DNA of 64,000 nucleotides from Octopus sinensis (GCF_006345805.1 NC_043015.1:32054001-32118000); one strand, 5' to 3'; positions 1 through 64,000 are shown, counted from the first letter of the stretch. Numbers and translations: made by a program. Notes: generated by a model not told the origin, from the letters alone.

Positions 1-681
1 ACTCTCACGCACACACTGACATACTCACTCACATACAGCTATGTCAGAAACAATAGGACACTCAGTAGATGTGACAGAACAGATATGATTTTATTTCGTC
101 AAATACATATATACAACTGGTCTGAACATTCCTGTCCGTTTCAAGCGTGTCTGAAGAGGTATCGACACCATCTGATGGCGATATTTGATGCGTCACCAAC
201 GCTAACATTCTGACCAGTTACTATAACTATTTGATATACCGTTTCTCTCTCTCTCCCTATCTCTATCTATCCTATATCCGAGGGAATGGACCAATGAAAG
301 AGAGTGGCACTCAATCCTCTTGGTTGGAGTTACACGTATTATTTAACAACAGTTTGACTCAGCTCCGTACAGCTTAAAAGTTTCATTGGCTCATTGAACA
401 AACCTTGGTTGCCAGGCATTCGGGGGGGGGGGGACCTAATGACTGATGAACTAGATTGTTCTACATGCCTACGAAACTTTTTAGTTGCCTGAAGCTGAGT
501 CAAACTGTTATCAAATGATATGTATGTCATTGTTCAGTTTTATTTCATGATTTCTTGCCAATAGAGAAAGAGCTGGTTTCTAACCCAGACCCAAGGCTCC
601 TTGGAATTTCAACAACATCAACATCGACAGGGTATTTTTGTATGTATGTATATGTGCAAATTTGTATGTATGTATCATCAT

Positions 682-990
682 CATAATCATCATCATCATC
701 ATCATCTTTTAACGTCCGTTTTCCATGCTAGCACGGGTTGGACGGTTCAACTGGGGTCTGGGAAGCCAGGAGGCTGCACCAGGCCCAGTCTGATCCAGCA
801 GTGTTTCTACAGCTGGATGCCCTTCCTAACGCCAACCACTCCGTGAGTGTAGTGGGTGCTTGTGCCAGGCGAGGCTGGCAACGGCCATGATCGGTTGGTG
901 CTTTTTACGTGCCACCGGCATGGAGGCCAGTCGAGGCGGTGCTGGCAACGGCCGCGTTCGGATGGTTCTTTTACATGCCACCGGCACATG
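682..990 (-). mobile_element. 5'-truncated RTE-LINE 3'UTR copy with (GAT)n tail
   Basis: Reverse complement of GTGCCGGTGGCAC units + GAGTGGTTGGCGTTAGGAAGGGCATCCAGC...GTTAAA(GAT)n. The same 3'UTR follows the RTE ORF at 37370-38964. Confidence 0.8.
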
Positions 991-1004
991 TATGTACGTA
1001 TGCA

Positions 1005-1160
1005 CAGGCATGGCTGTGTGGTAAGAAGTTTGCTTCCTAATCAGATGGTTCTGGGTTCAGTCCCACTGTGGTACTTTGTGCAAATGTCTTCTGCTATAGC
1101 CTTGAGCTGACCAAAGCCTTGTGAGTAGATTTTGGTAGATAGAAATTGAAAGAAGGCCGT
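1005..1160 (+). mobile_element. SINE family A head (tRNA-like + CORE-like segment), partial
   Basis: GGCTGTGTGGTAAG...GGTTCAGTCCCACTG...TTGTGCAAATGTCTTCTGCTATAGCC matches the head of the full copy at 58999-59399. Confidence 0.7.
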
Positions 1161-1168
1161 CACATATA

Positions 1169-1790
1169 CAGGGTGTCCCGAAATTAAGGCAACCAAAGTT
1201 TGGGGCTTTAATAACTATCAATAAATGTGATATGAAAATTATACATCATTATAAAAGCTTAGTGTGTCTTTTTGTTTCAGACTAAATAAATTCAGATTTA
1301 TAAATTAGATAATGGCTATACAACAGAAATACAATCATAACCTTCCACAAAGGAGGCAAAGGTAATACAGCTATAGCAAAAAAAGCTTAAAATCAACCAT
1401 AGAACAGTCTGGAAAATTGTTGAGAAATTTCAAGTGACCAGTTCCACCACTAATTGACCTGGACATGGCTGAAAAAGAAGTGTGTGGGCCCCTCAGCTTA
1501 TCAAAAGTACCAGAGAAAAGATACAGCAAAATCCTCATTGCTCCATCATAAAACTGGCTGCTACAGCAAAAATAGGTCAAACATCAATGTATTGAGTGCT
1601 GAAGGAGGATCTTAGGGCCCACCCCTACAAGATGATCTGTTGTCATGAGCTCATGCAAGTTTTTAAGACCATGAAGCTGGAGAGAAGTCGTCTTATCCTG
1701 CATCAGATTGCTGAAGGCATGCTGCCCAACATGGTGCTCACTGATGAAAAGGAGTTTGACATTGAGCAGACAGTAAGCCACTAGAATGGC
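1169..1790 (+). mobile_element. Tc1/mariner DNA transposon, left end + decayed transposase (maT/DD37D-like), 3'-truncated
   Basis: TA at 1167-1168 then TIR CAGGGTGTCCC. Translation with stops/frameshifts gives an HTH region (GKGNTAIAKKLKINHRTVWKIV) through the first catalytic Asp motif (MVLTDEKEFDIEQ). It is cut off by an RTE 3' fragment at about 1797-1908. Confidence 0.8.
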
Positions 1791-3033
1791 TGACTTTGGA
1801 GTGGTTGGTGTTAGGAAGGGCCTCAAGTTGTATAAACCATCCCAAAACAGACACAATAGCCTGGTGTAGTATTCTACCTGGCCAGCTCCTGTCAAACCGT
1901 CCAACCCAAACCTTTGTTACTTTTTAATCTTCACATTACCATTTTGCTGAACCACCAACTGATTCATATGGTAAATACTATATACTGGCAGCTGGTATTT
2001 GGGGCCAAACCATTCAGTAATGGAGAAGTCATCACTGAAGAGCTTGAATTACAAGTGAAATTAGAATTTTAATATGATGATTTTGCTCACTGTGGGGTGG
2101 TTAATGCCCCTGTCAGTACATAGACTTGAGTTTCTTTGTAGCTAAGAGGGTTCTTACCTCTTATTTCTAGCAACGTAGGTGCTGCCCTGCACTGTCAGTC
2201 ACAATTAGTGAAAACTGAATTCTTCCTGTTTTGGTTTTAAAACTGAATTCTTCCTTTTTTTGGTTTTATATTGCTTATAGCTGCCTTTGTATTTTACATA
2301 TGTATGCACACACACACACACACATGTACACGTACACACACACACACGTACACGTACACACACACATTTACACTCTTTCATACCTATGCACTCGCTCACA
2401 AAATGCCAATTAGATGGAGTCTGTCCATATAACAAGGAAATAACCCAATCATTAATTTCCTATATTCTCATTTAGTTTCAAATTCCATTGTTGGGATTAT
2501 TATTATTATTATTGTTGTTGTTGCTGCTGTCTTTACTAGTAAATGTTACTAGTATTAGTTTCATTATCTTAACATTATCTAAATTATAAAGTGCACAAAG
2601 AAAGAAAGAAAGAAAGAAAGAATGATAGTGAATAATTTAAAGACTAGTGTATTAAAAAAATTTCTAAAAAAATATATGACTGCATAAAAAAAATTTAAAG
2701 AAAATATATCAACCACTACATAAAAATACATTTTAAATTTTAATTCAATCCGGACCACCTTATAATTAAGTGATACAAGATTTAATTAAAAAATAGTTTG
2801 TTGAAAAGTAGGAATTAATTAAAAGTAAATTTTCAGATAATTGTTGAATATTCAAATTGTTATTTTTTTTTAAGTGAATCGGATAAGCTTAATCTTTGCT
2901 TTGTCATTCTAATAAATTTTCGGAAAAAATTTTTCAGTAAATATTCTTGTTGTTATTCTCTGCTTAGCCACAGTCAAAACTAATTGAACAGACCTATGAT
3001 AAAAAGCATTCCAACCATGACCAAACTATTTAA

Positions 3034-3255
3034 CCCTTTTGATACCAACCCAGCCAAAACCGCCTCTGGGTCTGTAGTACAAATATCTTACTTTCATAAG
3101 TATTGAATTAAAATCTTCCACCAAACCTTAGTCACAATTTATGTTCCCAACACTAGTTTAATGATAACTAAGTTCTTTTACTAAATTCTTTGTTATATTC
3201 AAAATTAATTGAATGAAACACAGAGCATCTCAAAATAAATACAGTAATGAAAGGG
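3034..3255. mobile_element. piggyBac-type MITE (222 bp)
   Basis: TTAA at 3030-3033 and 3256-3259, ends CCCTTT...AAAGGG. An inverted homologous copy lies at 53619-53838. Confidence 0.85.
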
Positions 3256-3930
3256 TTAATATACTTAAAACTACATTATTCAGCAGATATTGGGCAACCC
3301 ACTGAATCTACTCAAGTCAACTGTAGAAATTCTTGCAGCAGTTGCCACTTAATATTGAACCCAGTATCATGCAGTTACAAAGCAATCTTCTTAACCACAT
3401 GGCTATGATTGTTTGTACCTCTCATGATTTTTGTTCAGGTTCCAGATTCTGAGAACTCAATGCTGTTGGCATGAGTTTTAGCTTCTGATAAATACAATGA
3501 TTCCTTCAAGCCAAAGATGTTTTAACAACATGTTTGTGATAAGTTAAGTTAAGTTAATTTTTTGGCTCAAAAATCAAAAAGCAAGGCCATGTAGGGGGAC
3601 ATGGAGTTATGTACAGGGTGGTGTCCATGCAAAGAGTTCAGGCCATTTGTGGTCAAGGGACACTTTAAACCAAGCGGTCGTCGGCATCTTCACTATCTCG
3701 TCCGGCAGCTTGAGGCCCTGAGATTTTTGAATTCAGGTATTTTCCCATTAAGGTGGGAAAATGATACAATTGCCAGAGTGTCAGATATAATACCTTGCAA
3801 TGTTCTTTTGCTCTCTATTCTGTGAGTTCAAATCCTGGTGAGTCCAACTTTACCTTTCATCTTTTCAGGATTGGAAAGTACCAGTCATGTACTGCATTGA
3901 TTCCTCCTCCCCACCCACCCCCACTCACCC

Positions 3931-3989
<59 letters not shown>

Positions 3990-4254
3990 CCTGAAGTAGA
4001 TCTGGAGAGGGATTGAATCTGCTAAGTTTAAAAAATTCCCAAAACATGCTGTATGTTATGATGGCACACCAGTGACCCCATCAGGAGCTGTGACTCCATC
4101 AGGAGCTGCGGGCCCAAGGCAAGGTGTTCTCACATTATTGTTTTGGTGTCTGATCAAAGGAATGGTTCAAAGCCATGATCTAACAAAAAGTGTGTATATG
4201 TTCTAACAGGAGATGTGAGCACTATAACTGTTGTTATTATTTTCAAGGGCATCA

Positions 4255-4710
4255 AAGACAACAGGCTGGTAGAATTGTTAGCACACCAGGCAAAAGACTT
4301 AGTGGAATATCATTCGTCTTTATGTTCTGAGTTCAAATTCTGCTGAGGTTGACTTTGCTTTTCATCTTTTCGGGGTTGATGGAAAAAGTACCTGTTGAGC
4401 AAAGGGGTCAATGTTATCAACTTACCCAGCTCCCGAACTTGCTGGCCTTGTGCCAAAATTTGAAATCATTATTTCAAATGGGTCAAATGCGGCAAGCTGG
4501 CAGAATCATTAGCACACTGGGTAAAATGTTTAGTGACATTTCGTCTGTCTTTACATTCTGAGTTCAAATTCCACTGAGGTCGATTTTGCATTTCATCCCT
4601 TTTGGAGACAATAAAATAAGTATCAGTTGAGCACTGGAGTTGATGTAATTGACTAACCCACTTCTTACAAACTAGCTGGCCTTGTACCAAAAATTGGAGC
4701 CAATATTTCA
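4255..4710 (+). mobile_element. Two diverged tandem SINE family B copies
   Basis: Two successive GGCAGAATC/TAGAATTGTTAGCAC...TTCTGAGTTCAAATT...GCCTTGTGCCAAAA modules. Confidence 0.7.
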
Positions 4711-4864
4711 AGTGGATGAGATAATCACATTGAAGTTCCTTTATTAATGCTAGATTTATTGATCAACTCTGATCAAACAAATCTAAGATCAATGAGATTC
4801 CGCTCATGGTTACTACATCCTTCCATTCTTTTTGTATATGTTATTTATTTTCTGTTATATTTTA

Positions 4865-5612
4865 ACTTTTACTTGTTTCAGTCATTAGACTGTGGCCATG
4901 CTGGGGTGCCACCTTGAAAAATTTTTGTTTAGTTGAACAAATCAACCCCAGTAATAATTATCATCATTTTAGCCTGGTACTTATTATTTCAGTCTTTTTT
5001 GCCAAACTGCTAAGTTACAGGAACGTAAACCCACCAACACTGGTAGTGGGGGACAAACAAAGACACACACACACACACATACGATGGGCTTCTTTCAGTT
5101 TCCGTCTACCAATTCCACTCACAAGGCTTTGGTTCACTCGAGGCCAAAGTCAAGATATTGGTTGATCTCTGACAGGTTTATGGTAAAACCTTTGGCAGTT
5201 GGGACCTTTGGCATTCTTGACCCAAAGACTATATCCCTGCTCACCACTATCAGAGCAGAGATGGCTGTCTGTAAGTGCAAGCCATGTGAGTCAGGGTGGC
5301 TGTTCCAGCGCATCTCCCTCGCTGTCCTCTGAGGTAACACCTTTTCCATTTTGTCTGTTGGTGCTATGAGAAATGTTGAACTATGATAGAAGGAAGTGAC
5401 CTTTACTTCTGCCACTCTAGAATTGTCCCCCTTCACTGATAACTGTACTGAAATGACCGAATTTGTCTACTGCTAATTAGCGAAGGTGCTTGTCAGCAAA
5501 CAAATATCATTCTTTGTATAGAAGACACTTGCCCAAGGTGCCATGCAATGGGACTGAACTTGGAACCATGTGATTGGGAAGCAAGTATCTTACAACACAG
5601 CCTTGCCTGTCC
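4865..5612 (-). mobile_element. SINE family A copy split by an insertion at about 5145-5516
   Basis: Family A sequence stops at ...CACTCGAGGC (about 5144) and resumes at TATAGAAGACACTTGCCCAAGG (about 5517). Confidence 0.75.
5145..5400 (+). mobile_element. CRE-clade-like non-LTR retrotransposon C-terminal (RLE) fragment
   Basis: Translation ISDRFMVKPLAVGTFGILDPKTISLL...ESGWLFQRISLAVL*GNTFSI resembles the CRE C-terminal motifs F.P.AVET.G and FLFQRISIA.QRGN. One in-frame stop. Confidence 0.6.
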
Positions 5613-5657
5613 CTATTAGTCATTTTTTAAAAAAACTTGTAAGGTATAAGTTAAGGC

Positions 5658-5739
5658 GTCGTCGTGGCCGAGTGGTTAAGGCGATGGACTAGAAATCCAT
5701 TGGGGTCTCCCTACATAGGTTCGAATCCTATCAGCGACA
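5658..5739 (+). tRNA. tRNA-Ser-AGA: tRNA-Ser(AGA), probably a retroposed or pseudogenic copy
   Basis: 82 nt. A box TGGCCGAGTGG; anticodon arm ATGGA-CT-AGA-AA-TCCAT; long variable arm GGGG-TCT-CCCT; T arm ATAGG-TTCGAAT-CCTAT. Acceptor stem GTCGTCG/CAGCGAC has one wobble and one mismatch. The discriminator is A rather than the usual Ser G. TTTT at 5746-5749. Confidence 0.85.
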
Positions 5740-5750
5740 TTGATATTTTA

Positions 5751-5979
5751 AGGCGGCGAGCTGGCAGAAACGTTAGCATGCCGGCGAAATGCTTAGCGGT
5801 ATTTCGGCTGCCGTTACGGCTGAGTTCAAATTCCGCCGAGGTCGACTTTGCCTTTCATCCTTTCGGGGTTGATAAATTAAGTACCAGTTACGCACTGGGG
5901 GTCAATGTAATCGACTTAATCCCTTTGTCTGTCCTTGTTTGTCCCCTCTGTTTAGCCCCTTGTGGGTAATAAAGAAATG
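5751..5979 (+). mobile_element. SINE family B, full length
   Basis: GGCGAGCTGGCAGAAACGTTAGC head, B-box-like GAGTTCAAATTCC, central GTCGACTTTGCCTTTCATCCTTTCGGGG, tail GTAATAAAGAAAT. Confidence 0.85.
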
Positions 5980-6897
5980 GGTATAAGTTAAGGAAATATA
6001 GCTGCTATTTCTAGCTGGTTGAGTGACCGGCTCCCCATCTATTGATCGCTCAGTGTGTTTGTTCTCAGGCAATATTTACAGTTGACCTGCCAACCTAATG
6101 ACCTTCACTACAATCTGCTTTGTTTACAGTTTTTGGTGCTGGTCACCATGACACCACAAATTGATCAGCCATTAATAAACCATCACCAACACCACCACCA
6201 TGCCACCACGCCACGCCACCACACCGCACCACCATGCTTCAGCTTTCATTGTCCTCACCAATGAACCACCGCTTCAGGTTAAGGTCAGTCAATCAGTCAG
6301 TCAGTTCTTGGTGGTTGGTTGAATCATGGCGGTGGTAGTGGTGGCAGCGGCAGGGGTGGTGGTGGCGGTGGTATTGGTGGTTGTGGTGGTGGTGGATGTG
6401 GTGTGGTGGTGTGGTGGTGTGGTGGTGGTGTGGTGGTGGTGGTGGTGGTGGTGGTGGTGGTGGTGGTGGTGGTGGTGGTTATAACTACTGAACATAGCCA
6501 CCCTTCCCATCCGCCCTCGCCCACCACTACCATCGATTTGTGATTAGTTTGCAATTGCCCCCAGCAGATATATATAATAATTTCACTTGAGGAAAAGCAG
6601 GAGGAGAGAGAAAAAGAGAGAGAGAGATCGAGTTGTGAGAAAGGCTGCTGACATATGTCTAGTTTGACTAGACAACAACAACAACAACTGCAACAAAAAC
6701 AGCAACACCAGCAAAAATAACAACAGTAGTTATTCTGTCCATTTGTAAGGCTTTCTTTATGTTAATAGAGAGGATTATAGATAATCAGTAGTGTTGACTT
6801 TTTCAGTATGTTATTGGTATATATATATACACACACATGTATCTATGTTAGTGAGTGTGTGTGTGCATGTTGTGTGTATGTGTATGTTATATGTGTG

Positions 6898-7125
6898 GCG
6901 GTGAGCTGGCAGAAACGTTAGCACGCCGGGCGAAATGCTTAGCCGTATTTCGTCTGCCGTTACGTTCTGAGTTCAAATTCCGCCGAGGTCGACTTTGCCT
7001 TTCATCCTTTCGGGGTCGATTAAATAAGTACCAGTTACGCACTGGGGTCAATGTAATCGACTTAATCCGTTTGTCTGTCCTTGTTTATCCCCTCTGTGTT
7101 TAGCCCCTTGTGGGTAGTAAAGAAA
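6898..7125 (+). mobile_element. SINE family B, full length, with TSD
   Basis: Near-identical to 5751-5979; TATATGTGTG flanks at 6888-6897 and 7126-7135. Confidence 0.85.
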
Positions 7126-7669
7126 TATATGTGTGTGTGCTGTGTGTTGTGCATGAGTGTATTGTGTGTGTGTGTGTGTGTTTGCTTGCATGTGGACACA
7201 AGGTGCCTTAACCCTTTAGTGTTCACATTATTCTACCAAAATTAATGCTTTTTCATCCACTTTGTTTTGAATTAATCCTGCATTAATCTTGTAGCTATGA
7301 GATTTTGATGAGGGAGCTGTTCATTGTAGGGTTGGTGTGAGAGACCAGATCTGGCCAGTTTGAACATAAAACAGGCAGAATACTTTTGGCCGGATATGGC
7401 TGGTTTAAATGCTAATGGGTTAATGTGGGAAAGTATTGAAGTGGTTTCTTCGCCAACCACTTTACATGTGTCCTGGGTGTTTGATATTTTAGCGCCAGCA
7501 CAAGATAGGGTCCCTTATATCCTGAAAGAGCCAAAGGTGCACAGTACTCTGAGATATGTACGTATACTCGAAGCAACATGACCCAGAAAGTGCTAAGAGA
7601 GAGACTGTGATGATAGAAGAGAAGCCAGGATGGAGAGGTGAAAGGCACATGATTATATCTTTCTTTCTT

Positions 7670-7853
7670 TTCTTTTCTTTTACTTGTTTCAGTCATTTGA
7701 CTGCGGCCATGCTGGAGCACCGCCTTTAGTCAAGCAAATCGACCCCGGGACTTATTCTTTGTAAGCCCAGTCTATCGGTCTCTTTTTGCCGAACTGCTAA
7801 GTGACGGGGACGTAAACACACCAGCATCGGTTGCCAAGCAATGCTAGGGGGAT

Positions 7854-7884
<31 letters not shown>

Positions 7885-8050
7885 CATATATACGACAGGC
7901 TTCTTTCAGTTTCCGTCTACCAAATCCACTCACAAGGCATTGGTCAGCCCGGGGCTATAGCAGAAGACACTTACCCAAGATGCCACGCAGTGGGACTGAA
8001 CCCGGAACCATATGGTTGGTAAGCAAGCTACTTACCACACAGCCACTCTT
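7670..8050 (-). mobile_element. SINE family A, near full length
   Basis: tRNA-like head, CORE-like CATCTTGGGTAAGTGTCTT, (CA/TA) linker, second module and A-rich tail, all on the minus strand. Confidence 0.85.
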
Positions 8051-8149
8051 GCATAAAAACAAGGTGGTTTTGGGTGAGAGAAGTTGATGACTGGCCATAC
8101 AGAATAGGAGATAAGGTAGAATGTATTGAGTACTACTAGCTCAATGCAG

Positions 8150-8410
8150 TCTCATGATGGGTCAGAGATCATCATGATTGTTCGACCGTGGTCGAGACAA
8201 TGGAATTTACCATGCAACGCTAGACTTCATGGTCCATCATAGCATTACGGAGGTCCTGTTGCTGGATGCCTGTATCCCTGGAGATTACATCAGGGTAGGA
8301 GAGTGTGCGCCCTCTGGTATCGCGAGTAGATGGCTTCCAGGGAAGTAGAGTGGTGATGATGGTGATGGGGGTGATAAAATTGAGGGAATCCTGTGCCACC
8401 TCTGACATTA
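8150..8410 (-). mobile_element. RTE-like LINE ORF C-terminal remnant (second family)
   Basis: Translation LLPWKPSTRDTRGRTLSYPDVISRDTGIQQQDLRNAMMDHEV*RCMV resembles RTE C-termini (WKP..G.R.RGRP...Y.D....DTG.....L..AM.DR..WR); short ATG-type tail. Confidence 0.55.
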
Positions 8411-8539
8411 TATGAATGGCATGAGTGAAAGAAAGATAAGCAATAGGGATAAGAGCAACGAGGAAATATCAATGGGACAGCCTGCTTGGGAAATTAACAT
8501 GCAAGCAGCTGAGCATTCCACAGACATACGTATCCTTTA

Positions 8540-8745
8540 TGTAATTCTCAAGGAAATTCAGCATGACATCGGATGTGACAAGGCCGGTCCCTTGGAATAC
8601 AGGTACAACTCATTTTTGCCAGCTGAGTGGACTGGAGCATTGAGAAATAAAGTGTCTTGCTCAAGGACACAACGCGTCGCTGGGAATTGAACTCACAACC
8701 TTATGATTGTGAGCCGAATACCCTAACCACTAAGCCATGTACCTT
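8540..8745 (-). mobile_element. tRNA-derived SINE (family C)
   Basis: Reverse complement GTGAAGGTACATGGCTTAGTGGTTAGG...GAGTTCAATTCC...GTGTCCTTGAGCAAGACAC is homologous to 24803-25140. Confidence 0.75.
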
Positions 8746-8796
8746 CACTGTGGGGCAATAAGGGGCAATAAGCCTATGGGAAATAAATACTCTTTG

Positions 8797-9252
8797 ATTG
8801 CTTGTGAAGACCTGTTGAGGCAAGTGAAATCGGAATCAAAATCAAATTCGATGACTGACATCCGTGCTAGTGGAGCACTAAGAGCACCATCCGAGTGTGA
8901 TCGTTGCCAGAGCGGCTAACTGGCATTCGTGCCAGTGGCCCGTAAAAAGCACCATTCGGGCGTGACCATTACCAGCGTCACCTTACTGGCACTTGTGCCA
9001 GTGTGCAAGTGACACATAAAAAAAAAACACGTTTTTCCATAACCGTTGCCAGTACCGCCTTACAGGCCCTTTAAAAGTACCCACTACACTCTCAGAGTGG
9101 TTGGCGTTAGGAAGGGCATCCAGCTGTAGAAACTCTGCCAAATCAAAATTGGATCCTGGTACAGCCTCTGGTTCGCCAGTCCCCAGTCAAATCTTCCAAC
9201 CCATGCCAGCATGGAAAGCAGACATTAAACGATGATGATGATGATGATGATG
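8797..9252 (+). mobile_element. Long RTE-LINE 3'UTR copy
   Basis: Starts with CTTGTGAAGACCTGTTGAGGCAAGTGA, shared with the post-ORF region of the RTE at about 37900-37930; repeat units; (GAT)n tail. Confidence 0.8.
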
Positions 9253-9667
9253 AGTATCTATTTCCTGTAGGCTTTTTGTCTCACATCTGCTACCTGAAGT
9301 TTACCTTTTTTTGTTTACCTGCCTGTGATCCCACTGCATCTCTTCTGTCTCAATAGTTTACACTGGGTGCACTACATGAAATTTTTACCCAGCCCTTTTT
9401 CTGCATATTGAGCATAGCCAATGCCATGATGGTAGTAGCAGGGTTCTATCTTCTCTCCTGCTTCATAATTTTTTTCTACTATTGGTACAAGGCCTGAAAT
9501 TTTGTAGGAAAGGGTTAGTTGATTACTTCAATTCTAGTGCTCAACTGGTACTATATATATATATATATACATGCATATAATTATCTATCTACACATGAAT
9601 ATATATATGTGTGTGCGTAATCATATACATATAAGTACACCCACCTACTCACATATACAGAAGCTAC

Positions 9668-9778
9668 AGAGTGAGTGAGTGAGTGAGAGAGAGAGAGAAC
9701 GAGAGAGAGAAAGAAAGAGAGAAATAGAGAGAGAGAACGAGAGAGAGAAAGAGAGAGAGAGAAAGAGAGGGAGAAAGA

Positions 9779-9810
<32 letters not shown>

Positions 9811-9870
9811 AAGAGAGGGAGAAAGAGAGAGAGAGAGAAAGAGAGGGAGAAAGAGAGAGAGAGAGAGAAG
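9668..9870. repeat. Compound (GA)n/(GAAA)n microsatellite
   Basis: Directly visible purine tract. Confidence 0.95.
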
Positions 9871-10164
9871 GGGGGGAAGAACTGGATGCAAATGGGTAAA
9901 TATTTATTGATACAAGGTGTTGAAACATGGTTTGTGTATAAGTGTGAAAGAACAGAATTATTTTCTGTTTCTTTCCATCATCGAATCAAGCGCTGGCCAA
10001 ACGCTGGGTGATGAAATACATGGTCTACATAACAGTGTGAAAATGACTCAATATTTAATGTTTTGTTAAATATCACCCAAACATAAGAACTTCACTTCAC
10101 ATTTTATCAGATCATTACAAATTTTTCCTTCTTCTTCCGTTTCTGATATAATGGATTCTACCAG

Positions 10165-10485
10165 CAAATGGAAACATCTTGAACGTTGGGTTTCGTGGAG
10201 GCAATGACAGGTGATTTGCAGTGCTTGACAAGACCTGCCAAGCCAAGTGAGATCATAGTTGTGACCAATGCTGGTGCCATGTAACTGGCATCTCTGCCAG
10301 TGGGATATAAAAAGCACCCACTACAGTCTTGGAGTGGTTGGCGTTAGGAAGGGCATCCAGCTGCAGAAACACTGCCAGATCAAATTGGAACCTGGTGCAG
10401 CTCCCAGGCTTACCAGTTCTCAGTCAAACCATCCAACCCATGCCAGCATGGAAAACAGAAGTTAAATGATGATGATGATGATGAG
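10165..10485 (+). mobile_element. RTE-LINE 3' end (last ORF codons + 3'UTR + (GAT)n tail), older copy
   Basis: GAACGTTGGGTTTCGTGGAGGCAATGAC...CTTGACAAGACCTGCCAAGCCAAGTGAG followed by the conserved 3'UTR. Confidence 0.7.
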
Positions 10486-11086
10486 GTGTTTTAATTTTTA
10501 AGTTCCACCAATATTCTTTTGATTCACTGGGATCAATATTGTCAAATATGTCTGTAGTTGTTTTCTTTCTTATGTATGTATGTATGTATGTATGTATGTA
10601 TGTATGTATGTATGTGTGTGTATGTATGTATGTATGTGTGTGTGTATGTATGTATGTGTGTGTATGTATGTATGTGTGTGTGTATGTATGTGTGTATGTA
10701 TGTATGTATATACGTATGAATGTATGTATGTATGTATGTGTATTTATATGTGAACACTCATGTGTGTGTTTCTATGAGTGTATATATGAGCATGTGTGTA
10801 TGTTTGCATGTGTGTGTGTGTGTGATCACATATGAGAATAGCTACTGACTTTCACTGTACGAATGTATAACCTCCATCAACCTCAGGGCAAGTTGTGTTT
10901 TAGGAATTACATTAGTAAACAATGTAAATTCTTCGCCATTGTCACAGGCATGGTTGTATGGTAAAGAAGTTTACTTTGTAACTGCATAGTCTCGAGATCA
11001 AACCCATTGCCTGGCACTTTGACCACGTGTCTTCTATTATAGACTCTCAGAATGAATCTGGGGAACAGACACTATGCAGAAGCTTG

Positions 11087-11129
<43 letters not shown>

Positions 11130-12344
11130 TGCGTGTGTGTGTGTGCGTTTGTTTTTGAGTTTGTTTTTTTTTTCTTCTTGTAGCAGTTTGGCAAAAAAGA
11201 AACTGAAAGAGTAAAAAATACCAGACTTCAAAATAAATTCTCAGGTTTAATTTGATTCCACTAAAACCATTTATGGCAGTGCCCCAGCATGGCCACAATC
11301 CAATAATCAAACCCAGTGAAAGAATAAAACAGTTAAACAGTAGTATTACACAAGAGCATAGAATTCTTTGCCATGGTTTTTTTCTAAAGCATGAAATAAG
11401 CTGACCTCAACAGTGACTTTTTCATGCCAAGAACACAAAGAGACGTAACACCTTCTGCCTTTATTGTCTATTAATGACTGGGTCACGGACAACTTTTGGC
11501 AATTTCTTCCTTCAGGCAGTTTGCCATGGGTTAAAGTTGTGAGTTCTTTTTTTGTTTGTTTGTTTTTGTCTTGGCTAATTACCAAAGTTGCCCATATTTA
11601 GAGACGGGAAGAATTAAAAAAAGAGAACAAAAAGAAATTTGTTTTTGGCAGAAGATTTTTTTTTCTTCTTAATTTTCTTTGATTTAAAAGATAAACTTCA
11701 ATCAAGGCAGAGCACATTATGACAATATCCATGCATTAATAAGAATGTGCAAACGTGTACATGCATGCATATGCACAGATACATGCAGACACATACAAAC
11801 ATATGCATGCAATGTATGTAGGTATGTGCATATATATACACAGTTACTGAGCATTTATATATATGTGTGTGTGTGTGTATGTGTATATATATATCTATAT
11901 ATATATATGTATAAATGTGTATATATATGTATAAATGTATATATAACTTGATACTTTGATACTTTGATAGGTTTCGGCCATTATTGGCCCAGGCCATGTC
12001 ACTAATAGCACCACCTGGTAAGTCTTTCAAGTCAGAATTTGGGCACTATGGCCCACTCAAGTAGAGAGTTATTGTTTACAGAGACATATCCGGGTGTAGG
12101 GGGTTTATCCGGGATTTCTTGAGGAAATCTGTCCAAAGACTTCTTGAACCCTATAGGGTCAGTTTCTGTTTTAATGTGTTTTGGTGTAATGTTAAGAGAG
12201 CGGGGCCATTGAGGTGAAATAATTGTGCCGTATTGTTGTTATGAGATGAGAGTGCGATTTTGTTTTGGGCGGATGGCACGGGGCCCCATAATATTGGATG
12301 TACCTTAAAGGTGATGCCAACATCATTTGGGCAATGCTGATATA

Positions 12345-13572
<1,228 letters not shown>

Positions 13573-14214
13573 TTGTATGTATGTATGTATGTCTATATCT
13601 ATATCTATGTATGTGTGTATATGTATATATGCACATAAACGTGTGTGTGTGGTGTACAGTTTTTGTTTAAAGTTAATAGAAGAATAGCAAAAAGTTTACA
13701 CACACACACCACACACATACACACACGCACACACACACACACACATGTGAACATATCTACATATCTATATTCACATATAAGCAGGTAGTGTAAAAACATC
13801 GACAAATACAACCATGATAATTAGAGCTCATTTATTAATAACCCATTAAACTCCAAAACATTATAATTTTGCTGTAAATTCAAGTTGAAAAAGTTTGCAT
13901 AACAAATAATTGGCCAAATTAATCTTTAAGAGCCAAGTATATTTAAAATTGAAAGCAGAAAAGCATAAATTTCACAGATAAATCATAATTTAATTACTTC
14001 CAACAGCTGTTTCGTAAGGAATAGACATCAATAACTCCATAATTGCAAAATCATGATACATGATAATTAGTATAAAATAATTTAAATTATATCAATTCAA
14101 AGCAATATTTATCTGAAATTTTTTATCAGAAATATTATGAGCTATGCTAGCCATAGACCATTGCTCGTTTAGATACAAGCAAAAGGGAGAGAATAAAGAT
14201 AAATGAAATATATA

Positions 14215-14269
<55 letters not shown>

Positions 14270-14273
<4 letters not shown>

Positions 14274-14645
14274 CACCATACGAACGTGGCTGATGCCAGC
14301 GCCACCATGACTGGCTTCTGTGCCGGTGGCACGTAAAAAGCACCATCTGAACGTGGCCGATGCCAGCGCCGCCTTGACTGGCTTCTGTGCTGGTGGCACG
14401 TAAAAAGCATCAACCAATCGTGGCCGCTGCCAGACTCCCCTGGCACCTGTGCCGGTGGCACGTAGGAAGCACCCACTACACTCACTGAGTGGTTGGCGTT
14501 AGGAAGGGCATCTAGCTGTAGAAACACTGCCAGATCAGACTGGGCCTGGTGCAGCCTCCTGGCTTCCCAGACCCCGGTCGAACCGTCCAACCTGTGCTAG
14601 CATGGAAAACGGACGTTAATCGATGATGATGATGATGATGATGAT
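14270..14645 (+). mobile_element. RTE-LINE 3'UTR copy with three repeat-unit cores
   Basis: GTGC(C/T)GGTGGCACGTA x3 with about 60-67 nt periodicity; conserved tail. Confidence 0.85.
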
Positions 14646-14919
14646 ATATATATATGAAATGAAATATATGTATATATATTAATACTATCATATAATATAC
14701 ATGCACACACACATGCTTGTATATATCATGTTTTATTTGTTTCACTTATTCAACTATGGCCAAAGTACCATGTGTTGAGATTGAACCCAAAACTACATGG
14801 TTACAAAGTGAGCTTCTTAACCACACAACCATACCTGTGCCTATGCAACACACCTTTTTCTAAAGGTGTGATTAATCTAGCAGGAATGAGAGTAAATCCA
14901 GGCCTTTACTCTCATTCGA

Positions 14920-15130
14920 TTGCAGCAGCTTTGAGTAGGAAGAGGCGTCAAGAAGACCCCCGCACCAGATGGCTGGACAAGATCAGGGAGGATCTCTAGA
15001 GGCTCACCGTCACCTCGGAGAATGTCCATGATGGAGAGCACAGGTGGAGCTTGGTTGGCCCTATGCATGAGGACATGTCTGGGACCACTAACTTGGAATG
15101 ACCCCCAGCCTGATCAAGCAAGAACATGAA
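14920..15130 (+). mobile_element. RTE-like LINE C-terminal remnant (third family)
   Basis: Translation SRKRRQEDPRTRWLDKIREDL resembles RTE G.R.RGRP..RW.D.I..DL. Confidence 0.55.
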
Positions 15131-15145
15131 GCAGGTAAGAGCTTG

Positions 15146-15739
15146 GTGAGCTGGCAGAACTGTTAGCACGCCGGGCGAAATGCTGAGCGGTATTTCGTCT
15201 GCCGTTATGTTCTGAGTTCAAATTCCACCGAGGTCGACTTTGCCTTTCATCCTTTCGGGGTTGATAAATTAAGTACCAGTTACACACTGGGGTCGATGTA
15301 ATCGGCTTAATCCGTTTGTCTATCTTTGTTTGTCCCCCCTATGTTTAGCCCCTTGTGGGTAGTAAAGAAATAGGTATTTCGTCTGTCTTTATGTTCTGAG
15401 TTCAAATTCCGCTGAGGTCGACTTTGCCTTTCTTCCTTTCGGGGTCGATAAATTAAGTACCAGTTATGCACTGGGGTCGATGTAATCGATTTAATCCGTT
15501 TGTCTGTCCTTGTTTGTCCTCTCTGTGTTTAGCCCCTTCTGGGTAGTAAAGAAATAGGTATTTCGTCTGTCGTTACGTTCTGAGTTCAAATTCCACCGAG
15601 GTCGACTTTGCCTTTCATCCTTTCGGGGTCGATAAATTAAGTACCAGTTACGCACTGGGGTCGATGTAGTCGACTTAATCCGTTTGTCTGTTCTTGTTTG
15701 TCCACTCTATGTTTAGCCCCTTGTGGGTAGTAAAGAAAT
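15146..15739 (+). mobile_element. Head-to-tail SINE family B trimer with a single 13-bp TSD
   Basis: One full copy plus two copies that start at internal GGTATTTCGTCTG. AGGTAAGAGCTTG at 15133-15145 and 15740-15752. Confidence 0.85.
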
Positions 15740-16380
15740 AGGTAAGAGCTTGAAGCAAGGAAGAGAAGGTGTGATTTGGGGTAACTTGGTTGCCATTTTT
15801 TTTAACAGAATGAGTGACCCTGTCCTTGTTGGCAGCTGCTGTTGTTGTTGTTGTTGTTAATGGGGTGGTGGTAGTAGCTGGTCTCTGTTTGGCAGTCACT
15901 CCCCCCACCCCGCTTCCTCTACTTTAGTCATGTGACACCGGTCTTTTCACCTTCTGCTCTCTTTGTATGTGTATGTCTTTCTTTCTCATGAGCATGGACC
16001 TAAATTCTACCATTACCACTCTCACTACAACCACCACCTCTAGCACTATTACCACTACTACTTCTACCACCACCACCACCACCATAGCAATGAATCACTA
16101 GTTGACCTTCTTCCAGTCATCACCTACGTCCTATACCTCACCCCACAACTATCTATACACACACACACACACACATATAAACACACGCATATGTTGATTG
16201 ACCTGGGAGAAAGAACAGCCAAATTCTCTCAGTTTTCATATCTTGTTGTACTAAAAATGGAAGGACACTTTAATAAAATTTAAGTCCTGCTGTTTAAAAT
16301 GCATGAGGCTTGCGAGGGGAATCAAGAATGATGAGGAAGCAGGGGTTGCTAAACATACACACACACACACACACACACAC

Positions 16381-16416
<36 letters not shown>

Positions 16417-16796
16417 ATATGAATATGCATAAGTATATATGAATAAATAAATATATATACATATATACTTTGGTATAAATACATAATGTGAATGCATATG
16501 TAAACACACACACATATACACACATACATATATATGTGTTTGTGCATGTGTATGAGTGTGTGTGTATAAATATATATATATATATATACACACACAGAAA
16601 TGCACATGGAGCACACTGAGAATTGACAGGAATTAGGATGGACATAGAACAGTAGAAATCCAGCTAAGAGTGGAATGTGTGAGTCAGGCGTGACCCTTGA
16701 TTCAACTAGGAGGGAGCAGCAGCAAATAAGATGCAATTCAGATGTGATGACCCATCCAACAATGTGTTCACGGGAGAAGGCAAACAAAATGCTCGT

Positions 16797-17058
16797 GAAG
16801 ATGATGATGATGATGGTGGTGGTGGTGGTGTGGTGGTGGTGGTGGTGGCGGCGGCAGTGATGAAGAAACCGAAGATGATGAAGATGATTATGATGGTGAT
16901 GAAAATGATGATGATGATGATGTTGACGATGATGATGTTGACGATGATGATGTTGACGACGGTGATGGTTATGATGATGATGATGATGATGGTTATGAAG
17001 ATGATGATGATGATGATGACGGTGATGGTGATGATGATGAAGATGATGGTTATAAAGA

Positions 17059-17090
<32 letters not shown>

Positions 17091-17270
17091 CTGGTGGTGG
17101 TGGTGATGGTGATGATGATGAAGATAGTTATGAAGATGATGATGATGATGGTAAAGATGATTTAAATAAAGTGCTTCCACACAGATACTGTCTACCAAAT
17201 TTCGCAAGCAAGAATGACAATGTCATCATATCTGTTAGCCATCTGCAACACATTCTTATATATATATATA

Positions 17271-17305
<35 letters not shown>

Positions 17306-17510
17306 CAGTACCACCATTATAACCATGACAACCACATTTACCACCATCATATTCCCCTCCCCCACCGTCACTACCACAACCAAAACCACAGCCATCGCCA
17401 CAACCACCACCACCACCACCACTACCATCACCATCACCACCACCACTGCTGTTGCTACTGTCACCATCACAACTACTGACCCCACCACTACTACCACCAC
17501 CACATCTAAC
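16797..17510. repeat. (GAT/GGT)n and (CAC/CAT)n trinucleotide tracts
   Basis: Directly visible; source of the poly-His/Met/Thr/Val ORFs. Confidence 0.95.
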
Positions 17511-17764
17511 TACCAAATTATTCATTTCATCATAGTTGAGGGATTATCTGGTGTTGGTTTGATGTTGTTGTTTCATTAATCTTAATTAATCTGAATGCTG
17601 GATAGTCTAGCAAACACTATGAGCACTTTGAGTATTAATGAAGAATTAATTGGCTACCCCTGCTACAAACATAGCCCACCAATGATGGGCCACTGTGAGG
17701 GGATGCTCATGGTTGGAATGCCTTTGGTTTATAAGTTGGCTCTACCATCATCAATTAACCATTG

Positions 17765-17940
17765 AGGGGACAAACAAGGTCAGACAAGAGGGTTAAGTTG
17801 ATTACATCGACCCCAGTGCGTAACTGGTACTTATTTAATCAAACCTGAAAGGTTGAAAGGCAAAGTCGACCTTGGCGGAATTTGATCTCAGAACGTAACG
17901 ACAGACGAAATACTGCTAGGCATTTCGCCCAGTGTTCTAA

Positions 17941-17945
<5 letters not shown>
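17765..17945 (-). mobile_element. SINE family B
   Basis: Reverse complement of the family B body. Confidence 0.75.
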
Positions 17946-17989
<44 letters not shown>

Positions 17990-17993
<4 letters not shown>

Positions 17994-18200
17994 TCATCAT
18001 CACCATCACCATCACCATCATCATCATCATCGCTTAGCGTCCGCTTTCCATGCTTGCATGGGTTGGACGGTTTGACTGGTGTCTGGGAAGTCAGGAGGCT
18101 GCACCAGGCACCAGTCTGATCTGGCAGTGTTTCTACAGCTGGATGCCCTTCCTAATGCCAACCACTCCATGAGTGTAGTGGGTGCTTTTTACGTGCTACC
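17990..18200 (-). mobile_element. RTE-LINE 3'UTR terminal fragment
   Basis: (CAT)n CGCTTAGCGTCCGCTTTCCATGC...GGATGCCCTTCCTAATGCCAACC. Confidence 0.8.
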
Positions 18201-18244
<44 letters not shown>

Positions 18245-18924
18245 GCACACACACACACACACACACTCATACACACACTCATTAAAAGGATATCCTGTAT
18301 TATGTCCAGATGCCATTTTCAACTCAGTTTGTTATACACCAATTCTTAACACTTGAGGCATAGTTTCTCTCTTGCTTTTGCCGTATCTGCTTCATGCATT
18401 TCAGTAAATATATTTACAAAACACAGGTGTTACAGCGTGACAATTACAACAACGCCTACCAGTGGAAATGTGTTGTAATAACAAGCACAGTTGTAAACAT
18501 CACAGCCTACAAACTCAAGAACAAGCATTAAAACGACAAATTAACACAAGAATAACAACTGCTGTAAAGGGCATGTTGAACTTCAGGTCAGAGATAACAA
18601 AGAAAAAAGGCAACGAAAATCTATTGTAAAGAAGATGCAAAAGATTATAACAAGAGATGAAGGGGTGTGGTGGATGTTTTATACGGAGTAAAACAAGTAA
18701 TAGAGGCTGTTTTTTAAGCATAAGACAATTGATGGATTTGAAGAAACAACAATACAAGTGAACTCCTCCTCCCCATTGTTATTATTATTATTATTTAAGA
18801 TCTGTTTTTCATGCTGGCATGGGTTGAATTGTTCAAGAGGAACTGACAAGTGAAAGGATTGCATCAAGCTCCAAACTCAGTTTTGGCATACTTTTTAGGG
18901 CTGGACACCCTTTCTAATACCTCA

Positions 18925-19260
18925 GCTCTGTCTGGCCCCCGTGTCGGTGGCACGTAAAAGCACCATCCGTTCGTGTCCATTGGCAGCCTCGCCTGGCCCC
19001 CGTGCCGGTGACACGTAAAAGCACCATCCGTTCATGGCCGTTTGCCAGCTCTGTCTGGCACCTGTGCGGGTGGCACGTAAAAAGTACCCACTACACTCAC
19101 GGAGTGGTTGGCATTAGGAAGGGCATCCAGCCGTAGAAACACTGCCAGATTTGACTGGGCCTGACGAAGCCTTCCAGCTTCACAGACCCCAGTTGAACCG
19201 TCCAACCCATGCTAGCATGGAAAACGGACGCTAAATGATGATGATGATGATGATGATGAT
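18925..19260 (+). mobile_element. RTE-LINE 3'UTR copy with three repeat-unit cores
   Basis: GTGTCGGTGGCAC / GTGCCGGTGACAC / GTGCGGGTGGCAC, conserved 3' part, (GAT)n tail. Confidence 0.85.
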
Positions 19261-19261
19261 T

Positions 19262-19525
19262 TCCTTACTACCCACAAAGGGCTAAACACAGAGGGGACAA
19301 ACAAGGACAGACAAACGGATTAAGTCGATTACATCGACCCCAGTGTGTAACTGGTACTTAATTTATCAACCCCAAAAGGATGAAAGGCAAAGTATTATTA
19401 TAATTATTATTATAGGGTAATGGATGAGTAGAATTATTAAAGTCTCAGACAAAATGTTCTGCAGTATTTCTTCTGATTCTTTACATTCTAAGTTCAAATC
19501 TCAGTGAGGTCAACTTTGCCTTTAA
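19262..19525. mobile_element. Two SINE family B fragments in opposite orientation
   Basis: Minus-strand 3' half at about 19262-19395; plus-strand 5' half at about 19435-19525. Confidence 0.65.
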
Positions 19526-19584
19526 ATCCCTCCTCATCACCAAACCTATCCCCCGTGCCACCTCCATCCCACCAGACCCTCCAC

Positions 19585-19642
<58 letters not shown>

Positions 19643-20056
19643 TCACCACCAACAGCAACACCATCATCACCACTATAATCAGTGCCTCCACCAAAACGGC
19701 CAACACCACTGTCACCACCACCATACCACCACCACCACCACCACTGCTACTACCACTACCACCACCACCACGATATATTGCCTCCATCCCAACTCCATTC
19801 TACCCCCCTCTCCCTCACTTCCCACCTCCCCTTCACTCTCCTCCCCCCACCGCACAGTCAATGATCCAAGAATATCTGAAGTGTTTGAACCAGTTACAAA
19901 TCCGTGACCTTCACCTTCAAGGACACACTGTTTACTACTTGCTCTTTGATTCCATTATTTTCGCAAAGATTTCTCAATTCCGTTCTTGGTTTTTTTTCTT
20001 CACTGACTTCCCACTCCTTACACACTGCAAAATCTGCTTCCAACAACACAGTATCC

Positions 20057-20099
<43 letters not shown>

Positions 20100-20239
20100 G
20101 GTATTTATTGCTGTTGTTATTTTAATTGTTCTTTTTTTCAACTGATTTCATGTCACAACTACGTCTCCACGCAAATTGTAACCTGTTTTCGTAATGTCCC
20201 CTTCATTTGATACCCCTGTGGCAAAACAAATAAATAAAT

Positions 20240-21712
20240 AAATCATCATCACCACAATCATCATCATCATCATCATCATCACCACCACCACCATCATCAT
20301 CATCACCACCACCACCACCACCACCACAACCACTACCACAATCATCATCATCATCATCATCACCACCACCACCATCATCATCACCACCACCACCACCACC
20401 ATCATCATCACCACCACCACCACCTTCATCATCATCACCACCACCACCACCACCACCACCACCACAACCACTACCACAATCATCATCATCGTCATCATCA
20501 TCACCATCACCATCATCATCATCATCACCACCACCACCACCACTACCACAATCATCATCCTCATCATCATCATCATCATCATCATCACCACCACCACCAC
20601 CACCACCACCACTACCACAATCATCATCATTATCATCAACATCATCATCATTTTGTCAAAAAAATCTGAATATTAGTTTAGTTGTTACTGAGGATAGGAG
20701 AGAGAGAAAGAGAGGTTGTTCAGATTATTCTTTTGATCTTCTGAAGTAGAAAAAGAAAATAACAATAACAATAAATAACAATAATAACAATAACAGTAAT
20801 AATAATAATAATAGTTGTAATTTCTGTAATTTGTTTTGTCTTTTCTTTTTATATGCTTTTCCTTAAATGTTAACTTCCACGTGCCTCTGTTAATATTTTT
20901 CCAGTACAATGATATTTTGTTTTGCATTGGATCGATTGAAACATGTGACACCTCTCACTTGCAGCGATGCCTTCTTTGGGCTTTTGGCATTTAGAAAATA
21001 TATAAAGTGCAAAATTAAAGCTGGGGGAAAAAAAAAAATTAAAAAACCCAGTTTTTTTGGGTTTTTTTTTGCTTCTTAACCTACAACCCAGAGTGGAAGT
21101 TAGTTGAAGGCCTGGAGTAGAACAAATAAACAAACATGTTTTTGTTGGAATTGGGAGACAAATGAATCTAAAAACACAATTTATAAACTCAAATGACAAA
21201 TTTCAACATCATCATCATGATTATCATCATCATCGTCATTGTCATCATCATCATCATGATTATCATCATCCTCATCATTGTCATCATCATTATTATCATC
21301 ATCATCATCATCATCATCATTATCACCATCATCGTCGTTGTCATCATCATCATCTGTGTCATCATCATCATGATTATCATCATCATCGTCATCATCATCT
21401 GTGTCATCATCATCATGATCATCATCATCATCTTCATCGTCATCATCATCATCATCATCATTGTTATCATAATAATCATCGTCATCATCCTCAGTCATCA
21501 TCACCAACATCATTGTCACAATTATCATCATGATCGTCATCATTATCACAATCATCTCCATCATCACCATAGTCCTTGTCATCATCATCATCATTGTCAT
21601 CATCATCATTGTCATCATCATCATCAGCAGCAGCAGCAGCATCGTTATCACCATCATCATCATTGTCATCATTATCATGATCATCATGATCATCGTCATG
21701 ATCACCGTCATC

Positions 21713-21744
<32 letters not shown>

Positions 21745-21975
21745 CGTCATCGTCATCGTCATCATCATCATCATCGTCATCATCATCATCGTCATCATCA
21801 TCATCATCATCACCATCATCATCGTCATCATCATTATCATCGTCGTCATTGTTGTCGTCATCGTCATCATCATTGTTATCATTATCTTGATCATTATGAT
21901 CATCGTCATCATCATCCTTATTATCATGACCATCATCATCATCAGCATTGTCATTGTTATCCTCACCATCATTTA
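20240..21975. repeat. Two large (CAT/CAC)n compound tracts (20240-20650, 21205-21975)
   Basis: Directly visible. Confidence 0.95.
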
Positions 21976-23179
21976 ACATCTGTTTTCCATGCTGGCATGG
22001 GTTGGACAATTTTGACAGGAGTTGGCAAGCCAGAGGTCTGCACCAAGCTTTATCTTTTGCTTTGACATAGTTTCTTGGCTGGATGTCCTCCCAAATACCA
22101 ATGCCCTTCCTAATGCCAGTTTAATAATAAAAAACGTTTCCAAAATAAGCAAAAGGCCTTAAATTTGAAGCAAGGGGACAAATCAATTATATACCTCACA
22201 GCCACTCCTGCGCCACTGGCAAAACCAAGTGAAGATGACCATAGAGGGACACATGTCGTGGATGACCAAGACTTCTTATTGGCCTCACCATGTTCTCTGT
22301 ACTCTATAGTATGTTGTGGCTACCTTCCCCTCCATTGAACCACCAAAGTTTCTCCTACAGAGTCCCACTGGATTCAATTTTCACATGCATTGGTAGGCCA
22401 GCAAACCCTAATTTGCTAATTAACCCGTTGCTGGGACCCTGATATGTGCTACTATTCTGAATCTGAATAGAACTGGGAACAATGGTAAGTAATTAAAAGG
22501 TAGTTCCACACTGCTCAAAAACCCTGGAACGTCCGACCCGGGGTCCCGCTATCGGATGCAGTTTGATGACATACCCAAAATGCATATACGTGTACCCACC
22601 CCCATCCACATACATGCACACACACCAAACTGAACGCATGGAATGAAATGCTTCAAGAAAAGCAATGCCAGTTCTATAGAGGGGGTAGAAAAGGTTTGAT
22701 TAATTAATAAACCCCCCACCCAGTCTTTCACCCATTCAAACATTAAAAAATTCAAATTTGGCCTTGTGCCTAGACAAAACAAGTTGTTATCAAAATTATG
22801 TATAATTATACACACACACACAAACACACATAAATATATATGTGTATATATATATACACATACATATATACATATATGTATTTATTTATTTATTCATTTA
22901 TTTTCTACTTAGAGATTTAGCTGTGAGCTCAAATTAGTTGTTGCCATTTTCTACATAGCTGCTAATTAGTCACCACATTCAATTAAATCTCGCTAATTTT
23001 AGGCCACACTGACATCCCAGACAAACATTTTCCAACTATTATTCTTATTGAGAGGTTTTCTTTTAAGTAATATTTTGGTTATTTTTGGATTTTCTGTCTA
23101 GAATATTCTATATTTCAAAATATAACAAAAACAATATATATAACTTTTAATAGGTTATATATGTGTGAATATATATATA

Positions 23180-23430
23180 TGGCATGTAAAAAGCACCAAC
23201 CGATCGTGGCTGTTGCCAGCCTCGCCTGGCACCTGTGCCGGTGGTACGTAAAAAGCACCCACTACACTCACGGAGTGGTTGGCGTTAGGAAGGACATCCA
23301 GCTGTAGAAACACTGCCAGATCAGACTGGAGCCTGGTGCAGCCTCCTGGCTTCCCAGACCCCGGTCGGACCGTCCAACCCAAGCTAGCATGGAAAAAGGA
23401 TGTTAAACGATGATGATGATGATGATGATA
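23180..23430 (+). mobile_element. RTE-LINE 3'UTR copy
   Basis: Conserved unit + GGTTGGCGTTAGGAAGG + (GAT)n tail. Confidence 0.8.
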
Positions 23431-23499
23431 TATATATATACACACACATGCATATGCACACATGCACAAACACACACATGCACAAACACACATATACAT

Positions 23500-23707
23500 T
23501 CCCTTTTTTCTTTTACTTGTTTCAGTCATTTGACTGTGGCCATGCTGGAGCACTGCCTCGAAGGGTTTTAGTTGAAGAAATCGACCCCAGGACATTCTTT
23601 GTAATCTTAGTACTTATTCTATTGGTCTCTCTTTTGCTGAACCACTAAGTTACGGGGACATAAGCTCACCAGCATCGGTTGTCAAGCGATGACGGGGTGG
23701 ACAACAA

Positions 23708-23720
<13 letters not shown>
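23500..23720 (-). mobile_element. SINE family A 3' module
   Basis: TTACTTGTTTCAGTCATTTGACTGTGGCCATGCTGGAGCAC...CAGCATCGGTTGTCAAGC. Confidence 0.75.
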
Positions 23721-23742
<22 letters not shown>

Positions 23743-24767
23743 CTAGTTGAATAAAGTTAAAACATGGTCTGGTTTTTACGTTTTTTATTATTCTATTTAA
23801 AAAATTTTTTTTTATAATGCTGAAGTGTGTTGAACATTAGAAAAATATTTTGTAATATTCATAAAGTTCAATTAGGACTTTCATACGTTCATAGTAATCA
23901 TCAGATTTCAAAATGTGTTTAACTGACAGTTGAGTTCTTGACACCTGTAGTAAAATGACTGATTTCTGTATTTCAAAAATTCATTTTGTTGGAGCCTTCT
24001 AAGATATATAAAAATGAAGAAGTCAATCATTTTACATACAACTAGATGCACACGCATACGCACACGTATGAACGAATATATATATATATCTGTATAATCT
24101 GTATCGGAACTCATATACGCAGGTGACCATCTTTCTTTTCCTGCACGGACGTTTTTTTGCTCTCACGTCTATCTTTTCTCTTTTCAAAGAAAATATTTCT
24201 CCCAGCGCTCACTATTTTCCTCTTGTTCTGGTCTAATGACCCACCATGTTTGTTTTCATTCAGTTTCCTTCTATATTTCCACCATCCTGTTTTCGTTCTC
24301 AACTTTGACCCTCCATAAATCCTAAATTTTATTTTAGAATTTATGGGAACAACTGTCTTTGAAGACTCATATTGTCATTGAATGCTTGAAATGAAAAGCA
24401 GACAGACAGCTGACAACTGATGAAGGTTCATTTCTCTGTGGTGATAAATATATATATATAAGAGTGTTGTAGTTTGCTTGAAGCATTGTAGTACAGGAGT
24501 TGAATAATAAATGAAAAGAGGAAAGCTAACAATGCAGAGATGAAAGTTGAAAAACCTTTACATATTTCAGGCAGAATTGCTTATCTTCGGAAGAGTACAG
24601 TCAAAGAAATATGTGTCTACGTAGATCCTGCCATTTGGATAGCAGATGTTGTCCAAGGGAAAGGCAAAGGCCAATACCACTTGCGACCAGCAATGATGCA
24701 ACTCATTTCTAAAGCTGAGTGAACTGGGCCACTTGTAATAAAGATCCTTGCTCTATATCTCTCTCTC

Positions 24768-24802
<35 letters not shown>

Positions 24803-24805
<3 letters not shown>

Positions 24806-25140
24806 AAGGTGCATGGCTCAGTGGTTAGAGCATTGAGCTTACGATCGTGAGGTTGTGAGTTCAAATCCCAGACCAGGCTGCGTGTTGTGTTCTTGAGCAA
24901 GATGCTTTATTTCATGTTTTCTCCAGTTCACTCAGCTGTAGAAATGAGTTGGACGTCACTGGTTCCAAGCTGTATCGGCCCCTTTGCCTTTCCCTTGGAT
25001 AACACTGGTGGCGTGGAGAGGGGAAGCCGGTATGCATGGGCGACTGCTGGTCTTCCATAAACAACCTTGCCTGGACTCGTGCTTGGGAGGGTAACTTTCT
25101 AGGTGCAATCCCATGGTCAGTCATGACCGAAGGGGGCCCA
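24803..25140 (+). mobile_element. tRNA-derived SINE (family C), near full length
   Basis: A box TGGCTCAGTGG, B box GAGTTCAAATCC, GTGTTCTTGAGCAAGATGCTTT central segment. An antisense remnant of its 3' part lies at about 24630-24730. Confidence 0.8.
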
Positions 25141-25199
25141 GCATATATATGTACAGATGAATGACTATAGATCTATCTCTCTATCTATTTATATATAAA

Positions 25200-25695
25200 T
25201 ATAGTGATCATGTGATGGTCATAGCATTGGTGGTGATGATGGTAGTGGTGGTGGCAGTACTGTTAGGTGGTATGATGTTAGCAGTGATAGCTGTGTTAAT
25301 GGTGATGGTGATGGTGATTACAGTGGTTATGTTGGTGGTGATGGTGGTTGTAGTTGTGGTGTTGTCGTTGGCTATTGCAGCACAGGCGGTGGAGGTCGGT
25401 AAAGGTAATACTACAAAACACTGCCACTACAACTATCACCAACACCAACGTCATTATCACCACCATTACCACCACCACCACCACCACCACCACCACCACC
25501 ACCGCCGCCACCACCACCACCGCCGCCGCGATTACCACCACCACCACCACCACTACTGCCACTACCACTGCCACCATTGCCAAAACCACAACCACTGCTG
25601 CCGCCAACATCACCAACACCACCTTCACCACTACCACCACCAACACCACCACCAACAACAACAACAACAACACCGTTACCATTACTAACACCATC
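25200..25695. repeat. (GGT)n then (CAC/CAA)n tracts
   Basis: Directly visible. Confidence 0.9.
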
Positions 25696-26321
25696 TCTGA
25701 CACTCCATTGCCCTTATTCTGCAGTTTAGCGCAGATGCTTAATGATGCAGTTTTATGCAGAATTGCACAGCTTTACATGCTTCTAAAGATTGAGAAATAC
25801 CAGAGAGAAAATGTGTTGTCTTGGAGAATTCTTCTGCCGATAGCAATGGCAGACAGAGAGAGAGAGATAAAAAGAGAGAGGTGAGGGGGAGAAACAGAGA
25901 AACAGAGAGAGAGAGAGGGGGGTGATTGTGATATTTACTGGTAGAGAGAGCATAGGAACTGTAATCACTGCAGCTGTCATAATAGGTGTGGTGACCTTAA
26001 CTGCAGCAACAACAATAGCAACAATACCAACAACATGTGTCATAACAACAACAGGTTGCAACACACAGATCCATGCACGTGTGCTCATACATATATACAT
26101 ACATGCATGCATACACACGTGCACATACACAATCATATATATATATATACACATATATACACACACACATATATATACACATACATATATATATATATAT
26201 ATACACATATATACACACACACATATATACACACACACATATATATATATATATACACATATATACAACACACACATATATATATATATATATACACATA
26301 CATATATATATATATATATAC

Positions 26322-26369
<48 letters not shown>

Positions 26370-27078
26370 GTTTATGTATATATATATGCATATGTGGGCA
26401 CAGGATGTCATGAAATGTGAACAACAAAATAGCACGAGTACTTGGAAGATGGACTATTCTTTCAAACAACGAAAGACACAATTGGGAAACAAAACAAACA
26501 ACATAAAGGACGACCCTTCATCAGTCGTTGGCTGTTTTTCTAATCCGTATTTCGAGCATTTAACAACAATATACACTTTTGATAAAACAGTTGCTCCCGC
26601 AGAGCAAATTAAATGAAATTTGGGATTTTGCGGAGGGTCAAAATTGGTAACACAAACAGGATAGTGAAAATAAACAGGAAGGGCTGCTAAGCCTAAATGA
26701 GGTTGTGGTGGCGAATGCATAAATCAAGCTAGGACAGGAAACAAACAAGAACACAGTCTTCCTTGTTCCAGCTACAATGAAGAGTAAGAAAGAAAGAAAG
26801 ATGACTGATGGTCACATGGGAGCCACGTGAGCAAGGGAGGAGGAGTGAGGGAGAGAGAGTGACAGAGTAATAGGTTAGAATAATGGGAGAAGAGGAGGTA
26901 AAGGAATAAGAGGGAGAGAAAGGGTGAAAAACGAAATAGTAAAAAGATTGTATAGAGTGTGCATCAGAGTTATTAAGATAAAACTTACTTGGAAGAGGAT
27001 ACATGGCATTCAATCATATAATAATATAAAGAATATATATATATGCATATATACATACGTATATGTACATACTTATGG

Positions 27079-27115
<37 letters not shown>

Positions 27116-27639
27116 TTTATTCAACATGTTCCCCTCTCAGATTCACACTTATTGCAGTGGTCCTTCAGTTTTTCGAAGCCCTGTAAAAGAACTCGGAAGG
27201 TTGTGCCTCCAACCAGGCCTTTTGCAATACCCTTAAAGCCAGGAATGTGTCACATACACAACAGGAACTTCCGCCAACCAAATTCAATCATAAGGCTTTG
27301 ATCGGCCTGAGGCTATAGCAGAAGACACTTGCCCAAGGTGCCACTGTATGACAGTAATGTGAAACTCAGATTGTGAGACAAACTCTCAGCTTCAGTTTTA
27401 TATTTTTAAAAATGTATACTCTATAACATGTATTGAGTGATCCTGTTTTATTTGCCCAGTGTAAACCAACATATGGATTATTACTGATAACACACACTAT
27501 ATTGGTAATATAGCTATTAATGCCTAATTGTCACCCTCGTACCATTATGTAAATTATCAGGCTGTATATTTGACTTGATAACCTCTGTGACCTTCATACA
27601 GTGTCCTTGACATGATGACCTTTGCCATTATATATATAT

Positions 27640-27957
27640 ACTCTTTTACTCTTTTACTTGTTTCAGTCATTTGACTGCGGCCATGCTGGAGCACCGCCTT
27701 TAGTCGAGCAACTCGACCCCGGGACTTATCCTTTTTTTTTTTTTTTGTAAGCCCAGTACTTATTCTATCGGTCTCTTTTTGCCGAACCGCTAAGTGACGG
27801 GGACGTAAACACACCAGCATCGGTTGTCAAGCAATGCTAGGGGAACAAACACAGACACACATACATATATATATATACATATATACGACAGGCTTCTTTC
27901 AGTTTCCGTCTACCAAATCCACTCACAAGGCATTGGTCGGCCCGGGGCTATAGCAGA
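27640..27957 (-). mobile_element. SINE family A lacking the 5' head
   Basis: (ACTCTTTT)n tail through GGCCCGGGGCTATAGCAGA. Confidence 0.85.
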
Positions 27958-28419
27958 TATATTTTCATTTAGAGATAGTAGGCCCCTTCATCTCACCATA
28001 TAAAAGAATTTTAATCTCAATACTTACTACTTTATAACTTGGCTACACGTGTTTCATGAGGTACATTTCCCAGTTCCTTAACCACGCCGTGTTTTGCTGG
28101 AACCATTCTTAAAATATGACCCCAATCATCAGGCCTCTATATCACTTTCTCATAGTTTGATACTATAAACTATATTTTAATTTTTTAAACAAATAAGTAA
28201 GTGTAAAATAAGTGTAAAATAGGTTCGCCGGACACTACTGTACAAGCCATAATTTAATTCAAATAAAAAATTACAAAAATAAAATAGAAAATAAAGATGA
28301 AAATAAAAAATACGAATGAAAATAAATTTCATACACTGGGGTTCGTATATTTTACCCCAATGTCACTTTGATGGCATGCACTGGTCTCTGATGATGATGG
28401 TTTCAAATTTTGTGGGAGA

Positions 28420-28597
28420 GGATAACTTGATTACATTGGTCCCAATCCTCAAATGGTACTTATCTTATTGACCCTGAAAGGATGAAAGGTGGAATTATGA
28501 CCTTGGTGGAATTATGAACTCAGAATGTAAAGGTGGATGAAATAACGCTAAGCATTTTGCCTGGCGTGCTAACGATTTTGCCAGCTTGCCACCTTCA

Positions 28598-28651
<54 letters not shown>

Positions 28652-28654
28652 ATA

Positions 28655-28689
<35 letters not shown>

Positions 28690-28850
28690 GTTTTCAAATT
28701 TTAGCACAAGATCAGAAATTTCGGGAGAGGGACTAAATTGCTTAGATTGATTCCAATACTCAACTGGTATATATTTTATTGACCTCGAAAGGATGAAAGG
28801 CAAAGTTGACCTTGATGAAATTTGAACTCAGAACGTAGGCAGATGAAAAG
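28420..28850 (-). mobile_element. Two SINE family B remnants separated by an (ATT)n/(AAT)n tract
   Basis: GAAAGGATGAAAGG...GAACTCAGAA...CTTGCCACC, twice. Confidence 0.65.
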
Positions 28851-28869
28851 TCGATGCTACAGTGGACAC

Positions 28870-29110
28870 TGCGAAAAGTGGAGGCTAGAGGGAAGCCAGA
28901 CATGGTATGCAGGGCTGGAGACCTGCAAAATCCTGTGGGATTCCCAAAAGTAAATAGACCAGTTGCTTGAGTACAATAAACCTGACCTAGTGGTGGTGAA
29001 CAAGCTGAACCACATGTGCTCCATAATTGATGTTGTGTGCACCTTTGACCCATGAAATTCAAGAAGGAAGGTGCAGAAAATAGATTTATACAACCCCCTT
29101 AAATACGAGA
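28870..29110 (+). mobile_element. R4/Dong/NeSL-type LINE restriction-like endonuclease fragment
   Basis: Frameshifted translation KILWDSQ..DQLLEYNKPDLVVVNKLNHMCSIIDVVCTFD...IDLYNPLKYEI resembles the RLE motif WDF....D.......PD.....K......IIDVA.P.D. Confidence 0.7.
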
Positions 29111-29623
29111 TAGCTTGACCATGGAAAACGAAGAAGGGGAAGATAGTGCAAATTATTAGGAAATTAATAAAATATTAAAAGAAATATGTGAGAAAAATAA
29201 TTTCAATAAAATAGCAAACAATCAAAAATATTAAGAAAATAATGAAAAATATTAGGGAAATCTTTTAATTACGAAACACTTAACAACAAAGAACAATATG
29301 GAATTAGGTAAAGATTGAGAAGTGAAAATTAAAGAACAGAAATTGGTGTTACCTGTATTGATTGCGTCTTGTAGAAGAATGGTCTTTTATAATGGTTCTG
29401 GTGAGAACAACTGCATTTATATGACCTATCTTGGAATACAAAACACAATGGTGCCATTCTATTGAACTAAATAAATGGACAGTCTGACGGCCTTTTGTTT
29501 AATTGATTTCTTCTAAAGTCTCTGTTGTTCTTGTTGTTATTGTCATCGCTCTTCTTCTTCTTCTTCTTCTTCTTCTCCTCCTCCTTCTTCTTCTTTGTCC
29601 TCTTCCTCCTCCTTCACATTCTT

Positions 29624-29654
<31 letters not shown>

Positions 29655-29724
29655 CCATCGTCGTCGTCATCACCATCGTCGTCGTCATCATCATCATCGT
29701 CATCATCATCATCATCATCATGAA

Positions 29725-29915
29725 AGCAGTAAGCTCTGCCAAATTGTTAGCATGCTAGACAAAATGTTTAGCGACATTTCATCTTTATGCTCTGAGTTCA
29801 ATTTCCACTAAGGTTGACTTTACCTCTCATCCTTTCTGGGTCAATGAAATAAGTACCAGTCAAAGCACTGGGGTCAATGTAATTGACAAGCACCCTCCCC
29901 CAAAATTTTAGGCCT
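29725..29915 (+). mobile_element. SINE family B, diverged
   Basis: TTGTTAGCATGCTAGACAAAATGTTTAGCG...CTGAGTTCAATTTCC...AAGTACCAGT. Confidence 0.65.
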
Positions 29916-30971
29916 GCTATCAATCTATCTATCTGTCTATCTATCTATGCAAATAAATGTGTTAACATGTGACATTATTGACCAAGGTTACTGTGGTCCT
30001 TTCTGTAGGCTTTTCTTTCCACGGATAAACCTTATCTGTTTCCCCTTTAAACTTTATATAATGACATTTCTGTGATACATGATCTCTATTGATCGTTTTT
30101 TTTCTTTCCTTTTTATGATCCCTTTTGATAGAAAACCTACCCTGCCTTTTTTTCTCCCCAAAAGAAAAGCTCTACCTTGTAATTTGTCCCGTCTGTGTTC
30201 AGCCCTGTGTGGCTAATAAAGAAACATATCTATCTATCCATCCATCTGTCTATCTTTCTATCTACCTATCTACCTTTCTCTCTATCTGTCTCTCTATCTA
30301 TCCTGCTGTCAGTCTGTCTATCTTTGTATTTGAATAGATAGAGAGGTAGATATGCTGGCAGGTAGGGAGAGATATAGATCATATGACCACTCACAGTCCT
30401 TGGGATACAATAAACAATAACTTCTCAGTAACATCACCACCGCTTCCAGCCCCTACCAAACACCCTACCAACAAACTTCTACCACCACCACCACCACTGC
30501 CACCACTGCCACCACTGCTCACAATGCACTTACTTGCCCAAGATGCCACACTGTGAGACTGAACTTAAAACCACATGGCTGAGGGGCAACCTTCTAAACA
30601 ACAGTCACACCTGTGCCTACCACTAGTCTATAATGAGTATTGATAAAATTGACCTGACTATATAAGGCAGTGCTCCAGTATGGCCACAGTCTAATGAGTG
30701 AAATCAGGAAAAGAATTATAGATTAACAGCAACAACAACAACAGCAACGCCAACAGCACCAACAACAACTTATCCCATTAAGGTGACATCTAGGGACATC
30801 TGGTTTTGTCTTTCTTTCACCCAATACAATGATAAAGCACTTGCCTACCTTTGGTCTTTCATACAGGATGAGATAGTTGTTGGGGTGGAGTTGCCTGGTC
30901 CAGGAATTGAACCTATGATCTTATGGTTATGAACCAACTACTGAAACTACTTGGTTAAAAGACCTACACGT

Positions 30972-31235
30972 CTTGGAACAAGCATGGAACAAACTGCCTG
31001 CGTCAGTTGTTAGTTGTCGGAGCACTGCATCCTTCAAAACTTCCATGCTTCCTGAGATTCGCCAACACTACACCTGACTTTCTCCTCCCCTCCATACTAA
31101 CACAAGCATGTATCTGACTCATATACATTGTTCGCTTCCCAGACATTTCTACATTACTGCATATACTTTATACACACTTTTGACAAGTTGTGGGGCACCC
31201 GAGCACTGTATACAATAATTTCATTATTATATTAT
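30972..31235 (+). mobile_element. CR1-LINE 3' end with (ATT)n tail
   Basis: Translation AWNKLPASVVSCRSTASFKTSMLPEIRQHYT*; 3'UTR shared with copies at 48882, 52108 and 54711. Confidence 0.85.
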
Positions 31236-33328
31236 TATATTCGGTACTTCTGATCAAAGGCCTGCTCAGTCACAGTCAACCTGGGGCTAAACAACATCAA
31301 CACCACCACCAACAACAACAACAACAGCAAGAAGAAGAAGAAAAAGATGAATCAAACGAGGGAACTTCCTTCAGCATTTGTTTAATGTTGTCGATGTGGC
31401 AAGTGAATTTCCCACAAGAACATTTTATTGTCTTTAAAATGAGGTCAATGTGTATTTTTGAAGCTAATTCTGAGGACAATAAGGGCCATAGTATATATAT
31501 ATATATATATATAGAAGGGCTAAAGCTAGATTAGATGGTTGCACTCGAATAGGATTGAATGGCCCCATCTAAACAAGATGGTTGCAGTCGGACAGTATAA
31601 CTAAATTTAGACAGGAACGACACAGCTGGACATGATGGTCATATTTAGATAGGATGGTCACAGGTAGACAGGATTGTTGTAGCCTGACAGGATGGCCACA
31701 ACTAGATAGGAGGATATACAATGACAAGGCAAAATAAACTATAGCTTTCAATCTAAATTATGCAAACATGAAAATAACGCTGACATCACATTTTAACAGA
31801 TATATTTACCAAAATTACATAAAAATATCTTGAAATACTAAAGAATAAATTTATTCAAGAAAATCGCCATTGGCTTCAACCACGGACTCTAGATGAATTC
31901 AGAATATATATATATATTGACGTCCTGTTTTTGTTATTATTATTATCATTATTGTTTTTACGTATTTTTGTATTCTTAGTCGTGTAACATCGTCCGTTTT
32001 CCCGTCCTTGTTTTGTATACATTCGAGGCTTTCTTCCAAGGAATCTAATGCGCTTGGCTTAGATTTTCCTTTGGGGCTGGCCAGGTCGGAGCAATCTCAA
32101 GATTAATCAGCCGAAATTGCAAGGATGATCCGGTTCTTGACTGAAGATTGAAGGCTTTGAATGTCCCGTCCATGTTTTTTGTATCGTCTTCTAAATGTTT
32201 TGCGTTCTTGTCCCAGTTTGTATTTTTTTTACATATACATATATATATATATTCATGTGTGTGTATCTTTACATCTATGTTTGTCCCCCACCACCACTTG
32301 ACAAAGACCAATTGAATAAGTACCAGTGTTAAAAAAAAAATTAAGTACTGGAATCGAATGAATCGACTCAAGTACTTATTCCTTCAACCAAAATATTCTT
32401 CAAAATGCTGCCCCAGCATGACCACAGTCTAATGACTGAAACTAGTAAAAGATAAAAGATAAACACACCTTGAGCCACATCTTACTGTCTTAAAAACGAG
32501 AAAGCCATATTCAGGGCTGGTTTTAAACCAATTAGATAGATTCCTTCAAACTGGGTTCCACGCTGAGAGAGGGCCCCACATACATGCTTGAATGGAGGAC
32601 ATTATGATGAAATTTTAGTATATCATTGCAGTTAAAGATGGAGCATCAAGGCCCCCAATGCTTTTTGGCTGGGACTGGTATACTATCACGAAGCATCAAT
32701 CTTCAGCTTATGTAGTATAGAGGGCTCCACTGACAATTCTCTAATTGGGTCCTGCAGTTCCTCGTGCTTGTCCTAGCTATATTAGCTGATGCAATCATTG
32801 GTAAACCTCTAAATTGACTCAGTAATTATGACTGGATTTCCTTTCAACAAAGGTTTACTCAATAAAGGCCGAACTGAGATTCAACAACAACAACAACAAC
32901 AACAACAATAGCAACAAGACCAACTATATTAGCAGCAGTAACAAAAAGATCTGCATTATAAGCTCCTGGGAAATATGAAAGCCTGTATGAAAATACAATA
33001 TATCCACTGAATATCTCTCAAAGTGAAGGACCACAAGCTTTAGAGTTGTAAATACCATCAGATCATGCTATTCCACAATAAAGTCAGTGTGATTATGTTT
33101 TGGATAATTGTTAAGGTTAGGGTTAGGGTTAGGGTTAACACAGTTAAATAATGCTGTTTCTGTTCTATCAGCTTACACTGCTTATGGTCCATCAGTAAAC
33201 AAAAACTACAACAACTACTACTACTACTACTGCTAACCACAACAATGGCATTAGCAATAATAGCAAAATAGTAACCAAAAATGACAAACAAGGAACTGTT
33301 TATATATGTCTGCTTGCATGTTTGTATG

Positions 33329-33395
<67 letters not shown>

Positions 33396-33409
33396 ATATA
33401 TATATATAT

Positions 33410-33440
<31 letters not shown>

Positions 33441-33666
33441 CACACCATACATAATATATATATATATATACACACATACATACAATATATATATATAATA
33501 TATATATATATAATATATATATGTAAATATGTATATATATATATCCATGCAGCACAGAGGGCAGATGTTAAATGATGATGATAATGATGGTTATATATAT
33601 ATGTATATCTATGTACATATGTGTGTGTGTGTGTGTATGTATAAATACATCTGGATACAGATATAT

Positions 33667-33890
33667 ACTTGCAGTAACTCCTCACCATATCGCAGTTCAC
33701 AAATCATGGTTTATTATTTAAGCTTATGTCGATTTCTCCGTGGGGTTGTTTTGCATTTATAATAAAATGAATATATACAAATTATAAAGATAATAAAAAC
33801 AATATACAGTACTGTTTCTACTTCAGAGATTTTCACTTATAGTGGTGGGGTTTTGGACATAACACCCGTGATAGTGGAGGCATTACTATG
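33667..33890. mobile_element. pogo/Tigger-like MITE, decayed
   Basis: Ends CAGTAACTCCTC... and ...GAGGCATTACTA are imperfect TIRs. Confidence 0.45.
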
Positions 33891-33938
33891 TATGTGAATA
33901 TATGTATGTATATATACATATATGTATGTATGTATGTG

Positions 33939-33970
<32 letters not shown>

Positions 33971-33976
33971 ATATAG

Positions 33977-34029
<53 letters not shown>

Positions 34030-34222
34030 CTTTACTACCCACAAGGGGCTAAACACAGACGGGCCAAACAAGGACAGACAAACGGATTAAGTCGATTATA
34101 TCGACCCTAGTGTTAACTGGTACTTAATTATCGACCTCGAAAGGATGAAAGGCAAAGTCGACCTCGGGGAATTTGAACTCGGAACGTGACGACAGACGAA
34201 ATACAGCTACGAATTTCGCCCA
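34030..34222 (-). mobile_element. SINE family B inserted in a (TA)n tract
   Basis: Reverse complement of the family B body and tail. Confidence 0.85.
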
Positions 34223-34279
34223 TGTATGTATATATATATATGTGTGTGTGTGTGTATGTATGTATATATATATATATAT

Positions 34280-34315
<36 letters not shown>

Positions 34316-34347
34316 ATATATATTATAGAAATATATATAAATCTATA

Positions 34348-35273
34348 CTAGCCGACGTACCCGGTAACTCCCAGGAAAGTGGAGTTTATCCCTTGGTTCC
34401 GTTCTCATAATTGTTTCCCTAATCCAGTGCTTTTCAAACTTTTTGCTGGAGCGGAACCCCTGGACTGTACTGGTGGAACCCTAAGGTTCCGCGGAACCCT
34501 GGTTGAAAACCACTGCCCTAATCCAATAACAACAGTACAAAATATATAGACCTTAAAATGGTTTTTGTGCATTTACAGAGAACAGTGAACTGTCTTACAC
34601 AGGATCTTGTTTTTAGGAATTCCCAAAAAGTTATGAATACCCAAATTGTGAAGTCAGTTATGTAATAACATGAAATTAGTTACCCGATAGTAAGAATTCA
34701 AATAAAGTAGCCCCCAAAAGGACTTTAATGCATTCCCAGAGTATATAGAACATCGGAGGAAATACTAATAAGGTATGTATACTAAAATTGTGAAGTATGT
34801 TGCGTAATGAGAGGTTAATCAGATATGGGATAATAACAATTCAAAGTAAATAACTCCGAAAAGGGCTTTTGCACGTTCCCAGAGAATATTACCCTCAGGG
34901 GCGCTAGTGTTGGTATATTTGTGAAAAAGTCACTAACCCAAATAAGTGGATCTATTGTTTAGCAAAATACTGCTTACTTGTTCAAACGTAAATTGTGAAA
35001 ATAACTCTAACAGTTCAATTACTAAAAAATAAGCATACTCAGTTTCATTTTTACTACATAATTTAGGAAAATGAATGGGTTATTTCACTTGGCTATATAT
35101 ATAAGGATCTCTTCCAGGGGCCCTATTATCAATCTGAATATGCCATGAAGTTTCCAGGCACGAATTCTACTCACGTATCAAGTTTTATCAAAATCGATAA
35201 AACGATGTTGGATGAGTTAGCTAACAACTCCACAAACACACTCACAAACAAAATTTCCCACATCTGTAGTATA
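34348..35273 (-). mobile_element. Non-autonomous Helitron (Lep1/DINE-like)
   Basis: Minus-strand 3' end ...GGGAGTTACCGGGTACGTCGG-CTAG|T. 5' part ATACTACAGATGTGGGAAATTTTGTTTGTGAGTGTG...CGATTTTGATAAAACTTG is typical of this class. Confidence 0.65.
34425..34515. mobile_element. 91-bp hAT-type MITE with 8-bp TSD
   Basis: TIR CAGTGCTTTTCAA / TTGAAAACCACTG (12 of 13 match); CCCTAATC at 34417-34424 and 34516-34523. Confidence 0.9.
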
Positions 35274-35274
35274 T

Positions 35275-35573
35275 CATCATCATCATCATCGTTTAACGTC
35301 CATTTTCCATGCTAGCACGGGTTGGACGGTTTGACCAGGGTCTGGGAAGCCAGAAGGCTGCACCAGGCTGCAGTCTGATCTAGCAGTGTTTCTACAGCTG
35401 GGTGCCTTTCCTAATGCCAACCACTCCGTGAGTATAGTGGGTGCTTTTTACGTGCCACCGGTACAGGTGGTAGGCGAGGCTGGCAACGGCCACGATTGGT
35501 TGGTGCTTTTTACATGCCACAGGCATGGAAGCCAGTCAAGGTGGCGCTGGCATCGGCCACGTTTGAATGGTGC

Positions 35574-35580
<7 letters not shown>
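35275..35580 (-). mobile_element. RTE-LINE 3'UTR copy
   Basis: (CAT)n CGTTTAACGTCC tail and repeat units on the minus strand. Confidence 0.85.
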
Positions 35581-35610
<30 letters not shown>

Positions 35611-36114
35611 ATTTGTCTGTGTTCCGTGTTCGTCCCTTCCTGTATTTCACGTTCATTATATATAAAAACATTCATTCTTATATATGCATATACATATACA
35701 TACATAATGTGTGTGTGTGTGTGTGTATGCATATATATGTAAATGTGTATGAGTGTGAGTGCATGTATGCAGGTGTGTGCATGAGTGCTGGTGCATGTCT
35801 AAACAAATGGGCCGATATGTGTGTGTGTGTGTGTGTGTGTGTTTTAACGCATTTGTATACAAACACATACAAATAATTATATGAGAATAACTAAAGTTGT
35901 TTTACCTGTTAAGGATCACAAAAAGGGAGTAAGGTGAGATTGCGTTGGGGGTGGGGGGTGGAGGCTGGGTTGAGATGGTTGGGTGTTGTGGGGTGTATGG
36001 GAGAATGTGAGGTGTCAGAGGGTGGTGGGTACTGTGTGTAGTGTAGGTAACTAATGGCAGAAAGGAAAAAAGAATGAAAGATATATAAATGAAAAAAATC
36101 AAGGAAGTACAAGC

Positions 36115-36770
36115 AGAATGGTGGTGGTGGTGGTAGTGGTGGTGGTGGTGGTGGTGGTTGTAGTTGTGGTTGTAGTGGTAGTGAAGGTACTGGCAGCAAC
36201 AGCAGAGATATTGTTGCAATGTGGTGGGGTGGGGGTGGTAGTGGTTGTGGTAGTGGAGGTGGTGCAAGTGGTGATTGTGGTGGTGCTGGTGGCAGTGGTG
36301 GTTGTAGTGATAGTGGTGGTGGTGATGGTGGTAGTGGTGGTGATAGTGGTGGTCGTCATGGCAGTGGTGGTGCTGGTGATGGTGGTGATGGTGGCAGTGG
36401 TGGTAGTGGTCGTGGTGGTAGTGGTTGTGGTGGTAGTGGTTGTGGTGGTAGTGGTCGTGGTGGTAGTGGTTGTGGTGGTAGTGGTCGTGGTGGTAGTGGT
36501 TGTGGTGGTAGTGGTCGTGGCGGTAGTGGTTGTGGTGGTAGTGGTTGTGGTAGTGAATGTGGTAGTGCTGGTGGCAGTGGTGGTTGTGGTGATAGTGGTG
36601 GTGGTGGGGACAGTGGTGGTGATGGTGGCAGTGGTGGTCGTGGTGGTGGAGGCAGTGAAGGCAGTGGGAGCAACAGCAGAGGTATTGTTGCTATTGGTGG
36701 TGGAGGTAGTAGTGGTGGTGTTGCCGGTGGTAGTGGTGGTGGCTGTAGCATGGTGGTAGTGGTATTGGTG
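36115..36770. repeat. (GGT/AGT/TGT)n compound tract
   Basis: Directly visible; includes a 15-18 nt higher-order GGTAGTGGT(T/C)GTGGT periodicity at about 36410-36550. Confidence 0.95.
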
Positions 36771-37284
36771 GTGACAGAAAAGGATATAAAAGAGGTAAGA
36801 GACAAAACAAATAAATAAAAAAAATACATAGAAAAAGAAAACAAAAGTGAGAGGCAAAGAATGAATGAATGAATGACAGGAATGAATGAGTGAGAGGAAT
36901 GAATGAGTGAGAGGAAAGAGAAAGAATAGAAAGGCAGAAGGAAAGGAAGGAAGATAGGAATGTGGGAAGATAGAAAGAAACAAAGGAAAAATGTAAGAAT
37001 GACTACACAGAATATTTGCAAATATTAGAGATATTATTGTACGTAAGGAGGTTAACAGGTCAAGCATATATCTATCTGTATATCCCACCCACCCCACCGT
37101 TCATTTGGGGACACACACACAGGAGGATGTGTTTATGATACAGGTATGGTGTATGGTGTGGGTGTTGGTGCCAGGTGAAAAAAAAATAGCACCCAGTACA
37201 CCCATTGTGTGTGTGTGTGTACATGGTGTTAAATGATGATAATGATGTGTGTGTATATGTGCATGTGTGTGGACGTAGACTATA

Positions 37285-37324
<40 letters not shown>

Positions 37325-37369
37325 CTATATATTATATATATATACTATATATTTTATATATACTATATA

Positions 37370-38964
37370 TTATCATCATCATCATCACATCATCGTTTAA
37401 CGTCCGCTTTCCTTCCATGCTAGCATGGGTTGGACGGTTCAACTGGGGTCTGGGAAGCCCGAAGCTGCACCAGCCAGTCGAATGTGGCAGTGTTCTACAG
37501 CTGGATGCCCTTCCTAACGCCAACCACTCCGAGAGTGTAGTGGGTGATTTTATGTGCCACACGACACAGTGCCAGACGAGGCTGGCAGACGCCACGCTCG
37601 ATGGTGTTTTTTTTTGTGCCACCGACACAGGTGCCAGACGAGGCTGGCAGACGGCCCACGCTCGGATGGTGGTTTTCTATGTGTCACCGACACAGGTGCT
37701 AGACGAGGCTGGCGGACGGCCACGCTCGGATGGTGTTTGTTACGTGCCCTCAGCACGGAGGCCAGTCATTGCGGTACTGGCTACGGTCACGTTCGGATGG
37801 TTTTCTTATGTGCCACCGGCACTGGTACCACAAGGATACAAATTCATTGATGTTCATCTATTTGATTTGGTTCGATTTGATTTGATACGATTCGATTCGA
37901 TTCTCACTTGCCTCAACAGGTCTTCACAAGTTGTCACAAGAAGGAAGGTATGCACAGGTGGACTGACTACGTCCAGAGGGGCCACGGATTATGCTTCACT
38001 AGTCTTGCCGGGTTTCTCAACGCACAGCATACTTCCATAGGTCTCGGTCTCTAGTCATTTCCATGGTGAGACCTAACGTCCGAAGGTCGTGCTTCACCAC
38101 CTCGTCCCAGGTTTTCCTGGTCTACCTCTCCACGGGTTCCCTCAACTGTAGGGATTGGCACTTTCTCACAACCTCTCTTCATCCATTCTCGCCACATGAC
38201 CATACCAGCGCAATCGTCTCTCTGCACACACACAACTGATGCTTCTTAGGTACAACATTTCTCTCAAGGTACTAACGCTCTGTCGAGTAAGTACACTGAC
38301 ATTACACATCCATCGGAGCATACTGCTTCTTTCCTCACGAGCTTACGCATGTCCTCAGCAGTCACGGCCCATGTTTCACTGCATGTAGCATAGCTTTCGT
38401 ACACATGCATCATACAGTCTGCCTTTTACTCTGAGCGAGAGGCCTTTAGTCACCAGCAGAGGTAAGAGCTCCCTAAACTTTGCCCAGGCTATTCTTATTC
38501 TAGCAGTTACACTTTCAGCGCACCCACCCCCACTACTGACTTGGTCACCTAGATAGCGGAAACTATCAACTACTTTCTAGTTTCCCCCCGGAAAGTGACA
38601 GAAGTTGTTTCTGCAGATTTTCGGAGGTCAGTGCCCAGAGCACCTGCCACATACAAAAACTATCTTTCCCAGTTAGCCTACCTTTGACATTGCTGCACTC
38701 TCTTATGTGTCCATAGATTACACTGGGTACATCTTATAGAGTTTCTAACTACCTACACCTTTTCTACAGATCGAACAGGGCCATCTTCCTGATGATATTT
38801 GTGGGTTTTCTACCTTTCTACTTATTAGTACTTTGGGTTTAGCTAGGTTGACTCTAAGGCCCCGATTCTAAACCCTCCTTCCACACCTGGAACTTCTCCT
38901 CCAGTTCTGATAGTGACTCAGCGATTAGAGCGAGGTCGTCAGCATAGAGGAGCTCCCAGGGGCA
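37370..38964 (-). mobile_element. RTE-clade LINE, 5'-truncated (RT from YADD to C-terminus, frameshifted) with about 620 nt 3'UTR
   Basis: Minus strand reads PWELLYADDLALIAESLSELEEKFQVWKEGLE...RRLRWYGHVARMD...EGTRG...LGLTMEMTRDRDLWKYAV; then the repeat array, GGTTGGCGTTAGGAAGGGCATCC and a (GAT)n tail. Confidence 0.9.
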
Positions 38965-40573
38965 ATATTATATATATATACTATATATTATATATATATA
39001 CTATATATTATATATATATACTATATATATATATACTATATATTTATATATATATACTATATATATTATACTATATATTATATATACTATATATTATATA
39101 TATACTACTATATATATACTATATATTATATATACTATATATTATATATATATACTATATATATACTATAATTATATATATATACTATATATTATATATA
39201 TATATATATTATATATATATATTTAAGTATATTAATATATAATTATATATACTTATAATTATATTATAGATATCGCTTATATATTATATATACTATATAT
39301 TATATGATATATATCTATAGTATTATATATAAACTATATATTATATATATATACTATATATTATATATATATATACTATATATTATCTATATATATACTA
39401 TATTATATATATTATACTATCTATTAATCTATATATACTATTATTATATATATATATATATAGAATATACTAATATATTATATATAATACTATATTATAT
39501 ATATATACATATATTATATATATAATACTATATATATAATATATATATTTTATATATATACTATATATTGTATATATATACTATATATATATACTATATA
39601 TTTATAATATTATATATATATAATAATATATATAATATTATTATATATAGTATACATACATATAGTTATATTAATATAAGAAAAGGAGAAAAAAAAAAAT
39701 AATGGATACTTATTTTATTGTAATATGATAAAAATATAGCAAACAATTTAATACAAATAAAATTAAAGCAACATTATATATATATATAATATATATGATG
39801 ATAATGATGTGTGTGTATATGTGCATGTGTGTGGACGTAGACTATATGTGTTGGATATATATATATATATATATGTATGTACTATATATTATATATATAA
39901 CTATATATTATATATATACTATTATTATATTATATACTATAATATTATATAAAACTATATATTATATATATTATACTATATATTATATATATATATACCT
40001 TATATTATATATATGATATAGATATATACTATATAATTATATATATACTATATATATATAATACTATATATATATAACTATATATTATATTGATATACTA
40101 TATATTAATATATCCTAATATATATATATATACTAGATATATAGTACTATATATTATATATATATACTTATTATATATATATATATATTATATATATATA
40201 TTATATATTATATTATATATATTATATAGACTATATATTATATATATATAATACTATATATTATATATTATACTATATATTATATATATATATATACTAT
40301 ATATTATATATAAACTATATATTATATATATATACTATATATTATATATATATATACTATAGTATAATAATATATATACATATATTATATATATATATAC
40401 TATATATTATATATATATACTATATATTATATATATATACTATATATATACTATATATTATATATATATACTATATATTATATATATATCTATATATATA
40501 TATATAATTTATATATATATATACTATATTTGTATATAATATATATATATATACTATAATATATATATATTAT

Positions 40574-40607
<34 letters not shown>

Positions 40608-40776
40608 GATATATATAATATATATACATAATATATAATTAATATAAGAAAAATGAGAAAAAAAAAAATAATGATACTTATTTTAATTTGTAATATGATA
40701 AAAATATAGCAAACAATTTAATACAAATAAAATTAAAAGCACATTATATTATATATATATATATATATATAATATA

Positions 40777-40847
<71 letters not shown>

Positions 40848-40915
40848 ATATATATATAATATATATATATAATATATATATATATTATATATATATGTAT
40901 ATATATATATTATTA
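38965..40915. repeat. About 2 kb TA-rich satellite-like tract with internal duplicated unique blocks
   Basis: TATATATTATATATAC-type units. Blocks at 39670-39780 and 40620-40750 are near-identical; 39795-39880 repeats 37233-37330. Confidence 0.9.
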
Positions 40916-41039
40916 GTCACACTTAGTGACGGTTGAATTTTCCTTTATGTTATCCACATTGCACCTGGCTGTCAATATTAATTTTATACACACAAACACA
41001 CCCATATATAATGAAGACATGGGACGAGGTAGTGTAGCA

Positions 41040-41435
41040 CGGTCTTCAAATGCTGGGCTTCACAGAGTCAATAACAAGCAACCAAGACCTTTGGAGATAT
41101 GCTGTGCTTGAGAAGACCCACCAAGCCAAGTAAGATTGTAGCCATGGCCTATTCTAGTGTCATGTGACCAAGACCTTTGGTGATAAGCTGTACTTGTGTA
41201 GACTTGTCAAACCAAGTGAGACCGTTGTCATGGCCGATGACAGTGTCAGATCAATGGCATCTGTGCTAGTGGGATGTAAAAAACACGCACTAAACTCTCG
41301 GAGTGGTTGGCATTAGAAAGTGCATCCAGCCGTAGAACCCTTGCCAAATCAGATTGGAACCTGTTACAACTGCAGCTTACCAGTTTTCTCATGCCAGCAT
41401 GGAAAGCGGATGTTATATGATGATGATGATGATAA
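41040..41435 (+). mobile_element. RTE-LINE 3' end, older copy
   Basis: Translation LQMLGFTESITSNQDLWRYAVLEKTHQAK*; then degenerate 3'UTR and (GAT)n tail. Confidence 0.75.
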
Positions 41436-41501
41436 TATATACATATATGAGTGAGTGGACAAGCAAAAGAAACTGACACCCTACACATTTGGTAGGAACT
41501 A

Positions 41502-42942
41502 TCTCATATATTAAAAGGCAAGTTGTCTGTCCGTGTGAACCACTTCTACAAGTACAATTTAAACTCAATTTCACCAAATTTGACATGTATGCTCTCTTTG
41601 ACTTAGGATGCTTTTTCTTATAATTTTTTCCTTGAAATTCCATGTCCCCCAACATAAATAGACTACTCTCAATTCGCCTAGGATTTGGCTTGAGCCAGTG
41701 AAAAAAACTTGACACACACCCAGCTAGAAAATATCAATACTTTACTTTGTCAGCTGTGGTAAGCTCTTATTGACTGCTTGCTCAGTACTGCCAGCAGTAT
41801 TCATTTGTGAGTTACGATTTGCTTCTGATTTCACGTGAGTGCTCTTTTTCATATAATTCCAACTTAAACTTGCCACTGCAAAACTCTTACCCAAAATTTT
41901 AAATCCTCAATTCGGTCTGTTGGATTAACATTTTTGCCAACTACATTTTACTATTTTTTGGGTGCTACACATTCACTGTTTTTTCCTTAGGATTTTTTCT
42001 ATTGCGTAAACTGATAATTTTTCACCATGCCCTGGATGCAAAAGATCCAGTATAGGTCGGCAAACAAATGCAGCAAAGAAAAGTAAACGTATGTGTGCAA
42101 ATGAATCTGCCGAGGATGCCGCCAAGAAGAACTCTCTCAATGCACTTAGGATGGCTTCAGCGTGAAGAAGGGAAAGTGAAGAGAGGTGTTGTTATTGGTT
42201 AGCATGTATCGCTGCACAATGAGCTACCCAGGGCAACGAGCAATGTTCAGCACGCTGAACAAGAAATGCTTCCTCTACTGCTGCTGCACGAGCTGCAGAG
42301 ACTGCAGCACAATGCACGGATTGACTTACAAGAGATGCTGCAGCAAATGCTGCTGCGTGTGCTACGGGGATTACAGAGGAAAGACAACAACGGATGTTGC
42401 TCTGCGTGGCAATCAAGAAAACATCAGGTAACCACACCCTTGTCACCTTATTTATTTCATTAGCGGAATCTTCACAGTATGCTCTCCGTTAAGTGGCCCT
42501 AATTGTGAAGTAGGCAACAGATACTACACTTTCCATCTTTGTTTGCACAGGCCACACGTCAAATTTTTTGTTCAGCTAATGTTGTATGTGCAACCCAGCG
42601 AAGCAGCAGGTAAACATACTGTTTCTCTTAATGTCATACCTTTAGGTTCAACCTTTTCACCTGCTAAACAGCACATGTCAGCAGTTATGTGGTAAGGAAA
42701 ATAAACTCAATTACTACCGGGTTTTTTACAGATCGACCTACTGTCCCAATGGAAAACAATGACAATGGTGTGGGCGTATGACTCTGCATGTTCACTTTTG
42801 CGCTAAATAAATCAAACCACACAGGGAACATCTGCCATTATGATTTCTTTCATTCAGTTCAGAGGTGCATCCATGAATGGTCTAATAACTAAACAAGCAT
42901 ACTTAACAAACAGCCCTGGGCAATGCCAAGTACACCTGCTAG
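41502..42942 (+). mobile_element. Internally deleted Helitron retaining RepHel N-terminal coding remnant
   Basis: A|TC 5' end (TCTCATATATTAAAAGGCAAGTTGTCTGTCCGTG), 3' GGGCAATGCCAAGTACACCTG-CTAG|T. Internal translation ..AARAAETAAQCTD*LTRDAAANAA.. resembles the RepHel N-terminal repeats. Confidence 0.65.
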
Positions 42943-43234
42943 TATATATACAACTTAGTATTTATACAACTTAGTATATATACAACTTAGTATATGTACA
43001 ACTTGCACATACAACATTCTCTGAACAAAAAATTTGAAGTGTGGCCTGTGCAAAAAAGACGGAAAGTGTAGTATCTGTTGCCTACTTCACAATTGGGGCC
43101 ACTTAACGGATAGCATACTGTGAAGATTCCGCTAATGAAATAAATAAGGTGACAAGGGTGTGGTTACCTGATGTTTTCCTGTTTGCCACGTAGAGCAACA
43201 TCCGTTGTTTCCTTTCCCCTGTAGTCCCCGTAGC
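42361..43234. repeat. Long inverted repeat, arms about 233 bp (42361-42593 / 43003-43234)
   Basis: Arms are reverse complements with scattered mismatches; about 410-bp spacer. Confidence 0.9.
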
Positions 43235-43419
43235 GTAGTATATATACAGCTCCATACAACTTAAAGTTTCAATGGCTCGTAGAACATATCTAACTCATCA
43301 GGAATTTGTGAGATCGACTCAAGGGATATGAGATGAATTTAAGGAGGCTTCTAGATGTTAGACTTCTATTAGTCAACTCAGGTCACATTGTGTTATTGGT
43401 CTGGAAGTGATATCAGTTA

Positions 43420-43937
43420 CCGTAAATCCTCGAGTATAGTCCACCCTTGAGTATAATACACAGCGGATTTTTAGGGGGCTGTAACTGTGAAAAACCTAAA
43501 AACCTTGTGTATAATACGCACCCCTTCTCTAACTTGAGTCAAGGAGGTCAATACAATGTCCTTGGTCTGTAACAATGTATATGGTAATGTCCTTTATTAT
43601 TATTGTATATATAACATAATGCAAACGTGAAGCTTTTTTGTGCATTTTGTTTGCAGAAAATAAAGAAATAACAGTAATAATGTTTAATAAATGTTGCTTA
43701 CTGCAAGTTATGGATGATTCTTTTATGGCTTCATTGCTTTCAGGCTTAGCTTAAGGTATTTTCGCACCCGACATCACAAAATGTGTCTGAATAAACATTG
43801 CTGGACAGCAAATAGAGACTCGGACATTGCTTAGAAAATAATTTTCATTTTTAACCTCGTATATAGTACGCATTAGGGGTTTTGACCTTTAAATTTGGGT
43901 GGGGGGGGGAATGCGGATTATACTCGAGGATTTACAG
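43420..43937. mobile_element. pogo-like MITE (518 bp) with TA TSD
   Basis: TA|CCGTAAATCCTCGAGTATAGTCC ... GGATTATACTCGAGGATTTACAG|TA. Confidence 0.85.
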
Positions 43938-44362
43938 TATTTTCTTTGTCCTTAGGCTGTGGTCTGACAGGATGTAGTTTAGATAGTTGTCACTGCTATG
44001 TCTTCTGGCTGTGATATAGTCTATTTAGTGATACCAGTTTGTTTCACTTACTGCTACACATAGCAGAACAAGGCGTTACCATGGATTAGTGGAGAACTAG
44101 TACAATAGTGTCACCAGCCTTTCTGTAGGAGTAACCAGATTTGGAGGTGTTAAGCTAGATTGTCAGCATGGATGGAACTGAAGGTTTATACAGGTAGTAA
44201 GGGCTAAGTACTGTGACCATGAGAATGGAGCAGCAGCCAAGACTAAGTTGGTATCGGTATTGTTGATTGCAGAAGTCATATACTTAGTATACTTGTATAC
44301 ATTTTCATATCTACACTAATTTACACCAGTAAATTAAGTAATACTGATACCAACTTAGTCTT

Positions 44363-44590
44363 GGTGAGCTGGCAGAAACATTAGCACGCTGGGCGAAATG
44401 CTTAGTGGTATTTCATCTGCTGCTATGTTCTGAGTTCAAATTCCGCGGAGGTCAACTTTGCCTTTCATCCTTTCGAGGTTGATTAAATAAGTATCAGTTA
44501 CGCACTGGGGTTGATGTAATCGACTTAATCCATTTGGCTGTCCTTCTTTGTCCTCTCTGTGTTTAGCCCCTTGTGGGTAGTAAAGAAATA
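44363..44590 (+). mobile_element. SINE family B, full length
   Basis: GGTGAGCTGGCAGAAAC...GTAGTAAAGAAATA. Confidence 0.85.
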
Positions 44591-44879
44591 GGTATTGTTG
44601 ATTGCTAATGGCTTGAAGTTGTTCTAAACAGACATGGCTCTATGAACAATTACACTTAACGAACACCATACCTATGAAATTCTAACGTCTTTCTGGCTTT
44701 ACTCTTTTTTTTCCCTTTCCTTAATTTTTGCTACTGACGAATACTTTTTGACAACTCAGATTCTTAAAATGAATTTATTGTCTTTCTGTATGAAACGATC
44801 GTATAGCTACATGAACAAAAACAATTTCAATCCATATTAACATCTAATCTCCTCCAATTATGAAAAACATGATTGAATT

Positions 44880-45302
44880 TACTCTTTTACTCTTTTACTT
44901 GTTTCAGTCATATGACTGTGGCCATGCTGGAGTACCGCCTTTAATTGAGCAACTCGACTCCGGGACTTATTCTTTTGTAAGCCCAGTACTTATTCTATCG
45001 GTCTCTTTTGCCGAACCGCTAAGTAACGGGGATATAAACACACCAGCATCGGTTGTCAAGTAATGCTAGGGTGACAAACACAGACACACAAACATATACA
45101 CACACATACATATACATATATATACATATACATATATATACATATAGATGACAGGCTTATTTCAGTTTCCGTCTACCAAATCCACTCACAAGGCTTTGGT
45201 CGGCCCGAGGCTATAGTAGAAGACACTTGCCCAAGGTGCCACGCAGTGGGACTGAACCCGGAACCATGTGGTTGGTAGACAAGCTACTTACCACGCAGCT
45301 AC
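44880..45302 (-). mobile_element. SINE family A, full length
   Basis: (ACTCTTTT)n tail to head ...TACTTACCACGCAGC. Confidence 0.85.
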
Positions 45303-45509
45303 TATATATATATATATATATATATAAAAATCACGGGATTTAGCATTTCCAGCACCAGTACCAGATGTTTCTTGTCTGCATACAATGTATTATAGGTGTG
45401 CTCTTTGCCCCATGCACCTTTATGAAAAGTCCCCTCAGGATGATTATCCAAGTATTTGGCCTTCTGACAATACATCCCTTTTGTGTAGGATATAAAGGTT
45501 GCCTTTATA

Positions 45510-45720
45510 ATTATTATTATCTTTGGCGATGTGTTGGCAGGAATGCTTAGCGATATTCCATCCAACTTCATTTTCTGAGTTTAAAATTCTGCTGAGAACA
45601 ACTTTACCTCTCATTCTCTCAGGAGTTATAAAATAAATATCGGTTGAGCACTAGGGTCAATGTATTCAACTTATTCCCTCCCCCAAAATTGCTGGCCTTG
45701 TGCCAAAATTTGAAACCATC
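45510..45720 (+). mobile_element. SINE family B, diverged
   Basis: TTGGCAGGAATGCTTAGCG...CTGAGTTTAAAATTCTGCTGAG...GCCTTGTGCCAAAATTTGAAACC. Confidence 0.6.
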
Positions 45721-45749
45721 ATCATCATCATCCTTCTTCTTCTTCTTCT

Positions 45750-46010
45750 TCTTATTATTATTATCATCATTGCCTTTGCACAGCTTCTAATGCTGGAGAT
45801 GTACTATGGTGTCAGCTATTCACTACCAGTGAACTAAAGGTAACACCTCTTATTTTTGGAGCACCTTCCGGAGTATTCGACTGGTTCCAAGCAATGCTGT
45901 TTTCCGCAAGCGCCCCATCCTTATTGCGGACCCCTATTTGTTCCATGTACTTCTTGAGATTTTTGCTCACTGTTCCCAGCGCTCCAACAATTATGGGCAC
46001 TACTGCTAAG
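45750..46010 (-). mobile_element. R4/Dong-type LINE 3' end
   Basis: Translation VPIIVGALGTVSKNLKKYMEQIGV.. then (frameshift) LQKTALLGTSRILRKVL; (AAT/AAG)n tail. Confidence 0.8.
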
Positions 46011-46121
46011 AAGAAGCAGAAGAATTATTATTATCATTATTATCATTATTATTATTATTATTATCGTTATCATTATCATCATCGTTATTATTATTATTAT
46101 TATTATATTATTATTATTATC

Positions 46122-46160
<39 letters not shown>

Positions 46161-46285
46161 CATTTATTGTTATTATTATTATTATTATTATCATCATCAT
46201 CGTTATTGTTATTATTATCATTGTTATTATTATATTATCATTGTTATTATTATTATATTATTATTATTATTACTATTATTATTAC
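46010..46285. repeat. (TAT/CAT)n tract
   Basis: Directly visible. Confidence 0.9.
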
Positions 46286-46958
46286 CAAGATGTTGCCTGG
46301 TAAAAGAAAAAAACTGGGTCACTGTTACCCCCCCCCCCGGCTGTGCTTCAGAGTACAACTGCTTGTTTATGAGAGTCCACCCCTGTTTTGCAGAGGGACC
46401 GACCTGGAGCGAAACAACAACAACACAGCAACACACCTAACACCACTTATACAAACAAGTCATTAATACTAACCATTATCAGCATCCCCCACCCCCATCG
46501 CCCCCACCTCCACCATTGTGTCTCCCCCCTACCACCATGCACCCCCACCACCACCATCACGCCCCTTACCCCACCCCGGACAAAAATAACACCAGCTCAC
46601 CCAGATTTGGGTTAATTAGAAGGTTTGTAAGCAACGATAATCCACTTAGAGATAATCTGAGATGTCGAGAAAAACGGAGGGGGAGTGTGTGGTGGTAGTG
46701 GCGGCGGTGGTGATGGTGATGGTGGCGAGGGAGATGAGAGGATGGAAAGACTTGCAGGTGGTAGTTGTGGTGGTGGTGGTGGTGGTGGTAGTGGTGGTGT
46801 GTTTGTTATTGTTATTAGTGGCGGTAGTGGTGGTGGTGGCGGTGGTTGTTGTAGTTGTTGTTATTGTAGATGTTAATGATGGAAAGGAGAAGAGGGGGGG
46901 ACTTATGTTGGAAGTGAGAGAGTGTATGTATACGAGAGAGAGAGAGAGAGAGAGGGGG

Positions 46959-46996
<38 letters not shown>

Positions 46997-47086
46997 GATG
47001 TTAGGGAATGTGTGGGTAGATGTAAAAGAATTTCAGGGTCACTCACGGTTAATTTGGTTAATACTTTCATATCAGAATGTGTGGGA

Positions 47087-47127
<41 letters not shown>

Positions 47128-47604
47128 GTATCTTTTCTGTTTTGACTTCAAAATCTCCACAGGTGCATCCAAACAGAAAAGATCCAGTGTTTGCCCCCCC
47201 CCCCCACCGCTTGTCAACCGGTGTTGATATGTTTATATCCCCGGAAATAGCGGTTCGGCAAAACATAACGACAGAATAAGTACCTGGCTTAACAAAAAAA
47301 AAAAAAAGAAAACAAAAGAAAAGAAAAAAAGAAAGAAAAAGAAAAGAATACAGAAAAAGAAATAGTATCGGGGGGGGGTCGACTCATTTGACTAAAAATT
47401 CTTCAAGTTCGTGCCCTAGCTTGGTGGGGCTCTTATACCAGACCCGGCCCAAAAGCTGGCAACAAAGGTACCCAAGAATACCATGCAGTCACGCCATATT
47501 CCTGCTATAGCGGGAATGGGTTAAGCTTCGTATCAGCAGGAAAAGAAGGTGCAGCCGATTCCATCCATTAGTTTGTCTGCAATCCTTACTCTTCAGCTGT
47601 TTAT

Positions 47605-47895
47605 GGAACTCTTTTACTTGTTTCAGACATTTGACTGTGGCCATACTTGTAAGCCTAATACTTATTCTATCGGTCTCTTTTGCCGAACCGCTAAGTTACG
47701 GTTGTCAAGCGATATTGACACACAAATACTTTTATATATATACATATATACGACAGGCTTCTTTCAGTTTCCGTCTACCAAATCCACTCACAAGGCGTTG
47801 GTCGGCCCGAGGCTATAGTAGAAGATACTTGCCCAAGGTGCCACGCAGTGGGACTGAACCCGGAACCATGTGGTTCGTAAGCAAGCTACTTACCA
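47605..47895 (-). mobile_element. SINE family A with internal deletions
   Basis: Head intact (CAGTCACTCCTGCGCCT); 3' module shortened. Confidence 0.8.
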
Positions 47896-48439
47896 CACAG
47901 TCACTCCTGCGCCTATTTATTTGTTGCTTGGTAAATTTAGACACAGCGACTCCAGGCAACAAGTTATTTCTGCCATTCAAGTAGGTAATGGCATGATTTG
48001 AACTCAGAATGTTCAGAACTGGAATAAAATCTCACAATACGTCTTGGTCTAACAACCTTACAGTTTTGCTAATCCACATTCCCTGTGTTATGTTTTATTT
48101 TATTTTGTTTTTTATCAAACCCTAAAAGGATGGGAAACTCTGCCATAGCCCGTCCCAAGCCTGGTTGAGAATGGAAGAGGATGGGAGGCACAGGGTTAGC
48201 TGTCCTAAATTGTCATTTTTCCTACTTTGCACATTACTAGCGAAACACCAAGAGAATGTAAGAAAACTAATTACTGGTAAGGGGAGATAATTCTCTGAAA
48301 CTACATATGGAAGCCACATAATCCTTTTTACTGATAGGCACAATTCCTGATATTTGGGTGTTTTTTTTAAATTCCAGTTCTGTAACGCCATATTCCTGCT
48401 ATAGTGGGAATAGGTTAAGCTTCGTATCAGCCGGATTCT

Positions 48440-48770
48440 CGTTAAACAGGTAACGAACAACCGATGCTGGTGTATTTACGGGCCCGTAACTTAGCGGTTC
48501 GGCAAAAGACACCGATAGAATAAGTCTTAGGCTTACAAGCATGGCCATAGTCAAATGACTGAAACAAATAAAAGAGTTGCATAAAAGCTCAAGAGTGAGT
48601 ACCAACTGGTACTTATTTTATCGATCTCGAAAGGATGAAAGGTGAAGTCGACCTCGGAAGAATTTGAATTCAGAACGTGTGGACGGAAGGACGGACGAAA
48701 TGCCGCTCAGCATTTTGCCTGGAGTGGTAACTGTTCTGCCAGCTTAGTCGCCTTATGAAGCCACAGAATG
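48440..48770. mobile_element. SINE family A 3' module (+, 48440-48590) abutting SINE family B (-, 48595-48770)
   Basis: Recognisable family motifs, tail-to-tail. Confidence 0.7.
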
Positions 48771-48881
48771 ATAGCCAAAAGAGAAGCTACAATAAAGAAC
48801 CTTCCCCCATGAAGGGAAATTTGGAAAACCAAAAGCAACATGGGAAAAGCCTACAGAAACATCCTTCTACTATAGCCTTGG

Positions 48882-49090
48882 GCTGCATCCTTCAAAACTT
48901 CCATGCTTCCTGAGATTCGCCAACACTACACCTGGTTTTCTCCCCTCCATACACACAAGCAAGCATGTATCTGACTCATACACTGTTCACTTCCCAAACA
49001 TTTGTACATTACTGCATGTACTTTATACGCACTTTTGACAAGTTGTGGGGCACCTGAGCACTGTATACAATAATAATAATAATTATTATT
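48882..49090 (+). mobile_element. CR1-LINE 3' end
   Basis: GCTGCATCCTTCAAAACTTCCATGCTTCCTGAGATTCGCC...GCACTGTATACAATAATAAT. Confidence 0.85.
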
Positions 49091-49181
49091 ATATATATAT
49101 ATATATATATGTGACCTCGTGTGTACCGTTGGTGATTTTTTCCCCTCTGTCTTCCCTTCTCTGGATCTTTCCTTCTCCTAT

Positions 49182-49216
49182 GTTTCCGACGAAGAGCTCC
49201 GCTCGAAACGTTAAAC
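49182..49216 (+). ncRNA. Minimal type-I hammerhead-like motif (Penelope/retrozyme type), U4C variant
   Basis: GTTT-CCGACGA-A-GAGC TCC GCTC-GAAAC-GTT-AAAC: stem I 4 bp, stem II 4 bp, palindromic AACGTT stem III. Sits in a roughly 200-bp element between (TA)n tracts. Confidence 0.55.
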
Positions 49217-49724
49217 CCTCCTTCTTTCCTGAGCGTCCAATAATACTATATTTGTTCCACGTCCTCGCGTTGTTGTGTTTTTTTTTTTGTGTTTTCTTGT
49301 TTGGATTAACTATATATATATATATAGAGAGAGAGAGAGTATTTCTTTATTCACCATACGTTTGAGAAAAAGAGGGGACGATACGGGGGACAGACAAAAC
49401 AAACGTTGGGGTCAGGGTATCGAATGAGACGAAACGTATGAATAAACAAACAATTAAAATAAATACAATTAAATGAGAATGAGTGATTAACCAAAAAAAT
49501 GAAGCGGAGGACACGGTTGACCCCACAAACCACAGACTCACACTGAAGGCTTTGCTTTCTCCTTTTTTTACATTCTCGTTTAAACAGGTTCTTTCACTCG
49601 CAACATACTTGCTCCAGACTTCCATCTTTTACAGAGAATCTTTAAAGGGAGTTAATTCTGGTCATGAGTATGTTAATAATTACTTCCCTTTAAATAATTT
49701 TTACATTCTTCTATGTCTGTGTAT

Positions 49725-50133
49725 ACTCTTTACTCTCTTTTACTTTTTTCAGTCATTAGACTGCGGCCATGCTGGAGCACCGCCTTTAATCGAGCAACTC
49801 GACCCCGGGACTTATTCTTTTGTAAGCCCAGTACTTATTCTATCGGTTTCTTTTGCCGAACCGCTAAGTAACGGGGACATAAACACACCAGCATCGGTTG
49901 TCAAGCAATGCTAGGGGGAGAAACACAGACACACAAACACACACACGCATATATATATACATATATACGACGGGCTTCTTTCAGTTTCCATCTACCAAAT
50001 CCACTCACAAGGCTTTGGTCGGCCCGAGGCTATAGTAGAAGACACTTGCCCAAGGTGCCACGCAGTGGGACTGAACCCGAAACCATGTGGTTGGTAAACA
50101 AGCTACTTACCACACAGCCACTCCCCTGCCTAT
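49725..50133 (-). mobile_element. SINE family A, full length
   Basis: All modules present. Confidence 0.85.
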
Positions 50134-50349
50134 GATTAATTTCTGATAGGAACACTGTATTTCGTCCAGCTGCTATAATATACTACCGAGTATATTAAAG
50201 ATTTATTAAAGTCAATATTATGTTCTACCTTTTTCCTTAGCAGTGCTCTGGTGGCAAAGTTAATTTATCGCTATTTTAGGGTCCACCAGAGCCCATGGAA
50301 ACTTTACTGGTTGTCTCAACAGCATATGGTAAAGAATTCTGAAACCAAA

Positions 50350-51400
50350 TACAAAGATAGAACGTTGCATTCCAGGTGATATCATTTGGAGCAGATATCA
50401 TATCTGAAGGACAATTTAAGCCAACTTTCAGAGAATCGGATCACTCCAATCGTTGCCGAATGAAGAACCGAAGTTTTTGCAGATATATTTCAGAGGCGAT
50501 TCTATTATTGAAAGCCAGACTAGGCACAACGGGGACCTATTCACAAGGTTAGACCTGATACTACAGCTACAAGGGTTGCTTCATTCTCATTACAGCTACA
50601 TTACCAGTTTTAAATGTTTTGGGAGTTACTGCAAATACACCCTAGTTTAAAATAGTCACTGACACCGATAAGAGACCCTCAACGGAACATTCTCACAGAT
50701 TTCATGCTCCAGAATGTTATGAAGTTATGAAGACTCGTTATGAAGAATTGTTATGAAGACTCTTGTGATTACTAGAGAGAATCATGGCAGCAAACGAAAT
50801 ATTGGGTTAAAAATATGTGACAACAGCATTCAATTCATCAGAGAAACCTACCATTCCTATGACATGCTACAATATCCTTTATTTTTTGTGAAAATGGACA
50901 CAAACTTCTGATGATGGTTACCCATCTTACCATCAAAGAAGCCCAGATGCAGAAAGTTTCAAAGCCAATATTGGGTGATATGAGATTAACAACCGATGGA
51001 TCATGCCCTGTAGTCAACTCCTTAGCAAAGCTTCCAGCTCTCACATAAATATCAAATATTGTCACTCAGTCAAAGTTCTGATGCTGCCATGTTTGTGTTA
51101 CAGGCAATGAAATATGTCCAAGGAGGTGTCCAACTTCCAATACGGCTGAGTGTTACAGCAGTAATGAAGAGCATTCAGGTGCATTTTTGGATTCCCAGCT
51201 CATGCCCATTACCCCAAAATCTTGACATCCATTTGGAAAATGGACAATGAGTGTATTTTACGACCTTGAAATGCAGACCAAGCTACAGCACCTACAAAGA
51301 CAACTTTGCTAGCATTTTTTGGACTTTGTAGAACTGACAGCTTGTGCTGGTCAAGTTTGGGCTTGCCTAAAGTCATCAAATTTATGGCCAGGTATCAGCA
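50350..51400 (+). mobile_element. Decayed Helitron Rep-domain fragment
   Basis: Frameshifted translation FQVISFGADIISEGQFKPTF..RIGSLQSLPNEEPKFLQIYF..LQGLLHSH..RETYHSYDMLQYPLFF..INNRWIMPCSQLLSK..SHINIKYCHSVK..IHLENGQ*VYF..KTTLLAFFGLC matches Helitron Rep motifs. Confidence 0.9.
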
Positions 51401-51462
51401 AACACAATTTAAGAACCATTCACAGTGCCAATGTAAAATGGCGACAATTTACCCATCGCACC

Positions 51463-51503
<41 letters not shown>

Positions 51504-51730
51504 TATATTAATCAATATAGGGTGGCAAAAAATTTTGTAGAATTTTAATCAGGTTAGTTTACCATTAAACAGTAGATGAAACGGTGCATCGTATAAGAAA
51601 TTACAGGGTAAATGTTTTTTAATTTTCTCCTGGTTTGCGGAATTAATGTTATTTTGCGGTTGAAGCTTTGGCTGTTATTTCTAGTGGGTGAATGGCCTAT
51701 TATGGCCGTTCCTTGATTGTTGATATATAA

Positions 51731-51767
<37 letters not shown>

Positions 51768-51789
51768 AATATATTATATATATATGTAT

Positions 51790-51821
<32 letters not shown>

Positions 51822-51906
51822 GTATAAGGATGGAAAGGAACACACGAGTTGATATATATGAAAAAATAAGTCAAGATAGAAAATGCTAAAATAATTTTAT
51901 AAAGAA

Positions 51907-51954
51907 CATTTCAGTACCGGTTTCGGTCATTTTGAGACCTTTTCAACTGTAACG
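51907..51954 (-). ncRNA. Minimal type-I hammerhead ribozyme with U3-A8 covariant core
   Basis: Minus strand CGTTACAG-TTGAAAA-GGTC TCAAAAT GACC-GAAA-C CG G-TA-CTGAAATG. Stem I 7/8 pairs, stem II 4 bp closed by G10.1-C11.1, palindromic ACCGGT stem III, GUA cleavage triplet. Confidence 0.7.
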
Positions 51955-52084
51955 ATTAAATAATTAAATTTAAAAAAATTAAAAGAAAAGTTTTTTTAAA
52001 AGAATATTTGAATAGTGTTCAAATATCAGTGGCATTTTCCTTGTTTCTGCCTTTCTCTGTCTCTCTTGTTTACACTTAAAAAAA

Positions 52085-52415
52085 GTCATGGGAGCTGTGC
52101 TGTTTTCGTGGACATATTTACAAAGTCAGAAAACAGCACAGCTCCTTCCATGACTTCAGGAAACATTTTTTCACGCTTAGAGTTGCTGAAGCATGGAACA
52201 AACTGCCGGCATCAGTTGTTAGTTGTCGGAGCACTGCATCCTTCAAAACTTCCATGCTTCCTGAGATTCGCCAACACTACACCTGATCTTTCTCCCCTCC
52301 ATACACACACACAAGCATGTATCTGACTCATGCATTGTTCACTTTCCAGACATTTGTACATCACTGCATATACTCTGACAAGTTGTGGTGCACCTGAGCA
52401 CTGTATACAATAATT
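52085..52415 (+). mobile_element. CR1-LINE 3' end with a 23-bp inverted copy at its 5' junction
   Basis: Translation ..RKHFFTLRVAEAWNKLPASVVSCRSTASFKTSMLPEIRQHYT*. 52085-52107 is the reverse complement of the family sequence at about 52129-52154. Confidence 0.85.
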
Positions 52416-52417
52416 TC

Positions 52418-52535
52418 CCCAGACCCTAAGTAAAGCATGTGTAAAATTTGAATGAAATTGGTTGTGTAGTTCTCAAGTTTTAGGGAAACACACAGACAGA
52501 CAGACACACATTCTCAGTTTTATATATATAGAGAT
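52418..52535 (-). mobile_element. Helitron (Lep1-like) 5' terminal fragment
   Basis: Minus strand TCTCTATATATATAAAACTGAGAATGTGTGTCTGTCTGTCTGTG...CCAATTTCATTCAAATTTTAC. Confidence 0.65.
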
Positions 52536-52583
52536 ATATACATACACACACACACACATATACACATGTATACATATATTCAA

Positions 52584-52614
<31 letters not shown>

Positions 52615-52656
52615 CATGTGTGTGTGTGTGTGTGTGTTTCAAATACTCTATATTTC

Positions 52657-53288
52657 TCAGATCCAATTTCCAAAGAGTGTCCCAACAAAAATAAATAAAA
52701 ATGCTAACCCTACACCTTCTTTATAACTGAACACTGATGCTGGCGATACATTGGAACGCTTTAATTGTATGAGTTTGTGGCAGCACATGAAAAGGTGAGC
52801 TAAATCAGGAATCATCAAGCCAACGTTTCGTAGGTTTTGGAATGCTTTTCCTTGTTTAAAAATGACTTGAATAACAAACTGGTCAGCGCCATTCACCAAA
52901 ATATGTGTTGAGCAAATGCAGAGGATAAAGAATATCTTCTTGAAGGTGACCGGGTTGCGAGAATCACACATATTCAGAACGAAAGCAGAAACAATTAGTT
53001 CCGTGATTATGAAGAAGGTATGGTGGCTGAAGTATAGGTAGAATCCCTCGTTGATGTAGCTGAATAAACACCACCAGGAATAATAATGAGGGTAGATGTT
53101 TATGGCAAACAGAAAGAGCATCTCCAGGCGGACATGCAGTTGAGGAAATAATGTGTTGTAGATGTATTTTATACTTTCATATGTTATTAACACAAAGAAT
53201 AAGGTAATAATCCAAACTGCATAAGTCTCTTGTGTGGAATTGAAGTAGATGTGCTTGTATCTGATATTCTTTTGGCCTTCGTAGCTCC
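52657..53288 (-). CDS. Uncharacterised multi-pass membrane protein, last coding exon (3 of 3)
   Basis: Acceptor TTCCTTTTCTTTTCCCTCTCCTCTAG at 53289+; phase 1. Open for 632 nt: (G)SYEGQKNIRYKHIYFNSTQETYAVWIITLFF...PHYYSWWCLFSYINEGF...DQFV...PDLAHL...GTLFGNWI*. TGA at 52659-52657; about 6 hydrophobic segments. Confidence 0.85.
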
Positions 53289-53514
53289 CTAGAGGAGAGG
53301 GAAAAGAAAAGGAATTAATAATAAAGATGAAGATTAAAGAAATATTTTGATTCCATTTATCAGCAATATTTAGTTAAACAAGTGCTGTGAGGAAGGCACA
53401 AAATACTCACATTATATATTCTACTGATATTGGAGAAAATGAAGGGAAGGAAGATGGTAGAAAATGAAAAAAGGAAGAGGAAGAACAAGTAAAAAAAGAC
53501 ATTGATGTACATAC

Positions 53515-53604
53515 CACGGAAAATAGTGTCAAAACAGGAACAAGTGCAGGTAGAACGATCGACAGGAATTTTGTTTGGTACCCAGAATATTTTGTGGTAA
53601 ATAC
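53515..53604 (-). CDS. Same gene, coding exon 2 of 3 (90 nt)
   Basis: TTCCACAG|GT...CGTG|GTATGT; phase 1 at both ends. Encodes (G)IYHKIFWVPNKIPVDRSTCTCSCFDTIFR(G) and joins exon 3 in frame across a 226-nt intron. Confidence 0.85.
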
Positions 53605-53618
53605 CTGTGGAATATTAA

Positions 53619-53838
53619 CCCTTTCATTACCGTATTTATTTTGAGATGCTCTGCATTTCTTTCAATTACTTTAAATATAACGAAGAATTTAGTAAAATAA
53701 CATAGTTATCATTAAGCTAGTGTAAGGAACATAAATTGTGACTAAGGTTTGGTGGAAGATTTTAATTCAAAACTTATGAAAACAAGACATTTGTACTCAG
53801 AGCCAGAGGCAGTTTCAGGTGGGTTGGTAATGGAAGGG
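53619..53838. mobile_element. piggyBac-type MITE (220 bp) in intron next to the exon 2 acceptor
   Basis: TTAA at 53615-53618 and 53839-53842; CCCTT...AAGGG ends; homologous to 3034-3255. Confidence 0.85.
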
Positions 53839-54567
53839 TTAAGGTAGTTAAGATGGTGAATGATTCAATTGTGTTGCATGGGAAGAATGGCAAAAATGGT
53901 TCTTGATATATTGAAATTATCACCTTCTCTAGAAGAGATATCAGAATTATCAAATGGCTGTTAAGACCAGCTCCATATGAGACAGGAATATTCTTAAGAA
54001 TCAAGAATTTTCCAAAGCTGACATGTCATTAGGGAAAAAGACAAACTCATTGTCAAGGGATAAAAGGAAAATGGTAAAAACGTGTTTCTGCCTCAATATG
54101 CATCATCAGCACAACAGCTACCATAATCTGTTTCCAGCAGCCGAGGGACATTGACATATACTAAAGAATAGAACACATTTATGGTTTAGGCAATTCGCAG
54201 TAAAACCAGGACATATTTAAACCATAGTAACTGTTGGACATACGTAAAAATATCAAGGAAAATTGTAACACAAACTTTCACTTAACAGATGTAGCAATTT
54301 TTAACTAAACAGAAGTAGAAATTTTTCTCATATCACACCCTTATATCTTAAATATGTGTATACATATATGCTAGAACTAAATTGCTAGGTCCTATCCCTA
54401 CACAGGAGCTAACCTAATATAAATAGCAGCCAAATTCCCAGCTTCTGCCTCTACCACCACCAAATCATTTCCTAACATATTAAAAAAGAGGGAAAAGAAT
54501 CCATTGGACACGATTATGACAGAAACATTTTAGGTCCTACATCTGTTAAATCAAGGTTGAAGTAGAG

Positions 54568-55385
54568 CAGTGACTCTCAGCTGGGGTCCTTAAGGTCCTT
54601 GAGGGTCCATATAAGACTTTTAGGGTACACACAACAAAATAGTAAATTGAGGATCTACAACAGTATTTTAAGAGCCCCTTTAAGTTTTATTGGTATAATG
54701 TATTTATTGGTATAATAATGAAATTATTGTATACAGTGCTCGGGTGCACCACAACTTGTCAAAAGTGCGTATAAAGCATATGCAGTAATGTACAAATGTC
54801 CGGAAAGCGAAGAATGCATGAGTCAGATACATGCTTGCGTGTGTATGGAGGGGAGAAAATCAGGTGTAGTGTTGGTGAATCTCAGGAAGCATGGAAGTTT
54901 TGAAGGATGCAGTGCTCCGACAACTAACAACTGGTGCCGGCAGTTTGTTCCATCCTTCAGCAACTCTCAGCGTGAAAAAATGTTTCTGAAAGTCATGGGA
55001 GCTGTGCTGTTTTCTGACTTTGTAAACATGTCCACGGGTGTTAGACAGGTGGAGTTTGAAAAGGTGCTCAGAGTTATTGTTTGTAAGATGGTTAATAATT
55101 TTATGCGTGTCTGCCAAGTCAGCTGCCAGACGTCGGAGCTTCAACGTGTCCATGCCCAGGGAAGTAAAGCGTTCAGAATATGGCAGATGCCTGATGGAAA
55201 AATGCTAGAAACAGCTAGGTTTCTCCCACTAACATTTAACACAATTCAACATACATAAGTTAATGTGCAAGATACAAATTAGGGATTTTGAAAGAAGTTT
55301 CTATAAAACTAGTTTATAAACATCAGATTGTGATGGGGATCCACCAGAATAAAATAGTAATAAAAGGGTCCCATAGATAAAAGAG
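54568..55385. mobile_element. hAT/Charlie-like MITE remnant interrupted by a CR1 insertion
   Basis: Starts CAGTGACTCTCAGCTGGGGTCC; resumes after about 55197 to GGGGATCCACC...GGGTCCCATAGATAAAAA. Right TIR not seen. Confidence 0.5.
54711..55197 (-). mobile_element. CR1-LINE 3' end (ORF2 C-terminus + 3'UTR)
   Basis: Translation IRHLPYSERFTSLGMDTLKLRRLAADL...SNTRGHVYKVRKQHSSHDFQKHFFTLRVAEGWNKLP...HYT*. Confidence 0.9.
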
Positions 55386-55475
55386 AGGATATAAGGATTA
55401 AAAAAACCAATTATAATGATAAAAACATGTAAATGAATGTACAAAAAAATTCATATTTGCTTTGAGGTGACTCAC

Positions 55476-55620
55476 CGATTTGTATGAAAGGTAACAGTGC
55501 CATAAATATTATAGCACTTATAAAAGGAAAAACTTTCTTTAGGACTTCTTTCAGGGAACAATCTATGAAGAGATGTTTCACATAAAGCTGGAGTCGCTGG
55601 CTTAAACGCCAGGGATACAT
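55476..55620 (-). CDS. Same gene, first coding exon (acceptor at 55633; ATG at 55620)
   Basis: TTTAAATTTCAG|AAGTACGACAAG-ATG; encodes MYPWRLSQRLQ...VFPFISAIIFMALLPFIQI; phase-1 donor G|GTGAGT matches exon 2. Spliced product is 288 aa. The true start could lie upstream because AAG TAC GAC AAG is in frame. Confidence 0.75.
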
Positions 55621-55759
55621 CTTGTCGTACTTCTGAAATTTAAAGCATGTAAATGTATACATAATATGAATGTAAGACATAAGGTAAATAAGTCTTGTAT
55701 GAGCATATAAGTTCAAAGCATTTATGAAAAAGGAGAGTTTTCTTTTGTGATTCAGCCAT

Positions 55760-55849
55760 GGAACAATCTAGAGTTGTTTCAGGTAGGCTTGGAGTCATTT
55801 GCTTAAAAACCTGGAATACATCTCTTGTACTTCTGAAATTTAAAGCATG
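55760..55849 (-). pseudogene. Decayed tandem duplicate of the acceptor and 5' part of coding exon 1
   Basis: CATGCTTTAAATTTCAG|AAGTACAAGAG-ATGTATTCCAGGTTTTTAAGCAAATGA... aligns to exon 1. The acceptor is offset by exactly 200 nt; in-frame TGA at codon 9. Confidence 0.75.
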
Positions 55850-56060
55850 AGAACTTTTCTTTCACTTGTTTATAGGGGTCCACTGTGGCACTGTCTTAAA
55901 AGGTTTTAGTTGAACAAATTGACCCCTACCCAGGACTAGTATTTAAGTCTAGTGCTTATTCTACCAGTCTCTTTTACCAGGCCTCTAGGTTATGGGGATG
56001 TAAACACACCAACACTGGTTGTCAAGTGGTGGTGAGAGACAAAGCACAGACACAAAGACA
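55850..56060 (-). mobile_element. SINE family A 3' module, diverged
   Basis: TTCACTTGTTT...CTGTGGCACTGTC...GTTGAACAAATTGACCCC...GGTTGTCAAGTGGTGG. Confidence 0.6.
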
Positions 56061-56087
56061 TAAATATATATATATATATAAATTAGA

Positions 56088-56334
56088 AAAATGAACAATT
56101 AAATTACACCATCTAGAAAATTACATATAATAGAAATATTAAAATTAAAATAACAATAATATACTGATGATTAAGTAAATTGCAAAATAGTAATAAAAAC
56201 ATATATATTTGGTATATATACGTTTTTATTATTATTTTGCAATTTACTTAATCATTAGTATGTTATTGTTATTTTAATTTTAATATTTCTATTACATGTA
56301 ATTTTCTAGATGGTGTAATTTAATTGTTCATTTT
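56088..56334. repeat. Near-perfect foldback, 113-bp arms, 21-nt loop
   Basis: 56088-56200 is the reverse complement of 56222-56334 with few mismatches. Confidence 0.9.
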
Positions 56335-56484
56335 GAATTGATAAAAGGTGGTTGTTTTCTAATTTTTATATATATATATTATATTTTGTGAAATTTGATT
56401 TAGCATTTCTAAATTGAATTTTTCCCTGTAAGTTAGGAATAATATTCCCTCAAATAATTATTATTATTATATATATATATATAT

Positions 56485-56895
56485 TACTCTTTACTCTTTT
56501 ACTTGTTTCAGTCATTTGACTGCGACCATGCTGGAGCACTGCCTTTAGTCGAGCAAATCGACCCCGGGACTTATTCTTTGTAAGCCCAGTAGTTATTCTA
56601 TCGGTCTCTTTTGCCGAAGCACTAAGTTACGGGGACGTAAACACACCAGCATCGGTTGTCAAGCAATGCTAGGGGGACAAACACAGACACAGACACGTGC
56701 AGGTGGCACGTAAAAAGCACCCACTACACTCACAGAGTGGTTGGCGTTAGGAAGGGCATCCAGCTGTAGAAACTCTGCCAGATAAGACCGGAGCCTGGTG
56801 CAGCCTTCTGGCTTCCCAGACCCCAGTTGAACCGTCCAACCCATGCTAGCATGGAGAACGGACGTTAAACGATGATGATGATGATGATGATGATA
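56485..56895. mobile_element. SINE family A 3' module (-, 56485-56690) fused to an RTE 3'UTR end (+, 56695-56895)
   Basis: Family motifs directly adjacent. Confidence 0.8.
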
Positions 56896-56897
56896 TA

Positions 56898-58076
56898 TAT
56901 CTGAACTTCCACAAAGCAGATTGGAAATCGATCCAAAAAGAGATCCTCAGAGAGGACTGGCCGGAATGTCTCTCCACACCAGACATTGACATGAAACTAG
57001 AATGTTTCATGTCTTCTGTGCAAGCCGTATGCCAGAAATATGTCCCAGAGCACAAGGCCAAAACAAATAGGAGCAAGATTCCAAGAGACAGGAAGATCCT
57101 CATGAGACAACGGACGAAGGTTGCAAATCGTCTCAACCAACATCCCAAAAGTAGCGAAACGTCCCGCCTAAAAACAACACTGATGGAGATCGAAAAAAGG
57201 CTGCAACAATCCTACGTGAGGGAGAAAGCAGACAAAGAAGCCTGGGTTATAAAAAACATTAAATCAAACCCAAAGGCCTTCTTTCATTATGCGAAAGAAA
57301 CAGTCTCAGTGCACTACAAGATAGGACCCCTCCTCCAAAAGGATGGCTCCCTCACAGACAGTCCAGCTAAGATCAGTGAGATACTGAATGACCAGTTCAA
57401 AAGTGTCTTTACCACCCCGTTGGAACACAGACAAATGAACGAACCAGTGGACTTCTTTGCCGCCTCACCTATAACCAGCGAGGCGGTTACAATAGAATGT
57501 ATTGACATTAACGAAAAAGATGTCCTACTAGCCATAGATGAAGTGGACACAAACTCAGCTGCTGGTCCAGATGGTTTCCCAGCCATCCTCCTCAAAGCGT
57601 GTAAGCATGCCCTGGGAAAACCCCTCAAGATTCTCTTCCAGAGCTTTCTTGCGAATGGCAAACTGCTAAGCAAGCTGAAGGAGGGAATAATATGCCCAAT
57701 ACATAAAGGGGGAAGTAGAGCACATGCCAAAAACTATTGGCCTATCTCTCTGACTTCACACATCAGCAAAGTCATGGAACAGATAGTCAGAAAAAAACTA
57801 ATCGCATTCCTTGAGGAAAATAACTTGCTGAGTGATACCCAGCATGGTTTTCGACCAGGTAGGAGCTGCCTGACCCAGCTCTTACAACATTATGACTGGG
57901 TGTTGAGGCAGTTACTCAACAAATCAAATGTGGACGTAATCTACCTTGATTTTGCAAAAGCTTTTGACAAGGTGGATCATGGCATGATATGCCACGAACT
58001 GCGTGACCTCGGCATAGCTGGAAAACTTGGAGTGTGGTTACATGACTTCCTGAAAGATAGGAGTCAGGCAGTAGTA
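56898..58076 (+). mobile_element. CR1-clade LINE ORF2 internal fragment (pre-RT region + RT domains up to about 3), open frame, truncated at both ends
   Basis: Uninterrupted frame LNFHKADW...KSNPKAFF...GPDGFPAILLK...NYWPISLTS...QHGFRPGRSCLTQLL...VIYLDFAKAFDKVDH...WLHDFLKDRSQAVV; then ATG + A13. No YADD or C-terminus. Confidence 0.9.
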
Positions 58077-58189
58077 ATGAAAAAAAAAAAAACGCAATTG
58101 TCTTTAAAATAATATACACCGTATATCGTTGAAAAAAATATTTCCTAAGCTCCAGTAGGGGCTCGTTATTAACTTAGTTTTTGCAATGT

Positions 58190-58290
58190 TGCGCCAATCA
58201 GCTCATTTGCATACGCAAGTCGCTGTAGGATCGACTACCTACGACTGGCTAGCGCGGATGCGCGTCTGCGCAAACCGGGTCCAGTCTACG
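58190..58290. promoter_or_regulatory. Small CpG-dense patch with CCAAT + octamer + GCGC-rich motif; candidate promoter
   Basis: CCAAT 58194-58198, ATTTGCAT 58205-58212, TGCGCGTCTGCGCA 58259-58272; 12 CpG in 58191-58290; about 2.6 kb upstream of the gene's ATG. Confidence 0.35.
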
Positions 58291-58427
58291 TGACTAGTAC
58301 CCCGTACCCCACTGGTATTTGAGTACTCTTTTTTCCACCTTGTTTCACATTTACATGTTTACTCCGGTATATATATATATATATATACATATATACTTTA
58401 TTCAAAGCAGCAGAATATTCAACAAAA

Positions 58428-58466
58428 CCTGTTACTCTGAGTTTCCCGTTGCCGTTCATCGGACTG
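58428..58466 (-). ncRNA. Degenerate minimal hammerhead-like motif
   Basis: Minus strand CAGT-CCGATGA-A-CGG CAA CGG-GAAA-CTC A GAG-TA-ACAGG. U4C, one mismatch in each of stem II and stem I; element flanked by (TA)n. Confidence 0.4.
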
Positions 58467-58998
58467 TTTTTGCTATATATATACACACACACACACACAC
58501 ACATATATACGACGGGTAAAGTATTTGTAACGTAACGGGGGTAAATAAATACTTTCTTACAACTTCATATATATTATCTGTCCTTCCATATCTTACAAAA
58601 GGCAATTTATAACAACACACCTCTTATCCTCACACTTTCCGACTTCGACACCAATAGCATACTATTTACAAATCTATTAAAGCCGTTACACACATTTATA
58701 TATATATCTATATATATCTATATAATAGCGTGCATGTGTATGTATGTATGTAGACTGGTAAAAAGTTACCGATAAGGTGCTACTTACCTCTTAGCTGTCA
58801 AATAAATGGGTTATTTCTCAATAAAACACACTTTTTTGCTCGACCAAATATCTTAAGCTTTATACCAAACGTTTTAGAAAGGGAAAAAAGCAAAGCTCTT
58901 TTGTACCCAAACAAGTTTCTGTGTGTCTGTGTGGGCGTGGAAGAAAGCTAAACGATTTCCAATAAATATATTTCAATTGTTGTGTGAGGAAGTATATA

Positions 58999-59399
58999 CA
59001 GGAGTGGCTGTGTGGTAAGTAGCTTGCTAACCAACCACATGGTTCCGGGTTCAGTACCACTGAGTGGCACCTTGGGCAAGTGTCTTCTGCTATAGCCCCG
59101 GGCCGACCAATGCCTTGTGAGTGGATTTGGTAGACAGAAACTGAAAGAAGCCTGTCGTATATATGTATGTGTGTGTATATGTTTGTGTGTCTGTGTTTGT
59201 CCCCCTAGCATTGTTTGACAACCGATGCTGGTGTGTTTACGTCCCCGTCACTTAGCGGTTCGGCAAAAGAAACCGATAGAATAAGTACTGGGCTTACAAA
59301 AGAATAAGTCCCGGGGTCGATTTGCTCGACGAAAGGCGGTGCTCCAGCATGGCCGCAGTCAAATGACTGAAACAAGCAAAAGAGCAAAGAGCAAGAGCA
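58999..59399 (+). mobile_element. SINE family A, full length
   Basis: CAGGAGTGGCTGTGTGG head, GGTTCAGTACC B-box-like, CACCTTGGGCAAGTGTCTT, microsatellite linker, second module, (AAAGAGC)n tail. Confidence 0.9.
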
Positions 59400-59540
59400 T
59401 ATTCTGATGATAAAAAATAGTATCTTTCAAAAACATCCAAAATTTATAGACTATATCTTGCGTGTTTAAGAAAAAAATGAAAACATTTTACAGAATAAAT
59501 TTTCCAGAACGCGAATTACATGGTTCGTTATTAAATATAT

Positions 59541-59619
<79 letters not shown>

Positions 59620-59657
59620 AAAAAGGAGATGTGGAACACGAGTTGTGATATATAAAA

Positions 59658-59870
59658 AAAGGAAATGAAGAAAATGCTGACAAAATAATTTAAGTAAGGG
59701 AGAGTGTATTTAATTAAGAGAAAAAAAAATCTATCAGAAAGGAACTCTATCTCTCTTAAAACAATATCTTTTGATAAGCATAACAAATGCGCAACCGGTA
59801 AAAAGAACTTTCACCTAATTAAATACACTCTCCCTTACTTAAATTATTTTGTCAGCATTTTCTTCATTTC

Positions 59871-59874
<4 letters not shown>
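59658..59874. repeat. Perfect 59-bp inverted repeat with 99-bp spacer
   Basis: 59658-59716 equals the reverse complement of 59816-59874. Confidence 0.9.
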
Positions 59875-59905
<31 letters not shown>

Positions 59906-59943
59906 ACAAGATAAGGGCTGAAGAAAAATTCTAATGCCAAATA

Positions 59944-60249
59944 TGCCGAAACAAAAAATTGTCGATAACCATTATAATTTATGCGTCTCGAAACAAACCG
60001 ATAGAAATCTCTAAAAAATTCTATTTGGGGTACTTAAGTCTGCTCTGGACTTAGTGCTTGCTTTTTCCATGGGTATGAGTAGGTATTTCATTTATATCTC
60101 GAGTATTTGTTGCTGAAGAGGGGAAAATTTTTTATGAATTAACCCCGAAATTGGACCAACACGGTAATAACGAAGTTTTTAGAGATTTCTATCGGTTTGT
60201 TTCGAGACGCATAAATTATAATGGTTGTCGACAATTTTTTGTTTCAGCA
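59944..60249. mobile_element. TA-flanked MITE with about 74-bp TIRs
   Basis: 59942-60017 vs 60176-60251 are reverse complements with 2 mismatches; outer TA on both sides. Confidence 0.75.
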
Positions 60250-61224
60250 TACAAGTATATCCGAGGTAATGTGGTACGATCGTTTCATGCTACTTCGTTT
60301 TATTTAACACTGTAAGCATTACATCAGTTTTAAAATGTCGAGCAATCTTCAGCCACCTTTTCCAAACAACCGGACAATGCACATTCTTATCCCTAATTCA
60401 TTTGCCAACAATAAGGATTGGTTTAGCTAGGCTGAATATGGGTGTCGTATGTTTTCTGTCAAAAATACGATTTTCAAAATTTCATGTCTCACTAAAAGAA
60501 AAACAAAAAAAAATATATATATTTTGGATCCCATGCCCCACCACAACTATTCAGGCCCCGGGAATCATAGCATCGACCGATATTTAAAGATGTTAGAGCT
60601 CTTATCAAATTATTGTAACTTTAAATCAGTAAATGTTGAGCAATACAGGGCTGACTGTGTAAAGGACACCTTTATCAATGATTTTCTCCCCTCAAAGCTA
60701 AGGTTAGGAACACAATCTCACTTGATAACATGAAAATTAATAGGAAAATTAATTTCGCATTACAGCCAGACTTTCAGGAACGCATTACTTCCGTAAAGCG
60801 AATGATTTCTGTAATGCACTTCGCAATATAGGTGATTCATAGCGCGGGAGAGAGGGTACATTTAGAGGGAAGGGGTCATGTAACGAAGTAAGGTTCTTGA
60901 AAGACAAGGCTTTCTGGCTGCCGCAACAAACTTTTGTTAAGGGGAATTAATTCTGATAGCGAAATAATTTGTAATTACCTCCCTTTATATAAAACTATTT
61001 TATTTGTTTACAAGGATAAAATTTTGGTAAATTTTGATATTTTCACCCGCACGATTTTCACAAAGAAAAAAGAAAAGAAAAAAAAACTCTGATTGTTAGC
61101 GTGGAATCAAGTACCCTGACCTCTGAATATGCTGCAAACCCCTTATTTTTGTTCGGAAAAAAGTGTTGGTGATAGTGGTGGTGGTGGTGGTGTGTGTGTG
61201 TGTATGTGTGGGTGTGGGACGGGC

Positions 61225-61470
61225 CTAGTGTCGACGCACATAAAAAGCACCATTCGAGCCACCTGACTGGCCTCCGTGCCAGTGAAACTTAAAAAAGCAC
61301 CCACTACACACTCGGAGTGGTTGGCATTAGGAAGAGCATCCAGCTGTAGAAACTCTGCCAGATCAGATTGGTGCCTGGTGCAGCCATTTGGTTCACCAGT
61401 CCTCAGTCAAATCGTCCAACCCATGCTAGCATGGAAAGCAGACATTAAACGATGATGATGATAATGAGGA
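61225..61470 (+). mobile_element. RTE-LINE 3'UTR copy
   Basis: Conserved motifs and (GAT)n tail. Confidence 0.8.
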
Positions 61471-61729
61471 TTATATATATGATATATTGCTATGCCATTG
61501 AAAGTTTAGGTAAACTTCGTCCTTCTCTCTCTCTCTCCCCCACCCTACTTCCGTTTCCCAAATACAAAACGGGTTTTATGGCATATTAGGAGGTCACCGT
61601 AATTCATTCAACGAAAAAAAACAAACTTTCAATAATTCTGGGATAGGGGTAGGGGTCCGATTTCCCACCCCACCTTTCTTCCGAACAAAAATAAGGGGTT
61701 TGCAGCATATCAGGAGGTCAGGGTACATG

Positions 61730-62680
61730 TACATGATACCACTCCAAAATAAATGATACCCAGTCGATTTCTCTACAAAATTCTCTTTTCCACGAATTCT
61801 TGTTCCGGCTAATGCCACAACATCTATATCATATCGCTGCAACTCTTTTACAACAAGCGTAGCTCCCTTAACCTGAATTTATTCACAATGGCATGATGAC
61901 GATCGGATCCAGGCTGTGGTGCTCTGGAACACCTGCCAGGCCAGACCACAGAACAAAATGTTTCAGAGCCCTTTTTTTTTTTGCCTTTGCTTCGGTATCA
62001 ATAACATCTTTCATTGTTTGGTTGCGCCTTTTTAGGCTTCGGCCAGCCATGTGCGTACTTCCCAGCAATGCCTGTGCTTGACGCTTTTTAAAGTGAGGAA
62101 AAGTTTTGCACAGAAATCATTCCCATTCTGTAAACTACGAAGCATGATCCAAAAAGAAGAGGGTTTTATATTAGGGTGTCCTTCGCCCAGTCCTCGCCGA
62201 ATCTAAGGCTAACTACAAGACAGCCGTGAAGTATTTAAACTCAGAATTACCTTCTTCTCCTCGATAGACTGCCTTCGCCACGGCTTGGGTGAACACGAAC
62301 AAGTGCTCCTTGCACCCCTTATCTATTTATCATACAAAAAGGGTGGATGGGGTGGGGATAAAATAAAAAATTGAGATACGATATATACAATTTAAAACAC
62401 AATATACACACATACAGTTTGAAATACAATATATATATACACACACACACACACACACTCCACAAACAAAACGTTGTTGAATGGCCGTTGACTGCACTCT
62501 AGTTCTTCCGCCCTTTGACGGGTCTTTCTTTTTTTTTGTCCTGCAAGGTGTTCAACATCTTCCTCACCAAGGTGAGGTTGCCGGTTTAGTCGCGATGACC
62601 CGACCATATAACAGGTTGTACTGGATTATTTGGTACCAGTAGCGCCCAAGAGCGACCTAACACTAACGCACACTTCTGCT
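61730..62680 (-). mobile_element. RTE-like LINE 5' remnant (5'UTR + start of AP endonuclease)
   Basis: 61870-61740 translates to LVVKELQRYDIDVVALAGTRIRGKENFVEKSTGYHLFWSG (AP-EN N-terminus). Upstream GGCGAAGGCAGTCTATCGAGGAGAAGAAGGTAATTCTGAGTTTAAA resembles RTE 5' region motifs. Upstream limit uncertain. Confidence 0.55.
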
Positions 62681-63069
62681 ATAATTGGGTGTGTCCTATA
62701 TATCGGGTTTCTTTATTCGTTTCGGCTGTGACAATTTGCTGGACATTTCACATTTTACTTGTGTCGTGCAAATCTTTTAACAACCCACTTAAAAATACGT
62801 ACAACTAATACTGTGATATTCCAACAAGTAAGTTTTTATATTCTGTCAGTGCTACAACTACTGCCAACCAGAAAACTTCTATTGTATTACATTTAGAGTT
62901 GGAACTAAGAATTAAGGCCACTTTTTTTTTTGGTTTCTTAGAAACACCACTCTCTCTCTCTCTCTCTCTCAAACAGATCATCACTGTTTACCTGATACGT
63001 GTGTATATATGTATAAAGGTATATCTATATATATACGCATTTTTATGTGTGAGCAAGGGAAAATATTGC

Positions 63070-63095
63070 TTATCATATATATATATACATATAGG

Positions 63096-63163
<68 letters not shown>

Positions 63164-63570
63164 GGTATATATATATATATATAGGTATATAGATATATAT
63201 ATATATAGGTATATATATATTATATAGGTATATATATATATATAGGTATATATATTATATATATAGGATATATATATATATATATAGGTATATATATATA
63301 TATGTATATAGGTATATAGGTATTATATATATATATATTATATATATATATATATAGGTATATATATATATATAGGTATATATATATGTATATAGGTATT
63401 ATATATATATAGTATATAGGTATATATATATATATATATATAGGTATTATAGGTATATATATATATATATAGGTATATAGGTATATATATATATAGGTAT
63501 ATATATATATAGGTATATAGGTATATATAGGTATATTATATATATATATATATATATATATTAATAATAT
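63070..63570. repeat. (TA)n tract punctuated by TATAGG units
   Basis: Directly visible. Confidence 0.95.
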
Positions 63571-64000
63571 AAGGGTAAATAATTATTAATTATAAAACCA
63601 ACAATTATTTCCGGGTTAAATAGAAATAAGCGGTCTTTGACTGCTATTTCTAATTTTTCGGTACGTAGCTAAGCAACCTGTTGCTAGCCCTTATATATAT
63701 ATATATATATAATGTGTTAATGTGTGTGTCAACTAAACAACGTTGAGGTTTTTGTTTATTTAAGGTGAAGTGATTAAGAGTTGCCGGGCAGTAATTATTG
63801 AAGGGAAAATGTCAGCGCTAAAAGCTTAGATATAAACCATTCGTGTAAATAAATATATGTATGCTTGTTATTCATACTCTCGCACCTGTACGCTATCTAC
63901 TTACCTGTTCTACTTAGCTTTATTCAACATGCTTTCCTTACTTCACTTGAATCCTGCTTTTATCCAATAGTGAAAATATCATTGGTTTTACTTTTAGCGT

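What the first reader, a model, noticed from the sequence alone, without database searches (positions are those of the whole stretch)
51907..51954. U3-A8 hammerhead ribozyme in sense orientation within the probable 3'UTR of the membrane-protein gene
Seen: minus-strand CGTTACAG-UUGAAAA-GGUC(7-nt loop)GACC-GAAA-C-CG-G-UA-CUGAAAUG. Every hammerhead core position is present, with C3 and G8 jointly replaced by U3 and A8. It lies 703 nt downstream of the gene's TGA on the same strand. By eye there is no AATAAA or ATTAAA on the minus strand between the stop and the motif; the first ATTAAA signals are at 51623-51618 and 51549-51544. Knowledge: positions 3 and 8 form a Watson-Crick pair in the active fold, so the double change is compensatory. 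Minimal Penelope-type hammerheads have palindromic stem III (here ACCGGU) and cleave mainly as dimers. Inference: a retroelement-derived ribozyme is probably carried in this mRNA and could cut off the poly(A) tail, possibly only when two transcripts (or a retrozyme RNA) pair. That would be a concentration- or trans-dependent mRNA switch.
Basis: partly seen in the sequence, partly recalled or inferred. Interest (0 to 1): 0.75.

Follow-up and report, generated by a model that had tools for sequence, protein, structure and literature searches.

The report
Retroelement-derived hammerhead ribozyme relic near octopus gene
A complete hammerhead-ribozyme motif really sits 703 nt downstream of an Octopus sinensis membrane-protein gene, but it is most likely the leftover end of a Penelope-like or retrozyme-type jumping element, not an evolved switch on the mRNA.

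Summary
The minus strand at 51954-51907 reads CGUUACAG-UUGAAAA-GGUC(UCAAAAU)GACC-GAAA-CCGG-UA|CUGAAAUG. This is a type I hammerhead with every core position present, U3-A8 in place of C3-G8, G10.1-C11.1, and helix III reduced to A-U plus a palindromic CCGG. A general descriptor found only this site in the window and none in 400 dinucleotide shuffles. Rfam HH9 matches below threshold (20.9 bits against 52).

The motif is retroelement-derived. A second, decayed copy at 59771-59800(+) has the same U3-A8 core, compensatory changes at three of four helix II pairs, the same ACCGGUA and a homologous tail. Both copies abut (TA)n. That copy also carries an inverted truncated partner, as Penelope-like insertions often do.

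U3-A8 in such hammerheads was published in 2014, so this is a new member of a known kind.

The mRNA-switch reading is not supported:
- 3'UTR membership cannot be shown.
- The O. bimaculoides orthologue has AATAAA 223 and 252 nt after its stop, and alignment with it ends 108 nt after the stop.
- No partner copy lies on this strand.
- The predicted homodimer Kd is 4-35 µM.
- The hammerhead fold loses out once flanking sequence is included.
- Published hammerheads of this build are inactive as monomers.

The parts
51907..51954 (-). Type I hammerhead motif. Helix I is 51954-51947 paired with 51914-51907. The core U3UGAAA8A9 is 51946-51940. Helix II is 51939-51936 paired with 51928-51925, with loop 2 at 51935-51929. 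G12A13A14A15.1 is 51924-51921, palindromic CCGG is 51920-51917, and U16.1 and A17 are 51916-51915. The predicted scissile bond is 51915|51914.
   Evidence: Sequence read. Pair table. MFE fold equals helix I plus helix II. Rfam HH9 20.9 bits, below threshold. Unique in the window and 0 of 400 shuffles.
51836..51906 (-). 3' tail of the element carrying the hammerhead: ...AAATTATTTTAGCATTTTCT...CAACTCGTGT.... It is homologous to the tail of the second copy.
   Evidence: blastn 51842-51897 against 59636-59691: 59 nt, 79.7% identity, E about 1e-6. Local alignment score 53, reached by 0 of 500 shuffles.
51723..51826 (.). (AT)52 microsatellite directly abutting the 3' end of the element; the probable integration target.
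   Evidence: Tandem Repeats Finder. A (TA)n insertion bias of some PLE clades is described in PMC8557442.
59763..59808 (+). Second, decayed hammerhead-like copy: AAUAUCUU-UUGAUAA-GCAU(AACAA)AUGC-GCAA-CCGG-UA-AAAAGAAC. It has U3-A8 again. Helix II is 4 of 4 paired, with three pairs changed on both sides relative to the first copy. A13 is mutated to C. Helix I has only 4 of 8 pairs.
   Evidence: Sequence. Pair table. Not detected by any Rfam hammerhead model at E<=10.
59620..59885 (+). Element holding the second copy. An inverted, 5'-truncated tail-only copy (arm 59648-59723, extending to about 59622) sits next to a direct copy (centre 59724-59808 plus arm 59809-59884). (TA)n lies on both sides.
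   Evidence: Inverted repeat of 76 nt, 95% complementary. Sequence. Tail homology to the 51.9-kb copy.
52657..53289 (-). Last coding exon and stop codon (TGA 52659-52657) of LOC115222213, an uncharacterised multi-pass membrane protein of Octopus sinensis. Its other coding exons are 55620-55474 and 53611-53507.
   Evidence: 100% match to P0001. Translation. No Pfam domain.
52107..52417 (+). 5'-truncated 3' end of a CR1/jockey-like LINE, antisense to the gene, lying between the stop codon and the hammerhead. It is context only and not part of the hammerhead element.
   Evidence: Copies at 54720-55036, 30980-31222 and 48883-49074 at 87-89% identity. The intron copy at 54720-55036 overlaps a 114-aa ORF (55204-54863, minus strand) that matches O. 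vulgaris proteins, one of which is named as jockey-like RT.
51544..51623 (-). The first two canonical poly(A) signals (ATTAAA at 51623-51618 and 51549-51544) downstream of the stop codon. Both lie beyond the hammerhead.
   Evidence: Regex scan.

Best explanation
The motif is the ribozyme of a solitary, 5'-truncated copy of a hammerhead-bearing retroelement. The carrier is the 3'-terminal (pseudo-LTR-like) part of a Penelope-like element or of its non-autonomous 'non-LTR retrozyme' derivatives. It integrated next to a (TA)n microsatellite about 0.7 kb downstream of the stop codon of LOC115222213 in the Octopus sinensis lineage.

In the parent element, the type I hammerhead has helix III reduced to A15.1-U16.1 plus a palindromic CCGG. 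That build is made to work when two copies pair through ACCGGU:ACCGGU, for example in tandem or multimeric element transcripts, and so to process the element's own RNA. U3-A8 is a trait of this element family, not a local innovation.

At this locus the ribozyme is a single copy with an intact core. It has no partner on the same strand, no recognisable loop-loop clamp and a competing local hairpin. It is therefore expected to be silent or nearly so, even if it is transcribed as part of a long 3'UTR. It is a neutral insertion, not a regulatory device.

Shown here: the motif itself, its non-random nature, the related second copy and the insertion architecture.

Inferred: the class of the carrier element, the timing of the insertion and the lack of activity.
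For: 1. The core and helices are complete, and the motif is non-random. The sub-threshold but specific HH9 match also shares non-core stretches: CGUUAC 5' of helix I, the CAAAA loop 2 and GAAACC...GGU.

2. A second copy at 59763-59808(+) has the same U3-A8 and the same ACCGGUA. G10.1-C11.1 is kept. The other three helix II pairs are changed on both sides with pairing preserved. Its tail is homologous. A relaxed descriptor gives only about one comparable background hit in about 190 kb of octopus DNA searched on both strands.

3. Both copies end in (TA)n. The second has an adjacent inverted 5'-truncated copy. The first has no such arm. Differing breakpoints, inverted truncated partners and microsatellite targeting are the published PLE insertion signature (PMC8557442).

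4. Published precedents cover each feature. U3-A8 covariation occurs in PLE hammerheads (about 1,300 in S. mansoni), and palindromic 15.2-16.2/loop 3 and conserved G10.1-C11.1 are family hallmarks (PMC4209133). A helix III of one base pair plus a palindromic tetraloop occurs in amphibian retrozyme hammerheads that need dimers (PMC7229834). Retrozymes are described as PLE derivatives, with 0.24-0.32% of copies in exons, mostly 3'UTRs (bioRxiv 10.64898/2026.07.22.740005).

5. The region is lineage-specific. Alignment with the O. bimaculoides orthologous locus stops 108 nt after the stop codon, and nothing downstream is collinear.

6. The second copy has decayed (A13C, broken helix I), so inserted copies are not under purifying selection.
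Against: - No Penelope-like ORF (RT plus GIY-YIG) was found in the window. The only RT (56850-58109) is an APE-type LINE. The carrier class therefore rests on architecture and literature, not on a linked autonomous element.
- Only two copies were found in about 190 kb of octopus DNA (window, L001, L123-L126). Copy number and consensus are unknown.
- The 5' boundary of the 51.9-kb copy is undefined. No empty site could be shown in O. bimaculoides because the whole flank is unalignable.
- The motif lacks two traits of the published PLE 'min-HHR': an unpaired base between positions 9 and 10.1, and a 6-8 bp helix II. It looks more like the canonical retrozyme type.
- Inactivity is predicted, not measured. 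The core at this locus is intact.
Confidence: 0.75

Rival explanations
1. The ribozyme is carried in the 3'UTR of LOC115222213 mRNA and cuts off the poly(A) tail when two transcripts, or the transcript and a retrozyme RNA, pair through ACCGGU. This would give a concentration-dependent or trans-dependent mRNA switch.
For: The orientation is sense, and there is no AATAAA or ATTAAA between the stop codon and the motif. The core is intact with GUA|C. The predicted lowest-energy homodimer is the double hammerhead with a 6-bp intermolecular helix III. Two precedents exist: the Clec2 3'UTR hammerhead (PMC6765202) and retrozyme copies in Xenopus 3'UTRs.
Against: - 3'UTR membership is unverified. There is no UTR annotation or transcript contig.
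- The orthologue has AATAAA at +223 and +252, and no homology extends to the motif.
- Predicted Kd is 35 uM at 37 C and 4 uM at 18 C. mRNA is present at pM-nM, which is my estimate. The expected dimer fraction is below about 1e-4.
- No same-strand partner lies within the transcript.
- The hammerhead fold is disfavoured in context, with a competing ACCG-AAAC-CGGU hairpin.
- Single PLE hammerheads are inactive and dimers are weak in vitro (PMC4209133).
- The sister copy has decayed.
Confidence: 0.06
2. The carrier is not a Penelope-like or retrozyme retroelement. It is a short DNA-transposon-like element (MITE) with terminal inverted repeats that targets TA, and the hammerhead-like centre is incidental cargo.
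For: The 59.6-59.9 kb copy is about 265 bp, has 76-nt inverted arms and is flanked by TA repeats. No PLE ORF is nearby.
Against: The 51.9-kb copy has only one arm. There is no significant inverted arm upstream (121 of 500 shuffles score as well). The arms of the other copy have unequal outer ends. Together these fit variable 5' truncation, not fixed TIRs. A complete hammerhead with compensatory helix II changes between copies is expected of PLE or retrozyme RNAs. To my knowledge, no MITE with a hammerhead has been described.
Confidence: 0.1
3. A chance match in AT-rich sequence; there is no ribozyme ancestry.
For: The U3-A8 core TTGAAAA and GAAA are low-complexity strings in an AT-rich region. 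The Rfam score is far below threshold, and its E-value scales to about 1.5 for the whole window across all families. The z-score of the fold is only -0.61.
Against: There were 0 descriptor hits in 400 shuffled windows. A second related copy shares the same variant core, ACCGGUA and tail. The match to HH9 extends outside the core.
Confidence: 0.03

Closest known systems
Hammerheads of metazoan non-LTR retrozymes and amphibian satellite repeats (e.g. axolotl HHR_Amex1, newt satellite 2; Rfam Hammerhead_HH9-like type I motifs)
   Same: Type I topology. Helix II of 4 bp with G10.1-C11.1. An A-rich loop 2 (UCAAAAU against the HH9 consensus CAAAAA). Helix III of a single A-U pair capped by a palindromic tetraloop, which implies dimer-dependent cleavage. 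AT-rich carrier sequence.
   Different: U3-A8 instead of C3-G8. Helix I is a near-continuous 8-bp stem rather than 6 bp plus the internal loop that docks on loop 2. It is a single copy, not a 170-400 nt tandem array. It scores 31 bits below the Rfam gathering score.
Minimal hammerheads in the pseudo-LTRs of Penelope-like elements (Cervera & de la Pena 2014)
   Same: The U3-A8 covariant is documented there. Shared features are palindromic 15.2-16.2/loop 3, conserved G10.1-C11.1, occurrence mostly as dispersed single motifs from truncated elements, high sequence variability with compensatory changes between copies, and a dimer requirement. The insertion architecture matches PLEs.
   Different: There is no unpaired base between A9 and G10.1. 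Helix II is 4 bp rather than 6-8 bp, and helix I is longer than the 4-5 bp typical there. No RT/GIY-YIG ORF or pLTR pair is present at or near the locus.
Discontinuous hammerhead in the 3'UTR of rodent Clec2 mRNAs (Martick et al. 2008, as summarised in PMC6765202)
   Same: A hammerhead lying between a stop codon and the first canonical poly(A) signal, in the sense orientation.
   Different: The Clec2 ribozyme folds within one transcript into a full three-helix hammerhead. It is reported to cleave in vitro (PMC6765202) and is found in several mammalian Clec2 and Clec-like genes. Here helix III is missing in cis, conservation is absent in O. bimaculoides, and neither transcript inclusion nor activity is known.

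Membership tests
Hammerhead ribozyme, type I | Conserved catalytic core: C3(U3) U4 G5 A6 N7 G8(A8) A9; G12 A13 A14; A15.1-U16.1; H17 | tested here: met
   UUGAAAA ... GAAA ... U A. Positions 3 and 8 are jointly changed to U and A, which keeps the Watson-Crick pair. That pair is established by Martick & Scott 2006 and others, as cited in PMC3884650.
Hammerhead ribozyme, type I | Helices I and II flank the core, with G10.1-C11.1 | tested here: met
   Helix I forms 7 of 8 pairs and helix II 4 of 4. Both form in the MFE fold of the isolated 61-mer, with probabilities of 0.68-0.96.
Hammerhead ribozyme, type I | Helix III closes the three-way junction | tested here: inconclusive
   In cis there is only A15.1-U16.1 plus CCGG, and no stable hairpin is predicted. 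A 6-bp intermolecular ACCGGU helix forms in the predicted homodimer.
Hammerhead ribozyme, type I | Reaches the curated Rfam gathering score of a hammerhead family | tested here: not met
   Best match is HH9 at 20.9 bits against 52. Nothing is reported at gathering threshold.
Hammerhead ribozyme, type I | Site-specific self-cleavage after H17 | not testable with these tools
   This needs in vitro transcription and cleavage assays.
Penelope-like element pLTR hammerhead | Located in a terminal repeat flanking an RT + GIY-YIG ORF | tested here: not met
   Among the ten longest non-low-complexity ORFs of the window (the only ones scanned), the sole RT is 56850-58109. It is an APE-type LINE whose relatives carry PF03372 and PF14529. 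Most genomic PLE hammerheads are likewise solitary (PMC4209133), so this does not exclude PLE origin.
Penelope-like element pLTR hammerhead | Member of a multicopy family whose copies show compensatory changes | tested here: met
   Two copies only. Three of four helix II pairs are changed on both sides, and the tail is shared. This is weak because n=2.
Penelope-like element pLTR hammerhead | PLE insertion architecture: 5' truncation, an adjacent inverted truncated copy, a microsatellite target | tested here: met
   (AT)52 abuts copy 1. Copy 2 has (TA)n on both sides and a 76-nt inverted arm. Breakpoints differ between the copies.
Penelope-like element pLTR hammerhead | min-HHR traits: an unpaired base between positions 9 and 10.1, and a long (6-8 bp) helix II | tested here: not met
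   A9 is followed directly by G10.1, and helix II is 4 bp.
Metazoan non-LTR retrozyme | Tandem repeats of about 170-400 nt, each with a type I hammerhead | tested here: not met
   No tandem unit lies around the motif, and no second same-strand copy exists in the window. Solitary monomers are nevertheless common in Xenopus.
Metazoan non-LTR retrozyme | [quoted passage not shown] | not testable with these tools
   No transcript data were reachable.
mRNA-embedded 3'UTR hammerhead (Clec2 type) | Lies within the mature transcript between the stop codon and the poly(A) site | tested here: inconclusive
   At sequence level, no canonical signal precedes it. No UTR annotation or transcript evidence exists.
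mRNA-embedded 3'UTR hammerhead (Clec2 type) | Conserved in orthologous genes | tested here: not met
   O. bimaculoides locus L001 has no counterpart. Alignment ends 108 nt after the stop codon.

The most novel reading that the evidence does not exclude
The single intact hammerhead is transcribed within a long 3'UTR. It is cut only when it heterodimerises, through ACCGGU, with abundant hammerhead-bearing retrozyme or PLE RNAs of the same family. Retroelement RNA levels would then be coupled to the stability of a host membrane-protein mRNA. This would be a trans-activated, TE-sensing ribozyme switch.
Probability: 0.04. Interest if true: 0.75.

Novelty: new member of a known kind. Interest (0 to 1): 0.25.

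Why it matters
As it stands, this is a routine piece of genome annotation. It shows that Octopus sinensis carries hammerhead-bearing retroelement remnants of the Penelope-like or retrozyme kind. It also shows that the U3-A8 covariant core, described in flatworm PLEs, occurs in a cephalopod family. In the literature I could search, no paper describes cephalopod hammerheads.

It would matter more if the motif proved to be inside the mature mRNA and cleavable. It would then be a second natural example, after Clec2, of a hammerhead controlling a eukaryotic mRNA through its 3'UTR, and the first to depend on RNA-RNA dimerisation. The evidence gathered here makes that unlikely.

Tried and rejected
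1. Scan of viral contigs for the ribozyme pattern: 0 hits.

All were chance AT-rich matches, and none had the hammerhead or the CTCGTGT tail. This was a poor choice of pattern and a dead end.

3. Hypothesis that the RT ORF at 56850-58109 is the parent Penelope-like element: rejected. It is an APE-type LINE.

4. Hypothesis that the repeat at 52417-52107 and the hammerhead form one element: rejected. The repeat is an antisense LINE 3' end whose other copies end before the hammerhead segment.

5. Search for more family copies in O. bimaculoides (L001), further O. sinensis DNA (L123) and O. vulgaris (L124-L126): none found.

6. Search for an empty site or a syntenic anchor downstream of the stop codon in O. 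bimaculoides: only dispersed repeats align.

7. MITE reading: tested by looking for an inverted arm upstream of the 51.9-kb copy. The result was not significant.

8. Whole-window Rfam scan at E<=10: swamped by microsatellite-driven miRNA false positives. The hammerhead hit falls below the 150 rows listed.

9. MAFFT could not align the two short ribozymes correctly. A hand-segmented comparison was scripted instead.

10. Lunse et al. 2017 and Przybilski & Hammann 2007 are not held in the library. The supplements of Craig et al. 2021 are not held either.

Full report
**Origin of the window**

The last coding exon next to the finding translates to a protein 100% identical to 'uncharacterized protein LOC115222213 [Octopus sinensis]'. 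The locus look-up places the window on CM016877.1 at about 32.054-32.118 Mb.

The gene lies on the minus strand. Its coding exons are at 55620-55474, 53611-53507 and 53289-52660, and the TGA stop is at 52659-52657. The protein has no Pfam domain. It belongs to a mollusc-wide family of uncharacterised proteins.

**The observation**

The minus strand at 51954-51907 reads CGTTACAG TTGAAAA GGTC TCAAAAT GACC GAAA CCGG TA CTGAAATG. In hammerhead numbering the parts are:
- helix I: 7 of 8 pairs, with one A.A mismatch
- core: U3 U4 G5 A6 A7 A8 A9
- helix II: four pairs, opening with G10.1-C11.1
- loop 2: seven nucleotides
- G12 A13 A14 and A15.1
- a palindromic CCGG
- U16.1 and A17

The scissile bond lies between 51915 and 51914. 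The isolated 61-mer folds into exactly helices I and II.

I wrote a general descriptor for type I hammerheads with a small palindromic helix III. It found only this site in the window, and none in 400 dinucleotide-preserving shuffles searched on both strands.

Rfam's curated models do not accept the motif. Nothing is reported at gathering threshold. The best match is Hammerhead_HH9 at 20.9 bits against a threshold of 52. That alignment is still informative, because similarity extends outside the core: CGUUAC 5' of helix I, the CAAAA loop 2, and GAAACC...GGU. The score is lost on U3 and A8, a shortened helix I and the missing loop 3.

**A second copy and the carrier element**

A self-comparison of the window showed that the 60 nt following the motif resemble 59636-59691. 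The blastn E-value is about 1e-6. A local alignment scores 53, which 0 of 500 shuffles reach.

Reading that place on the plus strand shows AAUAUCUU-UUGAUAA-GCAU(AACAA)AUGC-GCAA-CCGG-UA. Compared with the first copy:
- U3-A8 is present again.
- G10.1-C11.1 is retained.
- The other three helix II pairs are changed on both sides with pairing kept.
- ACCGGUA is identical.
- A13 is mutated to C, and helix I is largely broken.

Rfam sees nothing hammerhead-like there, so this copy is a decayed relic.

A relaxed descriptor gives only about one comparable background hit in about 190 kb of octopus DNA searched on both strands. Finding this one directly upstream of a homologous tail is therefore not chance.

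The second copy sits in a 265-bp block with (TA)n on both sides. It consists of an inverted, tail-only copy joined to a direct copy; the arms are 76 nt and 95% complementary. The first copy abuts (AT)52 at its 3' end. It has no significant inverted arm upstream. The two insertions therefore have different 5' breakpoints.

Four features match what is published for Penelope-like elements: high 5' truncation, adjacent inverted truncated copies, microsatellite targets and a hammerhead near the 3' end (PMC8557442). Animal 'non-LTR retrozymes' are now described as non-autonomous derivatives of PLE termini (bioRxiv 10.64898/2026.07.22.740005).

I could not find the autonomous parent:
- The only RT found among the window's ORFs that I scanned (56850-58109) is an APE-type LINE.
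- The repeat between the stop codon and the motif (52417-52107) is the 3' end of a CR1/jockey-like LINE in antisense orientation.
- No further family copies occur in the other octopus DNA I could reach: 24 kb of O. bimaculoides, 22 kb more of O. sinensis and 41 kb of O. vulgaris.

**What is already known**

- Cervera and de la Pena (PMC4209133) described U3-A8 covariation in PLE hammerheads, with about 1,300 motifs in Schistosoma mansoni.
- The same paper lists conserved G10.1-C11.1 and palindromic 15.2-16.2/loop 3 as family hallmarks.
- It found most motifs as solitary remnants of truncated elements.
- It reported no detectable cleavage for a single motif, and only weak cleavage for dimers.
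- The axolotl HHR_Amex1 and newt satellite hammerheads have the same helix III, one pair plus a palindromic tetraloop, and cleave efficiently only as dimers (PMC7229834).

The present motif is closer to this canonical retrozyme type (4-bp helix II, no bulged base after A9) than to the PLE min-HHR in the strict sense.

In Xenopus, 0.24-0.32% of retrozyme copies overlap exons, mostly in 3'UTRs. A copy near or in a 3'UTR is therefore rare but not unprecedented.

**Is it in the 3'UTR, and would it cut?**

Nothing available shows where the transcript ends. The gene record is CDS-only, and no transcript contig carries the protein.

The O. bimaculoides orthologue aligns at 81-93% nucleotide identity through exons and introns. 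Alignment stops 108 nt after the stop codon, inside a microsatellite. That species has AATAAA 223 and 252 nt after its stop, and no counterpart of those sites exists in the O. sinensis window. Beyond that point only dispersed repeats match. The whole 3' flank is therefore lineage-specific transposon sequence. The absence of a canonical signal before the motif in O. sinensis is suggestive, but no more than that.

On activity:
- There is no second same-strand copy to dimerise with in cis.
- The predicted lowest-energy homodimer is indeed the double hammerhead. However, the ensemble dimerisation free energy is only -6.3 kcal/mol at 37 C (Kd about 35 uM) and -7.2 kcal/mol at 18 C (Kd about 4 uM).
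- A typical mRNA is present at pM to low nM; this figure is my estimate. The predicted Kd is thus far above mRNA concentrations.
- With 141-501 nt of natural context, helix I probability falls to 0.01-0.27. A competing ACCG-AAAC-CGGU hairpin sequesters G12-A14.
- Helix I is a near-continuous stem without the internal loop that docks on loop 2 in HH9-type ribozymes. Fast cleavage at physiological Mg2+ is therefore not expected; this is an inference.

These are predictions, not measurements. Together with the published inactivity of single motifs and the decay of the sister copy, they make a regulatory role unlikely.

**Verdict**

The 'mRNA switch' part is not.

The motif is best filed as a new member of a known kind. 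It is apparently the first described for a cephalopod in the literature I could search: a solitary remnant of a PLE- or retrozyme-type element.

The residual novel reading is trans-activation by abundant family RNAs. I give it about 4%.

Noticed in passing
window 59620-59885 (+), core at 59771-59800: A second hammerhead-like relic (U3-A8, A13C, ACCGGUA) lies inside a 265-bp block with 76-nt inverted arms, embedded in (TA)n. It is upstream of the gene and on the opposite strand.
   Followed up: yes
window 52081-52156: A near-perfect hairpin with arms of about 30 bp, followed by T7 on the minus strand, lies at the inner end of the LINE fragment. It gives sub-threshold miRNA-like Rfam hits (mir-1805, 31 bits against 64). 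It is probably an inverted duplication created on LINE insertion.
   Followed up: partly
window 52107-52417, 54720-55036, 30980-31222, 48883-49074: Four copies, 87-89% identical, of the 3' end of a CR1/jockey-like LINE. One lies in the gene's intron and one, antisense, just after its stop codon. The intron copy overlaps a 114-aa ORF that matches O. vulgaris proteins, one of which is named as jockey-like RT.
   Followed up: partly
window 56850-58109 (+): A 420-aa open frame of an APE-type LINE reverse transcriptase (RVT_1 at residues 284-405). It breaks off in an A-rich run, 1.2 kb upstream of the gene's start codon.
   Followed up: partly
window 5658-5739 (+): tRNA-Ser(AGA) with a long variable arm, scoring 59 bits. 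It is the only Rfam match above threshold in the window.
   Followed up: no
window 52521-52637 and L001 13855-13955: A compound (TG)n/(TA)n microsatellite directly after the stop codon is shared by O. sinensis and O. bimaculoides. It marks the point where the two genomes stop aligning. It may be a hotspot for insertions.
   Followed up: partly
L123 10001-16879 (record CM016877.1 32122796-32129674): The paralogue LOC115222212 (64% identical over the last exon) lies head-to-head with this gene, about 13 kb from its start codon and just outside the window. The family is conserved across molluscs and has no Pfam domain.
   Followed up: no
whole window, e.g. 34236-34318, 16351-16608, 52540-52637: Dozens of sub-threshold Rfam 'miRNA' hits (mir-297, mir-466, mir-3149 and others) coincide with (TA)n/(CA)n microsatellites. 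They look like low-complexity false positives.
   Followed up: no
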